Part shown: piece after piece, positions 1 through 64,000 of the stretch
How the letters are laid out: each line of letters starts with the position of its first letter
How positions within the stretch are numbered: the stretch's first letter is position 1
DNA from: Laetmonice hystrix
Taxonomy: Eukaryota
Assembly (NCBI GenBank): GCA_965235115.1
Contig: OZ249453.1
Coordinates: forward strand, 17,050,001-17,114,000
Direction of reading: 5' to 3'
Length of the DNA stretch: 64,000 nt
The notes under the pieces: generated by a model
Database searches by the model: none
What the model saw: the letters and a program-made list of their open reading frames with translations, nothing else
What the model was told of the DNA's origin: nothing
Made by a program: the position numbers and the translations under genes

Positions 1-1230
1 AATATTGAGGTAAATATTTCAGACGCCAGAGAACTGTCAACTGAAGAGATCGGCATGTGGCTCATTCCATACGAACTACTTTTTCCCCATCACTTTGCTT
101 CTCTTTTACCTCTATTCTGTCTTCGAAATCGATAACTTTTTCAAGGGGAAACTGTCAAACTCTTTAACCAGTATTTAAAATGGCCGTGTTATAAAAGCAT
201 TATATATGATTCAAATTGCATCAAAGAAATGCGATAATTTGTTATCCTAATTTTCAGATCAGTGGACATGGTACAGTTTCCCTTTAATATGTCTGCTTTT
301 CTCCATTCTATCTTCCGGTTCTACTTAGAATCTCTTCTGTCGTCATCCAAAAATACAAGTAAAATATTTAAAAACAAGCGCTACAGATTGAACACCGCAC
401 GTTGATGTCTGTGTCACTATTTAAGAGACTTGGTTGACCATTTTCTTCCTGTTCATGCTACTTGGATCCCGGAGGCACGCTGCTGTCGGAGTATCCTGCC
501 TCTTCCTGATCGCTTGATGGTCTCTTTAAGAAACTGCACGTTCTGTTTAGAATCCTGCCCGCTGAGAAGCTGGCCCTTACAGGATAACTCATCAGTTGTA
601 TTTTTGTATTTTGTATTTTGTATTTTTCTCTTTTACTTTTTTTTCAGTTCCACCCGACAGAGGTTTCTTTTACGTTTCTTTTTTCATTTCCTTTAGTTCA
701 CGGAGACTCGACCTTGAACAGTGACCTTGTCATACCAGGAGGCTGACGGTATTTAATACTGGACTGCCCCTTGTTATAGATTGCTGATTTCAAAGACCTT
801 TCAGCTGAGTTTCCTCTGCCCGACTCCGGCAATGACGCTGAAGTCAAACAATTTGTGTCTTGTTTAACGAATTCTGCTTATTACCGTTGCTTAAAGAGGC
901 GGGGAAGTCGGTCGAGAGGTTGTGAAGCAATTGTCAGCCAATGCCACACAAATCATCAACTTGACCACATCTGTGTGCTTAATGAGGATCTTTGATGAAA
1001 TAAAGACAAGGGGGAAATTGTCAATTGACTCTCAAGTACAAGCGACAAAAAAGTTCTTTTGAGGCGGAGCTGTTGGCAGCGAGGCGTTCCTTTGAAAGCG
1101 TAATCGTTCTTTGTGGGAGAAATCATTAAGTCGTTTGTGTTTACTTCCCTCGTGACCGCAACTATTTCTGATAACAGATCACTGCTTTAAACTAGTGACG
1201 TCATAACGTCGTCACGGACGCCGCAGTACG

Positions 1231-1493
1231 TGCAAACGGTTAGCGTTCTTTTGAGGACGCGTAAGTTCCGTTGTAACGGGTACCTCTTATTTTGACCAGA
1301 TTGCGGATTTTCTAACTGGCGCCTTTTACTAGATTTACCAATTTGAGACTAAACTACACTAACCCGAAGCCTATCCTTAACCCTAACCGTGTCAGTAATT
1401 AGTCAATTTACATAAAATATAAACCTGGTGAAAATAGGTGGTACCCGTTACAACGGAACTTTCACGTCTCCAAAATAACATAAACCATGTGCA
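1231..1493. mobile_element. MITE-like element with terminal inverted repeats
   Basis: Perfect 22-bp inverted match AAGTTCCGTTGTAACGGGTACC (1263-1284) / 1440-1461, extending imperfectly to ~1231 and ~1493; no coding capacity; internal CCTATCCTTAACCCTAACC motif. No TSD resolved. Confidence 0.75.
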
Positions 1494-4408
1494 AACCCTA
1501 CATAATTTCGGCCCGTTTGTGCAATTCCTCTTTAAAGTGGCACCCCAAATTCATCAAATACTTACCTTTGAATCCCAGCGACGCCATGTTAAAATTACAG
1601 GTTCGAGAGATAAGCGGAAGTACTTTAAAAATGGAATGGAACAATATGTCTCCGCTTTCCTAACCACTTATAATTTTAGTAGGCTAATTTGACAACAAAA
1701 ATGTTTAAATGTTGACTTGCATGGGTCTTGTTGAAATTAACAGAAATGTGAAAACTAAGCCTCAGATTATTTTCCTCTTCCAATATTTCCAGATATGGAG
1801 ACAGGTAAATCTTTTGAAAACCTACCATCACTGTCATGATAAACTCACATTATGTGGCCGTGAATGTGTTTGATTTGCGATCGAATATATTTGAGGAAAC
1901 CCACCATGTATTACGGTTCTGAAACTAGTTTAACTTACCGAAACTAGATTCGCTGGCCTTTTATTTCAGTCTAAAGAAAGCAAGCAAAAGAAATCGGCAT
2001 GGCATGGGTAGTTTTAGAGGCTTGTGTGCAATTTAAATAATAAACAAATTAAAACTTAACGCTCTATTTTTTTTAACTATCAGCTTTGAATTTGTGTCTT
2101 ACAGATATTGCGACAGGTAATACTGAAGGTAGCATAATAGTATATCAGAATGAAATATGACTGCACTAAAACTGTGATGGCCCCTGCACTGCAAGGAGAC
2201 ATTGATATTGGTTGTATATTTCATAGACGCTACATACAGTTAGGACACTTTGAATTTAACTTGATCTGTTTCAGCGTCGGATCCAGGGTTTCGAGAACTG
2301 GGTTGGGGTTATACAGGGTTATATGGCATGGATACCTGATTCACGTAGTATTGTAGCCATAGTACACGTTTCCCAAGTATTGTGTTTTGATCGTTGTCCT
2401 TCACACATTCAAAGGGAGCTAAGAATGCTATGAACTTTACACTTGAAACAGCCAAGGTTATGGCGAGTACAATTGATAGACAAATTGATGGTATTAAGAT
2501 ACGGCGGTTGCAGCATGTGCACTTTATAATACAGATTGCACATGCCCTGGGCACCCCTTACAGAACCTGGCCTGCACTCGTTTATAATACAGACAATGTC
2601 AGTCATATTGCACTTATATAACTATTGGCATGTACACTTCCGGCAAATATACTTCCTGCCTGTACACACTATACATATACCGTGATGTATGGCCTGTACT
2701 AGTCGTGCAGTTTTTATTTATTGTATTAATCGTTCCCACATGTACAGGAACGGGAAACCGTTGGGTTTTCTTCCCTCTCAATGATGTTGTAATAAGGTGG
2801 GTGATTAAAACGAAGGGTGTAAAAACTCAAGTCAGCTACGAAACAATATTGGTGTCCGTAGTTCTATAGCTGACATTTAACTTACAACGACCGGAAAGGC
2901 CAGTGGTATATTGTTTTAAAAAGGTCTGAGATGAGACTCAGAATCTTGCCTGTATTTTACATGTATTTTATTTGATCTGTTCAGCTTTGTTATTTCCGGA
3001 TTGTCAAAGCTACAGTTCTTTTCGATTTCGACATGCATTTACTGTATCCAATGGTGCCTTGTTTACGATGAGTTTGTGAGCTTCATTGGTTGATCCGATA
3101 CTGCATATTATCCTTTTGTTTAGGCAGCCATGTGAGAGAAAAAGTTTAAAGTGCACATTCGGGTAATATCTTGTAGTATAGGAGTTTGTATTTATATGTC
3201 GGCAGAAGGTGTCAGGTGATGAAAATGTCCTCGGAGTTTCAACTTTGTCTTATGCCAACCATGTGAACCATCATGTGAACCGGAAGTCATCTAGATTGAT
3301 ATCCCAGCAGCCTTCACGTCTTCCGTGATCTCATTGCGTTACTTTCTGACGGGGTAAACAAAATGGTCAAAAGTCAGGCTGACGTTTTGGCGGCACTCCA
3401 CTGTTCGGGACACTTAGCAATAGTTAGATGCGGTAGCTCTTGGTATATGAAGCAGGTGGTTAGTCGTTTTTGTCTACGACAATCTCAATAACCATAATAA
3501 AATCAACGGAATATTATACATTAACACAGGGCTGAAAGGGAAACTCCTTAAGGGATTGGGAAATTCATTACCCCTTTCTGGGGAAATTCTAAAATTTGAG
3601 AATGGTGTGTTCTAGAAAAACCATAAGAGGAAAACGCCATGAAACAAGTTTTTAACTCTGATTACAATGTACAACGCATATTGTTTGTCTGATATAATAA
3701 TTATTATTACAAAAAACTCTTTACCAACAAATGATCATTCCTGTGACTCACTTGAACTTAATATTCCATTCAGGAACTCAGGGGTCTCTGGAGAAATTTA
3801 CAGTCGTAACAGAAGCCTCTTTATGCGAACATATTTGTTGTTGTTGTTGTTATCAACAATAAACTCGGAGATGCCTGGATAGGAGAGGACCTCCAAGCTG
3901 ATGTCGGCGGTTTTTGTCACGGCTGAAGAGTCATTGTATGGCAGAGTTCACAATGACGGTGTTGAATTATAGATATAGAAGCTTGTTGCCGAAGCCACCG
4001 TGACAACATTGGATACTCGCTTCTGACCTATGCTGGTATCGACTGCCTAACACCCGCTCTTTGCCTGAATATTACATTATACGCCATTATTGTTATTGCT
4101 GGGAAACTTCTATTTGTAGGTTTGTGCCTGCATAGCATAGAACGGTGTTTGGGTAGATAATTAGTGGTGGGAATTTGACCTCAGTGAGGTCAGACCGACG
4201 TGGGTGCGGGTAGAATGCATGTGATATTTGGTCATCGGTTCGAGAGTGGATTGGGAGCGTCGACACCCGGCAGCAGCAATATGTATACGAACACAGTATC
4301 CTCGGCCAGGGCAGTCCATTACAAATGGTAAGTTTTCTTCTTATTCTTTTAATCTTTCTACCGTAAACTAGGTCCGGGTTTACAAAGCTCTGCTTGGACA
4401 AACCAATC

Positions 4409-4525
4409 GGAGCCCGGTTTGTCAAAGCGTAAGTCTTCCTTAAGTTACGCTTAACGTTTCTGATTAGTTTCTGCTTTGACCAGCCAAACAGAAGCCTTAC
4501 GCTTAAGCTTAAGAAGAACTTAAGC
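4409..4525. mobile_element. Degenerate palindromic MITE remnant, possibly related to 62490-62580 and the GGCCCGGTT-ended MITEs
   Basis: Starts GGAGCCCGGTTTGTCAAA; 4432-4520 is an imperfect palindrome rich in CTTAAG; GCTTAACGTTTCTGATTAGTT resembles GCTTAAGGTTTCTGACTGGTT near 62555. Confidence 0.4.
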
Positions 4526-4705
4526 TGAATGTAAAGTGAATGCAGGGCATTACAGTCGGCCAGGCAAACTAGCATGGAAGCAAGGGGCAGAGTCCCATGG
4601 AAAAATTGTCCCCCTAGAGAAAGACCCTTCCAAAAATACTCGCTCCCTAGTTAGCAATGGCCATAATCGATACATGCTGGGGCTCCTCGAGATTCTGGGG
4701 CGCCA

Positions 4706-5168
4706 GGACATTTGGTCTCGAGTGGTGTGAGGACATTTGGTCTCGAGTGGTGTGAGGACATTTGGTCTCGAGTGGTGTGAGGACATTTGGTCTCGAGTGG
4801 TGTGAGGACATTTGGTCTCGAGTGGTGTGAGGACATTTGGTCTCGAGTGGTGTGAGGACATTTGGTATCGAGTGGTGTGAGGGCATTTGGTCTCGAGTGG
4901 TGCGAGGACATTTGGTCTCGAGTGGTGTGAGGACATTTGGTCTCGAGTGGTGTGAGGACATTTGGTCTCGAGTGGTGTGAGGACATTAAAGTCTCGAGTG
5001 GTGTGAGGACATTTGGTCTCGAGTGGTGCCAGGACATTTGGTCTCGAGTGGCGTGAGGACATTTGGTCTCGAGTGGTGCCAGGACATTTGGTCTCGAGTG
5101 GTGTGAGGACATTTGGTCTCGGGTGTTGTGAGGACATTTGGTCTCGAGTGGTGCCAGGACATTTGGTC
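4706..5168. repeat. Minisatellite, 25-bp unit GGACATTTGGTCTCGAGTGGTGTGA, ~18.5 copies
   Basis: Direct tandem periodicity (unit starts 4706, 4731, ...). Confidence 0.97.
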
Positions 5169-7756
5169 CAAACACCGTTACTTTGTCCCTCGGGGCATTT
5201 GTCCCATTATTTGCCCTATTATAGGGATATGTTTATGATAAAATAATGTACTCCTGGAGCACATACATAATGTATAGGCCTACAATAGGCATGGCTATAT
5301 GCAGCTGCCTGCAAATTGGCAAAATGCCGAGACGCTCCAAAAGCTGTGTCTTCGCTGGTTTGGACGAAGTACTCACCAGTGTGATATATTCCGTACACTT
5401 GTCTCAACTGTAGTATTGTCAGCGGGTTCACACTTCCCTAGCGGAGACCCCGGAGGGCTTGATACACGCACTGCTAATGACGCCATCTGGCGGGATGTGA
5501 TCCACCTTCCCTTCTCATCAAGCACTGAGACCCTGATCGCCTTTACCATCATCTATCCCTGACCCTCCAAGCCCTTTGACCTTAGCGTCAGTCTATATCA
5601 CGCTGCTCACTTTGAGATAAGAGAGAGAAGATTTCGCAAAATAAAAAGAACAAATATCTCGGTTCTGACTGTTTTAGTCACGGCATGCACAAAGAGCAGC
5701 GCTGTTTCAGACATGGTTCATGTAATGGTTGATATAGCCACACGGCAGTAGAGTGGACGGAAGGTTTGTGTGATAACACTCCGTGGAGATCTCCAGCCAG
5801 ACCTTCTGTCCGATAACACCATCTCAAGGTCAACTGTGGTTGAAAAAACAACATCTCAAGGTCAACAGTGACTGAGAGAACAACAGTGAGTGAACGCATC
5901 AAACAAACTGTTCCCATCTGAACTGAAATCCATCAAAGGATGGCCTTATCAGTGCCCACATGAAAGGGTTAGATATTGTAGGAGTAAAAAGAGAGTGTTG
6001 TGAAGGTGGAGACCATTTGAGGGGGGGGGGGGGGGGAGGGATGCAACATTCGACGTCAGGAGATAGAGGGCTCTGGGATAGCAAAGAACGGGGTTAGTCA
6101 ACAGTGTGGTTCATTCATTTGACGCTAGGTGGCAGCACAGCTAGTCTCAAACCGCCCACAATCTTTGTCGGCGTTCACGGGCCTGAACAGGTTTTATTAA
6201 TAAGATAATCCTCCTGTCATTGTAATAGTGATTTCCATGAATTATGTGGAATTTTAAAAAGGCAATTAAGGTGCTTTCTCATTAGAGAACTGAGAGAGCT
6301 TGAGCCGCAGATCCGTATCGTGGTTTGATAAAACTAAATTAAGTGAAATCCATGGCATGACAAAAGTACAGTTAACGTATTGTCAAACTTTAAATGAGGT
6401 GCTGGATTCGTCCCCGGCATAATGTACAAAACGTCTCAACGACTTTATATTTAGTAGTCAGTAATTACTATATATTGTATGCTCCCTTGGAGTAATCAAT
6501 CGGTTTAAAATACCACCTTAGGTATGTAACGGTATGCTTAGAAACCTGGTGACTTTAAGTTACAAACTTCTGAACAGGTTATAACGCAATGCCCGAATAG
6601 TTAATAAAATAGTCAATTATTGAAGCCGACTGGACCAAGCGGTGCCATGCGTGACTGTGGAAGGCGAGCGTTCAACACATTGCGAGAGTAAGTGACAAAG
6701 TGAATCGTTAAACTGGGAAAATATGGATAGAATCGATTCTAGTCAAGCTAATTATTAGGAAATAAAGAGGGTTGTTAATGAAATACGAGGAATCGATATT
6801 TTGCAATAAGAAATGTTAATTTGTAATATGGTGTAATATTTCATTGCGACTTATGCTATGTGCTAGTAGTCTTGGGGGTTTATAGAATAGTGCGCTGACA
6901 TTAAAGATTCTTTAGGATCTATTTTAAGAGAGATATAATTTTGTGTTTGCTTCACTAATCTCTGTTAGAGACGATTTACCACATGACTCTGTCTGGCCCA
7001 TGGCCCCGCCAGCAGACAGGCTAATCAAGAAGACGACATTGCCAGAAATTGGCTTGAAAGATACAACACACACGAGTGATAAACCATGCTTGACGTGTGT
7101 GATTTCCCATGGATCCTCTGAAACCTAAAGCAATGACCTGCACCTTCATCTGAATAATAACGTGAGGTTTTTTTACAGTTCAGTCTATGTTTGCCAAGTT
7201 TTATTAAACCAGCCAGCACCCACGAAGTAATTCCTGACTGAACCATACTTTGTTTGGTAAACAGGAACATCCCTAGCTCGAGTAACAGCCGAGCTGACTG
7301 TAGGAAACACGACCACACCATGGTCGCAACTTCTCCCTGGTATTGACATTTATGTTATGTCGAATGTGATTGGTCAAGAATGGGCTGGCAACTTGTTCCG
7401 TGCCATAAGTAAGGCCATTCTCCGGTCAATATCAGGTTCTGTGAGCGTGTTAACACACAGGAGGGCTGCTTGCCCAGACCGGAATCGTTGTGAGGAACTG
7501 CGATGGGAGGAGGAGGGCGAGATTCAAACATTGTCTATCGATTCATACTCTGGGTTCTGCCCTCCGTGTCTGTCCCAGCGTCTTATATTGGGTTGGGGAA
7601 GTAAATGGGATCTTCTGTATGACTAACGGCTTGGCCTGAATGTAAGAATCGATGTCATCATGTGGCTCAGCTTCTCTATGATGTTGCCAGATAAACTTGA
7701 GTAATACGTCACATTGCTACAAAACTGGGCGATTGGTCACATTGGTAGAGAATGAA

Positions 7757-8077
7757 CCGGTCGGTAAGCGGTTATCCCAACCCGGCTCCTGGGTCATACT
7801 GATACATAGTACATAGTATCGGTCACAGTGATACATAGTACACAGTAACGGTCACACTGATACATAGTACATAGTATCGGTCACATTGATACATATGACA
7901 TAGTATCGGTCACATTGCTGCAGAACCAGCCGGTCGGTAATCGGTTATTCCAACCCGGCTCCTGGGTCACAGTGTTAGTACACAGTAACGGTCACACTGA
8001 TACATATTATAATGTAATGGTCACAGTGAGATAGAGTATACAGTAACGGTCACAGTAAGACATATTATACAGTCACC
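7757..8077. repeat. Compound repeat: 29-bp subunits nested in a 173-bp duplication
   Basis: CCGGTCGGTAA(G/T)CGGTTAT(C/T)CCAACCCGGCTCCTGGGTCA at 7757 and 7930, each followed by diverged GGTCACAxTGATACATAGTACAxAGTAxC units (7821, 7850, ...). Confidence 0.85.
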
Positions 8078-8445
8078 GAACTCGATGTTCTACCCATCGG
8101 TTGTTGTTATTTAAGACCCGCAGTGTGACATAGATATACTGTAATTGAACTATACTATTCATAGTGATATTATAGTTATTATATCTCATATTTGCAAATC
8201 TTGCAGCGGTCACATCGCATTCAGTGAGTCGCATTGTCGACTTTGCGAGGGGGGATGGTTTAGTATAGTGGCCAACTGAATCCAGCAGTGCTGATTGTAC
8301 GACCGTAAAACTTCACAGAGCTGAGATTGATTATAACCACGTGAACGTTGACATGATGCCATTGATATCCCACAAGATGAACGGTCACATTGATATATGA
8401 CGCGGAGAATCTTCCGTACAGAGGACACGTTGATAAATGAAGGGA

Positions 8446-11294
8446 GACTGGCCGACCTCCGGGACGTGCGGTGGGGTTCGCTGGGTGGCGGGTTGGGACT
8501 GGCCGAGACGTGCGGTGGGGTTCGCTGGGTGGCGGGTTGGGACTGGCTGACATCCGGGACGTGCGGTGGGGTTCGCTAGGTGGCGGGTTGGGACTGGCCG
8601 AGACGTGTGGTGGGGTTCGCTGGGTGGCGGGTTGGGACTGGCCGAGACGTGCGGTGGGGTTCGCTGGGTGGCGGGTTGGGACTGGCCGAGACGTGCGGTG
8701 GGGTTCGCTGGGTGGCGGGTTGGGACTGGCCGACCTCTGAGACGTGCGGTGGGGTTCGCTGGGTGGCGGGTTGGGACTGGCCGACCTCTGAGACGTGCGG
8801 TGGGGTTCGCTGGGTGGCGGGTTGGGACTGGCCGAGACGTGCGGTGGGTTCGCTGGGTGGCGGGTTGGGACTGGCCGACCTCTGAGACGTGCGGTGGGGT
8901 TCGCTGGGTGGCGGGTTGGGACTGGCCGACCTCTGAGACGTGCGGTGGGGTTCGCTGGGTGGCGGGTTGGGACTGGCCGAGACGTGCGGTGGGTTCGCTG
9001 GGTGGCGGGTTGGGACTGGCCGAGACGTGCGGTGGGGTTCGCTGGGTGGCGGGTTGGGACTGGCCGAGACGTGCGGTGGGGTTCGCTGGGTGGCGGGTTG
9101 GGACTGGCCGACCTCTGAGACGTGCGGTGGGGTTCGCTGGGTGGCGGGTTGGGACTGGCCGACCTCCGGGACGTGCGGTGGGGTTCGCTGGGTGGCGGGT
9201 TGGGACTGGCCGAGACGTGCGGTGGGGTTCGCTGGGTGGCGGGTTGGGACTGGCCGAGACGTGCGGTGGGGTTCGGTGGGTGGCGGGTTGGGACTGGCCG
9301 AGACGTGCGGTGGGGTTCGCTGGGTGGCGGGTTGGGACTGGCCGAGACGTGCGGTGAGGTTCGCTGGGTGGCGGGTTGGGACTGGCCGACCTCCGGGACG
9401 TGCGTAGGGGTTCGCTGGGTGGCGGGTTGGGACTGGCCGAGACGTGCGGTGGGGTTCGCTGGGTGGCGGGTTGGGACTGGGCGACCTCCGAGACGTTCGG
9501 TGGGGTTCGCTGGGTGGCGGGTTGGGACTGGCCGACCTCCGGGACGTGCGCTGGGGTTCGCTGGGTGGCGGGTTGGGACTGGCCGAGACGTGCGGTGGGG
9601 TTCGGTGGGTGGCGGGTTGGGACTGGCCGACCTCTGAGACGTGCGGTGGGGTTCGCTGGGTGGCGGGTTGGGACTGACCGACCTCTGAGACGTGCGGTGG
9701 GGTTCGCTGGGTGGCGGGTTGGGACTGGCCGAGACGTGCGGTGGGGTTCGCTGGGTGGCGGGTTGGGACTGGCCGAGACGTGCGGTGGGTGAGGTTCGCT
9801 GGGTGGCGGGTTGGGACTGACCGAGACGTGCGGTGGGGTTCGCTGGGTGGCGGGTTGGGACTGGCCGACCTCTGAGACGTGCGGTGGGGTTCGCTGGGTG
9901 GCGGGTTGGGACTGACCGACCTCTGAGACGTGCGGTGGGGTTCGCTGGGTGGCGGGTTGGGACTGGCCGAGACGTGCGGTGGGGTTCGCTGGGTGGCGGG
10001 TTGGGACTGGCCGAGACGTGCGGTGGGGTTCGCTGGGTGGCGGGTTGGGACTGGCCGGGACGTGCGGTGGGGTTCGCTGGGTGGCGGGTTGGGACTGGCC
10101 GAGGCGTGCGGTGGGGTTCGCTGAGTGGCTGGTTGGGACTGGTCGAGACGTGCGGTGGGGTTCGCTGGGTGGCGGGTTGGGACTGGCCGACCTCCGGGAC
10201 GTGCGGTGGGGTTCGCTGGGTGGCGGGTTGGGACTGACCGAGACGTGCGGTGGGGTTCGCTGGGTGGCGGGTTGGGACTGGCCGAGACGTGCGGTGAGGT
10301 TCGCTGGGTGGCGGGTTGGGACTGGCCGGGACGTGCGGTGGGGTTCGCTGGGTGGCGGGTTGGGACTGGCCGGGACGTGCGGTGGGGTTCGCTGGGTGGC
10401 GGGTTGGGACTGGCCGAGACGTGCGGTGGGGTTCACTGGGTGGCGGGTTGGGACTGGCCGAGACGTGCGGTGGGGTTCACTGGGTGGCGGGTTGGGACTG
10501 GCCGAGACGTGCGGTGGGTGGGGTTCGCTGGGTGGCGGGTTGGGACTGGCCGAGACGTGCGGTGAGGTTCGCTGGGTGGCGGGTTGGGACTGGCCGAGAC
10601 GTGCGGTGGGTGGGGTTCGCTTGGTGGCGGGTTGGGACTGGCCGAGACGTGCGGTGGGTGGGGTTCGCTGGGTGGCGGGTTGGGACTGGCCGAGACGTGC
10701 GGTGGGTGGGGTTCGCTGGGTGGCGGGTTGGGACTGGCCGAGACGTGCGGTGGGGTTCGCTGGGTGGCGGGTTGGGACTGACCGACCTCCGAGACGTGCG
10801 GTGGGGTTCGCTGGGTGGCGGGTTGGGACTGGCCGAGACGTGCGGTGGGTGAGGTTCGCTGGGTGGCGGGTTGGGACTGGCCGAGACGTGCGGTGAGGTT
10901 CGCTGGGTGGCGGGTTGGGACTGACCGAGACGTGCGGTGGGGTTCGCTGGGTGGCGGGTTGGGACTGACCGAGACGTGCGGTGGGGTTCGCTGGGTGGCG
11001 GGTTGGGACTGACCGAGACGTGCGGTGGGGTTCGCTGGGTGGCGGGTTGGGACTGGCCGAGGCGTGCGGTGGGGTTCACTGGGTGGCGGGTTGGGACTGA
11101 CCGAGACGTGCGGTGGGGTTCGCTGGGTGGCGGGTTGGGACTGGCCGAGACGTGCGGTGGGGTTCGCTGGGTGGCGGGTTGGGACTGGCCGAGACGTGCG
11201 GTGGGGTTCGCTGGGTGGCGGGTTGGGGCTGGCCGAGACGTGCGGTGGGGTTCGCTGGGTGGCGGGTTGGGACTGGCCGAGACGTGCGGTGGGG
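8446..11294. repeat. GC-rich, strand-skewed minisatellite, 44-bp unit (48- and 51-bp variants), ~60 copies
   Basis: Unit GGACTGGCCGAGACGTGCGGTGGGGTTCGCTGGGTGGCGGGTTG; variants with ACCTCTG/ACCTCCG or GGTG insertions. Confidence 0.98.
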
Positions 11295-11355
11295 TGGGGT
11301 GGGGTGGGTTGGGGTGGGGTGGGGTGGGGGTGGGGGTGGCGGGTGGCGGGTCGGG
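11289..11355 (+). other. G-quadruplex-prone tract ending the 44-bp array
   Basis: (GGGGT)n-like run with more than ten G3-G5 tracts. Confidence 0.8.
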
Positions 11356-12063
11356 AAGTGTTCGGTTTACGTTCGCACGAGTAATGTCCATTGCACCACT
11401 TCCCCCAGCAACATTCACGACAAACATGATATGTGATTACCATGCCAACTGGCTTATCATTATAACAGGATTGTCGGTACCCTATGGGGGTACAGTACGG
11501 GTACAGACTCAGTTATTCCAGGATGGCCTGTCTCACCCCCCCCCCCCCGGGACCTTTAAAAAGTGTCCATTATCTCTGTCGGATAGTCTTACGTACTTCT
11601 GCTGCTACTTTAAGATATGACATATGCCATTCCTGGATGTTGTTTTTATTCGTGGAAATGTCATATGACTGTATATATCTCGTCCTAAGGGAATATCAGT
11701 CAGAAAGAAAAGTATATGTTTGTGAGGACGGGGACGGAGGGTTTATCGACTTCAGACCACCCCGTCTCGGGATGTCAGCCGTTGGGCAAGGAATGGAGTA
11801 AATAAAAAAAATCTCAAGAGATGCTATATGGCAACACAGACATGGGATGAGATGTTGAATTAGATGGGAGGCCTCCCTGTATACTAGCCTCAAGATACGG
11901 TGGCGGGTGGGGGTAGGCAGAGATGGGGAGATGTTGAGAACGTTTCAGCTTGCAATAGGACCTAAGCTGGTCTGGGGTTGGGTTCTGGAACCTCGAGCCA
12001 TTAGTGGATCAGGATTACTGATCATGGATCCAATAGTGGATCACCTAGTCCAGCTTGCTTGCC

Positions 12064-12367
12064 CTGGATCTAATAGTGTACTTTGGATCCAATAGTGTAC
12101 CTCTGGGTCTAATAGTGTACCTTTGGATCCAATAGTGTACCTCTGGATCCAATAGTGTACCTCTGGATCCAATAGTGTACCTCTGGATCCAATAGTGTAC
12201 CTCTGGGTCTAATAGTGTACCTTTGGATCCAATAGTGTACCTCTGGGTCCAATAGTGTACCTCTGGATCCAATAGTGTACCTCTGGATCCAATAGTGTAC
12301 CCCTGGATCCAATAGTGTACCTCTGGATCCAATAGTGTACCTCTGGATCCAATAGTGTACCTCTGGA
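12064..12367. repeat. Minisatellite, 20-bp unit GGATCCAATAGTGTACCTCT, ~15 copies
   Basis: Direct tandem periodicity; some 19-bp variants. Confidence 0.97.
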
Positions 12368-12629
12368 CTCCAAGGTAATAACAATTTCAAATGTCTTACA
12401 TAACTGAAAACATTTTCTTTGTGCCTTGAGATTCGAGTTAAAGCGGGGGATAAGCTAAACTGGTGCTTTATCTAAGTAAATAAAATACCAGAGTCAACTG
12501 TGATGTAACATATTGGGAATATTTTTGAATATGTTAACTATAAATAGATCCCAACATGCTTCAACTTATTTGAACTAATTTATAACGGTAACACTCACGG
12601 CTTGACTTTTAGAGTCATTTGTATACTTT

Positions 12630-13217
12630 GTTACCAACTCAAGTGAATACTAGGGCAGATTTCATTGTGACCTTGAACGTCGAGACAACCTTCGTTCACG
12701 TAGTCAGTGCCGTTACCAACTCATTAAGTGAATACTAGAGCAGATTTCATTGTGACCTTGAACGTCGAGACAACCTTCGTTCACGTAGTCAGTGCCGTTA
12801 CCAACTCATTAAGTGAATACTAGAGCAGATTTCATTGTGACCTTGAACGTCGAGACAACCTTCGTTCACGTAGTCAGTGCCGTTACCAACTCATTAAGTG
12901 AATACTAGAGCAGATTTCATTGTGACCTTGAACGTCGAGACAGCTTCGTTCCCGTAGTCAGTGCCGTTACCAACTCATTAAGTGAATACTAGAGCAGATT
13001 TCATTGTGACCTTGAACGTCGAGACAACCTTCGTTCACGTAGTCAGTGCCGTTACCAACTCATTAAGTGAATACTAGAGCAGATTTCATTGTGACCTTGA
13101 ACGTCGAGACAGCTTCGTTCCCGTAGTCAGTGCCGTTACCAACTCATTAAGTAAATACTAGAGCAGATTTCATTGTGACCTTGAACGTCGAGACAGCTTC
13201 GTTCACATAGTCAGTGC
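12630..13217. repeat. Minisatellite, 85-bp unit (84-bp variant), ~7 copies
   Basis: Unit starts GTTACCAACTCATTAAGTGAATACTAGAGC at 12712, 12797, ... Confidence 0.97.
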
Positions 13218-13663
13218 CTCAGGGTTGTAAGATCAAAAGACTCCAGACTCCAGAAAGGATGGCTTGCCTTGATAGTAGAAAGACGTCATACGTCATAATA
13301 TGATCATGGAATGTGATTCTATACTTGGACTCAACAGTGCTGGCAAGGTCTAAAGACAGAAATATTGATTTTTTTTATTGAATCTGAGCCTAATTAGATC
13401 CACTATAACAGGAACCTCCCAACTACCGTTTCTTCCTTGGTAAAGTGATTCTTCAGCAATACAGTCATGTGTCTGAGTAGTCAACGTCTTCATTCTTTCT
13501 TTCTTTCTTTCTTCTTTCCCTCTGGTTTCTTGCACTATTTTTAGTCTGTGAATTGTTACTCCTAATACACTAATTCGATATAACATAGATGGTAGGAAGT
13601 CTAGGCTTATTACAGTTTGATTGATTATCATGAAATAGACTGTCCATAAGTAAGCACAGTTTT

Positions 13664-13953
13664 AGACGTTACGGTACTAGCATAGATTCTATACTGAAGA
13701 TATGCATCCTGATATTTAGTCACAATATCACCATTTACTTGATCTAGAGCTTCGTGGCAAACATGAGACGTCACGATACTAGCATAGATTCTATACTGAA
13801 TATATGCATCCTGATATTTAGTCACAATATCATCATTTACTTGATCTAGAGCTTCGTGGCAAACATGAGACGTCACGATACTAGCATAGATTCTATACTG
13901 AATATATGCATCCTGATATTTAGTGGCAATATCACAATTTACTTGATCTAGAG
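13664..13953. repeat. Tandem repeat, 102-bp unit, ~2.8 copies
   Basis: CTAGCATAGATTCTATACTGAA at 13677, 13779, 13881. Confidence 0.95.
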
Positions 13954-14827
13954 GCAAACGTGAGGATGGCGCTGCCAGAAGACATAGATTAAAAAATGAC
14001 AAAAACGTTATATTGATGTTATACAACGTTTATTGGAGCTTTTTGCTCGCTCGAATAGACTATATTGAGTATGTTATGTTTATTACTGTCGGGTATGGTA
14101 GGGGTGGAAGTAGAAAGGATGTAGCGGGGGAGACGAGGACGTAGTATGCATGTGGTTCTGTCCCTGAGGTGTAAAATTCAGTTAACTATCTGCACAACAC
14201 AACTCATGATTGAATCAACACTGGAATACTGGCACTTAACGGCACGACTGTGATTACATCCTCTCCACATGCGAGCCAATAGAATTCGTTATTTCTGTCA
14301 GCCGGCGCTTCCGGACGCAAAGAGCATGCGTGGAAGGCTCTAGAGCTCGATACTTTTCGGCCCTCCTTTATGGAGAACTCCAGCAAAAAGACCGTTCAGA
14401 GAAGGGCCTGGAATCTCTGTAAGCTTATGGAAGAGGACAGATTGGGTCGGTATGTGCCCTACACTACCAATGACGAAGTGGGCAGATCAGCAGGGGGCAG
14501 ATCACCCCAGGGGGAGGGGGTGGTGGGATGGAGGGTGATAAATAACCTCGTATTTTGCCCTATGATAGAAGGGCACTGCGCAGAAACTCACGGCGATACA
14601 AGGTAGTGGAAGTATAGATTTGTTGTACGTCCCGAGGCTCTCCCCTTCCGGTATATGGTAGCGGGTGTCTTGTAAAGAAAATGATTGGCGAATTATATAA
14701 AGAGCCGGGGCGTTTCTATTTCGTAAACATAAGCAGACAAAGAGGTAGGCTACCCAGGGTCGGGAAGCCATTCGTAGTTTTCTGGCGCTCTTGTCAGATT
14801 TTAACGTAATCTTCGCGGAAACCCTGC

Positions 14828-16013
14828 GGAAATTGTAAATTTACTTCTAAACTTGCAAACTGCGGAAAGAAACCGATCGATGGGTATACATTAGACTGCA
14901 GGAACCTGCAATCTACCCACTGGCACTGACCCAGCAATGGTTTCCACTGTGAACAATCTACCCACTGACCCAGCAATGGTTTCCACTGTGAACAATCTAC
15001 CCACTGGCACTGACCCAGCAATGGTTTCCACTGTGAACAATCTACCCACTGACCCAGCAATGGTTTCCACTGTGAACAATCTACCCACTGACCCAGCAAT
15101 GGTTTCCACTGTGAACAATCTACGCACTGGCACTGACCCAGCAATGGTTTCCACTGTGAACAATCTACGCACTGACCCAGCAATGGTTTCCACTGTGAAC
15201 AATCTACGCACTGGCACTGACCCAGCAATGGTTTCCACTGTGAACAATCTACCCACTGACCGAGCAATGGTTTCCACTGTGAACAATCTACCCACTGACC
15301 CAGCAATGGTTTCCACTGTGAACAATCTACCCACTGACCCAGCAATGGTTTCCACTGTGAACAATCTACCCACTGACCCAGCAATGGTTTCTACTGTGAA
15401 CAATCTACCCACTGACCCAGCAATGGTTTCCACTGTGAACAATCTACTCACTGGCACTGACCCAGCAATGGTTTCCACTCTGATGACGGAAGAGTGTGTC
15501 TCTTTCTTCGGAAAGCTTTCTGCCCTCTCAAACGTCCATCCATCTCAATTCCAAGTGGGAGGTTTCGCCTTCAACTCCACTGAGCAATATTATGTATACA
15601 TGTATACCGGAAAGCTAACTGTCAATATGATGTGGCTGCAGAAAGGGTACTTTGTACAACCGAACCAGCGATCATAAAAAACATGCGAGATCCCGCCTCA
15701 CTGCGATTGGAATAACATAAAACACGCTGTCATAAAAAAGTATACAGGGAGAAGTTTACTCAAAAACAAACAGATTGAGGAGGCAACTTCGGAAAGAAAA
15801 TGTTAATGGCAGTCCAATACCTAACTTCCTCTCCGTACGAGATCAATAGTTCTTGTCTGGATGGAATTTCACCGATTCAGAAATATGGGTCTGGCTCTAA
15901 TGCTGGTCCATGTCGGGAGGGACCGTTGTTTCATAAATTCACATTATTTTATCAAAGAGTACCGTGGAGGTGCTTCCAAATCTTCTATGGGCAAAAAGAA
16001 AATGGCTGTGTGA
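14828..16013 (+). pseudogene. Degraded NADAR (YbiA/DUF1768-family) domain coding sequence with frameshifts, interrupted by an in-frame minisatellite
   Basis: Ordered motifs across frames: CVSFFGKLSALSNVHPSQFQVGGFAFNSTEQYY (15495-15593); shift to YRKANCQYDVAAERVLCTTEPAIIKNM (from 15605); DWNNIKHAVIKK (from 15705); shift to REKFTQ (15746-15763); SSPYE (15827-15841); NL(x)MGKKKMAV* (to 16013). Matches the NADAR pattern F..LSNF....F...G..F.S.EQY....KA....A..IL....P..K; W; KF.QN; E.SP.D; N.LG..LM.VR. By-eye alignment only. Confidence 0.75.
14909..15479 (+). repeat. Minisatellite, 39/45-bp units encoding DPAMVSTVNNLPT(GT), 14 copies
   Basis: Both unit lengths are multiples of 3; the array is continuous with the NADAR-like frame (ORF 14937-15677). 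Confidence 0.97.
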
Positions 16014-16240
16014 AATCTCCTTGAAGAATAGCAATGGCAGGTTGCTACGACCCCAGCCAGCGCCCCTGGCCGGCTACCTTTGGTGTAGAGGTGTTCATTG
16101 TGAGGGGACTATAAAGGTTATCGTTATCAAGCCGGTTTGCTACTCGCGACCTGTTATCTTATCTTAATCAGACCAGTCAGGAGATAAATCCCCCACTCCC
16201 ACATCCAGCCTCACTGGCCAAGCGTGTCCATCAGGAAACC

Positions 16241-16254
16241 GTTTCCATGGCAAC
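16241..16254. promoter_or_regulatory. RFX X-box motif GTTTCCATGGCAAC
   Basis: Full match to the RFX/X-box consensus; function untested. Confidence 0.45.
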
Positions 16255-16817
16255 CGTAACTATTGCCCGTTGTTAGCGTGCAGTGCCCGTGAAATCTCCC
16301 AGACACGGGTAGACTGTCCGATTGGGCGCTTGTCAGCTAATCACTGTGGTGACCTGGGCAGATTATCCGCTGGATTAGTAGATTATAGAGACGCGTGGGA
16401 CATACGGTAAGGGGGGCGGAGGATGGGAGGAACTCAAGATGGGTTCCTGGCCGAGGCTGATAATAAACACTGACGGTTTTAGACCGAAATCAGATATTAG
16501 ATTTTTAAAATTTTACAAAGTTATTCAGTGAGGAGACGGAAGCGTCTTCCTCCCAGAGTAATTAATATTCATCCATAGAAAATCTCCACATAACCCCCCC
16601 CCCCCAAACACCGATACATATATACAATTATAGCAGTCAGACTAGTCTCTGCGCCATCTTATTTCAAACCAAATCAGTTATACGCTCATTGTGAGGATAT
16701 GGCCATTTTAAAATATAGTCTAGATTTTTAGCGGAAGATACAGAGAGGCTTTAGATGAATGTTGCTTGGCTTCAGCCACATCGAACATAACATAATTTCA
16801 ACTTTGTGTATTTTTGC

Positions 16818-18688
16818 CTGAGTGAATCCTGAATTGAGCGGACATGTAGGGAGTTTTCCCTGAGTGAATCCCGAATTGAGCGGACATGTATATTTTTCCC
16901 TGTGTGAATCCTGAATTGAGCGGACATGTAGAGATTTTTCCCTGTGTGAATCCTGAATTGAGCGGACATGTAGGGCGTTTTCCCTGTGTGAATCCTGAAT
17001 TGAGCGGACATGTAGGGAGTTTTCCCTGTGTGAATCCTGAATTGAGCGGACATGTAGGGCGTTTTCCCTGTGTGAATCCTGAATTGAGCGGACATGTAGA
17101 GATTTTTCCCTGTGTGAATCCCGAATTGAGCGGACATGTATATTTTTTCCTGTGTGAATCCGGAATTGAGCGGACATGTAGGGAGTTTTCCCTGTGTGAA
17201 TCCCGAATTGAGCGGACATGTAGGGATTTTTACCTGTGTGAATCCTGAATTGAGCGGACATGTGTATTTTTCCTTGTGTGAATCCTGAATTGAGCGGACA
17301 TGTAGGGATTTTTCCCTGTGTGAATCCTGAATTGAGCGGACATGTAGGGATTTTTCCATGGGTGAATCCTGAATTGAGCGGACATTTAGGGATTTTTCTC
17401 TGTGTGAATCCTGAATTGAGCGGACATGTAGGGAGTTTCCCCTGTGTGAATCCTGAATTGAGCGGACATGTAGGGATTTTTCTCTGTGTGAATCCTGAAT
17501 TGAGCGGACATGTAGGGATTTTCCCCTGTGTGAATCCTGAATTGAGCGGACATGTAGGGATTTCTCCCTGGGTGAATCCTGAATTGAGCGGACATGTAGG
17601 GATTTTTCCCTGTGTGAATCCTGAATTAAGCGGACATGTAGGGATTTCTCCCTGTGTGAATCCTGAATTGAGCGCACATGTAGAGATTTTTCCCTGTGTG
17701 AATCCTGAATTGAACGGACATGTAGGGAGTTTTCCCTGTGTGAATCCTGAATTGAGCGGACATGTAGGAATTTTTCCCTGTGTGAATCCTGAATTGAGCG
17801 GACATGTAGGGAGTTTTCCATGGGTGAATCCTGAATTGAGCGGACATGTAGGGAGTTTTCCCTGTGTGAATCCTGAATTGAGCGGACATGTAGGGAGTTT
17901 TCCCTGGGTGAATCCTGAATTGAGCGGACATGTATATTTTTCCCTGGATGAATCCTGAATTGAGCGGACATGTAGGGAGTTTTCCCTGTGTGAATCCTGA
18001 ATTGAGCGGACATGTAGGGATTTTTCCCTGTGTGAATCCTGAATTGAGCGGACATGTAGGTATTTTCCCTGTGTGAATCCTGAATTGAGCGGACATGTAG
18101 AGATTTTTCTCTGTGTGAATCCTGAATTGAGCGGACATGTAGGGATTTTCCCCTGTGTGAATCCTGAATTGAGCGGACATCTAGGGAGTTTTCCCTGTGT
18201 GAATCCTGAATTGAGCGGACATGTAGAGAGTTTTCCCTGTGTGGATCCTGAATTGAGCGGACATGTAGGGAGTTTTCCCTGTGTGAATCCTGAATTGAGC
18301 GGACATGTAGGGATTTTTCCCTGTGTGAATCCTGAATTGAGCGGACATGTAGGTATTTTCCCTGTGTGAATCCTGAATTGAGCGGACATGTAGGTATTTT
18401 CCCTGTGTGAATCCTGAATTGAGCGGACATGTAGAGATTTTTCTCTGTGTGAATCCTGAATTGAGCGGACATGTAGGGATTTTCCCCTGTGTGAATCCTG
18501 AATTGAGCGGACATCTAGGGAGTTTTCCCTGTGTGAATCCTGAATTGAGCGGACATGTAGAGAGTTTTCCCTGTGTGGATCCTGAATTGAGCGGACATGT
18601 AGGGAGTTTTCCATGGGTGAATCCTGAATTGAGCGGACATGTAGGGAGTTTTCCCTGGGTGAATCCTGAATTGAGCGGACATATAGGG
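16818..18688. repeat. Minisatellite, 42-bp unit (40-41-bp variants), ~45 copies, with a 334-bp higher-order duplication
   Basis: Unit TGTGAATCCTGAATTGAGCGGACATGTAGGGAGTTTTCCCTG; diagnostic variants recur 334 bp apart (e.g. GTGGATCCTG at 18241 and 18575). Confidence 0.98.
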
Positions 18689-20798
18689 AAGAGTTAATTT
18701 CGCGCAACCCGCTTTCAGTATGAGAAGGCCGCTGGCACTGCAGCCTCATTAGGTCTGGCGCTGCTAACGATGTCTCTGATAGGACTTGGCCATACTTGAT
18801 ATTGATTTCTAGATCATATAAGTGCGAAGTCTGGACTATGTAGGTGGCTGCTTCTATTTGAAGTATGGGAAAGAGGGTGGGAAGGGATAAGTCTAGGGAG
18901 CCCAAAGATGTTCAGCCTGCAAGTGCCACGAATAATTTTTCAATTCGCTTTTGCTACACGGTTTTATAGCCAGCATTTTATGCGAGAATTTATGTGTTAC
19001 CAGCAGGGGACGTGTCTGGTCCAGTATGTTTAGAATGAAGGCGTTTTTATTGTGTAGAGGCTAGGCATAAAACATAAAACGATGTTTTTAAGTTGATAGT
19101 GTGTGTAGTGGCAGACCGTCTTGATTTCCGTCCGCGGAGTAGCTCAAATAATTGCATTTCGTATTTTACATGTTATTGATATTACCCATTAGGAGCAGCG
19201 TAGCAGAACCGATCATTTACATGTCTTCCGCTCTCATGTCGAGCTATGATGATTTCAACTTGAAAGCGTTTATTGTGCTAAATTGATTTTCAACACGAAA
19301 GGCAAACAACTCCATTCATGAAACGTTTTTACTTTGAAGTCCCAGCGTAGTGTAATTGCAGATGAAACATTTTGGTCGTCTGCCTAAGTTGTACAATGTT
19401 TGCTTGGAGCATCAAATACTTACCACTTATAGTTTGTAATCCCGGTAGTAATTGTTGTCAATTACAACATATGTTTGCTTCCTCGGGGGGAGGGTGGAGA
19501 AGTCCGGTAACAGCCCAGCAATGTGTCTAGGGGTGTGGAAAGGGCACACGCCCAAATTGTTCGTGGTGTTACGACAATTTGGCCATCGATTTTTTTGTCC
19601 TTTGGGGAACATCTTGAGACACTCGCCAGAGACGAGTTGTAAAATGGGGTTGACAGGGGGAGGGTGAGAGGCAGGGTGTGCAAACTCACCCAGACGTCGC
19701 TGGGTAAAAGGGCACCATAGAAGGGTGCTTTATGCACGTTAACTTTGAAGGCATCCCAGACTTCTATGTGTTCTGTCGTGACAATTCACGTTTGTCAGCT
19801 TTTCGTCCACGGAAATGGTTACGACAGGAAACCGTTACAACGCATTGCCAGCGGCTTTCTAGACGCTACACAAACATGTTTTTCTTCGCCAATGAATGCT
19901 TGGCACAAATTCGCTGCAGGACTTCTCTTTTTTCGGACGGAGTCGTTAATGTTTCTGGAATCAGTACATCGGTCATTCCATTAGTCTGCGGTTGTTGTTT
20001 GACAAGAGGAATGTTCAGTGGTCACTGACATCAAGTTGAAATGCATCCGCTGAGTCGAAAGGGTTAACAATTAAACGACAGTTCTTTGATATCAACCGTT
20101 TTGTACCTTTCTTTTCAAAACTGCGTGCGTCCATACTCTTTCTGGAGCGATCGTGCGTCTATAGCTTTCTACATCAAAGATTACTATATGTTGCTAGGAG
20201 ACAAATTTCAAAGACTCCTGTTGTAATTGCGTATTGGAAAGGCTTCAGAAGAAGACGAGTTCGACATATTGACCCTTTGCGCCCCCGGTCTCTTTGCCAG
20301 TCAATGTGTGCTTGCTATGGCCGTGTTTGATATTCATGATGTGACTATATTAATGAATGACTACATTCTGTTGTGGATGACATCAGTTTATTATAGTTGT
20401 CATTTATCCATATTTGAAAATGATCAATTTTCATTTAGATGGACTCCTTGAAGATTGAGTTTTCAATATAAACATTCCTTTTATCTAAGATTGTGGTATT
20501 TCATTATTCTATAACAACACATTCTTTATTCTTGTAAAGAATTTTTTCACTGCCAAGTTTGTAATTAATGTTATGGGTTTTGTCTCCTTTCATAATCTAA
20601 CTCGAGGAAAATTTATTTTAGCCACTACAAGTTCATTATGATTTTGATAATGTTATTTTGTTTCATAAAAGATAGCCAATGGAGTTCATATAAAGGCCTT
20701 CAGGCATTTATCATTTGGAGCGTATTATGAATTACCGATTGTAAGTTAGAAATGCCATCAAATCGAAAATATTGCACGGCAGAAGAATTTCTCCCCTC

Positions 20799-20800
<2 letters not shown>

Positions 20801-20863
<63 letters not shown>
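20801..20863. repeat. (CT)n microsatellite, ~31 units
   Basis: Pure dinucleotide run. Confidence 0.99.
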
Positions 20864-20870
<7 letters not shown>

Positions 20871-23008
20871 AGAGACCTTGCCTGAAAGCTCAGCCATCGC
20901 CCGAGCGAGACACTCCGCTCCATTATTGTCGTGCCCCCTTGACCTCCGCCAAAGGTCAAGGTCAGTTAACATCAGGATTAAATTCGGGAGAAAATTCTGC
21001 CTCTGTCGAGTTCGCCTAGGCGCCCTGTGAGCTGCAAGAAAGGTCAAATGAGGATTTCAAAGAAGCGTGACCTACCAAGGTCGTTAGAGAAGGCAATTTG
21101 TGGATGCTGTGGAGGGAAAGGTAGACTGATATGTGAAGTTATTGATTTACGTGATAAAGGGGCCGTCTCCTCGTACTTTCATATAACCAATAAATGGTAG
21201 CAGAACTCTTACAAAAATGATTAGGTGCAGCAAGAGCAAGTGAAGGCCAACACAGGTCAACTTGGAAGTCATGCCAAAATATCAGCAACATGTTGAAGAA
21301 GTCAAAGACAGGGAAGTATTTTCCATTGTTTGTAAATAATTTACGACTGTATAGCAAAACAAATTTTGTGAGATGAATACTGCTTTGCCTCTTTAGGCGA
21401 TGTAAGTTTAAAATGTAGATAACACCCTCACTTGTTATAATCTGGGTTAAAAATAGGTGTTGCAAAAAAGGCGTTCCGTGATAAAAAAAATTGCTCGGTT
21501 TGGGGGTCAGGCGAGAGGTGGTCTAATACCAACCATTGGACGCAAGAGCGAAGATGAATGTATAGACAGTGAAGGAAATAGAGTAAGTACAGGTCTATTG
21601 TTGGTAGATTGATGGTTGTGGCCCAGTGGCAGGCTGGGTACTGATTTGTTATTGTTACAGCGGTCGGTCCGTGCTGGGGGAAACAGTCTAAAGATTATCC
21701 ACGACCGCATCGCCCAACCTGATCGTTGCCTGCTCACCGGAGCCAGGTTTCGGGCTGCGGTTCCAGGGCGCTTTTATCTTGATCAATTATCATTGATTGT
21801 GGCTATTTTTTGTCCTTCCCGATCCCAGTCACGGATTGGCGATCTGTTCGAGCCACTACCGAGTGGTTGTACGTCAATCTGGGTGGATCATGGTCTGATG
21901 TAAGACCGACTGTGAGATGGACAGCCTCGAAATGGTTCCAGTGATTTAGTAGTGGTTACATCACAAGAGACTAACCAATCAGCATCTCTGACACAGCGAG
22001 CAAACGATGATTAACGGAAGACCAGTCAGAACACAGTTCACTTGGGGCAGGAGTTTATGTCGTTTAACACTCGTGGGAAGTGCATATCTGTGTACAGAGC
22101 AACCAAAGACGACACGTTCTTTGATTAAAATATGTTCAGATTGGGGACACATTTGGAATGGGAGCCTGAAACTAACATCAGGAGTTTCTTGCTCCTGTGG
22201 ACCAATTTTCAAAAGCGTAGAATGTCTGAAATGGAAGAGGCGATTTTATTTGAAAGCGAAAAAAGTTTGGAATTGAAATGTCTGGAAGATCTACACACAA
22301 GACTGTGATTTTCAATGTCGTAAAGGGCAGATTTGAGAACGAAAGAAGGAATAACTTCGTTGTGTCTACATTGCCAAATGTTTCTTGTCCTAAATTTCAA
22401 CGTATCGCGCTTCAACGTTTTAACAAGGGTACTGAAACATTGAATAGGCACATGATGTTTTACGTTAACTGGAGTTTGATGATGACCGATCCCTGCTTGG
22501 TTTCACTCCAGAGCAGATGGTTGAGGCCGGGATCAGTCGTCCTCCTGTGTTTGACTTGCAGGGATTTCTCCAGTGAGTGAGACACACGTGGAAACATTAG
22601 GGCCTGCTTGAGACATGATTAGTGTACACGTAACTATGTGGAGTTACTTCACAAGGAACGAATCAATAGAGGAAAAGGCGGGTCTGCGCAGGGTATTGAG
22701 GGTTTTGAGGGGGAGGGGGTATGGGGGAATGTTAAGCAGGGGTGTATAGAACGGGTGGGGTGGGGATGGGGGGTGACGGGCGATACCAGCAACACAGACT
22801 GGAAGGAGAACTTACCAGCACCCCCTCTGGTTGTGTTGGGATGCTGCTGTTACCCCAGCGCCGGCGGATGGGTGGGGTGGTGGGGGTGAGATGGGGGGTT
22901 CCCCACTGTACCAGGACCACTCTGGTGGTAGTAAGGGGTGTGTGTGGGAGAGGAGCTCGGCTGCACGGATCCGGTGAGTGCTCCTTCACGCCAGTCAAAC
23001 AATTGTAG

Positions 23009-23373
23009 TCGGAGCGTTGGCCCAGCATCCAATACGTGGATCCTGAGTCGGTGGTGGTGCAAGGACCCCCATCCTCCTCTATACCTGAACCCCCCATACT
23101 CTCCTCGTGTCTGCACATACTCGTCAGCCGCCACCATACCGACAAGCTGGCGTGGAAAAAGATCTGGAAGGGGACAGTAGGGAGGCTGCTTCGGAGGAGG
23201 GGTCGGAGCACAGGCAGGAAGCGTGGTCGTGGGAAAGGAAGGGATGGCAAACTGGATCTGGTGGCCACGGCTACGACGCCGCTGCTACCACCGCGCCCTA
23301 AACACTGCGACGTGGAGCCAAGTACCAGTTCGTGTAGCACGGCTCTCAAAGCTAGCACCAGCAATAGCGTAAG
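23009..23373 (+). CDS. Candidate coding exon, unidentified product; strand and frame ambiguous
   Basis: GC-rich, non-repetitive, open frame SERWPSIQYVDPES...DKLAWKKIWKG...RKRGRGKGRDGK...NSV ending at donor AAG/GTAGGC; weak acceptor. A minus-strand frame is also open for ~220 codons and meets a GTAAGT donor at 22816/22815. Confidence 0.25.
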
Positions 23374-23396
23374 GTAGGCACAGCCTCTACAAACCA

Positions 23397-23990
23397 NNNN
23401 NNNNNNNNNNNNNNNNNNNNNNNNNNNNNNNNNNNNNNNNNNNNNNNNNNNNNNNNNNNNNNNNNNNNNNNNNNNNNNNNNNNNNNNNNNNNNNNNNNNN
23501 NNNNNNNNNNNNNNNNNNNNNNNNNNNNNNNNNNNNNNNNNNNNNNNNNNNNNNNNNNNNNNNNNNNNNNNNNNNNNNNNNNNNNNNNNNNNNNNNNNNN
23601 NNNNNNNNNNNNNNNNNNNNNNNNNNNNNNNNNNNNNNNNNNNNNNNNNNNNNNNNNNNNNNNNNNNNNNNNNNNNNNNNNNNNNNNNNNNNNNNNNNNN
23701 NNNNNNNNNNNNNNNNNNNNNNNNNNNNNNNNNNNNNNNNNNNNNNNNNNNNNNNNNNNNNNNNNNNNNNNNNNNNNNNNNNNNNNNNNNNNNNNNNNNN
23801 NNNNNNNNNNNNNNNNNNNNNNNNNNNNNNNNNNNNNNNNNNNNNNNNNNNNNNNNNNNNNNNNNNNNNNNNNNNNNNNNNNNNNNNNNNNNNNNNNNNN
23901 NNNNNNNNNNNNNNNNNNNNNNNNNNNNNNNNNNNNNNNNNNNNNNNNNNNNNNNNNNNNNNNNNNNNNNNNNNNNNNNNNNNNNNNNNN
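23397..23990. other. Assembly gap (594 N)
   Basis: Run of N. Confidence 1.
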
Positions 23991-24244
23991 TCATTTACTC
24001 TATTCAAACACGGCCACATACTGTTGGTATCACTATATCCATGTCACACCTGAAGACAGCACACCCTGAAAGAAAAGAACGTTAGCCATGATTTCAATAG
24101 GGCACAAAGCCGTACACCCCACCGTCCCAGCCACCCCCAACCTTGGAAACCGTTTTGTACCATTGTATTATACCACCAGCACCGCTACCAGCACCACATG
24201 ACTGACAGCCACCCGTCCAAACACAACAGTGCTTTCTGTTATAG

Positions 24245-24387
24245 CCACTTTGACACCAGGGCATGGGTTGCACGCTCCCTTCCCACTGGCTGGCAGTGAC
24301 CGATCCGTTTCCCCCTCTGCAACATTTCCTCATGGGTGGTGGCCCAGGGACACGCAGACAGGAGGGCATGCAGTCCATGGCTTGTTA
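24245..24387 (+). CDS. Candidate 143-bp exon, unidentified product
   Basis: Acceptor TTCTGTTATAG and donor TTA/GTGAGT; single open frame (A)TLTPGHGLHAPFPLAGSDRSVSPSATFPHGWWPRDTQTGGHAVHGLL. Confidence 0.25.
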
Positions 24388-25203
24388 GTGAGTCGGGACC
24401 GTACTGTATGGTCAGGCCCACAGAGGCCCTCGTCGACTCTCTGAATTAATTCCAGTGTTGTTATCCGCTATAATACACGACATAGGCTGGATGTATCCGG
24501 GTGGGATTACAAACCATTGATTATTCAGGCCATTGGACGTATCGGAGGAGGCATTGCCCCACTCAGCTTCGTTTACAAGCTTTTGTCCCAAGTTGTGCAG
24601 TATTAATGGCAAAGGAAGCCAGAATCGAGGGTGTAGGACTACTTCTTTCAGACCTAGGAGACCAAATGAGTGTTGATGCCACGATTTATCGGTACGATTG
24701 TCTATGCTCAGTCCCATTATGGTTTGATATTAACTGAAGCGTGAGAATAAGGAGAGACACGGGCCGACCACCACGGCCAACCGCCATGCCGTGAACGTAA
24801 ACAGGCCATAGCTTTGACATAACCAATCCAGTGGAACTGATTTAATGTTTCTAGGGCTGAAAGACACCCCTCCCAGACCTTTGCTACAAGACAAACATAT
24901 CAGTGAAGAGAGAGGGGGGATATAGAGCACCTATGAGGTCCCATGAGGTCCCATGAGGTCCCATGGGGAGGCGATGAGAAGGAATCCCTCCACATAACCT
25001 TCCTGACGTATTGCGAGTAGTTTATAGAGAAAGTGGTGATTTTCAGGCACCGGTTATTGGTTGATCTCTTCATCCCATTCTGAAGTTGATGAGGTGAATT
25101 CATACAAAACATTGTAACCATTTCTGGTTTCCATTGTCTCATCGGGTCGTCATTTTGGCGTCATTAGATGGGTCTGAACCTGTAACAGCAATCCGTGAGA
25201 AGT

Positions 25204-25822
25204 ATATGGAAAGTGCCGTCAGTTTCAGTAGTAGGATATGGAAAGTGCCGTCAGTTTCAGTAGTAGGATATGGAAAGTGCCGTCAGTTTCAGTAGTAGGA
25301 TATGGAAAGTGGCGTAAGTTTCATTAGTAGGATATGGAAAGTGCCGTCAGTTTCAGTAGTAGGATATGGAAAGTGGCGTAAGTTTCAGTAGTAGGATATG
25401 GAAAGTGCCGTCAGTTTCAGTAGTAGGATATGGAAAGTGCCGTCAGTTTCAGTAGAAGGATATGGAAAGTGCCGTAAGTGTCAGTAGTAGGATATGGAAA
25501 GTGCCGTCAGTTTCAGTAGTAGGATATGGAAAGTGCCGTCAGTTTCAGTAGTACTAATATATGGAAAGTGCCGTAAGTTTCAGTAGTAGGATATGGAAAG
25601 TGCCGTAAGTTTCAGTAGTAGGATATGGAAAGTGCCGTAAGTTTCAGTAGTAGGATATGGAAAGTGCCGTCAGTTTCAGTAGTATTATGGAAAGTGCCAT
25701 CAGTTTCAGTAGCAGGATATGGAAAGTGCCGTCAGTTTCAGTAGTAGGATATGGAAAGTACCGTAAGTTTCAGTAGTAGGATATGGAAAGTGCCGTAAGT
25801 TTCAGTAGTAGGATATAGAAAG
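25204..25822. repeat. Minisatellite, 32-bp unit GGATATGGAAAGTGCCGTCAGTTTCAGTAGTA, ~19 copies
   Basis: Direct tandem periodicity. Confidence 0.97.
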
Positions 25823-26627
25823 TTGCGTTTATTGCAGGTTTTCTCCAGTACGTAGTGAACGAGATGTATGTTCCTGGTATTGTTACTACTTTCATACCAC
25901 GCATGCGGTGCATGTTAAGTCCGGTAGTATTTTCTCATTATCTGGACATAATCTATATTTACCCACGGTCTATCTTATTAAGACCAATAGCAGATATAAA
26001 TCCGAGTTTCTGTCACGACTAGTAATAACACTCAGAGTATTCCCTGGCGTTTCTCAGTGAGAAATGACTGTCTCTAAAGACATGCACGTGTCTATGATTT
26101 GTGGCTGAAATAGGCTGCCAAAATCGGAATGTTTACGGGACTAGTTATTCTTATCTGTCAAGAAATAACGGTTATTGGATCTACATAATATACTCGAACC
26201 TTGCTTTGGGGTGACGCCTTGAAGTCTGCTGATTATGGAACAACTACAGCTCGATTCAAACGCTCACTTTATGGAACTGCTACTGGTTCAGCGAAACATT
26301 GATTAGCGAATCGATTTGGGCAACAGGGGGTGCGCAGTTGGTGGGTGGTATGTGAAATGGGGGAAATTTACGGGACCCTATAGGGCCAGGGGGTGTTACC
26401 ATTCATCACACGATGCCAGGATAAGCAGAATAAACCAGATTTAAGGTTCCAGGGTTTGGCAAACTGACACAGCGAGTTTTAGGTGTGATGGCGTGTGAAT
26501 GTAAAACTGAGGGATAAATGTTCCTTTTTGGTTGTTACGTAGAAACATGTAATATGTAGCAGAGTTGAATAATTCAGTTAGGGTGTCTCCAGGAGGTGTT
26601 CGTTTTGGTATGGATTTCATTGACCAT

Positions 26628-29600
26628 CGCCCCAGTTGACCTCCTACAATATGTGGTACACCCGTAACCGCCCCAGTTCACCTCCTACAATATGTGGTAC
26701 ACCCGTAACCGCCCCAAGTGACCTCCTACAATATGTGGTACACCCGTAACCGCCCCAGTTGACCTCCTACAATATGTGGTACACCCGTAACCGCCCCAGT
26801 TGACCTCCTACAATATGTGGTACACCCGTAACCGCCCCAGTTGACCTCCTACAATATGTGGTACACCCGTAACCGCCCCAGTTGACCTCCTACAATATGT
26901 GGTACACCCGTAACCGCCCCAAGTGACCTCCTACAATATGTGGTACACCCGTAACCGCCCCAGTTGACCTCCTACAATATGTGGTACACCCGTAACCGCC
27001 CCAAGTGACCTCCTACAATATGTGGTACACCCGTAACCGCCCCAAGTGACCTCCTACAATATGTGGTACACCCGTAACCGCCCCAGTTGACCTCCTACAA
27101 TATGTGGTACACCCGTAACCGCCACAAGTGACCTCCTACAATATGTGGTACACCCGTAACCGCCCCAGTTGACCTCCTACAATATGTGGTACACCCGTAA
27201 CCGCCCCAAGTGACCTCCTACAATATGTGGTACACCCGTAACCGCCCCAGTTGACCTCCTACAATATGTGGTACACCCGTAACCGCCCCAAGTGACCTCC
27301 TACAATATGTGGTACACCCGTAACCGCCCCAAGTGACCTCCTACAATATGTGGTACACCCGTAACCTCCCCAAGTGACCTCCTACAATATGTGGTACACC
27401 CGTAACCGCCCCAGTTGACCTCCTACAATATGTGGTACACCCGTAACCGCCCCAAGTGACCTCCCACAATATGTGGTACACCCGTAACCGCCCCAGTTGA
27501 CCTCCTACAATATGTGGTACACCCGTAACCGCCCCAGTTGACCTCCTACAATATGTGGTACACCCGTAACCGCCCCAGTTGACCTCCTACAATATGTGGT
27601 ACACCCGTAACCGCCCCAGTTCACCTCCTACAATATGTGGTACACCCGTAACCGCCCCAGTTCACCTCCTACAATATGTGGTACACCCGTAACCGCCCCA
27701 GTTGACCTCCTACAATATGTGGTACACCCGTAACCGCCCCAGTTGACCTCCTACAATATGTGGTACACCCGTAACCGCCCCAATTGACCTCCTACAATAT
27801 GTGGTACACCCGTAACCGCCCCAAGTGACCTCCTACAATATGTGGTACACCCGTAACCGCCCCAGTTGACCTCCTACAATATGTGGTACACCCGTAACCG
27901 CCCCAGTTGACCTCCTACAATATGTGGTACACCCGTAACCGCCCCAGTTGACCTCCTACAATATGTGGTACACCCGTAACCGCCCCAGTTGACCTCCTAC
28001 AATATGTGGTACACCCGTAACCGCCCCAGTTGAACTCCTACAATATGTGGTACACCCGTAACCGCCCCAATTGACCTCCTACAATATGTGGTACACCCGT
28101 AACCGCCCCAAGTGACCTCCTACAATATGTGGTACACCCGTAACCGCCCCAGTTGGCCTCCTACAATATGTGGTACACCCGTAACCGCCCCAATTGACCT
28201 CCTACAATATGTGGTACACCCGTAACCGCCCCAAGTGACCTCCTACAATATGTGGTACACCCGTAACCGCCCCAATTGACCTCCTACAATATGTGGTACA
28301 CCCGTAACCGCCCCAAGTGACCTCCTACAATATGTGGTACACCCGTAACCGCCCCAATTGACCTCCTACAATATGTGGTACACCCGTAACCGCCCCAATT
28401 GACCTCCTACAATATGTGGTACACCCGTAACCGCCCCAGTTGACCTCCTACAATATGTGGTACACCCGTAACCGCCCTAATTGACCTCCTACAATATGTG
28501 GTACACCCGTAACCACCCCAGTTGACCTCCTACAATATGTGGTACACCCGTAACCGCCCCAAGTGACCTCCTACAATATGTGGTACACCCGTAACCGCCC
28601 CAAGTGACCTCCTACAATATGTGGTACACCCGTAACCGCCACAAGTGACCTCCTACAATATGTGGTACACCCGTAACCGCCCCAGTTGACCTCCTACAAT
28701 ATGTGGTACACCCGTAACCGCCCCAGTTGACCTCCTACAATATGTGGTACACCCGTAACCGCCACAAGTGACCTCCTACAATATGTAGTACACCCGTAAC
28801 CGCCCCAGTTGACCTCCTACAATATGTGGTACACCCGTAACCGCCCCAGTTGACCTCCTACAATATGTGGTACACCCGTAACCGCCACAAGTGACCTCCT
28901 GCAATATGTGGTACACCCGTAACCGCCCCAGTTGGCCTCCTACAATATGTGGTACACCCGTAACCGCCCCAGTTGACCTCCTACAATATGTGGTACACCC
29001 GTAACCGCCCCAGTTGACCTCCTACAATATGTGGTACACCCGTAACCGCCCCAGTTGACCTCCTACAATATGTGGTACACCCGTAACCGCCCCAGTTGAC
29101 CTCCTACAATATGTGGTACACCCGTAACCGCCCCAGTTGACCTCCTGCAATATGTGGTACACCCGTAACCGCCCCAGTTGACCTCCTGCAATATGTGGTA
29201 CACCCGTAACCGCCCCAAGTGACCTCCTACAATATGTGGTACACCCGTAACCGCCCCAGTAGACCTCCTACAATATGTGGTACACCCGTAACCGCCCCAG
29301 TTGACCTCCTACAATATGTGGTACACCCGTAACCGCCCAAGTGACCTCCTACAATATGTGGTACACCCGTAACCGCCCAAGTGACCTCCTACAATATGTG
29401 GTACACCCGTAACCGCCACAGTTGACCTCCTACAATATGTGGTACACCCGTAACCGCCCCAGTTGACCTCCTACAATATGTGGTACACCCGTAACCGCCC
29501 CAGTTGACCTCCTGCAATATGTGGTACACCCGTAACCGCCCCAGTTGACCTCCTACAATATGTGGTACACCCGTAACCGCCCCAGTTGACCTCCTACAAT

Positions 29601-29864
29601 ATGTGGTACACCCGTAACCGCCCCAATTGACCTCCTACAATATGTGGTACACCCGTAACCGCCCCAGTTGACCTCCTACAATATGTGGTACACCCGTAAC
29701 CGCCCTAATTGACCTCCTACAATATGTGGTACACCCGTAACCGCCCCAAGTGACCTCCTACAATATGTGGTACACCCGTAACCGCCCCAGTTGACCTCCT
29801 ACAATATGTGGTACACCCGTAACCGCCCCAGTTGACCTCCTACAATATGTGGTACACCCGTAAC
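26628..29864. repeat. Minisatellite, 41-bp unit GACCTCCTACAATATGTGGTACACCCGTAACCGCCCCAGTT, ~79 copies
   Basis: Highly homogeneous array; variation concentrated in CAGTT/CAAGT/CAATT. Confidence 0.99.
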
Positions 29865-30163
29865 GTGTGTTCACCTTGCCAAGGTCACGGTTGAGCACAG
29901 GTTGACCCCCAAACGGCTATTACACAATGAACGGGTGAATTATCACCAATTATTTCCCTGATTTGATTATCTCCACGGTTCCTCCGCTGATTTGAATTGA
30001 AGAGAGACACTCAAACTCCCATTGGAAAAAATCCTAGAGAAGATGTTCAAGCATAATAATTGTATGTGATTAATGATTAAATTTACCTTAGCTAAAATGT
30101 GTACCAGGAGGATGTGCCGCTTATATGTTTACACGGACTAAACGTGGCCTGACCTACTCGCCT

Positions 30164-31609
30164 TACACACCCAATACACACCCCATCAACCAGTTCCAAT
30201 ACACACCCAGCACACCACATCAACCAGTCCCAATACACACCCAACCACACCCATCAACCAGTTCCAATACACACCCAGCACACCCCATCAACCAGTCCCA
30301 ATACACACCCAACCACACCCATCAACCAGTCCCAATACACACCCAACCACACCCATCAACCAGTCCCAATACACACCCAACCACACCCATCAACCAGTCC
30401 CAATACACACCCAACCACACCCATCAACCAGTCCTAATACACACCCATCCCCACCCATCAACCAGTCCCAATACACACCCAACCACACCCATCAACCAGT
30501 CCCAATACACACCCAACCACACCCATCAACCAGTCCTAATACACACCCATCCCCACCCATCAACCAGTCCCAATACACACCCAACCACACCCATCAACCA
30601 GTCCTAATACACACCCATCCCCACCCATCAACCAGTCCCAATACACACCCACCCCCACCCATCAACCAGTCCCAATACACACCCAGCACACCCTATCAAC
30701 CAGTTCCAATACACACCCAGCACACCCCATCAACCAGTTCCAATACACACCCAGCACACTCCATCAACCAGTCCCAATACACACCCAACCACACCCCATC
30801 AACCAGTCCCAATACACACCCACCCCCACCCATCAACCAGTCCCAATACACACCCAACCACACCCATCAACCAGTCCCAATACACACCCAGCCACACCCA
30901 TCAACCAGTCCCAATACACACCCAGCATACCCCATCAACCAGTTCCAATACACACCCACCCCCACCCATCAACCAGTCCCAATACACACCCACCCCCAAC
31001 CATCAACCAGTCCCAATACACACCCACCCCCACCCATCAACCAGTCCCAATACACACCCAACCACACCCATCAACCAGTCCCAATACACACCCAACCACA
31101 CCCATCAACCAGTCCCAATACACACCCAGCCACACCCATCAACCAGTCCCAATACACACCCAGCACACCCATCAACCAGTCCCAATACACACCCAGCACA
31201 CCCATCAACCAGTCCCAATACACACCCAACCACACCCATCAACCAGTCCCAATACACACCCAACCACACCCATCAACCAGTTCCAATACACACCCAACCA
31301 CACCCATCAACCAGTTCCAATACACACCCAACCACACCCATCAACCAGTCCCAATACACACCCAGCCACACCCATCAACCAGTCCCAATACACACCCAAC
31401 CACACCCATCAACCAGTCCCAATACACACCCAGCCACACCCATCAACCAGTCCCAATACACACCCAACCACACCCATCAACCAGTTCCAATACACACCCA
31501 ACCACACCCATCAACCAGTTCCAATACACACCCAACCACACCCATCAACCAGTCCCAATACACACCCAGCCACACCCATCAACCAGTCCCAATACACACC
31601 CAGCACACC
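30164..31609. repeat. C/A-rich minisatellite, 34-bp unit CATCAACCAGTCCCAATACACACCCAACCACACC, ~42 copies
   Basis: Direct tandem periodicity; extreme strand skew (about one G per unit). Confidence 0.98.
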
Positions 31610-31725
31610 TGGAACCAGTCACCCTACACTGGTACTTTGTGTACTTTACTTTACATGTACACAAATGTAAAGTACATTTACATGTACTGTACTTTACATG
31701 AACCAGTCCGAGTATAGTAAGTGTT

Positions 31726-31870
31726 CACTGTGTACTTACACTGACCCCTGTCCACTGTGTACTTACACTGACCCCTGTCCACTCTGTACTTACACTGACC
31801 CCTGTCCACTGTGTACTTACACTGACCCCTGTCCACTGTGTATTTAGACTGACCCCTGTCCACTGTGTAC
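31726..31870. repeat. Minisatellite, 27-bp unit CACTGTGTACTTACACTGACCCCTGTC, ~5 copies
   Basis: Unit starts 31726, 31753, ... Confidence 0.95.
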
Positions 31871-31967
31871 ACCTAATGTGATCAGGAACAAACACTGACC
31901 GAGGGTGGATTAAGTACAGCACAGGTGATAGTGATCGATGGTATTGACAGACTGTGTAGAATATATC

Positions 31968-32296
31968 CGGTCAAACACACCCTGAATCAAACACAATATT
32001 GACAGGTGGAAGGTATACGGTCAAACACACCCTGAATCAAACACAATATTGACAGGTGGAAGGTATACGGTCAAACACACCCTGAATCAAACACAATATT
32101 GACAGGTGGAAGGTATACGGTCAAACACACCCTGAATCAAACACAATATTGACAGGTGGAAGGTATACGGTCAAACACACCCTGAATCAAACACAATATT
32201 GACAGGTAGAATGTATCCGGTCAAACACACCCTGAATCAAACACAATATTGACAGGTGGAAGTTATACGGTCAAACACACCCTGAATCAAACACAA
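31968..32296. repeat. Minisatellite, 50-bp unit, ~6.5 copies
   Basis: CGGTCAAACACACCCTGAATCAAACACAATATTGACAGGTGGAAGGTATA at 31968, 32018, ... Confidence 0.97.
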
Positions 32297-33299
32297 AGTA
32301 TCACCAGATCTTACCACTACTACACAGACTTGGATCCTTTCATGGCATGGAGTTCCGATCAAACGTGTATTTTTTGGACTATAACTCAGCCGCCAGTGTC
32401 AGATGAGGACGCTGATAAACACACATGTCCCGTCTTCCCCAGGATCAGAAAGTATCAGTCATTGATTCCTGTGTATTTGATGGGCTATAGATAGTAAAGT
32501 GGTGTGGTCGGTTTGTGCATTAACTCCCACACAAACACCTGGCTAGTGGTTGTTAGAAAAATCCTGGCACGCAACCCCCTAGGGTGTCACTCAGGTTCAG
32601 TGGGGTTAAGGGTCAACAAGTACATTTCTGCTCTGGCCAGTGCCCTACCTTGGTCATCATTAAAATGCTCTGGGTTAGAGTTTTTTTTACTTCTTTAGTA
32701 TGTATATTTTCGCGATTTTTGTGCCCCCCCCCCCCCTCAGAATTGCGATAAAAAAGGCAAGTGCCTAAAAGGCACACGGAAATACTTTATGTATGTGCAT
32801 TGTGCCCTACTATTATGTATGTTGATACTTATTGATTAGGGGCCCAGTAATACATTCTCTCCCGTATTCTTCCCAGGTCAGAGAAATTACCCTAAAACTA
32901 TAATATGATGATATAATTATAGCTAGCTTTACTTTAAATTTATTGACCCAAAATATGCAAATATTTAGAACTAAAAGGAAAGGAATAAAAAAGTGACTAG
33001 TGTTTGAGATGAGATGAATGAGGTAGCCATGATCCAGTACCGTAGACAAAGACGGCATGCTCCTTACGGATAGTTTTTATCTCGATCAGCCATGCATGGT
33101 AGATAAGAATGATGCCAACCATGGGAATGCCGGGAGGCGATCTTGGCCATTGTCTGGGAGATATCCTTGAGTGGGGTGAGGATGGCGAGAAGACGTCAGT
33201 TAAAGGCGGGATGTGGATGCTAGACGAACCTGCTTCATCTTCTCAACAAGGTTCAGCATCCGCGCCAAAAGGAGAACCAAACGAGGAACGAACAGGGAA

Positions 33300-33460
33300 A
33301 CATTTCGGAATGGTGAAGCGATTATTCGGGGCAGAGTGTTCCACATGTAAAGCTTTTCAAATTATAATTCCACCTGAGATCGGTGACTTCCTTCTGTCTT
33401 TGCTTCATTCTGGTTGTCCTTCTGACCTTGAGATGTCGGGTAGAGGTCACAGGTTTATCG
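33300..33460 (-). mobile_element. Possible decayed 3' end of a CR1/L2-type LINE ORF2
   Basis: Minus strand reads NYNLKSFT then, after a frameshift, WNTLPRII, resembling the C-terminal KSF....G..LWN.LP motif; no RT core seen. Confidence 0.3.
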
Positions 33461-33751
33461 ATAAAAGCCAAAGAACATTTTGGTCGTGGTGCCATTTGTC
33501 ACAATCCACATCAGCGGAGAGGAATACCCGCTTGTGTCGATACCACTGCGAACATCTGTTTCCCTCCTAAAGCACGCCAATTGTACGTCAGTCCTAAGAT
33601 ATTTCTTCTTTTTGGAAATCCTGTTTACTAGAAGAAAGTGATATATTGGTCCGTGAGGGTATCATACATTTAACCGAACGTCGAACAGGTGCAAATACAT
33701 AGAATTTCAAAGATGGTTTCTTTCCGAACACAATATCAAACACTGCATCTC

Positions 33752-35450
33752 GGGATTTCTTCATACCAGAGCTGTATCACAGTCTGACTTAGTGTATTCT
33801 CACGGACCAGAGATTTCTTCATACCAGAGCTGTATCACAGTCTGACTTAGTGTATTCTCATGGCCCAGAGATTTCTTCATACCAGAGCTGTATCACAATC
33901 TGACTTAGTGTATTCTCACGGACCAGAGATTTCTTCATACCAGAGCTGTATCACAGTCTGACTTAGTGTATTCTCACGGACCAGAGATTTCTTCATACCA
34001 GAGCTGTATCACAGTCTGACTTAGTGTATTCTCACGGACCAGGGATTTCTTCATACCAGAGCTGTATCACAGTCTCACTTAGTGTATCCTCACGGACCAG
34101 AGATTTCTTCATACCAGAGCTGTATCACAGTCTGACTTAGTGTATTCTCACGGACCAGAGATTTCTTCATACCAGAGCTGTATCACAGTCTGACTTAGTG
34201 TATTCTCATGGACCAGAGATTTCTTCATACCAGAGCTGTATCACAGTCTGACTTAGTGTATTCTCACGGACCAGAGATTTCTTCATACCAGAGCTGTATC
34301 ACAGTCTGACTTAGTGTATTCTCATGGACCAGAGATTTCTTCATACCAGAGCTGTATCACTGAATCACAGTCTGACTTAGTGTATTCTCACGGACCAGAG
34401 ATTTCTTCATACCAGAGCTGTATCACAGTCTGACTTAGTGTATTCTCACGGACCAGAGATTTCTTCATACCAGAGCTGTATCACTGAATCACAGTCTGAC
34501 TTAGTGTATTCTCACGGACCAGAGATTTCTTCATACCAGAGCTGTATCACAGTCTGACTTAGTGTATTCTCATGGACCAGAGATTTCTTCATACCAGAGC
34601 TGTATCACAGTCTGACTTAGTGTATTCTCACGGACCAGAGATTTCTTCATACCAGAGCTGTATCACAGTCTGACTTAGTGTATTCTCACGGACCAGAGAT
34701 TTCTTCATACCAGAGCTGTATCACAGTCTGACTTAGTGTATTCTCACGGACCCGAGATTTCTTCATACCAGAGCTGTATCACAGTCTGACTTAGTGTATT
34801 CTCACGGACCCGAGATTTCTTCATACCAGAGCTGTATCACAGTCTGACTTAGTGTATTCTCACGGACCAGAGATTTCTTCATACCAGAGCTGTATCACAG
34901 TCTGACTTAGTGTATTCTCATGGACCAGAGATTTCTTCATACCAGAGCTGTATCACAGTCTGACTTAGTGTATTCTCATGGACCAGAGATTTCTTCATAC
35001 CAGAGCTGTATCACAGTCTGACTTAGTGTATTCTCACGGACCAGAGATTTCTTCATGCCAGAGCTGTATCACAGTCTGACTTAGTGTATTCTCACAGACC
35101 AGAGATTTCTTCATACCAGAGCTGTATCTCAGTCTGACTTAGTGTATCCTCATGGACCAGAGATTTCTTCATACCAGAGCTGTATCACAGTCTGACTTAG
35201 TGTATTCTCACGGACCAGAGATTTCTTCATACCAGAGCTGTATCACAGTCTGACTTAGTGTATTCTCACGGACCAGAGATTTCTTCATACCAGAGCTGTA
35301 TCACAGTCTGACTTAGTGTATTCTCACGGACCAGAGATTTCTTCATACCAGAGCTGTATCACCATCTGACTTAGTGTATTCTCACGGACCAGAGATTTCT
35401 TCATACCAGAGCTGTATCACAGTCTGACTTAGTGTATTCTCACGGACCAG
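33752..35450. repeat. Minisatellite, 58-bp unit, ~29 copies
   Basis: Unit AGAGATTTCTTCATACCAGAGCTGTATCACAGTCTGACTTAGTGTATTCTCACGGACC; two units carry an 8-bp insertion TGAATCAC (34361, 34485). Confidence 0.99.
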
Positions 35451-37436
35451 AAATGCATTACTCGCTCCATATACTTACAGAATATGAAGGCCATTGTTAG
35501 AGTTCTCGCTTTGATAAATTCAATCTGTACTAGTAATAGAAGTATATTATATTTAGCCAGCTAAGAAGTAGATTAAGGTCTACACGTGTAGGTCTACATG
35601 TAGAGTAAAATTAATGCCGCCAGAGACTTTATACAAGTCACGGATTTTCTAAGCAATGTTCTAGCCGAAGTTAATTGTCATTTCAATTTAAACTACAAGC
35701 CAGGAATGAAAGCGTTTTCCCTATAGAACCATCTGGGATTGATCGTTAGATACCCATGGAATGCCACATAACGGAGTGTACCACGCCTTGACGAGATCCA
35801 AAAAAAGATCAGACACACTTTGAGGTTGTATATATACCGGTACGTGTGGAAGGTTGCATGCATTCACTTTGATTCGATCAATATAAAAACATCATGCCTT
35901 ACGATTACGAACTCAGCTCGTTCCGTGGAGTGAACCGTCCGGTTGGACACCTGAGAATGACGCCGGATGGAATAAAGAAGATATATGATGCCTTATATTC
36001 ATATTTATTATTCCACACGCCACTCCGAAGGTCGACCCTGTTTCTCATATAAGTTGGATAGGTCTGTTTGGCACAGATGTAAGTCATTCCACCACTGTAG
36101 GGATCTCTTGGCGATGGTCATGTGCCTGCCTATACTCCCAGGTTCTGTTTAAACAGAGAAGCCACTCGCGTGTTTGGCGGCTATGCCAGGCTGATGCTCT
36201 ATCTTTCAAAATCTCATGAATTAGCCGTCGATCATATCCGCCAGTTTTGTCTCTGGAAATGGAAATTATTTATGTCTGGTAAGATCTTGGAGGAAGACCA
36301 GTGTGCTTATCTTTGTGAGATGACCTCTTAGTTTGTTAATAACTCAAACAGTAACTATCATCCCATCCCGTAAAACAGCGTCAAACCTCAGGATAGTGCC
36401 TCCTGTAAGCTACTCGATCAAAATACCTTTGAGGCCTTATAATGAAATATGTATGGCATCTTAATTCGTCATCCTTTCTCGTTCTTGTCGACTGGTTCCG
36501 AAAATGGAAATTATTTTTAATAAAGTTGAATCAGGGAAATTCACGAGTGAATGTGGCATTAGAGAAAGACGGCCGAATGAAAAGATTGTCACACTTGATG
36601 GATGAAAAACGAAGCTGTTTTAAATGAACGTTAAGGAACGTATTCATGACTGAGGTTTGCTCAGAGACAACAGCCATTTTCATTCATAAAAAAATGACGG
36701 GACTAATAAATAAAACGGTGCCAGATTTATTTAGGGACGAGTTGCATATTTCGAGATGAATACCATCTTCGTTTTGCGTGGGATTCGATACTCGATAACA
36801 ACTTCCGCCTGATCTCTAGTTATTTTGTGATCGCTATAAAGGACTTATAATAACCAGAGAAAAGTCAAATGTAGCAACCAGCAAATTCTATTTCAGGCAA
36901 TTCACGCATGAGACAGGATTCAATGGGAAAGGACATCAGCCACGTAACCTCTTGCGGTATCTCAGGCCTAATGCTACAGGCCGAAAATAGGTTAAACATT
37001 TGCATAATTTAAAGGCGAGAGATGATATCGAGCCTGCCTTGGTCCCTTAACAATATTGGGTTTCACTGAGGCATGATCCAAACGGCTTTGTTTTAATCTA
37101 CCAGGCGGGTAGGTGGCCTTGAAGTCAGGTTTTAGATTGAGCCCTCGGTAACCTTTCAGTACCCGCCCAATATAAGCTGACGAATCACAAAGATTTGATG
37201 AGCAGGCAGGTTCATGTTACATGAACCATCAAGGATAAAGACATCGAAATCTTAGTGTTTTTTTCATATAAGATTTTAGATAAATTCATGCAACATGTAT
37301 TGTTTTACAGCGGATTATCAAGGGTTTTGTTAGGGGACTTTTGTTTTGCACGTTCCGTCCAACACGTGGGACCGTTGACCCTGAGATGCATGTGAATGGT
37401 CATCTCTTGGGGTCTGACCTCAAAACATGATCCCCG

Positions 37437-37485
37437 CCACCAGGGGGAGCGCGCCGGCTCGCCTGGGTCTGCCGCCAGGGGGCAC
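37437..37485 (+). promoter_or_regulatory. Tandem pair of CTCF-like motifs
   Basis: CCACCAGGGGGAGC (37437-37450) and CCGCCAGGGGGCAC (37472-37485), same orientation. Confidence 0.5.
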
Positions 37486-37541
37486 TGTATAACGCCTCCA
37501 GAGGTGTGGATCGCGGATTAAGATCTGAAGGGAGAAGTTCT

Positions 37542-37941
37542 GAAATATCATTGGTTAGTGGTGATGTAGGGCAGACATCACCGGGATATTATGGACTGGT
37601 AGACGCTGCAATATCATTGGTTAGTGAGGATGTAGGGCAGACACCACCGGGATATTATGGACTGGTAGACGCTGAAATATCATTGGTTAGTGGGGACGTA
37701 GGGCAGACAGCACCGGGATATTATGGACTGGTAGACGCTGCAATATCATTGGTTAGTGGGGATGTAGGGCAGACACCACCGGGATATTATGGACTGGTAG
37801 ACGCTACAATATCATTAGTTAGTGAGGATGTAGGGCCGACACCAAAGGGATATTATGGACTGGTAGACGCTGCAATATCATTGGTTAGTGGGGATGTAGG
37901 GCCGACACCACCGGGATATTATGGACTGGTAGACGCTGAAC
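37542..37941. repeat. Minisatellite, 66-bp unit, 6 copies
   Basis: AATATCATTGG at 37544, 37610, ...; produces ORF 37506-37946 with a 22-aa repeat. Confidence 0.96.
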
Positions 37942-38301
37942 CTTGACAGTCATCAATAGACTCCGGACATGGGCCAAAAGAGTACTTAACAGAAATGGGC
38001 ATGGCTTATGTGTCACATAACAGATCAAAGGGATTGGAAAGGCCATCTAAAAGGATCTAAGATCTCATTGTCAGACGCTAGATGTACCAGTTCCAACCGT
38101 AAAATGATTTTTCCCGTACGATGACGTCGTAGTATGGGTATATGTACAGCCGTCTCAAACTAAATGAAACTAGATGGACAAAGTTAGAAATTAGTATTTT
38201 CTTTACCCAGAAATGCCCATAACCCCTGGCTCTAACGGTATTGGATTAATAGTTTTAAACATAAGAACCTAGGATTGAAGAAAATATGGCTGGAGGTATG
38301 A

Positions 38302-38418
38302 ATGTAGGCGACCTGCAGCGTCGTGATGTAGGTGACCTGCAGCGTCGTGATGTAGGCCACCTGCAGCGTCGTGATGTAGGCCACCTGCAGCGTCGTGATG
38401 TAGGCCACCTGCAGCGTC
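38302..38418. repeat. Minisatellite, 24-bp unit ATGTAGGCCACCTGCAGCGTCGTG, ~5 copies
   Basis: Direct tandem periodicity. Confidence 0.95.
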
Positions 38419-40232
38419 TTATAATGTCAGAATGTTGCATCAATAAATGGGTGTACATTGTATAGGAAACTGTATGGCTAGACTATGACCAAACGTAAAT
38501 ACTGAATGATGATTGGTGCCCTTCGCATGGCCTGGTTTATGGTGATGCAGAAAACGAGGCTGGTGCATGTCACGTGATGGGCGGCTACTCAGAGAGCAAT
38601 GGACGTGGTGGGGGGGGGGGGGGGGTGGCCTCAGTTGTCTGTCTCAGGGCAGAGGCTCCGATCAGTCTGATGTGTGTCACATGCTAAGATCATGACAGGC
38701 CCCTGCGGTCTGCCTAATCGTAGAACCCCAGACTGGCTTGATGACCTCATGGGGTCAAAAGATCACCCATCAAGTCTTGATCAGGAGATCATGTGACTGT
38801 CGGGGGAACCTGAGACGTAGTCGGCCGCGGTTCCGCACACTCTGCGATTTTCCTCTCAAGCGATCTCGGTGCGATTTAGAATTTAAAGGATAGAAGCCAC
38901 TATGCAGTACTGGCTTCCCATCCACGCATGATTCTACAAGGGGGGTTGCATATTATAACCCCCAAAATTATAAGGACATCTGAGGAAAAATTGCTCAGCG
39001 TTCTTGGGCTATAGGTCCCATCCCATAATGGTAATCGTTTGAGGGTTGGTATATTTACCAAACGACGGTAATGAAGGAGGCAGGTGATTAAAAATTTACA
39101 ACAGAAATCCGATTACTCTGCCGTGACGTTTAAGTTATAATTGGCCATTAATTTGACGGTATCCATAAAGTTGCAGTTGGATTTCTTTATAATACTGACA
39201 CCCACCATGCGTAGACAGGAGATTTGACAAAGTCTAGTCATGCTTAGTAATCTGTAAATAGTATAAAAAGAATTTTGCGGGGTAGAAAGGAGTCCATTTC
39301 CTGACCCTGCTCCTGACCTTACCCCCATCCTAAGTTTCGCGGGATTTTACTTTGAAAGAGCAACTCAAATAGTTGTGAGCGTGTGTAATAAGGCTGTAGC
39401 TTTCTGTGCTGCCAAGGTTTGCGTCTGGACGACGATAAATGAGAGCCTCATTCTGATCATGCCTCCAGGGTCAAAGGTCAGCAATGGAAGGGACGCTGCA
39501 TTCAAGACATGGCCGTCAACAAAGAGAGGCTACAAGAGAAGCTTTTCTCTTCCGGTTCGGTGGGGAGGTTAGTGGGGTGTCGGTATGGACGGCGAAAGAT
39601 AAGCGCCCTTGTCGCAACTAGGAGTTACCAACCGTGGGAAATCGAGACACGGTGAGCTGGCCCGATTGTCCATAAACAATTGCCTTTTGACTGGATAGCT
39701 CTCATTGGCTAAATAGATCCTGTGTGATAACTTAAACCTCTGATCAGGACGGGATGAAAGACTTGACGTACAACATGGATCGGGCCTTAAAATGTTCGGT
39801 GTTCGATTCCGAAAGGCCTGAGTTACCGGCGGTGGTAGCTGACTGGTAATTCATGTGGAGATTTATTGTATACTATCTCAGTAACAGCTGTTTCTCGTGT
39901 AATATTCATGTTAATGTTTACATGGACGTTCAGTCAGCAGGTTTAGGTGAGGAAGATGGTGATGATGCTATAATCAAGTGTGAATCAGGTATCCGCCTAA
40001 AATAAGTATGCGCGGGAACAATAATGGACAAGATATGGAAGAGCATTCAAAAAGAAATAGTTCTAGATCCACGAGTGTTCCGGGTGATAGTCATCTCCGA
40101 CAATTCGTCTCTGTGGAAATAGATAATTAAATGATCAGTGATCAGTGAAGCAATTACAAAGAAGTCAGAGTGTTTAATATACTTAGGCGCTTCATTTTGG
40201 AGAGGGCACGTGTCAAATGCACTTTCATCTCT

Positions 40233-41136
40233 GTTTCCCAGAGCCTGCCCTGAGCTATGGAGTCAGAAACCAAACAATTACTGACTGAGAGGTCAGGGGT
40301 TTCCCAGAGCCTGTCCTGAGCTATGGAGTCAGAAACCAAACAATTACTGACTGAGAGGCCAAGGGTTTCCCAGAACCTGCCCTGAGCTATGGAGTCAGAA
40401 ACCAAACAATTACTGACTGAGCCAGGGGTTTCCCAGAGTCTGCCCTGAGCTATGGAGTCAGAAACCAAACAATTACTGACTGAGCCAGGGGTTTCCCAGA
40501 GTCTGCCCTGAGCTATGGAGTCAGAAACCAAACAATTACTGACTGAGAGGCCAGAGGTTTCCCAGAGCCTGTCCTGAGCTATGGAGTCAGAAACCAAACA
40601 ATTACTGACTGGGCCAGGGGTTTCCCAGAGCCTGCCCTGAGCTATGGAGTCAGAAACCAAACAATTACTGACTGGGCCAGGGGTTTCCCAGAGTCTGCCC
40701 TGAGCTATGGAGTCAGAAACCAAACAATTACTGACTGGGCCAGGGGTTTCCCAGAGCCTGCCCTGAGCTATGGAGTCAGAAACCAAACAATTACTGACTG
40801 AGGGGCCAGGGGTTTCCCAGAGTCTGCCCTGAGCTATGGAGTCAGAAACCAAACAATTACTGACTGAGAGGCCAGGGGTTTCCCAGAGTCTGCCCTGAGC
40901 TATGGAGTCAGAAACCAAACAATTACTGACTGAGGGGCCAGGGGTTTCCCAGAGTCTGCCATGAGCTATGGAGTCAGAAACCAAACAATTACTGACTGAG
41001 GGGTCAGGGGTTTCCCAGAGTCTGACCTGAGCTATGGAGTCAGAAACCAAACAATTACTGACTGAGGAGCCAGGGGTTTCCCAGAGCCTGCCCTGAGCTA
41101 TGGAGTCAAAAACCAAACAATTACTGACTGAGGGGC
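40233..41136. repeat. Minisatellite, 63/66-bp units, 14 copies
   Basis: Core TTTCCCAGAGTCTGCCCTGAGCTATGGAGTCAGAAACCAAACAATTACTGACTG with a 3-bp length polymorphism. Confidence 0.97.
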
Positions 41137-42850
41137 TCAGAGTTTGGCCAATCACATTCACTGATGTTTCTTTCTCTATTTTATTTATTAAATTGTCTTT
41201 TTATCTAGTGTTAATGACTTTCGTTTCAGAATAATAACTTTTTCTTTTCTTCAGCCCCATATATAGTTGATAGATCTCGAGGCCTGCATTGTTCTCTAGA
41301 TAATTTGGTAATTGACCAAGGAAAGAGCAAGTCTCAGGTTAGACGTGGCTGAACCGGAAGAAGGAGGGATGGGGGAATCAGACGAGAGATATGAATCTGT
41401 TCGAGTGGAATATGTCCGGGGGGTACCAAGCGAGGGATCCCAGTAGGGGTCTGACCGTAGCTTGCTACTCTCCGGGAGCAAGGTCTGGCACAAGTCCCTT
41501 CCAGACCTACCCCCCCCCCCCCCGACTGATAATCGATGTCCCTACATGTACTTAACGACCCCAGGGACTACATCTCCTGGCACCCCAGGGAGCAGCTGCG
41601 ATTCGCTGTCTTGTTCTTTATGACCTTGCTTGACCTTGGGACTGCTAGCATGCAGTCTGAGCGCACATGGTGGAGGGGTGGACGTCGCGATACGAGACAG
41701 TTAGTAGACAAAACCAGCCGATTTAGTACTCAGCAGCTGAAAGTGGAAACATGACCGCATATTATGGCTGCAGTGTTGAATTATTGAGGAATACTCGCAC
41801 AGTTAGTCCGTGTATACGACATAACATTGTGACCAGGGTACGGGAGGGGGGAGGGGTGTCCAGGCGGGGTAAACGCGGGCAGTCAGTTCTCACAACTTCT
41901 AATTATCGTCAATTACCCTCATAGACATCCATGGCATATTATAAGCTGCGTAAATAATCCATAACTACAGATATATGCAAACTTATGACGTGGTGCAGGG
42001 GCAATGGAAACAACTGGCACTGTTAAAGATAATATCGCACGAATTTCAAGTCATACGTGGCGTTTCACAAAAAGAAATCTGAATTGCGGTTCTCCGATGA
42101 TCCAAAGCTTCCCTACCTTTCACATACATACATTCTAAAAGTCGGCAAATCTTATTGCAGTCACTGAAAATGGCCTACTTGGCTTCCGAGACCCCGGGAG
42201 TTGCTTTTCATATTCCTACGCACAAGGCTGTGTAAAATATGGTCTGTTCAAATTAGAAGCTCTTCTGTCAATGTTCGCATGATAGATGTTCGATTTGTAT
42301 CAGAGAAAATAGATTCCGAATATTGTCAGCATTATTCTCGGGAAAATCACAGATATTCTTTTCACGAATTCTGGAACTAGATTCGTTGCGGACTGATATA
42401 CTTGTCGAAGAGGGTGGCGCCCCCTGGATATTCGGGCCAAGTCGGTGTCATAACCTACTCCGCTCACCTATAATGAACCTATTGATATCACACTAAAAAT
42501 ATTATTTAGATGTTTCAAATAATGCACGTAATAGTATTTACTATGCGGCCTAGTTGTAGCTGCGCCTACAATTTATTTTTCGGGAATTGATGTGGGGAAC
42601 TATATTCTGTACGTGCGGATGTACACAACAGCGCGGACCAACACGACGTTCAACGTATACACTGGTCACTGGGAGATCTTACAACACTGCCTTACCGGTC
42701 TATAAATACCAGCTGCCCAGATTTACTTGGAATCGTTCGCCACATTCTATGAATGTAAGACCGAATCTGGCTTCTTTAGTGGGCAAAATACTCCATAAAT
42801 CCATGCGGACCCCCCCCCCCCCCCCCCCAGACGTGCCAAAGCCGACCGCC

Positions 42851-44271
42851 TGATAGGAAGACCTGCAGTGATAGCACGACCTGCAGTGATAGCACGACCT
42901 GCAGTGATAGCAAGACCTGCAGTCATAGCACGACCTGCAGTCATAGCACGACCTGCAGTCATAGCACGACCTGCAGTCATAGCACGACCTGTATACGTAG
43001 GATTGGTGTGATGGAAGATGATGACCAGAGAAAGAATGTATCATACAGCTATAGCTGTCTTGTTAACTTACAATTGACGTTATGGCTGGAACGTGAGAAA
43101 TACGCGCCCAGTGACAGGTCGATAGCAGGATATGGTGTCCGACATGATTTGGTACCCAGGAGGTTGATAGATTACATACATACGTGTTAGGACGATCTGC
43201 AGTGATAGCACGACCTGCAGTGATAGCACGACCTGCAGTGATAGCACGACCTGCAGTGATAGCACGACCTGCAGTGATAGCACGACCTGAAGTGATAGCA
43301 CGACCTGCAGTGATAGCACGACCTGCAGTGATAGCAAGACCTGCAGTCATAGCACGACCTGCAGTCATAGCACGACCTGCAGTCATAGCACGACCTGCAG
43401 TGATAGCACGACCTGAAGTGATAGCACGACCTGCAGTGATAGCACGACCTGCAGTGATAGCACGACCTGCAGTGATAGCACGACCTGGAGTGATAGCACG
43501 ACCTGCAGTGACAGCACGACCTGCAGTGACAGCACGACCTGCAGTGACAGCACGACCTGCAGTGATAGCACGACCTGCAGTGATAGCACGACCTGCAGTG
43601 ATAGCACGACCTGCAGTCATAGCAAGACCTGCAGTGATAGGAAGACCTGCAGTGATACACAACCTGCAGTGATAGCACGACCTGCAGTCATAGCACGACC
43701 TGCAGTCATAGCACGACCTGCAGTGTTAGGACGATCTGCAGTGATAGCACGACCTGCAGTGATAGCACGACCTGCAGTGATAGCACGACCTGCAGTGACA
43801 GCACGACCTGCAGTGACAGCACGACCTGCAGTGATAGCAAGACCTGCAGTGATAGCACGACCTGCAGTAGCACGACCTGCAGTGATAGCACGACCTGCAG
43901 TGATAGCACGACCTGCAGTGACAGCACGACCTGCAGTGACAGCACGACCTGCAGTGATAGCACGACCTGCAGTGATAGCAAGACCTGCAGTGATAGCACG
44001 ACCTGCAGTCATAGCACGACCTGCAGTCATAGCACGACCTGCAGTCATAGCACGACCTGCAGTCATAGCACGACCTGTATACGTAGGATTGGTGTGATGG
44101 AAGATGATGACCAGAGAAAGAATGTATCATACAGCTATAGCTGTCTTGTTAACTTACAATTGACGTTATGGCTGGAACGTGAGAAATACGCGCCCAGTGA
44201 CAGGTCGATAGCAGGATATGATGTCCGACATGATTTGGTACCCAGGAGGTTGATAGATGACATACATACGT
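42851..44271. repeat. Compound structure: 18-bp minisatellite (GCACGACCTGCAGTGATA) plus a duplicated 195-bp unique block
   Basis: Array 42851-42990, block 42991-43185, array 43186-44076, block copy 44077-44271 (two substitutions seen). Confidence 0.96.
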
Positions 44272-44410
44272 CAGAAATCTGTGACATGTTATACACTGTG
44301 CCGGGTATAGGTGGGGACCGTAATAGTAGACTGCACATCGCTGCTTATTGAGTCGGATACGGGAACTGAGGAGCCATAATCTGCATGGAGTGCCTTGCTA
44401 ACAAGCGATG

Positions 44411-44451
44411 CGACACGACTCCCCATTGGCTGTCAATGGAGAGTCGTGTCG
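44411..44451. other. 18-bp stem hairpin (one mismatch, 5-nt loop), probably the central palindrome of a decayed MITE
   Basis: CGACACGACTCCCCATTG-GCTGT-CAATGGAGAGTCGTGTCG. Confidence 0.6.
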
Positions 44452-46143
44452 GATCGGTGTCCGGTCGGACAAGTGTGCGGTAGTCCTTGAAATGTAATTA
44501 ACCCCCACCCCCCACCCCTACCCCCACCCACCGTATAGCCTGTCTGGCTCCCATCATAACGAAAGTGAAGCGAATTTCAGCCTGCATTGTGTCCAGTTAA
44601 ACTCTGTAATATTGATTTCAAGATAATTATATTGGTCTTCAACTTTGTGAACCTGCCCACAGTCGGGAGTGTGTCTCACTCCGCAATATAGGCCTACTTC
44701 ACTTCTCCAAATCCCCTGTTTGTAATTATCTTTATAATTAGCTTTCTAGTTTAGCGAGAATTCTGCATGGTAATTAACACCATTCCATGAATGCTCGTAA
44801 TTATGTGTCCTAGAGTTTAAAAACACCATGGCAGAACGCCCTTGTTGGGTTTGAAACCAGGTCAAGGTCCCAAGTGAATGCTCCCATAATCCAACCAACC
44901 GGAAGTTTGAATTCAGACCTAAATACCAACACATTAGAGAAGTTTAAGCCAATTACGTATTTAAAAGGAATTAAAATTCCACGGGTAGCTAGAATAATTC
45001 ATGACTGCTATGTGTGCCCATTATTTCCTTCCCATATCGACACAATTTAGGATTTAGCTAGCATTCCATCTTGGCCTTCCTCAGAATCTTGGCCATCGTC
45101 CTCACCCTGGGAATATCTCCGTCATATCACATTATATTTACGGTGGAGTGCCAGTCTTGTTGCTAAATTCCTCACTGGAGTCGATGGTATTTCTGGTAGG
45201 TAATCGATCGACGACTTAACCAACAGGCGGTGGATAAGGTGATCGATCTATAATAGAAAAGCAGCTTGGGATTATATATGTGAGGGACGTATAACACGCA
45301 AGTTCTTAAACATACGAGAAAATGGTTTAGAAAAATGTGACACACGGAATGGATAACTTGCCCGCCAGGTGGCGCTCGAGGTAGGACTAATGGTCGGGAA
45401 ATCAGGAATGGGAATTATCTCAACGGATTTAAGATAATACCTCTTCTCGCATTAACAAATAAATCTGCTCCAAGATTCGGTCGTTTAAAGTGATCATTGT
45501 AGCAGTCGGGGCCCACCCATCAGTAATAACACAGTTAATACTAACGCCATCTACCGGGTGTTTCCCCCTCAGACCTCCAGGATTCCACTGACATGTCTAC
45601 CATTGAGATTCTTCAAGATTTCCTCCCCAAGAATAGACAGACAGCTGAGGAAGCAGAAGATATCTGATCAATTCCCACTATACGTGGTCATGACAGGGCA
45701 GACTGATGTGACGTAATAGGTGTGGTAGATTAAATCAATAATGTTGATGAGCTCATTATCTGTTCAGCCTATGTAAAGAGAAAATGATCTATGTTGATGT
45801 ATCTTACTTCAAACCCGAGCCACCCAACGTGTTCGTTAGTGGCCTCGCTGTCTGCACAGACACGGAATAACGTCAATTATTTCTTACACCACAAACGTCC
45901 CGGGTGATGCGAAATGGAATATCTTCTTCGTGACATTTATCTGAAAAAAAAACTAACGACCTGGAAGATGAGGGCAGGAAAGTCTAGAAGAAGTATGTTT
46001 TAGACCAGCCAGGATGACAAAACAGCGGGACTGGCCGGAGAAAAAATGAATGTGGAGTCAGGGGATGGTGTCCATCGTTGAGTACGCAAGTCAGGAAGGT
46101 TCTGGTTTTTAACAGTTGTAGACTCCTTTATCGTCTCGATTTG

Positions 46144-46733
46144 AATGCGGAACAGTTACAGAATCCGTCTGTTATAATGGTTCGGGAAGGTGGTTCCACT
46201 GTTAATGCGGGACAGTTACAGAATCCGTCTGTTATAATGGTCCGGGAAGGAGGTTCCTCTGTCAATGCGGAACAGTTACAGAATCCGTCTGTTATAATGA
46301 TTCGGGAAGGTGGTTCCTCTGTCAATGCGGAACAGTTACAGAATCGGTATGTTATAATGGTTCGGGAAGGTGGTTCCTCTGTCAATGCGGAACAGTTACA
46401 GAATCTGTCTCTTATAATGGTCCGGGAAGGTGGTTCCTCTGTCAATGCGGAACAGTTACAGAATCTGTCTGTTATAATGGTTCGGGAAGGTGGTTCCTCT
46501 GTCAATGCGGAACAGTTACAGAATCCGTCTGTTATAATGGTTCGGGAAGGTGGTTCCTCTGTCAATGCGGAACAGTTACAGAATCTGTCTGTTATAATGG
46601 TTCGGGAAGGTGGTTCCTCTGTCAATGCGGAACAGTTACAGAATCCGTCTGTTATAATGGTTCGGGAAGGTGGTTCCTCTGTCAGTGCGGAACAGTTGCA
46701 GAATCTGTCTGTTATAATAGTCCGGGAAGGTGT
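46144..46733. repeat. Minisatellite, 60-bp unit, ~10 copies
   Basis: Unit AATGCGGAACAGTTACAGAATCCGTCTGTTATAATGGTTCGGGAAGGTGGTTCCTCTGTC. Confidence 0.98.
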
Positions 46734-47480
46734 TTCCCCAGACCTGCCAAAACTCCGGGAGAACTCCCGAATTTGAGGGTTTTTTTGCCCTTTTCTCCCG
46801 ATCTCCCGACGGACCTGTGAAATCTCCCGCCTGACCATTCATTTGCAGAAAAAGATGGAGAGCGCCCCCTTTTTCAGACAAAACGTCAGGCTAGGCAGCG
46901 CCATCTAGTTGATGATGCTCACATTTATATAAGGCCTCTTTTCCTTTCTTTGACCTATCTTAATTTGCATGCTAATAACATTAATACCGTACTTGTATTT
47001 ACAAGACGTTTGATCGCTGGTACCGTTTCGCCACGAATTATCTCCCGCTTGGGATTACCTCAAGTGGGAGACTCTCCCACTTAGTACGTCTGTTTCCCCT
47101 GTCTCGCTCCGTCTCCCATGTGCCAGTGCTACATTGATTTACATCCGTATACACGATTGGAAGTGTGCGTTAAGGTATGGATCTCGACAGAGAGTACAAG
47201 GCGAGACTTTCTCTGTTCTCGACATCCGAGCAGCAAATTATGTAAGGGCGGGGAACGTGGGAAACTGTGTGACGGAATTGTATGGAGGATCGAATGGGTG
47301 GAGGAGGACGAGGGTGGATTGGGGCAGAGAGGGTGGGATGTAAGGTTTGGGAAGGTTGATAATGAAAAGTGGAATTGGGCGAGCAACCAGAAGTTACACT
47401 CACAAATTCGCGTCATTCGAGTGTATAGCAGTGATTTCGTCGATAAAGTTTACTCAATGGAAATCTGTAACAAATGGGGG

Positions 47481-47568
47481 TCATCGCGGTCATCGCGTCG
47501 TGTCACGATCATCGCGGTCATCGCGTCGTGTCACGATCATCGCGTCGCGTCACGATCATCGCGTCGCG
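47481..47568. repeat. Short CpG-rich tandem repeat, 28-bp unit, ~3 diverging copies
   Basis: TCATCGCGGTCATCGCGTCGTGTCACGA at 47481 and 47509, then a shortened copy. Confidence 0.85.
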
Positions 47569-48228
47569 TTCGGGCCTCTAGACCAACGCGCCAAGTGCCT
47601 CTGTGTGAGCCGTGGCATCCTCTGTGACAATCCGGTGGGTCTGCTATCGAGCAGCAGGAGGCAATGGCAGTAATAACTCGGACGCGGGGGGTGGGGCGGA
47701 TTAAAGGAATCCTGGAATGGCGGCTGCCTATTTATCCCGCATTTCTAAGCAAGATATTTATTTCTATTTCTATTTATCCTGGAATCTCTGCTGTTCTGAT
47801 CGTGTAATGACACTATGATCGCACCGCTTACGGTTCATGTTTACTGGGAGCGGATAGAAAGGGACCAAGGAAGGATTATGTAACGTTTGAACTATTTATT
47901 TGTGTTTGAATTGCTGTGACTTTGATTGCGAGACTTTAAGTCGGCTGAAGTAGAATCGGAATGTATTGTGTTGACTGGGGTCCAGATAAATCCATGTAAA
48001 AGGGAGGCCATCCCTCAGAAGAAAGCTACAAGTTGGGATACTTCAATAGAAAGGGGAAAAGCTGAAATGGTGTAAAGACCCGCCCCTGCCCACCGAAGAA
48101 GAAAAACTAACCTTTACCCCTGGTCCTCAGACCCCCCCCCCCCCCCGACTCCCAATCTCCGAACCCCACGTGATATGGGCGGGACCATATCGAGATATGA
48201 CGACAGTCCATGGCGGGTCACTGAGGGT

Positions 48229-49426
48229 CTGTTCCGGCTAGATATATCCGAACGGCTAGTTATGTCCAACAGGAGATATGTCCGCAAACATGAGCTAGAT
48301 GTGTCCGGAGAAATTGATATGTCTGCAAATATCAGCTAGATGTAAACTGCCGGTCTCGCTCAGCTTGGGCATATCCATTTTAATACATCGCTGAAACAGA
48401 AAAATTGAGAACTAAAAAAATCAGGGATTGGTCTGACTGTTCAGGGTCCAAGTCCTAACGTTCGTATCTGGCGTCTGGAGACACACGATAGCCCATTGAG
48501 AGTCAACTGGTTTGGAACCTTGCCGCAGTTTGATCACACTGACGGGGTATGGGTTCTATTTCTAGAACCCTTTTAGAAGAGTTGTCCACGGATCTTCGAG
48601 TTACACCCTCACCTCTCCCTCGTGGACACCAACCGAGCCGACACTCTTCGTACTGTCAGGTTTTCAACAGCGTCTGTTTCCAGACTACGACCGAACGTGG
48701 AGACCCGAGTCTCGCCTTTCCTAGACAGTTGTAAAGTGTTACTAATTGCTTTATATACCACCCTGTTGGTCGGGTACCACAGAACAGGTGTGACAAACAC
48801 AGTACAGGGGTTGATCACGATATTAAAGTATATCTCAGCGAAATCACAAACCTTAAGGTAGTTACGTTGTAGGTAAACATTTAAGCATACTTTTACAAAT
48901 GTATTTGTCTTGATTTCTAACATTTGGTTTAGTGAAAATCAAAGAAACATGTATACACCCAGCCAACAACCACCCATGCCAACGTCCTATAGACGAAGGT
49001 GACACCAAGCGTCAATAGAGATTATGCAGTGACGTCATTTGGAGGGAAACAGCATGGTTATGTTTCTGTGCATGGGCATTGGCGGAGTCGGGTCACGGTT
49101 CATTGGCTTCTATTGTCCAGTGCCTATTTATAAATGTACCTCGGTTTCTTGTCCCTCCGAAATACGTCACCTGCATAACCTCAATATCCACATTGCAGGT
49201 ATTGGTGGTATCTGTGATGGATGCTGCCATCTGGTGGTCAGTTTTATATAGGCGCAATCTAGAGGATAATCCGGATATGTCCGCAAATGTCAGCTAAATG
49301 TGTCCGGTAATCCGGATATGTCCGCAAATATCAGCTGGATGTGTCCGATATGTCATCTAGCTGATGTTTGCGGACATATCTCCTATCGGACATAACTAGC
49401 CGTTCGGACGTATCTAGCCGGAACAG
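48229..49426. mobile_element. Non-autonomous DNA transposon, ~1.2 kb, ~70-bp TIRs, 41-bp subterminal repeats, candidate 3-bp TSD GGT
   Basis: Left end CTGTTCCGGCTAGATATATCCGAACGGCTAGTTATGTCC... matches the reverse complement of ~49355-49426; GGT flanks at 48226-48228 and 49427-49429; 41-bp unit at 48275, 48316, 49271, 49312. No transposase recognised. Confidence 0.8.
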
Positions 49427-50659
49427 GGTCCAGCAAACATAATCTGTCCAGACCGACAGACCAGCAGTGAGGGGGGGGGGGGGTTCTTTCTTAGATCATC
49501 CAAGGCCAGGTGTTTCTCTGGTCAGTATGAGTTGACCGTGCGTGATGAGCGACAGCCGAGGCCGGTGCCATCTGAAAGATAACCCCCGATGTGTGCTAAC
49601 TTTCAAAGTTTTTTTTAGAAAGAAGCTGGATGGAAGGGGCTGGTGTATTACATGTAGTCGCGTAGACCTTGGACCAATAGGAAAGGACGTGACAGGTGTG
49701 GCTTCCACTTCGCCCACCCACACCTCGCAACACCTTGAAATGGATCTATAAAAAAATACAAATAACGGGAACGGTCGACATTAAATCTGTACATGTCCAC
49801 CACCGTAAACTAGGGTTATTTATAACCCCCAGCGAGCCAACCCGCATGTGGATTTGACACTATCCAACCGTAACAGGCAGGAAACTTGCTGGTGTTCTGT
49901 TCAGCCAAGCGTAACACACAGGTCATTTCGGTAATATGCCCCAGTTAAAAGGAGGAGACGAGACAGTTTGCGGTGTGAACATGCATGCGGCGAATCAACC
50001 TTTAATTCCGTTGACGAACGGCAACAATAACAGGTTAGTAAGGAAGTCATCTCGGTACGTTATGAACCTATGGCCTGCCTTGTTATGTGCAGTATGTCGG
50101 TCTATGTTATTGCCAAGGTCAGGTAGGCATTTCCACTCTTTGCATCAAGGTTCCAATTAACATATTTCTATAACGTATTTGTCAGTCAAGTTTGTCGCAG
50201 CAAAGTCGTCCGGTGGTAAGAATGGTGGTGTCTTGGTGACCCTACCTCCATCGTGTTAAGAGTGAACCATGTATTTCATACAGTACCCAGTCTGTTGTAT
50301 TGAAGGAAACGCTAGAAGCAGGCCTGGATGAGGTTTAATCATCCTATGTACAGATTAAACAGAACACAGGCCATCCCCGCTTGACCTTGGCCTTGACATT
50401 TGATCCTCGGAAAAGTGCAACATTGTGGGTGGTTTCCTATACAGATACAAACGTTTGGGGTTGCCGTTTGCCATGAATTGTGCCACGGCTGAATGCCACA
50501 CAGGATGCTCATTGACACGAAGATGTAGTAGAAATCGATTCCCTCAAAAGATTTGAAGGAGCTAAGGGGATTAAAGTCGGCTGTGGTAACGCAGGAGGCG
50601 GTCAGGGTCGGTCACGAGGTCTGTGATTGAGGAGGAATTAGGGGAATCGATACAGGATG

Positions 50660-50780
50660 AAATCAGGGCGGGGCCATCAAACGGGAGACGTTGATTGGTC
50701 GGACGTATACCGCGTGACGTCACGTCACGTCACGTCACGTCATCTCATGTGATAGCGCGGCCGTGCGCGCGTCGCAGGAC
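50660..50780 (+). promoter_or_regulatory. Promoter-like CpG-rich segment: GC box, inverted CCAAT and a CRE/ACGT pentamer run
   Basis: GGGCGGGG (50666-50673), ATTGG (50694-50698), TGACGTCACGTCACGTCACGTCACGTCA (50715-50742), then a CpG-dense stretch. Orientation inferred. Confidence 0.5.
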
Positions 50781-51337
50781 AGCGGCACATTTGTGAACAC
50801 CAGGCTGGCGTTACAGACCAAATAAGCTGAAAAAGGAGGTCTGAGTTGGCGATGCGAAGCAATAGTGTTCCTGCATCAACGTTTTTAATCTAGCAACATT
50901 TTAATAATATAGTTTCTTGCTCGTTCATAATCGGCAGACAACCATTCAATCACTCTCGCGACGAGAGCTGCTCTCACATAACAAATCAGGAAACATCTAA
51001 AACCAAGACAATACGTCACACTTCAAGTCCAGTCCCATTACAAGTAGCAGATGTCGGGACGCTCTTTTATTTGATCATTAATAATTGACACTTGCTCAAT
51101 CCATACGCCCTGGGACCCGGAAATAGGTCGTACACAGGCAACACGGTCGGGGTATGCGTAACCTGGCAGGGGCAGCCATGTCAGTTAGAGTACTGACTCT
51201 AATTAAGCGTGTCGAACACTCATATTAAACTTTGGACCGAGTAGGAGGCCATTTAATTAACAGCATAGATAGAGTGAGCCGGTTCTGGCGGACAAACGTG
51301 ACAGGGCCTACTTCTTTAACAACGTAACAATAACGTA

Positions 51338-51376
51338 ACGCCCCCTGGCGGACGATAACGTAACGCCCCCTGGCGG
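51338..51376 (-). promoter_or_regulatory. Duplicated CTCF-like motif
   Basis: ACGCCCCCTGGCGG at 51338-51351 and 51363-51376 (25-bp local duplication); reverse complement CCGCCAGGGGGCGT. Confidence 0.5.
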
Positions 51377-52884
51377 ATTTGTTATCACTCATTTTCTGAT
51401 AGTGTTGTCATTATCACATTAATACGGGGTAGAGAGCAACGCCTCGGCGAAGCGTCTAGATGGCGGATTGAAAGGGGCAAATTCACAGCAATGGAATTGG
51501 CGGGTCACTGCTGGCATCAACGCCTGAAATGGAATTTCAATACGATATAGAGGGTCTATTCGCTAGCAGAGTTATGTAAGGAAGCCTAGTATGGCCACAT
51601 AGACCTATGCCCCTTCTGAAATCATTATTCTTTGATATGATTCTAATATTGCATGTTCAATGAACTTATTGGTCATCTCCGAAAATGTCGCCACCTCGGG
51701 GATATAATCCGTTACCTGTCGTTGGTGAACGACCCGAGTATTGTGAATGGAATGTTATCGACTGTGAGTGTCAAGTCAGGCGATAGCCCCTTAGGGTCCA
51801 GCCTCGATTTGAAAGCTAAATTACGCTAGAAACGGGAACTCCAGTTAAAACTGCTCAAATGGCAAGCTCGGTGCTGACAAACGAACTACAGTTTGCCAAA
51901 CACTCCGATTTTCTTTTTAATTATTATTAACACTTGAAAGGCTGGGGATGTCAAAGTGGCAGGTATAAGGACTATTACAGACATTATAACCCAATGCGAG
52001 ATCTGTTGTGACAACAACTGAAGTTGAATTAGTTTTCACAAGAGTTTTGTCTTGGCTCTCACAGATGGATTATAGGCATCGTAATGGATTCAAGCTAAGA
52101 TTTAGAGATAAAAATATACAAATTGTAGAATCATTAATTAAATAAAACGACCTCTGCAACAAAAGATTCTTTAAGGACCAGGAATGAGAGTAAGTAAAGA
52201 TGCGTTATTTAATTTAATAATCGGTTATCACCTCATGAAGAGAAGAGAATATATTTAGGGAGAGAGATTCCACGGATAATATCAAAACTCTATAACATTA
52301 TGTTGCTCACGTTTGAAGTACAGCTGCTGGTCTGACTACGGTATGTTGATACGTTTATGTGTCTAGTTGTCGCATTCCATTGGGTAGTGATAGTTTTGAC
52401 ATATTGGGTTCCTGCCATTTCCTCGCCCAATTCCACACAGAGCAGTGTAAAATTGGCTGTATCGCCCTCGCGTGGCTGTTTGGCTTGCAACCCTCCCTTG
52501 ACCGAACCCCACGCTCCTGGAATTAGCCTGTCAATTTTTACGAATGGATCTGCAATATTCGGATGTGTCGATATCCTCCCAGACCGAATCAAGGAATCTT
52601 GGGCGGGCTTTATAAGATTATTATTATAACGAGTGCCGCATGCACTGAGAGGGAGGAGTACTACGTTTAGATTTGTTCATTCCTATCCTCATGTTTGTTT
52701 GGCCAAGCTCCTATAACACCCTCTCATTCACGGTCGACTGCTAGGATGAAACTCTCTCGATATAATCCATGCCATGAGTAATAAATATCCTGGTGCACAT
52801 GTGTCATTTCTCAGTTCGCTTCCCGTATTGACCATTCCAAACTTGTTCACTAGCATGGGGCGGAATGGGTCGTCATGGTGTGTA

Positions 52885-53061
52885 TAGCATTCACACTTTT
52901 TCTCTTTAACATAACACTTACATGGCAGGGAGTAATTGCACCTCTAAATGTCTCGAAGGGAACAGTCTCTTGAACTATTTGTTACCTGGCAGGTAGACCT
53001 GGATAGTATTCACACCTTTTCGCTTTGACATGACACTTGGCAGGGAGCAATTACACCTGTA
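52885..53061. repeat. Diverged tandem duplication, period ~119 bp
   Basis: TAGCATTCACAC...GGCAGGGAGTAATTGCACCTCTA (52885) versus TAGTATTCACAC...GGCAGGGAGCAATTACACCTGTA (53004). Confidence 0.7.
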
Positions 53062-55343
53062 TCATGTCCCAACATGAATGTGATCATTGTCGGTAATGCT
53101 GGTATATCAAGGAGGACTAAGTGTCTCATAAACACTTGTGTGGAAAGCTAGGTATCAATCATACAGTTTGTATCTCTTGAAGGGAGTTAAAGTTAGGTTG
53201 ATTTACGGTTAAGAGAATTTTCTGTAAAAAAAAAAAAGAAAGAAAAAGAGATTACATTCATTTCCTGGCGGCCTAAAAGGCCTTATCGTCTGTGGCGCTG
53301 ACACGCTGCAAAACAACTCCGGCCTGTTACGCCGCTAAGATGCCCTCTGGCGGTATTCAAAGGAACCGCATGCTTCATTGATCGGTTTAAAGCTTGATAG
53401 GAATGTTCGTGGTCAATTCTGAATATCGCAACGTGGGTAAGAATAGAAAAATATCGGACTCAAGGATGTCAATATTCTTATGATATGAGGCACTTTGTTA
53501 TGGAGGCTTCCCGCGAACTATCAATATAAGACCTTTGTCTTTCCAAATTAAACTTAAAGAACAAGTCAATTTGACAATGACGTTTTTGTAAGCACGTTTA
53601 ATTTTGATCGAAGTACTTGGAGTTGCGCTTCGTTGTTTTTGCTCGACTGCGTTCTTTCTGTCAAGGGATGGAGGATAAAATGAATATATAATTTTTGGTA
53701 AAAAGTGGAAGGATGGGTCTTGACTCGGCGTGTACTTGTCTTGTGCAGAGTCGATCTACTGAGGACGCTTAAGCTGACACCTGGCGGCAAGTATCGAAAT
53801 CACCACGGCGAGCTCGAGGCGGCGGAAACACGATCGGCTTGAAACGGGGGGGGGGGTGAATTAGTTCTTAAGATTACCGACAGAGGGCGTGGTGACGTTT
53901 CGCCGCTGTTCTCGGCGCTGCTGTCTGCCCTTGGAAGCCCTTGGGAGAGAGATAATGAAGACAAGTACAAGATGTTGTCTACATGATTTTATCTTCGATC
54001 ATGTCAGACTGATTTGGCATCCCGGGCAGATTGTATGACGGTGACGTGAACAATAGTTGCCACCTAGCGTCTGCACTCTGATTGTCAGCACAGGACCAGT
54101 CTCAAACAAAGCATTTAGGCCTATTGATATTTACAAACCTAACTACAATCACCCTATTGTGTTAATTATTTTATTACAGAAATAAATAGAACACTTCAAA
54201 TATTCGTTTTTGCCCAAAGGTGACTGCAGGTCCTTCCATTATACATTATACCGGCTGTTTTTGCCCGCGCCATCTTGAAAAAGCTGCAGTGCTCAATGAA
54301 TAGATAAAACAAGAATAAAAATACAAATTTCTAATCTCCTGAGTTGGAGGCAGTTTGAGATCCTGGGATTTAAAATGATGGATTGTTTTGTAAGCCTCCA
54401 GTAATCCCGATTTATCTGCCAAAGGATCGGTGAAGGTAAAAGACGTAAATAGGCAGGGATCAAGGCAGGACATCAATAAATGTTCTGCTGACAGTTAGAG
54501 GTCAGTCGTTGAGAACATCGGAACCGTTAGCTGACTCTAACCCAGTTAGCTAACCCAGCCGGCTGTCATACCTGCATACCGTATGTCTGAATATATCTAC
54601 ATACATATTCTACGGAGTCGCAGAGGGAATATTAGTGGGAATATCAACAAACCAATGTTCCCTAAAAAGTCTCTGTCGTCGCTCTTATTATGATAACGTT
54701 GGTATATATTTTGGTCTGCAGTTCCCCAATAGATTAACAAAACGGACACAAAAATTCAGAATGTGCAAAAGGCCGCCCATAATCTAGAACCAGACATTAC
54801 CATGTTTTGGATATACCGAGTTGGTCGGAATAACATAAATGTCTTCCTTACTTTTCAGCTATAAGCCATACGTGGATTAATTTCAGTATACTACTACTAA
54901 TATACTTTATTCCGTTTCAGATAGGGATGAATAATCCAGATTTTATATTTGATCAGTATGGTTATGTTTAAATATTTAAGATCTGAAACAATAGTTTCCT
55001 GTCTGAATTAACATTGGTTATGTTGATCTGTTTTCATAACATTTCAATTTCATGCATTCGCAGTGAATCATTTCCCGTGTTTTGCCCACCAGCTTCCATT
55101 TTGTTTCAGATGGCAGGGAAATAAAAAGGTGTAGGTGTTTTTTTTTTACCAAGGTTACAAATTGCAGCAGTGTCAAACTATGGACTGTCGGTGCATGAAT
55201 TCATTCTGCATATCTCCACACCTGAATGCTATACGTCTGCAGTTTTAGAATATACATTTCATGGCTGAGCTGAGTAAAGCCTAATGGAGCATAGACGGTT
55301 GTTGTAGTGAAATGTTGTAATAAAACTTTTTGTTCAATTCCAG

Positions 55344-55490
55344 CATGGTCCAGCGGTCGTCACAAGACCGATACAATGGCGGTAAAAGTGAAAGCGCCCG
55401 AGAAAGGGCGGAACTGGAACGGCAAGACACGCTCAAAATGGAGGGAACGCGACAAGTTGGAACCGGGATCACCTACCCTAAGGCGTTCAG
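55344..55490 (+). CDS. Candidate 147-bp exon, unidentified product
   Basis: Acceptor ACTTTTTGTTCAATTCCAG and donor CAG/GTCAGT; purine/CpG-rich relative to flanks; two open frames (MVQRSSQDRYNGGKSESARERAELERQDTLKMEG... or ...MAVKVKAPEKGRNWNGK...). Confidence 0.4.
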
Positions 55491-55971
55491 GTCAGTGCCT
55501 CGAATGGTTTTTTTAAAATAAGAGGGTGTTCATCAGGGTTTACTGGTTGAGGTGAACGGGAGTATTACCGGATTACGGCAGGTGACCTATTTTACCGAGG
55601 ATATTCCTATAAGAAAAGTTTGAATTTGGGAAAGGAGCTTCACCATCTCTGATGAGGCCCCTCCCCCTACAAGTTCATGTGTACGAAAGATTGATGCATT
55701 TTCAAAGAAGAGAAAATTAGATACCTTGAAGGTACGACCTCAAGGTATGAGGAATATGCCTATGTTTATTTTCACGAACCCTCGGAGGGTGTATAATATA
55801 ATGTAAAGTACACCCTACATACGTGTACCGCCCCCGCTTTACTGTGTGACTGTAAGTAGTACTAGGTAAGTGGCCGTTGGGTCAGGCTGATGTTGATTCA
55901 CAGGGCTGTGGGGAGAGGAGGTCATTTCAACATTAAGCCCACCACCCACCGGGTGGTCGTCCTGACCGCCA

Positions 55972-55985
55972 GTTTCCATGGAAAC
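55972..55985. promoter_or_regulatory. Perfect palindromic RFX X-box GTTTCCATGGAAAC
   Basis: Full consensus match; function untested. Confidence 0.45.
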
Positions 55986-56603
55986 CCCCAGAAGAGGAGG
56001 GGTCAGACAAGCAGGTGACATGACTGCCGCCCATGTTGCACGACGTGAGGAGGTGAGGGGGGGGGGGTTCTCCCTTGATCCAGTAAATTCATGGTAAGGT
56101 GACCAACCAGACTGCTGCTTGACAAAACGGTCTCAAGGTGAACATCTGGGTATTTAAAGATAATAACCAGTTCGTACTGAGACAACTGCTGTCTCAGGTA
56201 ATCTGAGCAAGACAATGGGAAGAGCTCTCCGCTATACTTTAATCACATTACTGTGCATTAACTCAGACAGGTCGGAAGGCTGTGACCACGGTCGAGCGTC
56301 TAATCAAACTGACGCTTTTATTCGAAGCTCTCTTATAATTAGTACAGGGACGTAGGTTTCAAGGACTTTTCATATTGAACATTTCGTGAAAACTGTTTTT
56401 TGTTTAATTTAATTTAAGATACATTACAATATTGCTGCAGTGAATCCGATATCAAATATATCCTTGGGAGAACCTCATAGTAACCAATTTTCCTTTCAAG
56501 AATACTTCATTATGTCGTCTGTGAATCCAATATTAGAATTGTACGGTGCTCTTTGACTAATCAAGCGCCATCTTATTGAACCAGATTGTATAATGCCATG
56601 CCA

Positions 56604-56663
56604 GTTTGTATGCTCCCTGTTTGTACGCTCCCTGTTTGTACGCTCCCTGTTTGTACGCTCCCT
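56604..56663. repeat. Minisatellite, 15-bp unit GTTTGTACGCTCCCT, 4 copies
   Basis: Direct tandem periodicity. Confidence 0.93.
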
Positions 56664-59617
56664 CAGATCACTGATATCTTCATTAACTCCAACCTTTTCT
56701 ATGAGCCAAAGATATTTTTGATTAATTACAATCTGGTGGAATATATCCAGTATAAGTATTATTTTAGAGGAGGGGGATATCTTGATGATTATGGGACTCC
56801 GCAATGACAACGTCATTATGACGATACCAGATCGGGTCAGATGGCGCTGCTGTCTGGGATCAGGAATATATTGGTGGTTCGTTTACTTACTTATGTTGAC
56901 GGTCATAATGAGGGATCACGTCTGTCGATTACACACGTCTGACGTATTTCTCCCAGGGGAAATGGGAGAATGGGAAGTCGGCAGTTAGTTAGTGGTCCTT
57001 TAGCATAGTGCAGTGACGACTAAACCCCTTGGGGAGAGGCGAGGCCGTCTAAGGGCGGAATCTCAGACCCGATCTCCCCCCCCCCCCCCGACTGGAGTCA
57101 GCTAATGCAGCCGGTAGCACGGCAGTAGATGGTCATCTTGTGGGTCAGGTAGATAGTACAGGATGAGATGCGGTTGTTGTTTGTCGTCGCCTGGTATTTA
57201 TTCCAGGGAAGGCCTATATCAATCAATGCGCAGTCACAGTCGGAGCGCTGCGTGCCTTGTCGCCCCGTCTCTCTCCCTCTCTCTTTCTCTCTCTCTTGGC
57301 GCATGGTCTCGACAATTTGTCTGCCGCATTTATTGGGGGGACACCAGGTTGTCAGGGGGAGGAGTGGGGAATGCGGGTGGTGTAGGGAGAAGACGGGGGT
57401 AAATTGCTGCATTGACTGAAAGGGTATGTTAGGAGAATGCTAAATTCTACCGGCATTCTTACCGGCACCACCGATAGAAGGCTTTCAAGCCGGCTTTGGC
57501 GTAAACGTACCCCCAATCCGTCACTCACAAAATTGTGATAAAATTAATAATTACGGTGTTGTCATGGTAACAGGGTGCATGGGAATAGAATTGGGAGAGA
57601 GGCTACGTCGTGTTCGTTGTGTGGTGGTGAGGGCGTGTGTGTGATCTATATGTATGCGAGGTACTGCCCAATGTGGAAGACAACGGGATAACGTGTACTA
57701 CCACCTACTGCTGGCTACTACCATTCCGTACTACAACTCGCTATGTGCTGGCTATCGCAGACGATGTTTCCGGTGGGAAGTCATGCATATTGAGGCCGGG
57801 GTGTGTTCGTTGTGTGAGTGCGGCGAGAGGTCGGCGCTGCTCGCAGCCGTCAACGTGTCTTAGTGAGGGTTGACGGCCGCTAGGAGGCGCGCATGCATGC
57901 CGCAGCTCACCGGGCTGAACGTTGATGACGCCGTTTCCAACTCGTGGATGGCACCGTGTTGTCAACGTCAGTGAACGGATGGTATATTGATACGGATCAT
58001 CACCATGGCGACCAGGTGATGGGTTACATAGGTATATATCCACCCAGCCGTGCGTGGGGGTGGGTCTGTGTGCGGGTGGGTATATGTATATGCCTGGACT
58101 CACATCGTGTGGTGACACCAACGACCACCCAGATTGTGCATGGATCTACCTGGCGTGTCGACACGGGTTCCCGTTAGAAATTCAGTCCAGACACTCGGCT
58201 CACAACACGTCCTGCTCCGTGATATCCATCTAGAAACACGTTTCCTCTATCTCCTACCAGTCCGAGGCGTATATGTGTGGAACCCCTCCAGTCGACAACA
58301 TCGACAGATGCGCTCAGTATCAGGACGCTGAAGACGGACCGCCATCGAGAGTACTAGCTTAATCTGTTATCTCCACTCTGATCACTGACTGCCATTACAA
58401 CGAAATACCGCCTCAAACTGAACATCGTAAATTGGCGACATCAGCAGCCTTTCCCCCTGTGACCAGGCTATGAATGAGGAGAGAGAGAGAGAGACAGAGA
58501 GAGACAGAGAGCTTGCAACCATCAAGGACTGTTGACTCGGAGAACATAGAACGCAATGATTCAGTTGGGTTTCTTGTCCCGACCGTGTCCATTGACAGTG
58601 GAGTAAACGTGGTGCCTTATCAACAGAAAGATCACTTGAGACAAGAAATGTCACTGACGGAACTGGAGATACGTTAACAAGACACGCATTTGTCTGTGTA
58701 TCTGTACATTTGATGCCGGTGATGAAGTTTCGCAACGAAAAATATGTCTTTGGAATTTATAGTGATGGTTTTTGAGAATGGAAAGCATTTACTCTTTAGG
58801 AATCAGTGATGGTGTTTCATGAGAGAACACGTTTCCGTTAGAGACAGTGATTGCGTTTTAAAGTTTTTTAAAAAACGTCTTTTCGGAACATGGATTGTGT
58901 GTCAGAATGAGAAATACAGGTTATAGAAAGACTTATATTTAACCGGAGAAGTATACATTTATGTTTTGGAGTAAGTAATAGAGTTAGACAATAGAGGAAA
59001 ATGTTATCAAAATTTAAGAGCATTGTTTCATGCTTGTTGCTGACCTCTGCAGAGTTCGCTATCGTTGTTCTTTCCTTTCTTAGATTTTCTTCATTGAAAA
59101 ACTGACTGAAGGGAGCTGTAAATGTCAGGTGTGGTGTTCTGAAGACAACATGTGATCACTTTCAGTTGACACCTGATCTTCCCTGACACCCAGTATTAAG
59201 TGACCAATTAATGTGATAGCGCCAAACCACGTCACGCATGCGCATTCGTCCCGTGGTTGCTATAATCTTTTTTTAGAATCTCTTCTCATTTACCTGTCCG
59301 TGTTTAATTAGTAATTAGTAAGAGGTGTTAATTAGTGTCAGTGACGTTGATGTAGGAGACCTCATTGAGTTATGTTGATGGCTACACCTGTGTTTTACGT
59401 TTGCTTTGCTAGCTTGTTGTGATGCTGGACCGTGCAATGTAAAACCATTATCTCATTAACTTGAGACTTTTTAGAAAGCTGCTAACCCGTAAGAAAGTGT
59501 TTATCTGTGTATCCATGCGTCATTGGAAGAATCAGTGGCTTAGAAAATGAAAGTTCTGTTCTTAAAGGATAATCTGATTTGTCGAAGACGGACTTTAAAG
59601 GAACACCTGTGCGGAAG

Positions 59618-59947
59618 TGGTTATTCCGTCAGCAGTCTCAATTCAAAGATGTCTTGATTCGAACTGAAGGACAATTCCTACAAACTTTACAGTGGGCGAA
59701 AGTCCCGAAAAAGTACTTTTTTGTCCTCAAATGTATCGAAAGCCAACCAGGCTGGCGGACATTGTGGATCCAGCCGATTTCTTTGCGTCGGACATTGAGT
59801 TGCTGCGGTGTGGCCGCGAGGGGGCGCTGTGTATGTGCAGGCCTGTCGGGGGTCGGGAAGGTCACGACAGGGACTGTAACCAGAACCGCAGCGCCTGCAA
59901 CCCTAGAACAACGCCCCGACACTCCCCAAATATGATGCGAAGACATT
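59618..59947 (+). pseudogene. Possible degenerate BTB/POZ domain remnant
   Basis: WLFRQQSQFKDVLIRTEGQ...KKYF...IESQ...GKVT.GTV..TAAPATLEQRPDTPQI*CED loosely follows LR....FCDV.+.VEG...S.YF...ESQ...G.+....V..+L.AA..LQ+..+...C; the conserved AH(K/R) motif is missing. Confidence 0.3.
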
Positions 59948-62301
59948 ACCGGTAAGGTCCAAGTTTATTTAGCCAATGGGAGCTGTAGTGACTCTTCTAA
60001 TGGGACTTGAAGCTGTAAGTGTCGCTTCATCGTTCTGCTGAGAAATCATTGGGAATCTGATTCTATCGGGCTGAGTAAATACTCAACGCTTGGGTGAACA
60101 TAAGGGCTCTTGGCTACACCCTCCATCAACAGGATGGGCATGATTATATCCTAAAGAAAAAATTCAATTTTCAATTAACAGAATGTCTGATCATGATTGC
60201 AAGAATAATTTACATAATCATGGTCACAAGTGCATCTTCTGGTATTATAACGATCGTAGTATACAATATCTCCTCAGCAGAATGGCAAAACCGCCTCCTC
60301 AGTTGAAACTATGTACACAACTATTCCAAGTGTATACAGAAAGGCACAAGGGTTTTATATACCGGTATACATGTCGATACCAGATATATCCCCAAAGGAT
60401 CTGACGGGCATAGCTACAATGTCAGAAGTAGGGCGAGCACATGATGTATTTTCTCGAGTAAATACTTTATAAGAACACCAGGTGGCGCTACTTTACTAAA
60501 GGGGAAAGTAAAGTGGTTGGTAACATGAGCCACATATAGTCACGGCCACTAGTCAGTTGTTAGCCCTTTATTACTAGTATGATTGCCATTACCACCAGCC
60601 ATCCTGATGGCCCTTAATGACTACCTACTTGTTCGGCATTAGCTGTCGGCCCCTTTTTTATATACACTCGCCACGTGACCACTCGAAGGTCGTATAGGAA
60701 GTGAGGGTTATGTCAAGGTGCAAGTAAGAATTAACGGTGAAGGAAACGGTCCTGCTATAGGAGACAGTTCAAGGTGACCCGATTTATTTGTTTTACAAGG
60801 TTACTCTCCGGGTAGTTGGGGATTGTTCCATTTATAAAATAATATCAATTGACCAGAATGTGTCCAGCACCATCTAATACATTATACATGAAGGCCTATA
60901 TGATTACTTGGAGTTATGATACGATGCGTACCACGATACTGGGCCACGATAGAGAGAAGTATAATCATTGTGGTGCCAAACTATCGCACCAAGTTATAAT
61001 GTCGATATTATACATATATTTCATTATTTTCTCTGGGATGGATATGCGGATTTCGTCTTTCTGTGTGACTTGCCCTCCAGATTCTTCAGTATATATTTTT
61101 TTACTTTAAGCAGATATCCAAAAAGCCCGACTTTTGTTGTGAATTAGGAGAATTTCCTCACAAAATGCGGCTGACTTAGTGAGGATTTCTTTTCACGAGG
61201 TATGCGCAGTGTCTTTATGTATATAAAGAGATATAATTCATATCGTCGTTCTGGGAAGTCTTATTGGTAATGGACAGAGCTGGACAAGGCTAGATAAGGT
61301 AAGAACGTATATGGACGGTTTCCATGGTGACGGTCAGTTAGGCTAGCTAATACAGGTAAGAAGGGAATTCACAAGAGTCATCCATATTGAGCATCTCATG
61401 CCAAGGTCACTGATTTAGGTCGAGGTCGGGTCAAGCATGGTTGAAGCCGTCTTCAGCCAATAAAGGAACTCTTTTATGAGATCAAAGGAAACCAAACTAA
61501 AGCCGACGGATATCTACTTTCGCACCGTGGTATTTCCGGAGGCTTTGGACGCTGTTCGTGAACGCTGCATTGAGGCCACTTTGACCTCATCACAGACGCG
61601 TGTGGCTCAAGGTCAAACGCTTGCGGACAAAGATAAAGAAACGCGGCAACGTAAATTGCAGTAGGGGGAAGATCAAAACTATTTTGTCCATCTTCGGTCA
61701 TGTAATTTTTTTCTATCAAGAAACACAGTTATGCGCAAAGACAAATTAGAATGTGATGAAGTAGCAAAATTTTAAAACTAATCATTTAGCCTTGATTGGA
61801 ATGATGAAAAGGTCATAAAGGATAAAATGGACCTGAAGCTTGCAGCATGGTGCCTGGGATGGTGTGAGTGGGTCTCTGTCACCGACTGACGGTTTTATTT
61901 ACATGGGGTGATGTATAGACAGGCAATACCGTTATGTTATATGTGCCCCTCGCCGTTTTATATGTTCCTAGCGGAGCGTACCATAGTACTCGATTACCCT
62001 GACAAATGCCGCTTAACTGCAATTGCTGCTAGGCTCTGGCAGCGGTCTCCAGCGCGGTGGTCATCAAATAATGCCGCACCGAGAGGGTCTGCACCGTGGT
62101 GCTGGGGGCACGCTCCCGAGTGCAGGTCAACATGTTGCTGTATATCCTGACACCCATGGGAAGAACCTGGGACATAACAGTCCATTAACCTAATCTAATT
62201 GTTTGGGCGCATGGAAGCAATGGTACAACAGGATCAGCACTAAGTGCTAGTTGATATTTCTATCCATCATGGTGGAAAAGTAGTTAACTCCAGTGGACCT
62301 G

Positions 62302-62427
62302 GGCCCGGTTCACAAACAAAGCCAAGTCAATTTTAATTAACTTGAAATCCATTTTAACCAATCAGATTCAAGTAAAATTGACTTCAAGTCAATTAAAATT
62401 GACTTGACTTTGTTTGGGAACCGGGCC
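62302..62427. mobile_element. PIF/Harbinger-type MITE with CTG TSD
   Basis: TIR GGCCCGGTTCACAAACAAAG(C/T)CAAGTCAATTTTAATT and its reverse complement; CTG at 62299-62301 and 62428-62430. Confidence 0.85.
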
Positions 62428-63242
62428 CTGGCCAGACATAGAAAAACAATCATACCTCATGGTATGGGCAGTCGCTCCTGCATTATGTGGGTCAGGGCTT
62501 TTACATTTTAAGATTTTGCTTAAACTTAAGCTTACGTTTAAGACTGAATGTTAAGCTTAAGGTTTCTGACTGGTTCAGTTAGGTGTGATTGTCTAGTCGT
62601 AGTCTGCCCAGCGGTGGCGGAACTTTGTGGAAAAAAAACTCTACATTCTAGAGAACGCCTTATTGAAGGGCAATTTTCTGAGCTCGCCGACAGCCTTTAT
62701 GTCGTGATGAATATTGACGTTTTTCACGAGACATAGAAAAGAAAGAGGGAAAGGAAGAAAGAAGACAGAAACATGGTCCGACAGGGATGCCGGGAGCTAA
62801 GCCATGTCTAGTAAGAGCCTCTCTTTTGAAATTCACACATGATTTGAGATCGGCTCTGAGGTCCTGCCATCTGCCGTCATCGTCTTGCGTCACTACTAAT
62901 GCAAGTCGGCGGAACAGGAGATTATGAGCTGAATGAAGATGGGCTTTGTCGATCCGCAACGCTGCTACATCAATAAGATCTGTTCTTCCTCCAGCCATCA
63001 AAGGGCCTACCCCAGCGGCCAGAATAATATATTTCCGAAGGCGGCAAAAATTTAGAGAGACTTGGATCAGTGCTAAATAGTGTCTATTCCGACCTCCTTG
63101 TAGGTCTATAATTAGCACATGTTTCATATCCGGGTTGTATGCCATCGTAATGACCTCAGTGTCATCGAGATTAAAAGGACCTCCTCCCTGTAGTTATTTT
63201 TATCATTACTGGTAACCAAGGCAACCTTAACATGGATACCAG

Positions 63243-63336
63243 GGCCCGGTTCACAAACAAAGTCAAATCAATTTTAATTAACTTGAAATCCATCTTAACC
63301 AATCAAGTAAAATTTGACTTTGTTTGTGAACCGGCC
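63243..63336. mobile_element. Second, shorter copy of the same MITE with CAG TSD
   Basis: Same TIR and AACTTGAAATCCAT..TAACCAATCA core; CAG at 63240-63242 and 63337-63339. Confidence 0.85.
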
Positions 63337-63495
63337 CAGATGACGTATCTCAAACTACCTAGGTGGGTGTGGGTGTGGGGGTGGGTGTGGGGGAAGGAAA
63401 GAGAATTAAAATCAAAATTTAAATTGCGGTTCACTCGGATACGTCACCACCTGACTTCACTTCCTCTGCTCGGAGAGTGACCGCTCTCACCGGAA

Positions 63496-64000
63496 CCGGA
63501 ACAATCAGAAATATGCCGTACCGCTACCCTTGTCGGTCTGCTCCCTGTAGAGTTGTCATGGATACAGAGAACAGCTGCCGGAACAATCAGAAATATACCG
63601 TACCGCTACCCTTATCGGTCTGCTCCCTGTAGAGTTGTCATGGATACAGAGAACAGCTGCCGGAACAATCAGAAATATACCGTACCGCTACCCTTGTCGG
63701 TCTGCTCCCTGTAGAGTTGTCATGGATACAGAGAACAGCTGCCGGAACAATCAGAAATATACCGTACCGCTACCCTTGTCGGTCTGCTCCCTGTAGAGTT
63801 GTCATGGATACAGAGAACAGCTGCCGGAACAATCAGAAATATACCGTACCGCCACCCTTGTCGGTCTGCTCCCTGTAGAGTTGTCATGGATACAGAGAAC
63901 AGCTGCCGGAACAATCAGAAATATACCGTACCGCTACCCTTGTCGGTCTGCTCCCTGTAGAGTTGTCATGGATACAGAGAACAGCTGCCGGAACAATCAG
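63496..64000. repeat. Minisatellite, 82-bp unit, at least 6 copies, truncated by the window end
   Basis: CCGGAACAATCAG at 63496, 63578, ...; each unit contains GTTGTCATGGATAC. Confidence 0.98.

What the first reader, a model, noticed from the sequence alone, without database searches (positions are those of the whole stretch)
15483..16013. Hidden NADAR (YbiA-family) domain pseudogene in animal DNA
Seen: reading across frameshifts gives, in order, FFGKLSALSNVHPSQF, STEQYY, YRKA..DVAAERVLCTTEPAIIK, DWNNIK, EKFTQ, SSPYE and NL(x)MGKKKMAV followed by TGA (possibly a CGA Arg that mutated). Established: NADAR proteins include YbiA, an N-glycosidase acting on riboflavin-pathway intermediates, and hydrolases that remove ADP-ribose from guanine as antitoxins of DarT1; their role in animals is poorly understood. 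Inference: an intronless, decayed NADAR copy. The ORF track shows only its first third.
Basis: partly seen in the sequence, partly recalled or inferred. Interest (0 to 1): 0.8.

Follow-up and report, generated by a model that had tools for sequence, protein, structure and literature searches.

The report
Dead LINE retrotransposon NADAR-domain fragment
This is a decayed fragment of the NADAR enzyme domain carried by the first gene (ORF1) of a LINE retrotransposon, not a broken host gene; it is ordinary debris in a genome that holds hundreds of intact copies.

Summary
NADAR homology is real and far above chance for about the first two thirds of the domain (15484 to about 15809). A frameshift-aware alignment to a profile of this genome's own NADAR domains scores 82.7 bits, against 14.1 +/- 1.9 for shuffled DNA.

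The interpretation needs one large correction: this is not a pseudogene of a host NADAR gene.
- The genome (627 Mb) gives 741 first-look candidates for Pfam NADAR. All 150 that were scored pass the cut-off.
- Every one I sampled lies in a retrotransposon. Most are LINE ORF1s (coiled coil, RRM-like part, then NADAR) followed by an endonuclease/reverse-transcriptase ORF2. A few lie inside a Gypsy Pol.
- The window's copy carries the LINE-ORF1 linker just upstream of NADAR, and a tree places it inside the LINE ORF1 sequences.
- Its sister copy on contig C1 keeps ORF2 remnants.

The 39/45-bp minisatellite at 14924-15483 is that linker expanded about 14-fold. The relic has four frameshifts and two in-frame stops, and no other LINE part is found in the 64 kb.

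NADAR in oyster LINE ORF1 proteins has already been noted in print (PMC12477816). Other first-stage notes of this scan flagged the same family elsewhere in this genome. Interest is low.

The parts
14876..14923 (+). Probable 5' edge of the relic: end of the ORF1 middle region and start of the linker (IDGYTLDCRNLQS, then LPTGTDP). Marginal evidence.
   Evidence: 12.1 bits against ORF1 profile positions 270-289; 5 of 200 shuffles as high in a narrow, post-hoc test and 81 of 200 in a wide one. DNA homology with the C1 sister copy begins at about 14884.
14924..15483 (+). Minisatellite of 39-bp and 45-bp units, 13.7 copies. It is a tandem expansion of the ORF1 linker codons (TVNNLPT(GT)DPAMVS). Both unit lengths are multiples of 3, so the frame stays open.
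   Evidence: Tandem Repeats Finder, score 876, 90% matches. The unit is present once in the sister copy, L039:4011-4062. It aligns with the linker YTVD.L..LP...DP...ST of intact LINE ORF1s.
15484..15614 (+). NADAR N-terminal part in the frame whose codons start at positions divisible by 3: FFGKLSALSNVH, and STEQYY with the conserved ribose-binding Glu at 15582-15584.
   Evidence: 55.6 bits against the own-genome NADAR profile. tblastn E values of 1e-10 to 1e-7 to LINE ORF1s.
15605..15706 (+). NADAR helix region after frameshift 1 (frame 2): YRKA (Lys at 15611-15613) and DVAAERVLCTTEPAIIKNM.
   Evidence: 10.0 bits as a single piece. Part of the 33.5-bit middle alignment, 0 of 300 shuffles as high.
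15708..15764 (+). WNNIKHAVI (conserved Trp at 15708-15710, frame 0), then KKVYREKFTQ (frame 2). Frameshifts 2 and 3 fall here.
   Evidence: The indel at the A6 run at 15734 is polymorphic in run X2.
15765..15809 (+). NKQIEEATSERKC-stop-W (frame 0, after frameshift 4). This is the last beta-strand with the YbiA-type Glu, then a degenerate D..WG motif interrupted by TAA at 15804-15806. It is the last stretch with demonstrable homology.
   Evidence: DNA alignment with the sister copy, which reads NKQIVETSLDKFWGAG in that frame. Both copies lack roughly 9-12 residues found in intact relatives between KF.Q and this strand.
15810..16013 (+). No demonstrable homology.
   Evidence: Not above shuffles in any test. 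No DNA similarity to the sister copy beyond about 15810.

Best explanation
Window positions about 14876 to 15809 are a non-functional relic of the 3' part of ORF1 of a non-LTR (LINE) retrotransposon. In this genome the ORF1 proteins of many LINE families end in a YbiA-type NADAR domain. The relic keeps the ORF1 linker and roughly the first 80% of the domain.

After insertion it decayed neutrally:
- four frameshifts;
- two in-frame stops;
- loss or unrecognisable divergence of the last helix;
- loss of the rest of ORF1 and of ORF2.

In a region unusually prone to tandem duplication, 39-45 bp of linker codons expanded into a 14-copy minisatellite.

Shown: the homology, the breaks, the origin of the minisatellite unit, and the LINE context of all close relatives. 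Inferred: that the relic does nothing now, and that the parent domain was an active hydrolase of ADP-ribosylated nucleic-acid bases serving the retrotransposon.
For: - Homology and extent: (82.7 to 89.1 bits against shuffles of about 14 +/- 2).
- Genome census: PF08719 gives 741 first-look candidates; 150 were scored and all pass the cut-off, most within open frames of 400-480 aa.
- LINE architecture: ORF1 with NADAR is followed by ORF2 with Exo_endo_phos and RVT_1. 22 of 31 sampled loci show ORF2 within the 1.5-kb flank.
- A public relative of such an ORF1 carries the L1-ORF1 RRM family PF02994 together with PF08719.
- The linker YTV..L..LP...P is shared with LINE ORF1s and absent from the Gypsy version.
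- Tree: the window and the C1 copy are sisters (support 95/87) and sit with LINE families L030 and L009 (94/94), apart from Gypsy.
- The sister copy has ORF2 PHD and RT remnants downstream.
- The breaks are present in independent short-read contigs, with heterozygous SNPs and indels.
- Literature: ORF1 proteins of Tx1 LINEs of Crassostrea gigas contain YbiA-family NADAR domains (PMC12477816).
Against: - No ORF2 and no significant ORF1 N-terminal part is detectable anywhere in the 64-kb window, so the LINE context at this locus is inferred from relatives.
- No poly(A) tail, target-site duplication or 3' UTR was identified.
- Pfam NADAR does not hit the pieces directly, and a PDB sequence search with the best piece finds no NADAR.
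- The nearest intact relatives are only about 38-42% identical over about 115 aligned residues, so the exact parent family is unknown.
Confidence: 0.85

Rival explanations
1. It is a processed or decayed pseudogene of a cellular (host) NADAR gene.
For: It is intronless and decayed, and NADAR genes are reported in molluscs and other invertebrates (PMC11125620). No LINE ORF2 lies beside it in the window.
Against: The ORF1-specific linker lies directly upstream of the domain. The sequence nests within LINE ORF1 sequences. The sister copy has ORF2 remnants. Every NADAR locus inspected in this genome is TE-borne, and no host parent gene was found.
Confidence: 0.05
2. It is a fragment of the NADAR domain of a Gypsy-type LTR retrotransposon Pol, which also exists in this genome.
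For: Gypsy Pol ORFs carry NADAR between protease and RT, and they match the first piece at 36-39% identity.
Against: Overall identity is lower (28%, against 38-42% for LINE ORF1s). The Gypsy upstream sequence lacks the YTV..L..LP linker. Gypsy forms a separate, fully supported clade. No protease, RT or integrase remnants lie nearby.
Confidence: 0.03
3. The 246-aa ORF at 14937-15677 (repeat peptide plus the NADAR N-terminus) is a live, domesticated coding sequence.
For: The frame stays open through the whole minisatellite into the NADAR start.
Against: Both unit lengths are multiples of 3, and two minus-strand frames are equally open (195 and 196 aa), so openness is expected without selection. 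The ORF ends after about 45 NADAR residues and could not fold as the domain. The locus carries heterozygous indels. No run on record as RNA holds the stretch.
Confidence: 0.03
4. It is a chance resemblance, with no real NADAR homology.
For: There is no direct Pfam or PDB hit.
Against: 82.7 to 89.1 bits against a shuffle maximum of 23 to 26. tblastn E of 1e-10 to paralogues. 73% DNA identity to a second decayed copy that retains DKFWGAG.
Confidence: 0.01

Closest known systems
ORF1 proteins of Tx1-type LINEs of the Pacific oyster Crassostrea gigas with a YbiA-family NADAR domain (Repbase entries noted in PMC12477816)
   Same: NADAR sits in the ORF1 position of an APE/RT LINE in an invertebrate genome, and it is of the YbiA type, with Glu in the last strand. 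The intact relatives in this genome have that architecture.
   Different: The window's copy is a broken internal fragment without ORF2. I could not check the LINE clade (Tx1 or other) or the species, because no TE library or taxon label was available.
L1-type (type II) ORF1p: coiled coil, RRM (Pfam Transposase_22, PF02994) and C-terminal domain
   Same: The intact paralogues have coiled-coil-like N-terminal parts (weak bZIP/HALZ-type hits) and an HRLG...RPIIVRF region. A public relative is annotated PF02994 + PF08719.
   Different: NADAR occupies the position of the L1 C-terminal domain. The genome's own ORF1s did not reach PF02994 at E <= 0.01, and none of this N-terminal part survives in the window.
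YbiA / NADAR hydrolases (E. coli YbiA; Phytophthora nicotianae NADAR; DarG1 antitoxins)
   Same: The motif series is the same: SP.SNF, s.EQyy, K, W, KF.Q, last-strand E, D..WG.G, G.N.LG. The ligand-binding residues E43, K50, W89, E125, D130 and W133 of the P. nicotianae enzyme (PMC11543638) have recognisable counterparts.
   Different: Here the domain is fused to a retrotransposon nucleic-acid chaperone instead of standing alone or being paired with a DarT toxin. In the window it is broken: the D of D..WG is replaced, a stop precedes the W, and the last helix is not found.
[quoted passage not shown]
   Same: This genome also has Gypsy Pol ORFs with NADAR between protease and RT.
   Different: The window's relic is not of that kind. 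The animal Gypsy version has His rather than Glu at the last-strand position.

Membership tests
NADAR / YbiA (Pfam PF08719) | Significant match to the family profile | tested here: inconclusive
   Direct hmmscan of eight stop-free pieces gave no PF08719 hit at E <= 10. Indirectly met: 82.7 to 89.1 bits against profiles of this genome's paralogues, which themselves hit PF08719 at 1e-28 to 1e-42.
NADAR / YbiA (Pfam PF08719) | Conserved active-site residues (E43, K50, W89, E125, D130, W133 in P. nicotianae numbering, PMC11543638), with Glu in the last strand marking the YbiA subfamily (PMC11125620) | tested here: inconclusive
   Counterparts are present for E (15582-15584), K (15611-15613), W (15708-15710) and the last-strand E (15777-15782). 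The Asp of D..WG is replaced (SERKC) and the Trp at 15807-15809 follows a TAA stop. The residues lie in two frames.
NADAR / YbiA (Pfam PF08719) | [quoted passage not shown] | tested here: not met
   Four frameshifts, stops at 15804 and 15822, and the last ~35 profile positions not detectable.
LINE (non-LTR retrotransposon) ORF1 relic | ORF1-specific sequence adjoining the domain | tested here: met
   The linker TVNNLPTGTDPAMVST matches YTVD.L..LP...DP...ST of intact ORF1s and is absent from Gypsy Pol. The start at 14876 is marginal.
LINE (non-LTR retrotransposon) ORF1 relic | ORF2 with endonuclease and reverse transcriptase downstream | tested here: not met
   None is found in the 64-kb window. 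It is met in the nearest intact relatives and, as remnants, in the sister copy L039:4638-4867.
LINE (non-LTR retrotransposon) ORF1 relic | Phylogenetic placement among LINE ORF1 NADARs | tested here: met
   IQ-TREE places the window and the C1 copy with L030/L009 (support 94/94), with Gypsy separate at 100/100. Caveats: long branches and only 24 rows.
LINE (non-LTR retrotransposon) ORF1 relic | Insertion hallmarks (3' poly(A) or microsatellite tail, target-site duplication) | not tested
   The 3' part of the element is absent, so there are no hallmarks to look for at this locus.
Processed pseudogene of a host NADAR gene | An identifiable intron-bearing parent gene closer than any TE copy | not tested
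   Only 150 of the 741 candidates were scored by the tool. None of the 30-odd loci inspected was a non-TE gene.

The most novel reading that the evidence does not exclude
The relic is a fossil of a large and still active guild. Many LINE families, and some Gypsy elements, in this animal genome keep a catalytically intact NADAR domain under purifying selection. The domain may strip ADP-ribose from guanine or cytosine bases of the element's RNA or cDNA. That would counter DNA/RNA ADP-ribosyltransferases of the CARP-1/pierisin kind, which are reported to be concentrated in bivalves (PMC12945103). If so, much of what databases list as 'animal NADAR' would be retrotransposon counter-defence, not host metabolism. 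Nothing in my evidence tests the activity or the target. A Scabin-like (PF22596) search of the genome was blank, but its control genomes were blank too.
Probability: 0.2. Interest if true: 0.7.

Novelty: new member of a known kind. Interest (0 to 1): 0.15.

Why it matters
The locus itself matters little: it is one more dead transposon fragment.

Its useful lesson is about annotation. In this genome an isolated NADAR-like stretch should be read as LINE ORF1 debris unless shown otherwise.

The family behind it may deserve attention. Papers on NADAR enzymes state that the role of animal NADARs is unknown (PMC11125620). Here every NADAR locus I inspected is retrotransposon-borne, and the active-site residues are conserved across families that share only 25-40% identity. 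That points to a testable enzymatic role in retrotransposition.

Tried and rejected
- Pfam hmmscan on eight stop-free pieces gave no NADAR hit.
- phmmer of the best 64-aa piece against PDB sequences gave only noise, a methylisomerase at E 0.42.
- A search for the ORF1 N-terminal part upstream used three approaches: a profile of thirteen 400-480-aa ORF1s, a subfamily profile, and low-stringency tblastn. None was above shuffles. Only the 14876-14933 match was marginal.
- A search for ORF2 or Gypsy Pol anywhere in the window found none.
- Three competing readings of 15765-15830 were considered. Frame 2, GGNFGKKMLMAVQ read as the last helix, scores 12 bits, which is no better than shuffles. Frame 1, LRRQL..KENVNGSP, was picked by the subfamily profile. 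Frame 0, NKQIEEATSERKC-stop-W, is the only one backed by DNA homology with the sister copy, so I rejected the other two as chance.
- A same-frame candidate for the last helix (NMGLALMLV, 15882-15908), with the two Trp at the expected spacing, is noted but not significant.
- Sequencing runs: three listed runs of one sample and study hold the stretch, none is on record as RNA, and organism names were coded. Expression and species therefore stay untested.
- A PF22596 (Scabin-like) search of the genome was blank, with silent controls, so it is uninformative.
- One genome search failed as busy and was repeated.

Full report
**What is in the sequence**

On the + strand, a minisatellite of 39- and 45-bp units (14924-15483, 13.7 copies, 90% matches) runs in an open frame into a stretch whose translation looks like the start of a NADAR domain. 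The strings alternate between two reading frames.

**Is it more than chance?**

Pfam's NADAR model found nothing in any of eight stop-free pieces. A PDB sequence search with the best piece found no NADAR either.

The same Pfam model (PF08719), run over the window's whole genome (627 Mb), gave 741 first-look candidates. All 150 that were scored passed the curated cut-off, at E 1e-28 to 1e-42, and most lie within open frames of 400-480 aa.

I built a profile from 23 of these domains and wrote a frameshift-aware local aligner, with dinucleotide-shuffled DNA as control.

| Stretch tested | Score (bits) | Shuffled DNA |
|---|---|---|
| First stop-free piece, 15426-15614 | 55.6 | not run |
| 15484-16100, whole profile | 82.7 | 14.1 +/- 1.9, max 23.1 (n=200) |
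| Middle, 15600-15800 | 33.5 | 11.0 +/- 1.7, 0 of 300 as high |
| 15484-16013, subfamily profile | 89.1 | 14.6 +/- 2.3 |
| Last third, 15770-16100, profile positions 119-180 | 12.1 | 11.4 +/- 1.7, 79 of 300 as high |

The last third stays at chance level under every variant I tried. SSPYE and MGKKKMAV-TGA are not supported.

**What the NADAR copies of this genome are**

- The intact paralogues are ORF1s of non-LTR retrotransposons. Each has an N-terminal coiled-coil-like part, an HRLG...RPIIVRF region, a linker (YTV..L..LP...P) and a C-terminal NADAR domain.
- ORF1 is followed by an ORF2 with Exo_endo_phos and RVT_1 domains. In some families ORF2 begins with a PHD finger.
- 22 of 31 sampled loci show ORF2 within the 1.5-kb flank. 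Most of the rest belong to families where ORF2 lies just beyond the flank.
- A public relative of one such ORF1 is annotated with the L1-ORF1 RRM family PF02994 together with PF08719.
- Several families have near-identical intact copies on different contigs. This suggests recent activity.
- Two loci are Gypsy-type Pol ORFs with NADAR between protease and RT.
- A 2025 paper on Ectocarpus transposons notes that ORF1 proteins of Tx1 LINEs of Crassostrea gigas in Repbase contain YbiA-family NADAR domains (PMC12477816).

**Where the window's copy belongs**

- It carries the LINE-ORF1 linker directly upstream of the domain. The Gypsy version lacks that linker.
- Over about 115 aligned residues it is 38-42% identical to LINE ORF1s and 28% to Gypsy.
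- In a maximum-likelihood tree it is sister to a second decayed copy on contig C1 (support 95/87). The pair groups with LINE families L030 and L009 (94/94), apart from Gypsy. The branches are long and the sample is small.
- The C1 copy (L039:3999-4419) is 73% identical in DNA over 378 aligned positions. It is also broken, but it retains DKFWGAG.
- Downstream, the C1 copy keeps remnants of an ORF2 PHD region and of RT. Upstream it has a marginal ORF1 match.
- In the window itself no ORF2, no Gypsy Pol and no significant ORF1 N-terminal part can be found.

**The minisatellite**

- The C1 copy holds the repeat unit exactly once, at the position of the ORF1 linker.
- The unit translates to TVNNLPT(GT)DPAMVS, which aligns with YTVD.L..LP...DP...ST of intact ORF1s. 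The array is therefore the linker, tandemly expanded.
- The open frame needs no selection. Both unit lengths are multiples of three, and two minus-strand frames are open as well.
- The whole window is packed with at least 17 unrelated minisatellites. The expansion looks like a regional tendency.

**State of decay**

- Along the best path there are four frameshifts: between 15593 and 15605, at about 15707, at about 15734 and at about 15765.
- There is a TAA stop at 15804-15806 and another at 15822-15824.
- Counterparts of the ligand-binding residues described for the Phytophthora enzyme (PMC11543638) are recognisable for both Glu, the Lys and the first Trp. The Asp of D..WG is replaced, and the second Trp follows a stop.
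- DNA homology with the C1 copy fixes the reading of 15765-15809 as NKQIEEATSERKC-stop-W. It also exposes two alternative frame readings of the same DNA as chance matches of about 10-12 bits.
- Both copies share a deletion of roughly 9-12 residues between KF.Q and the last strand.
- Contigs from three short-read runs of one sample reproduce the breaks. They differ from the window at 8 SNPs and two one-base indels, as expected for a neutral, heterozygous locus.
- No RNA run was available.

**Mechanism**

The relic most likely does nothing. For the parent family, the active-site residues are conserved across families only 25-40% identical, which argues that the enzyme activity matters to the element.

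Characterised NADARs remove ADP-ribose from guanine and cytosine in DNA and RNA (PMC11543638, PMC12945103). The Ectocarpus paper suggests that the retrotransposon NADAR domains process the RNA intermediates of transposition. A counter-defence role against CARP-1-like transferases, which are reported mainly in bivalves, is my own speculation. I could not test it; a Scabin-like profile search was blank, and so were its controls.

**Verdict**

The object is a new member of a known kind, and interest is low. Earlier first-stage notes of this scan on the same genome had already pointed to NADAR in a LINE ORF1 position, and to a possible retroelement origin for this very locus.

Noticed in passing
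L038 (G000:C8:28852000-28861999), ORF 1255-6192 minus strand; also G000:C1:23020367: A Gypsy-type Pol ORF of 1646 aa has a NADAR domain (PF08719, 5e-29) between the aspartyl protease and RT. In the alignment its last-strand catalytic position is His (VHACR-DKFWG), the residue reported for phage NADARs, where the LINE copies have Glu. NADAR in Gypsy Pol is described for a brown alga; I found no report for an animal.
   Followed up: partly
window 4705-64000: There are at least 17 different minisatellite arrays (periods 18-102 bp, up to 79 copies) in 64 kb, for example 8459-11295, 16810-18689, 26628-29864 and 33754-35451. This is an unusually tandem-repeat-prone region.
   Followed up: no
G000 genome-wide; examples L003-L010, L012/L013, L017-L019: Hundreds of intact LINE ORF1-NADAR genes exist. 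Several families have near-identical copies on different contigs, which suggests currently or recently active elements.
   Followed up: partly
L041:5011-6096 and L042:5551-6084: The LINE subfamily nearest to the window's relic has a PHD finger at the start of ORF2, ahead of the endonuclease.
   Followed up: no
window 15502 and 15734; SNPs at 15506, 15534, 15609, 15744, 15858, 15861, 15941: Short-read contigs of three runs of one sample differ from the assembly by one-base deletions and SNPs. This looks like heterozygosity of about 1.5% within the relic.
   Followed up: no
window about 22.7-24.0 kb: A run of 594 N (gap or masked) lies here.
   Followed up: no
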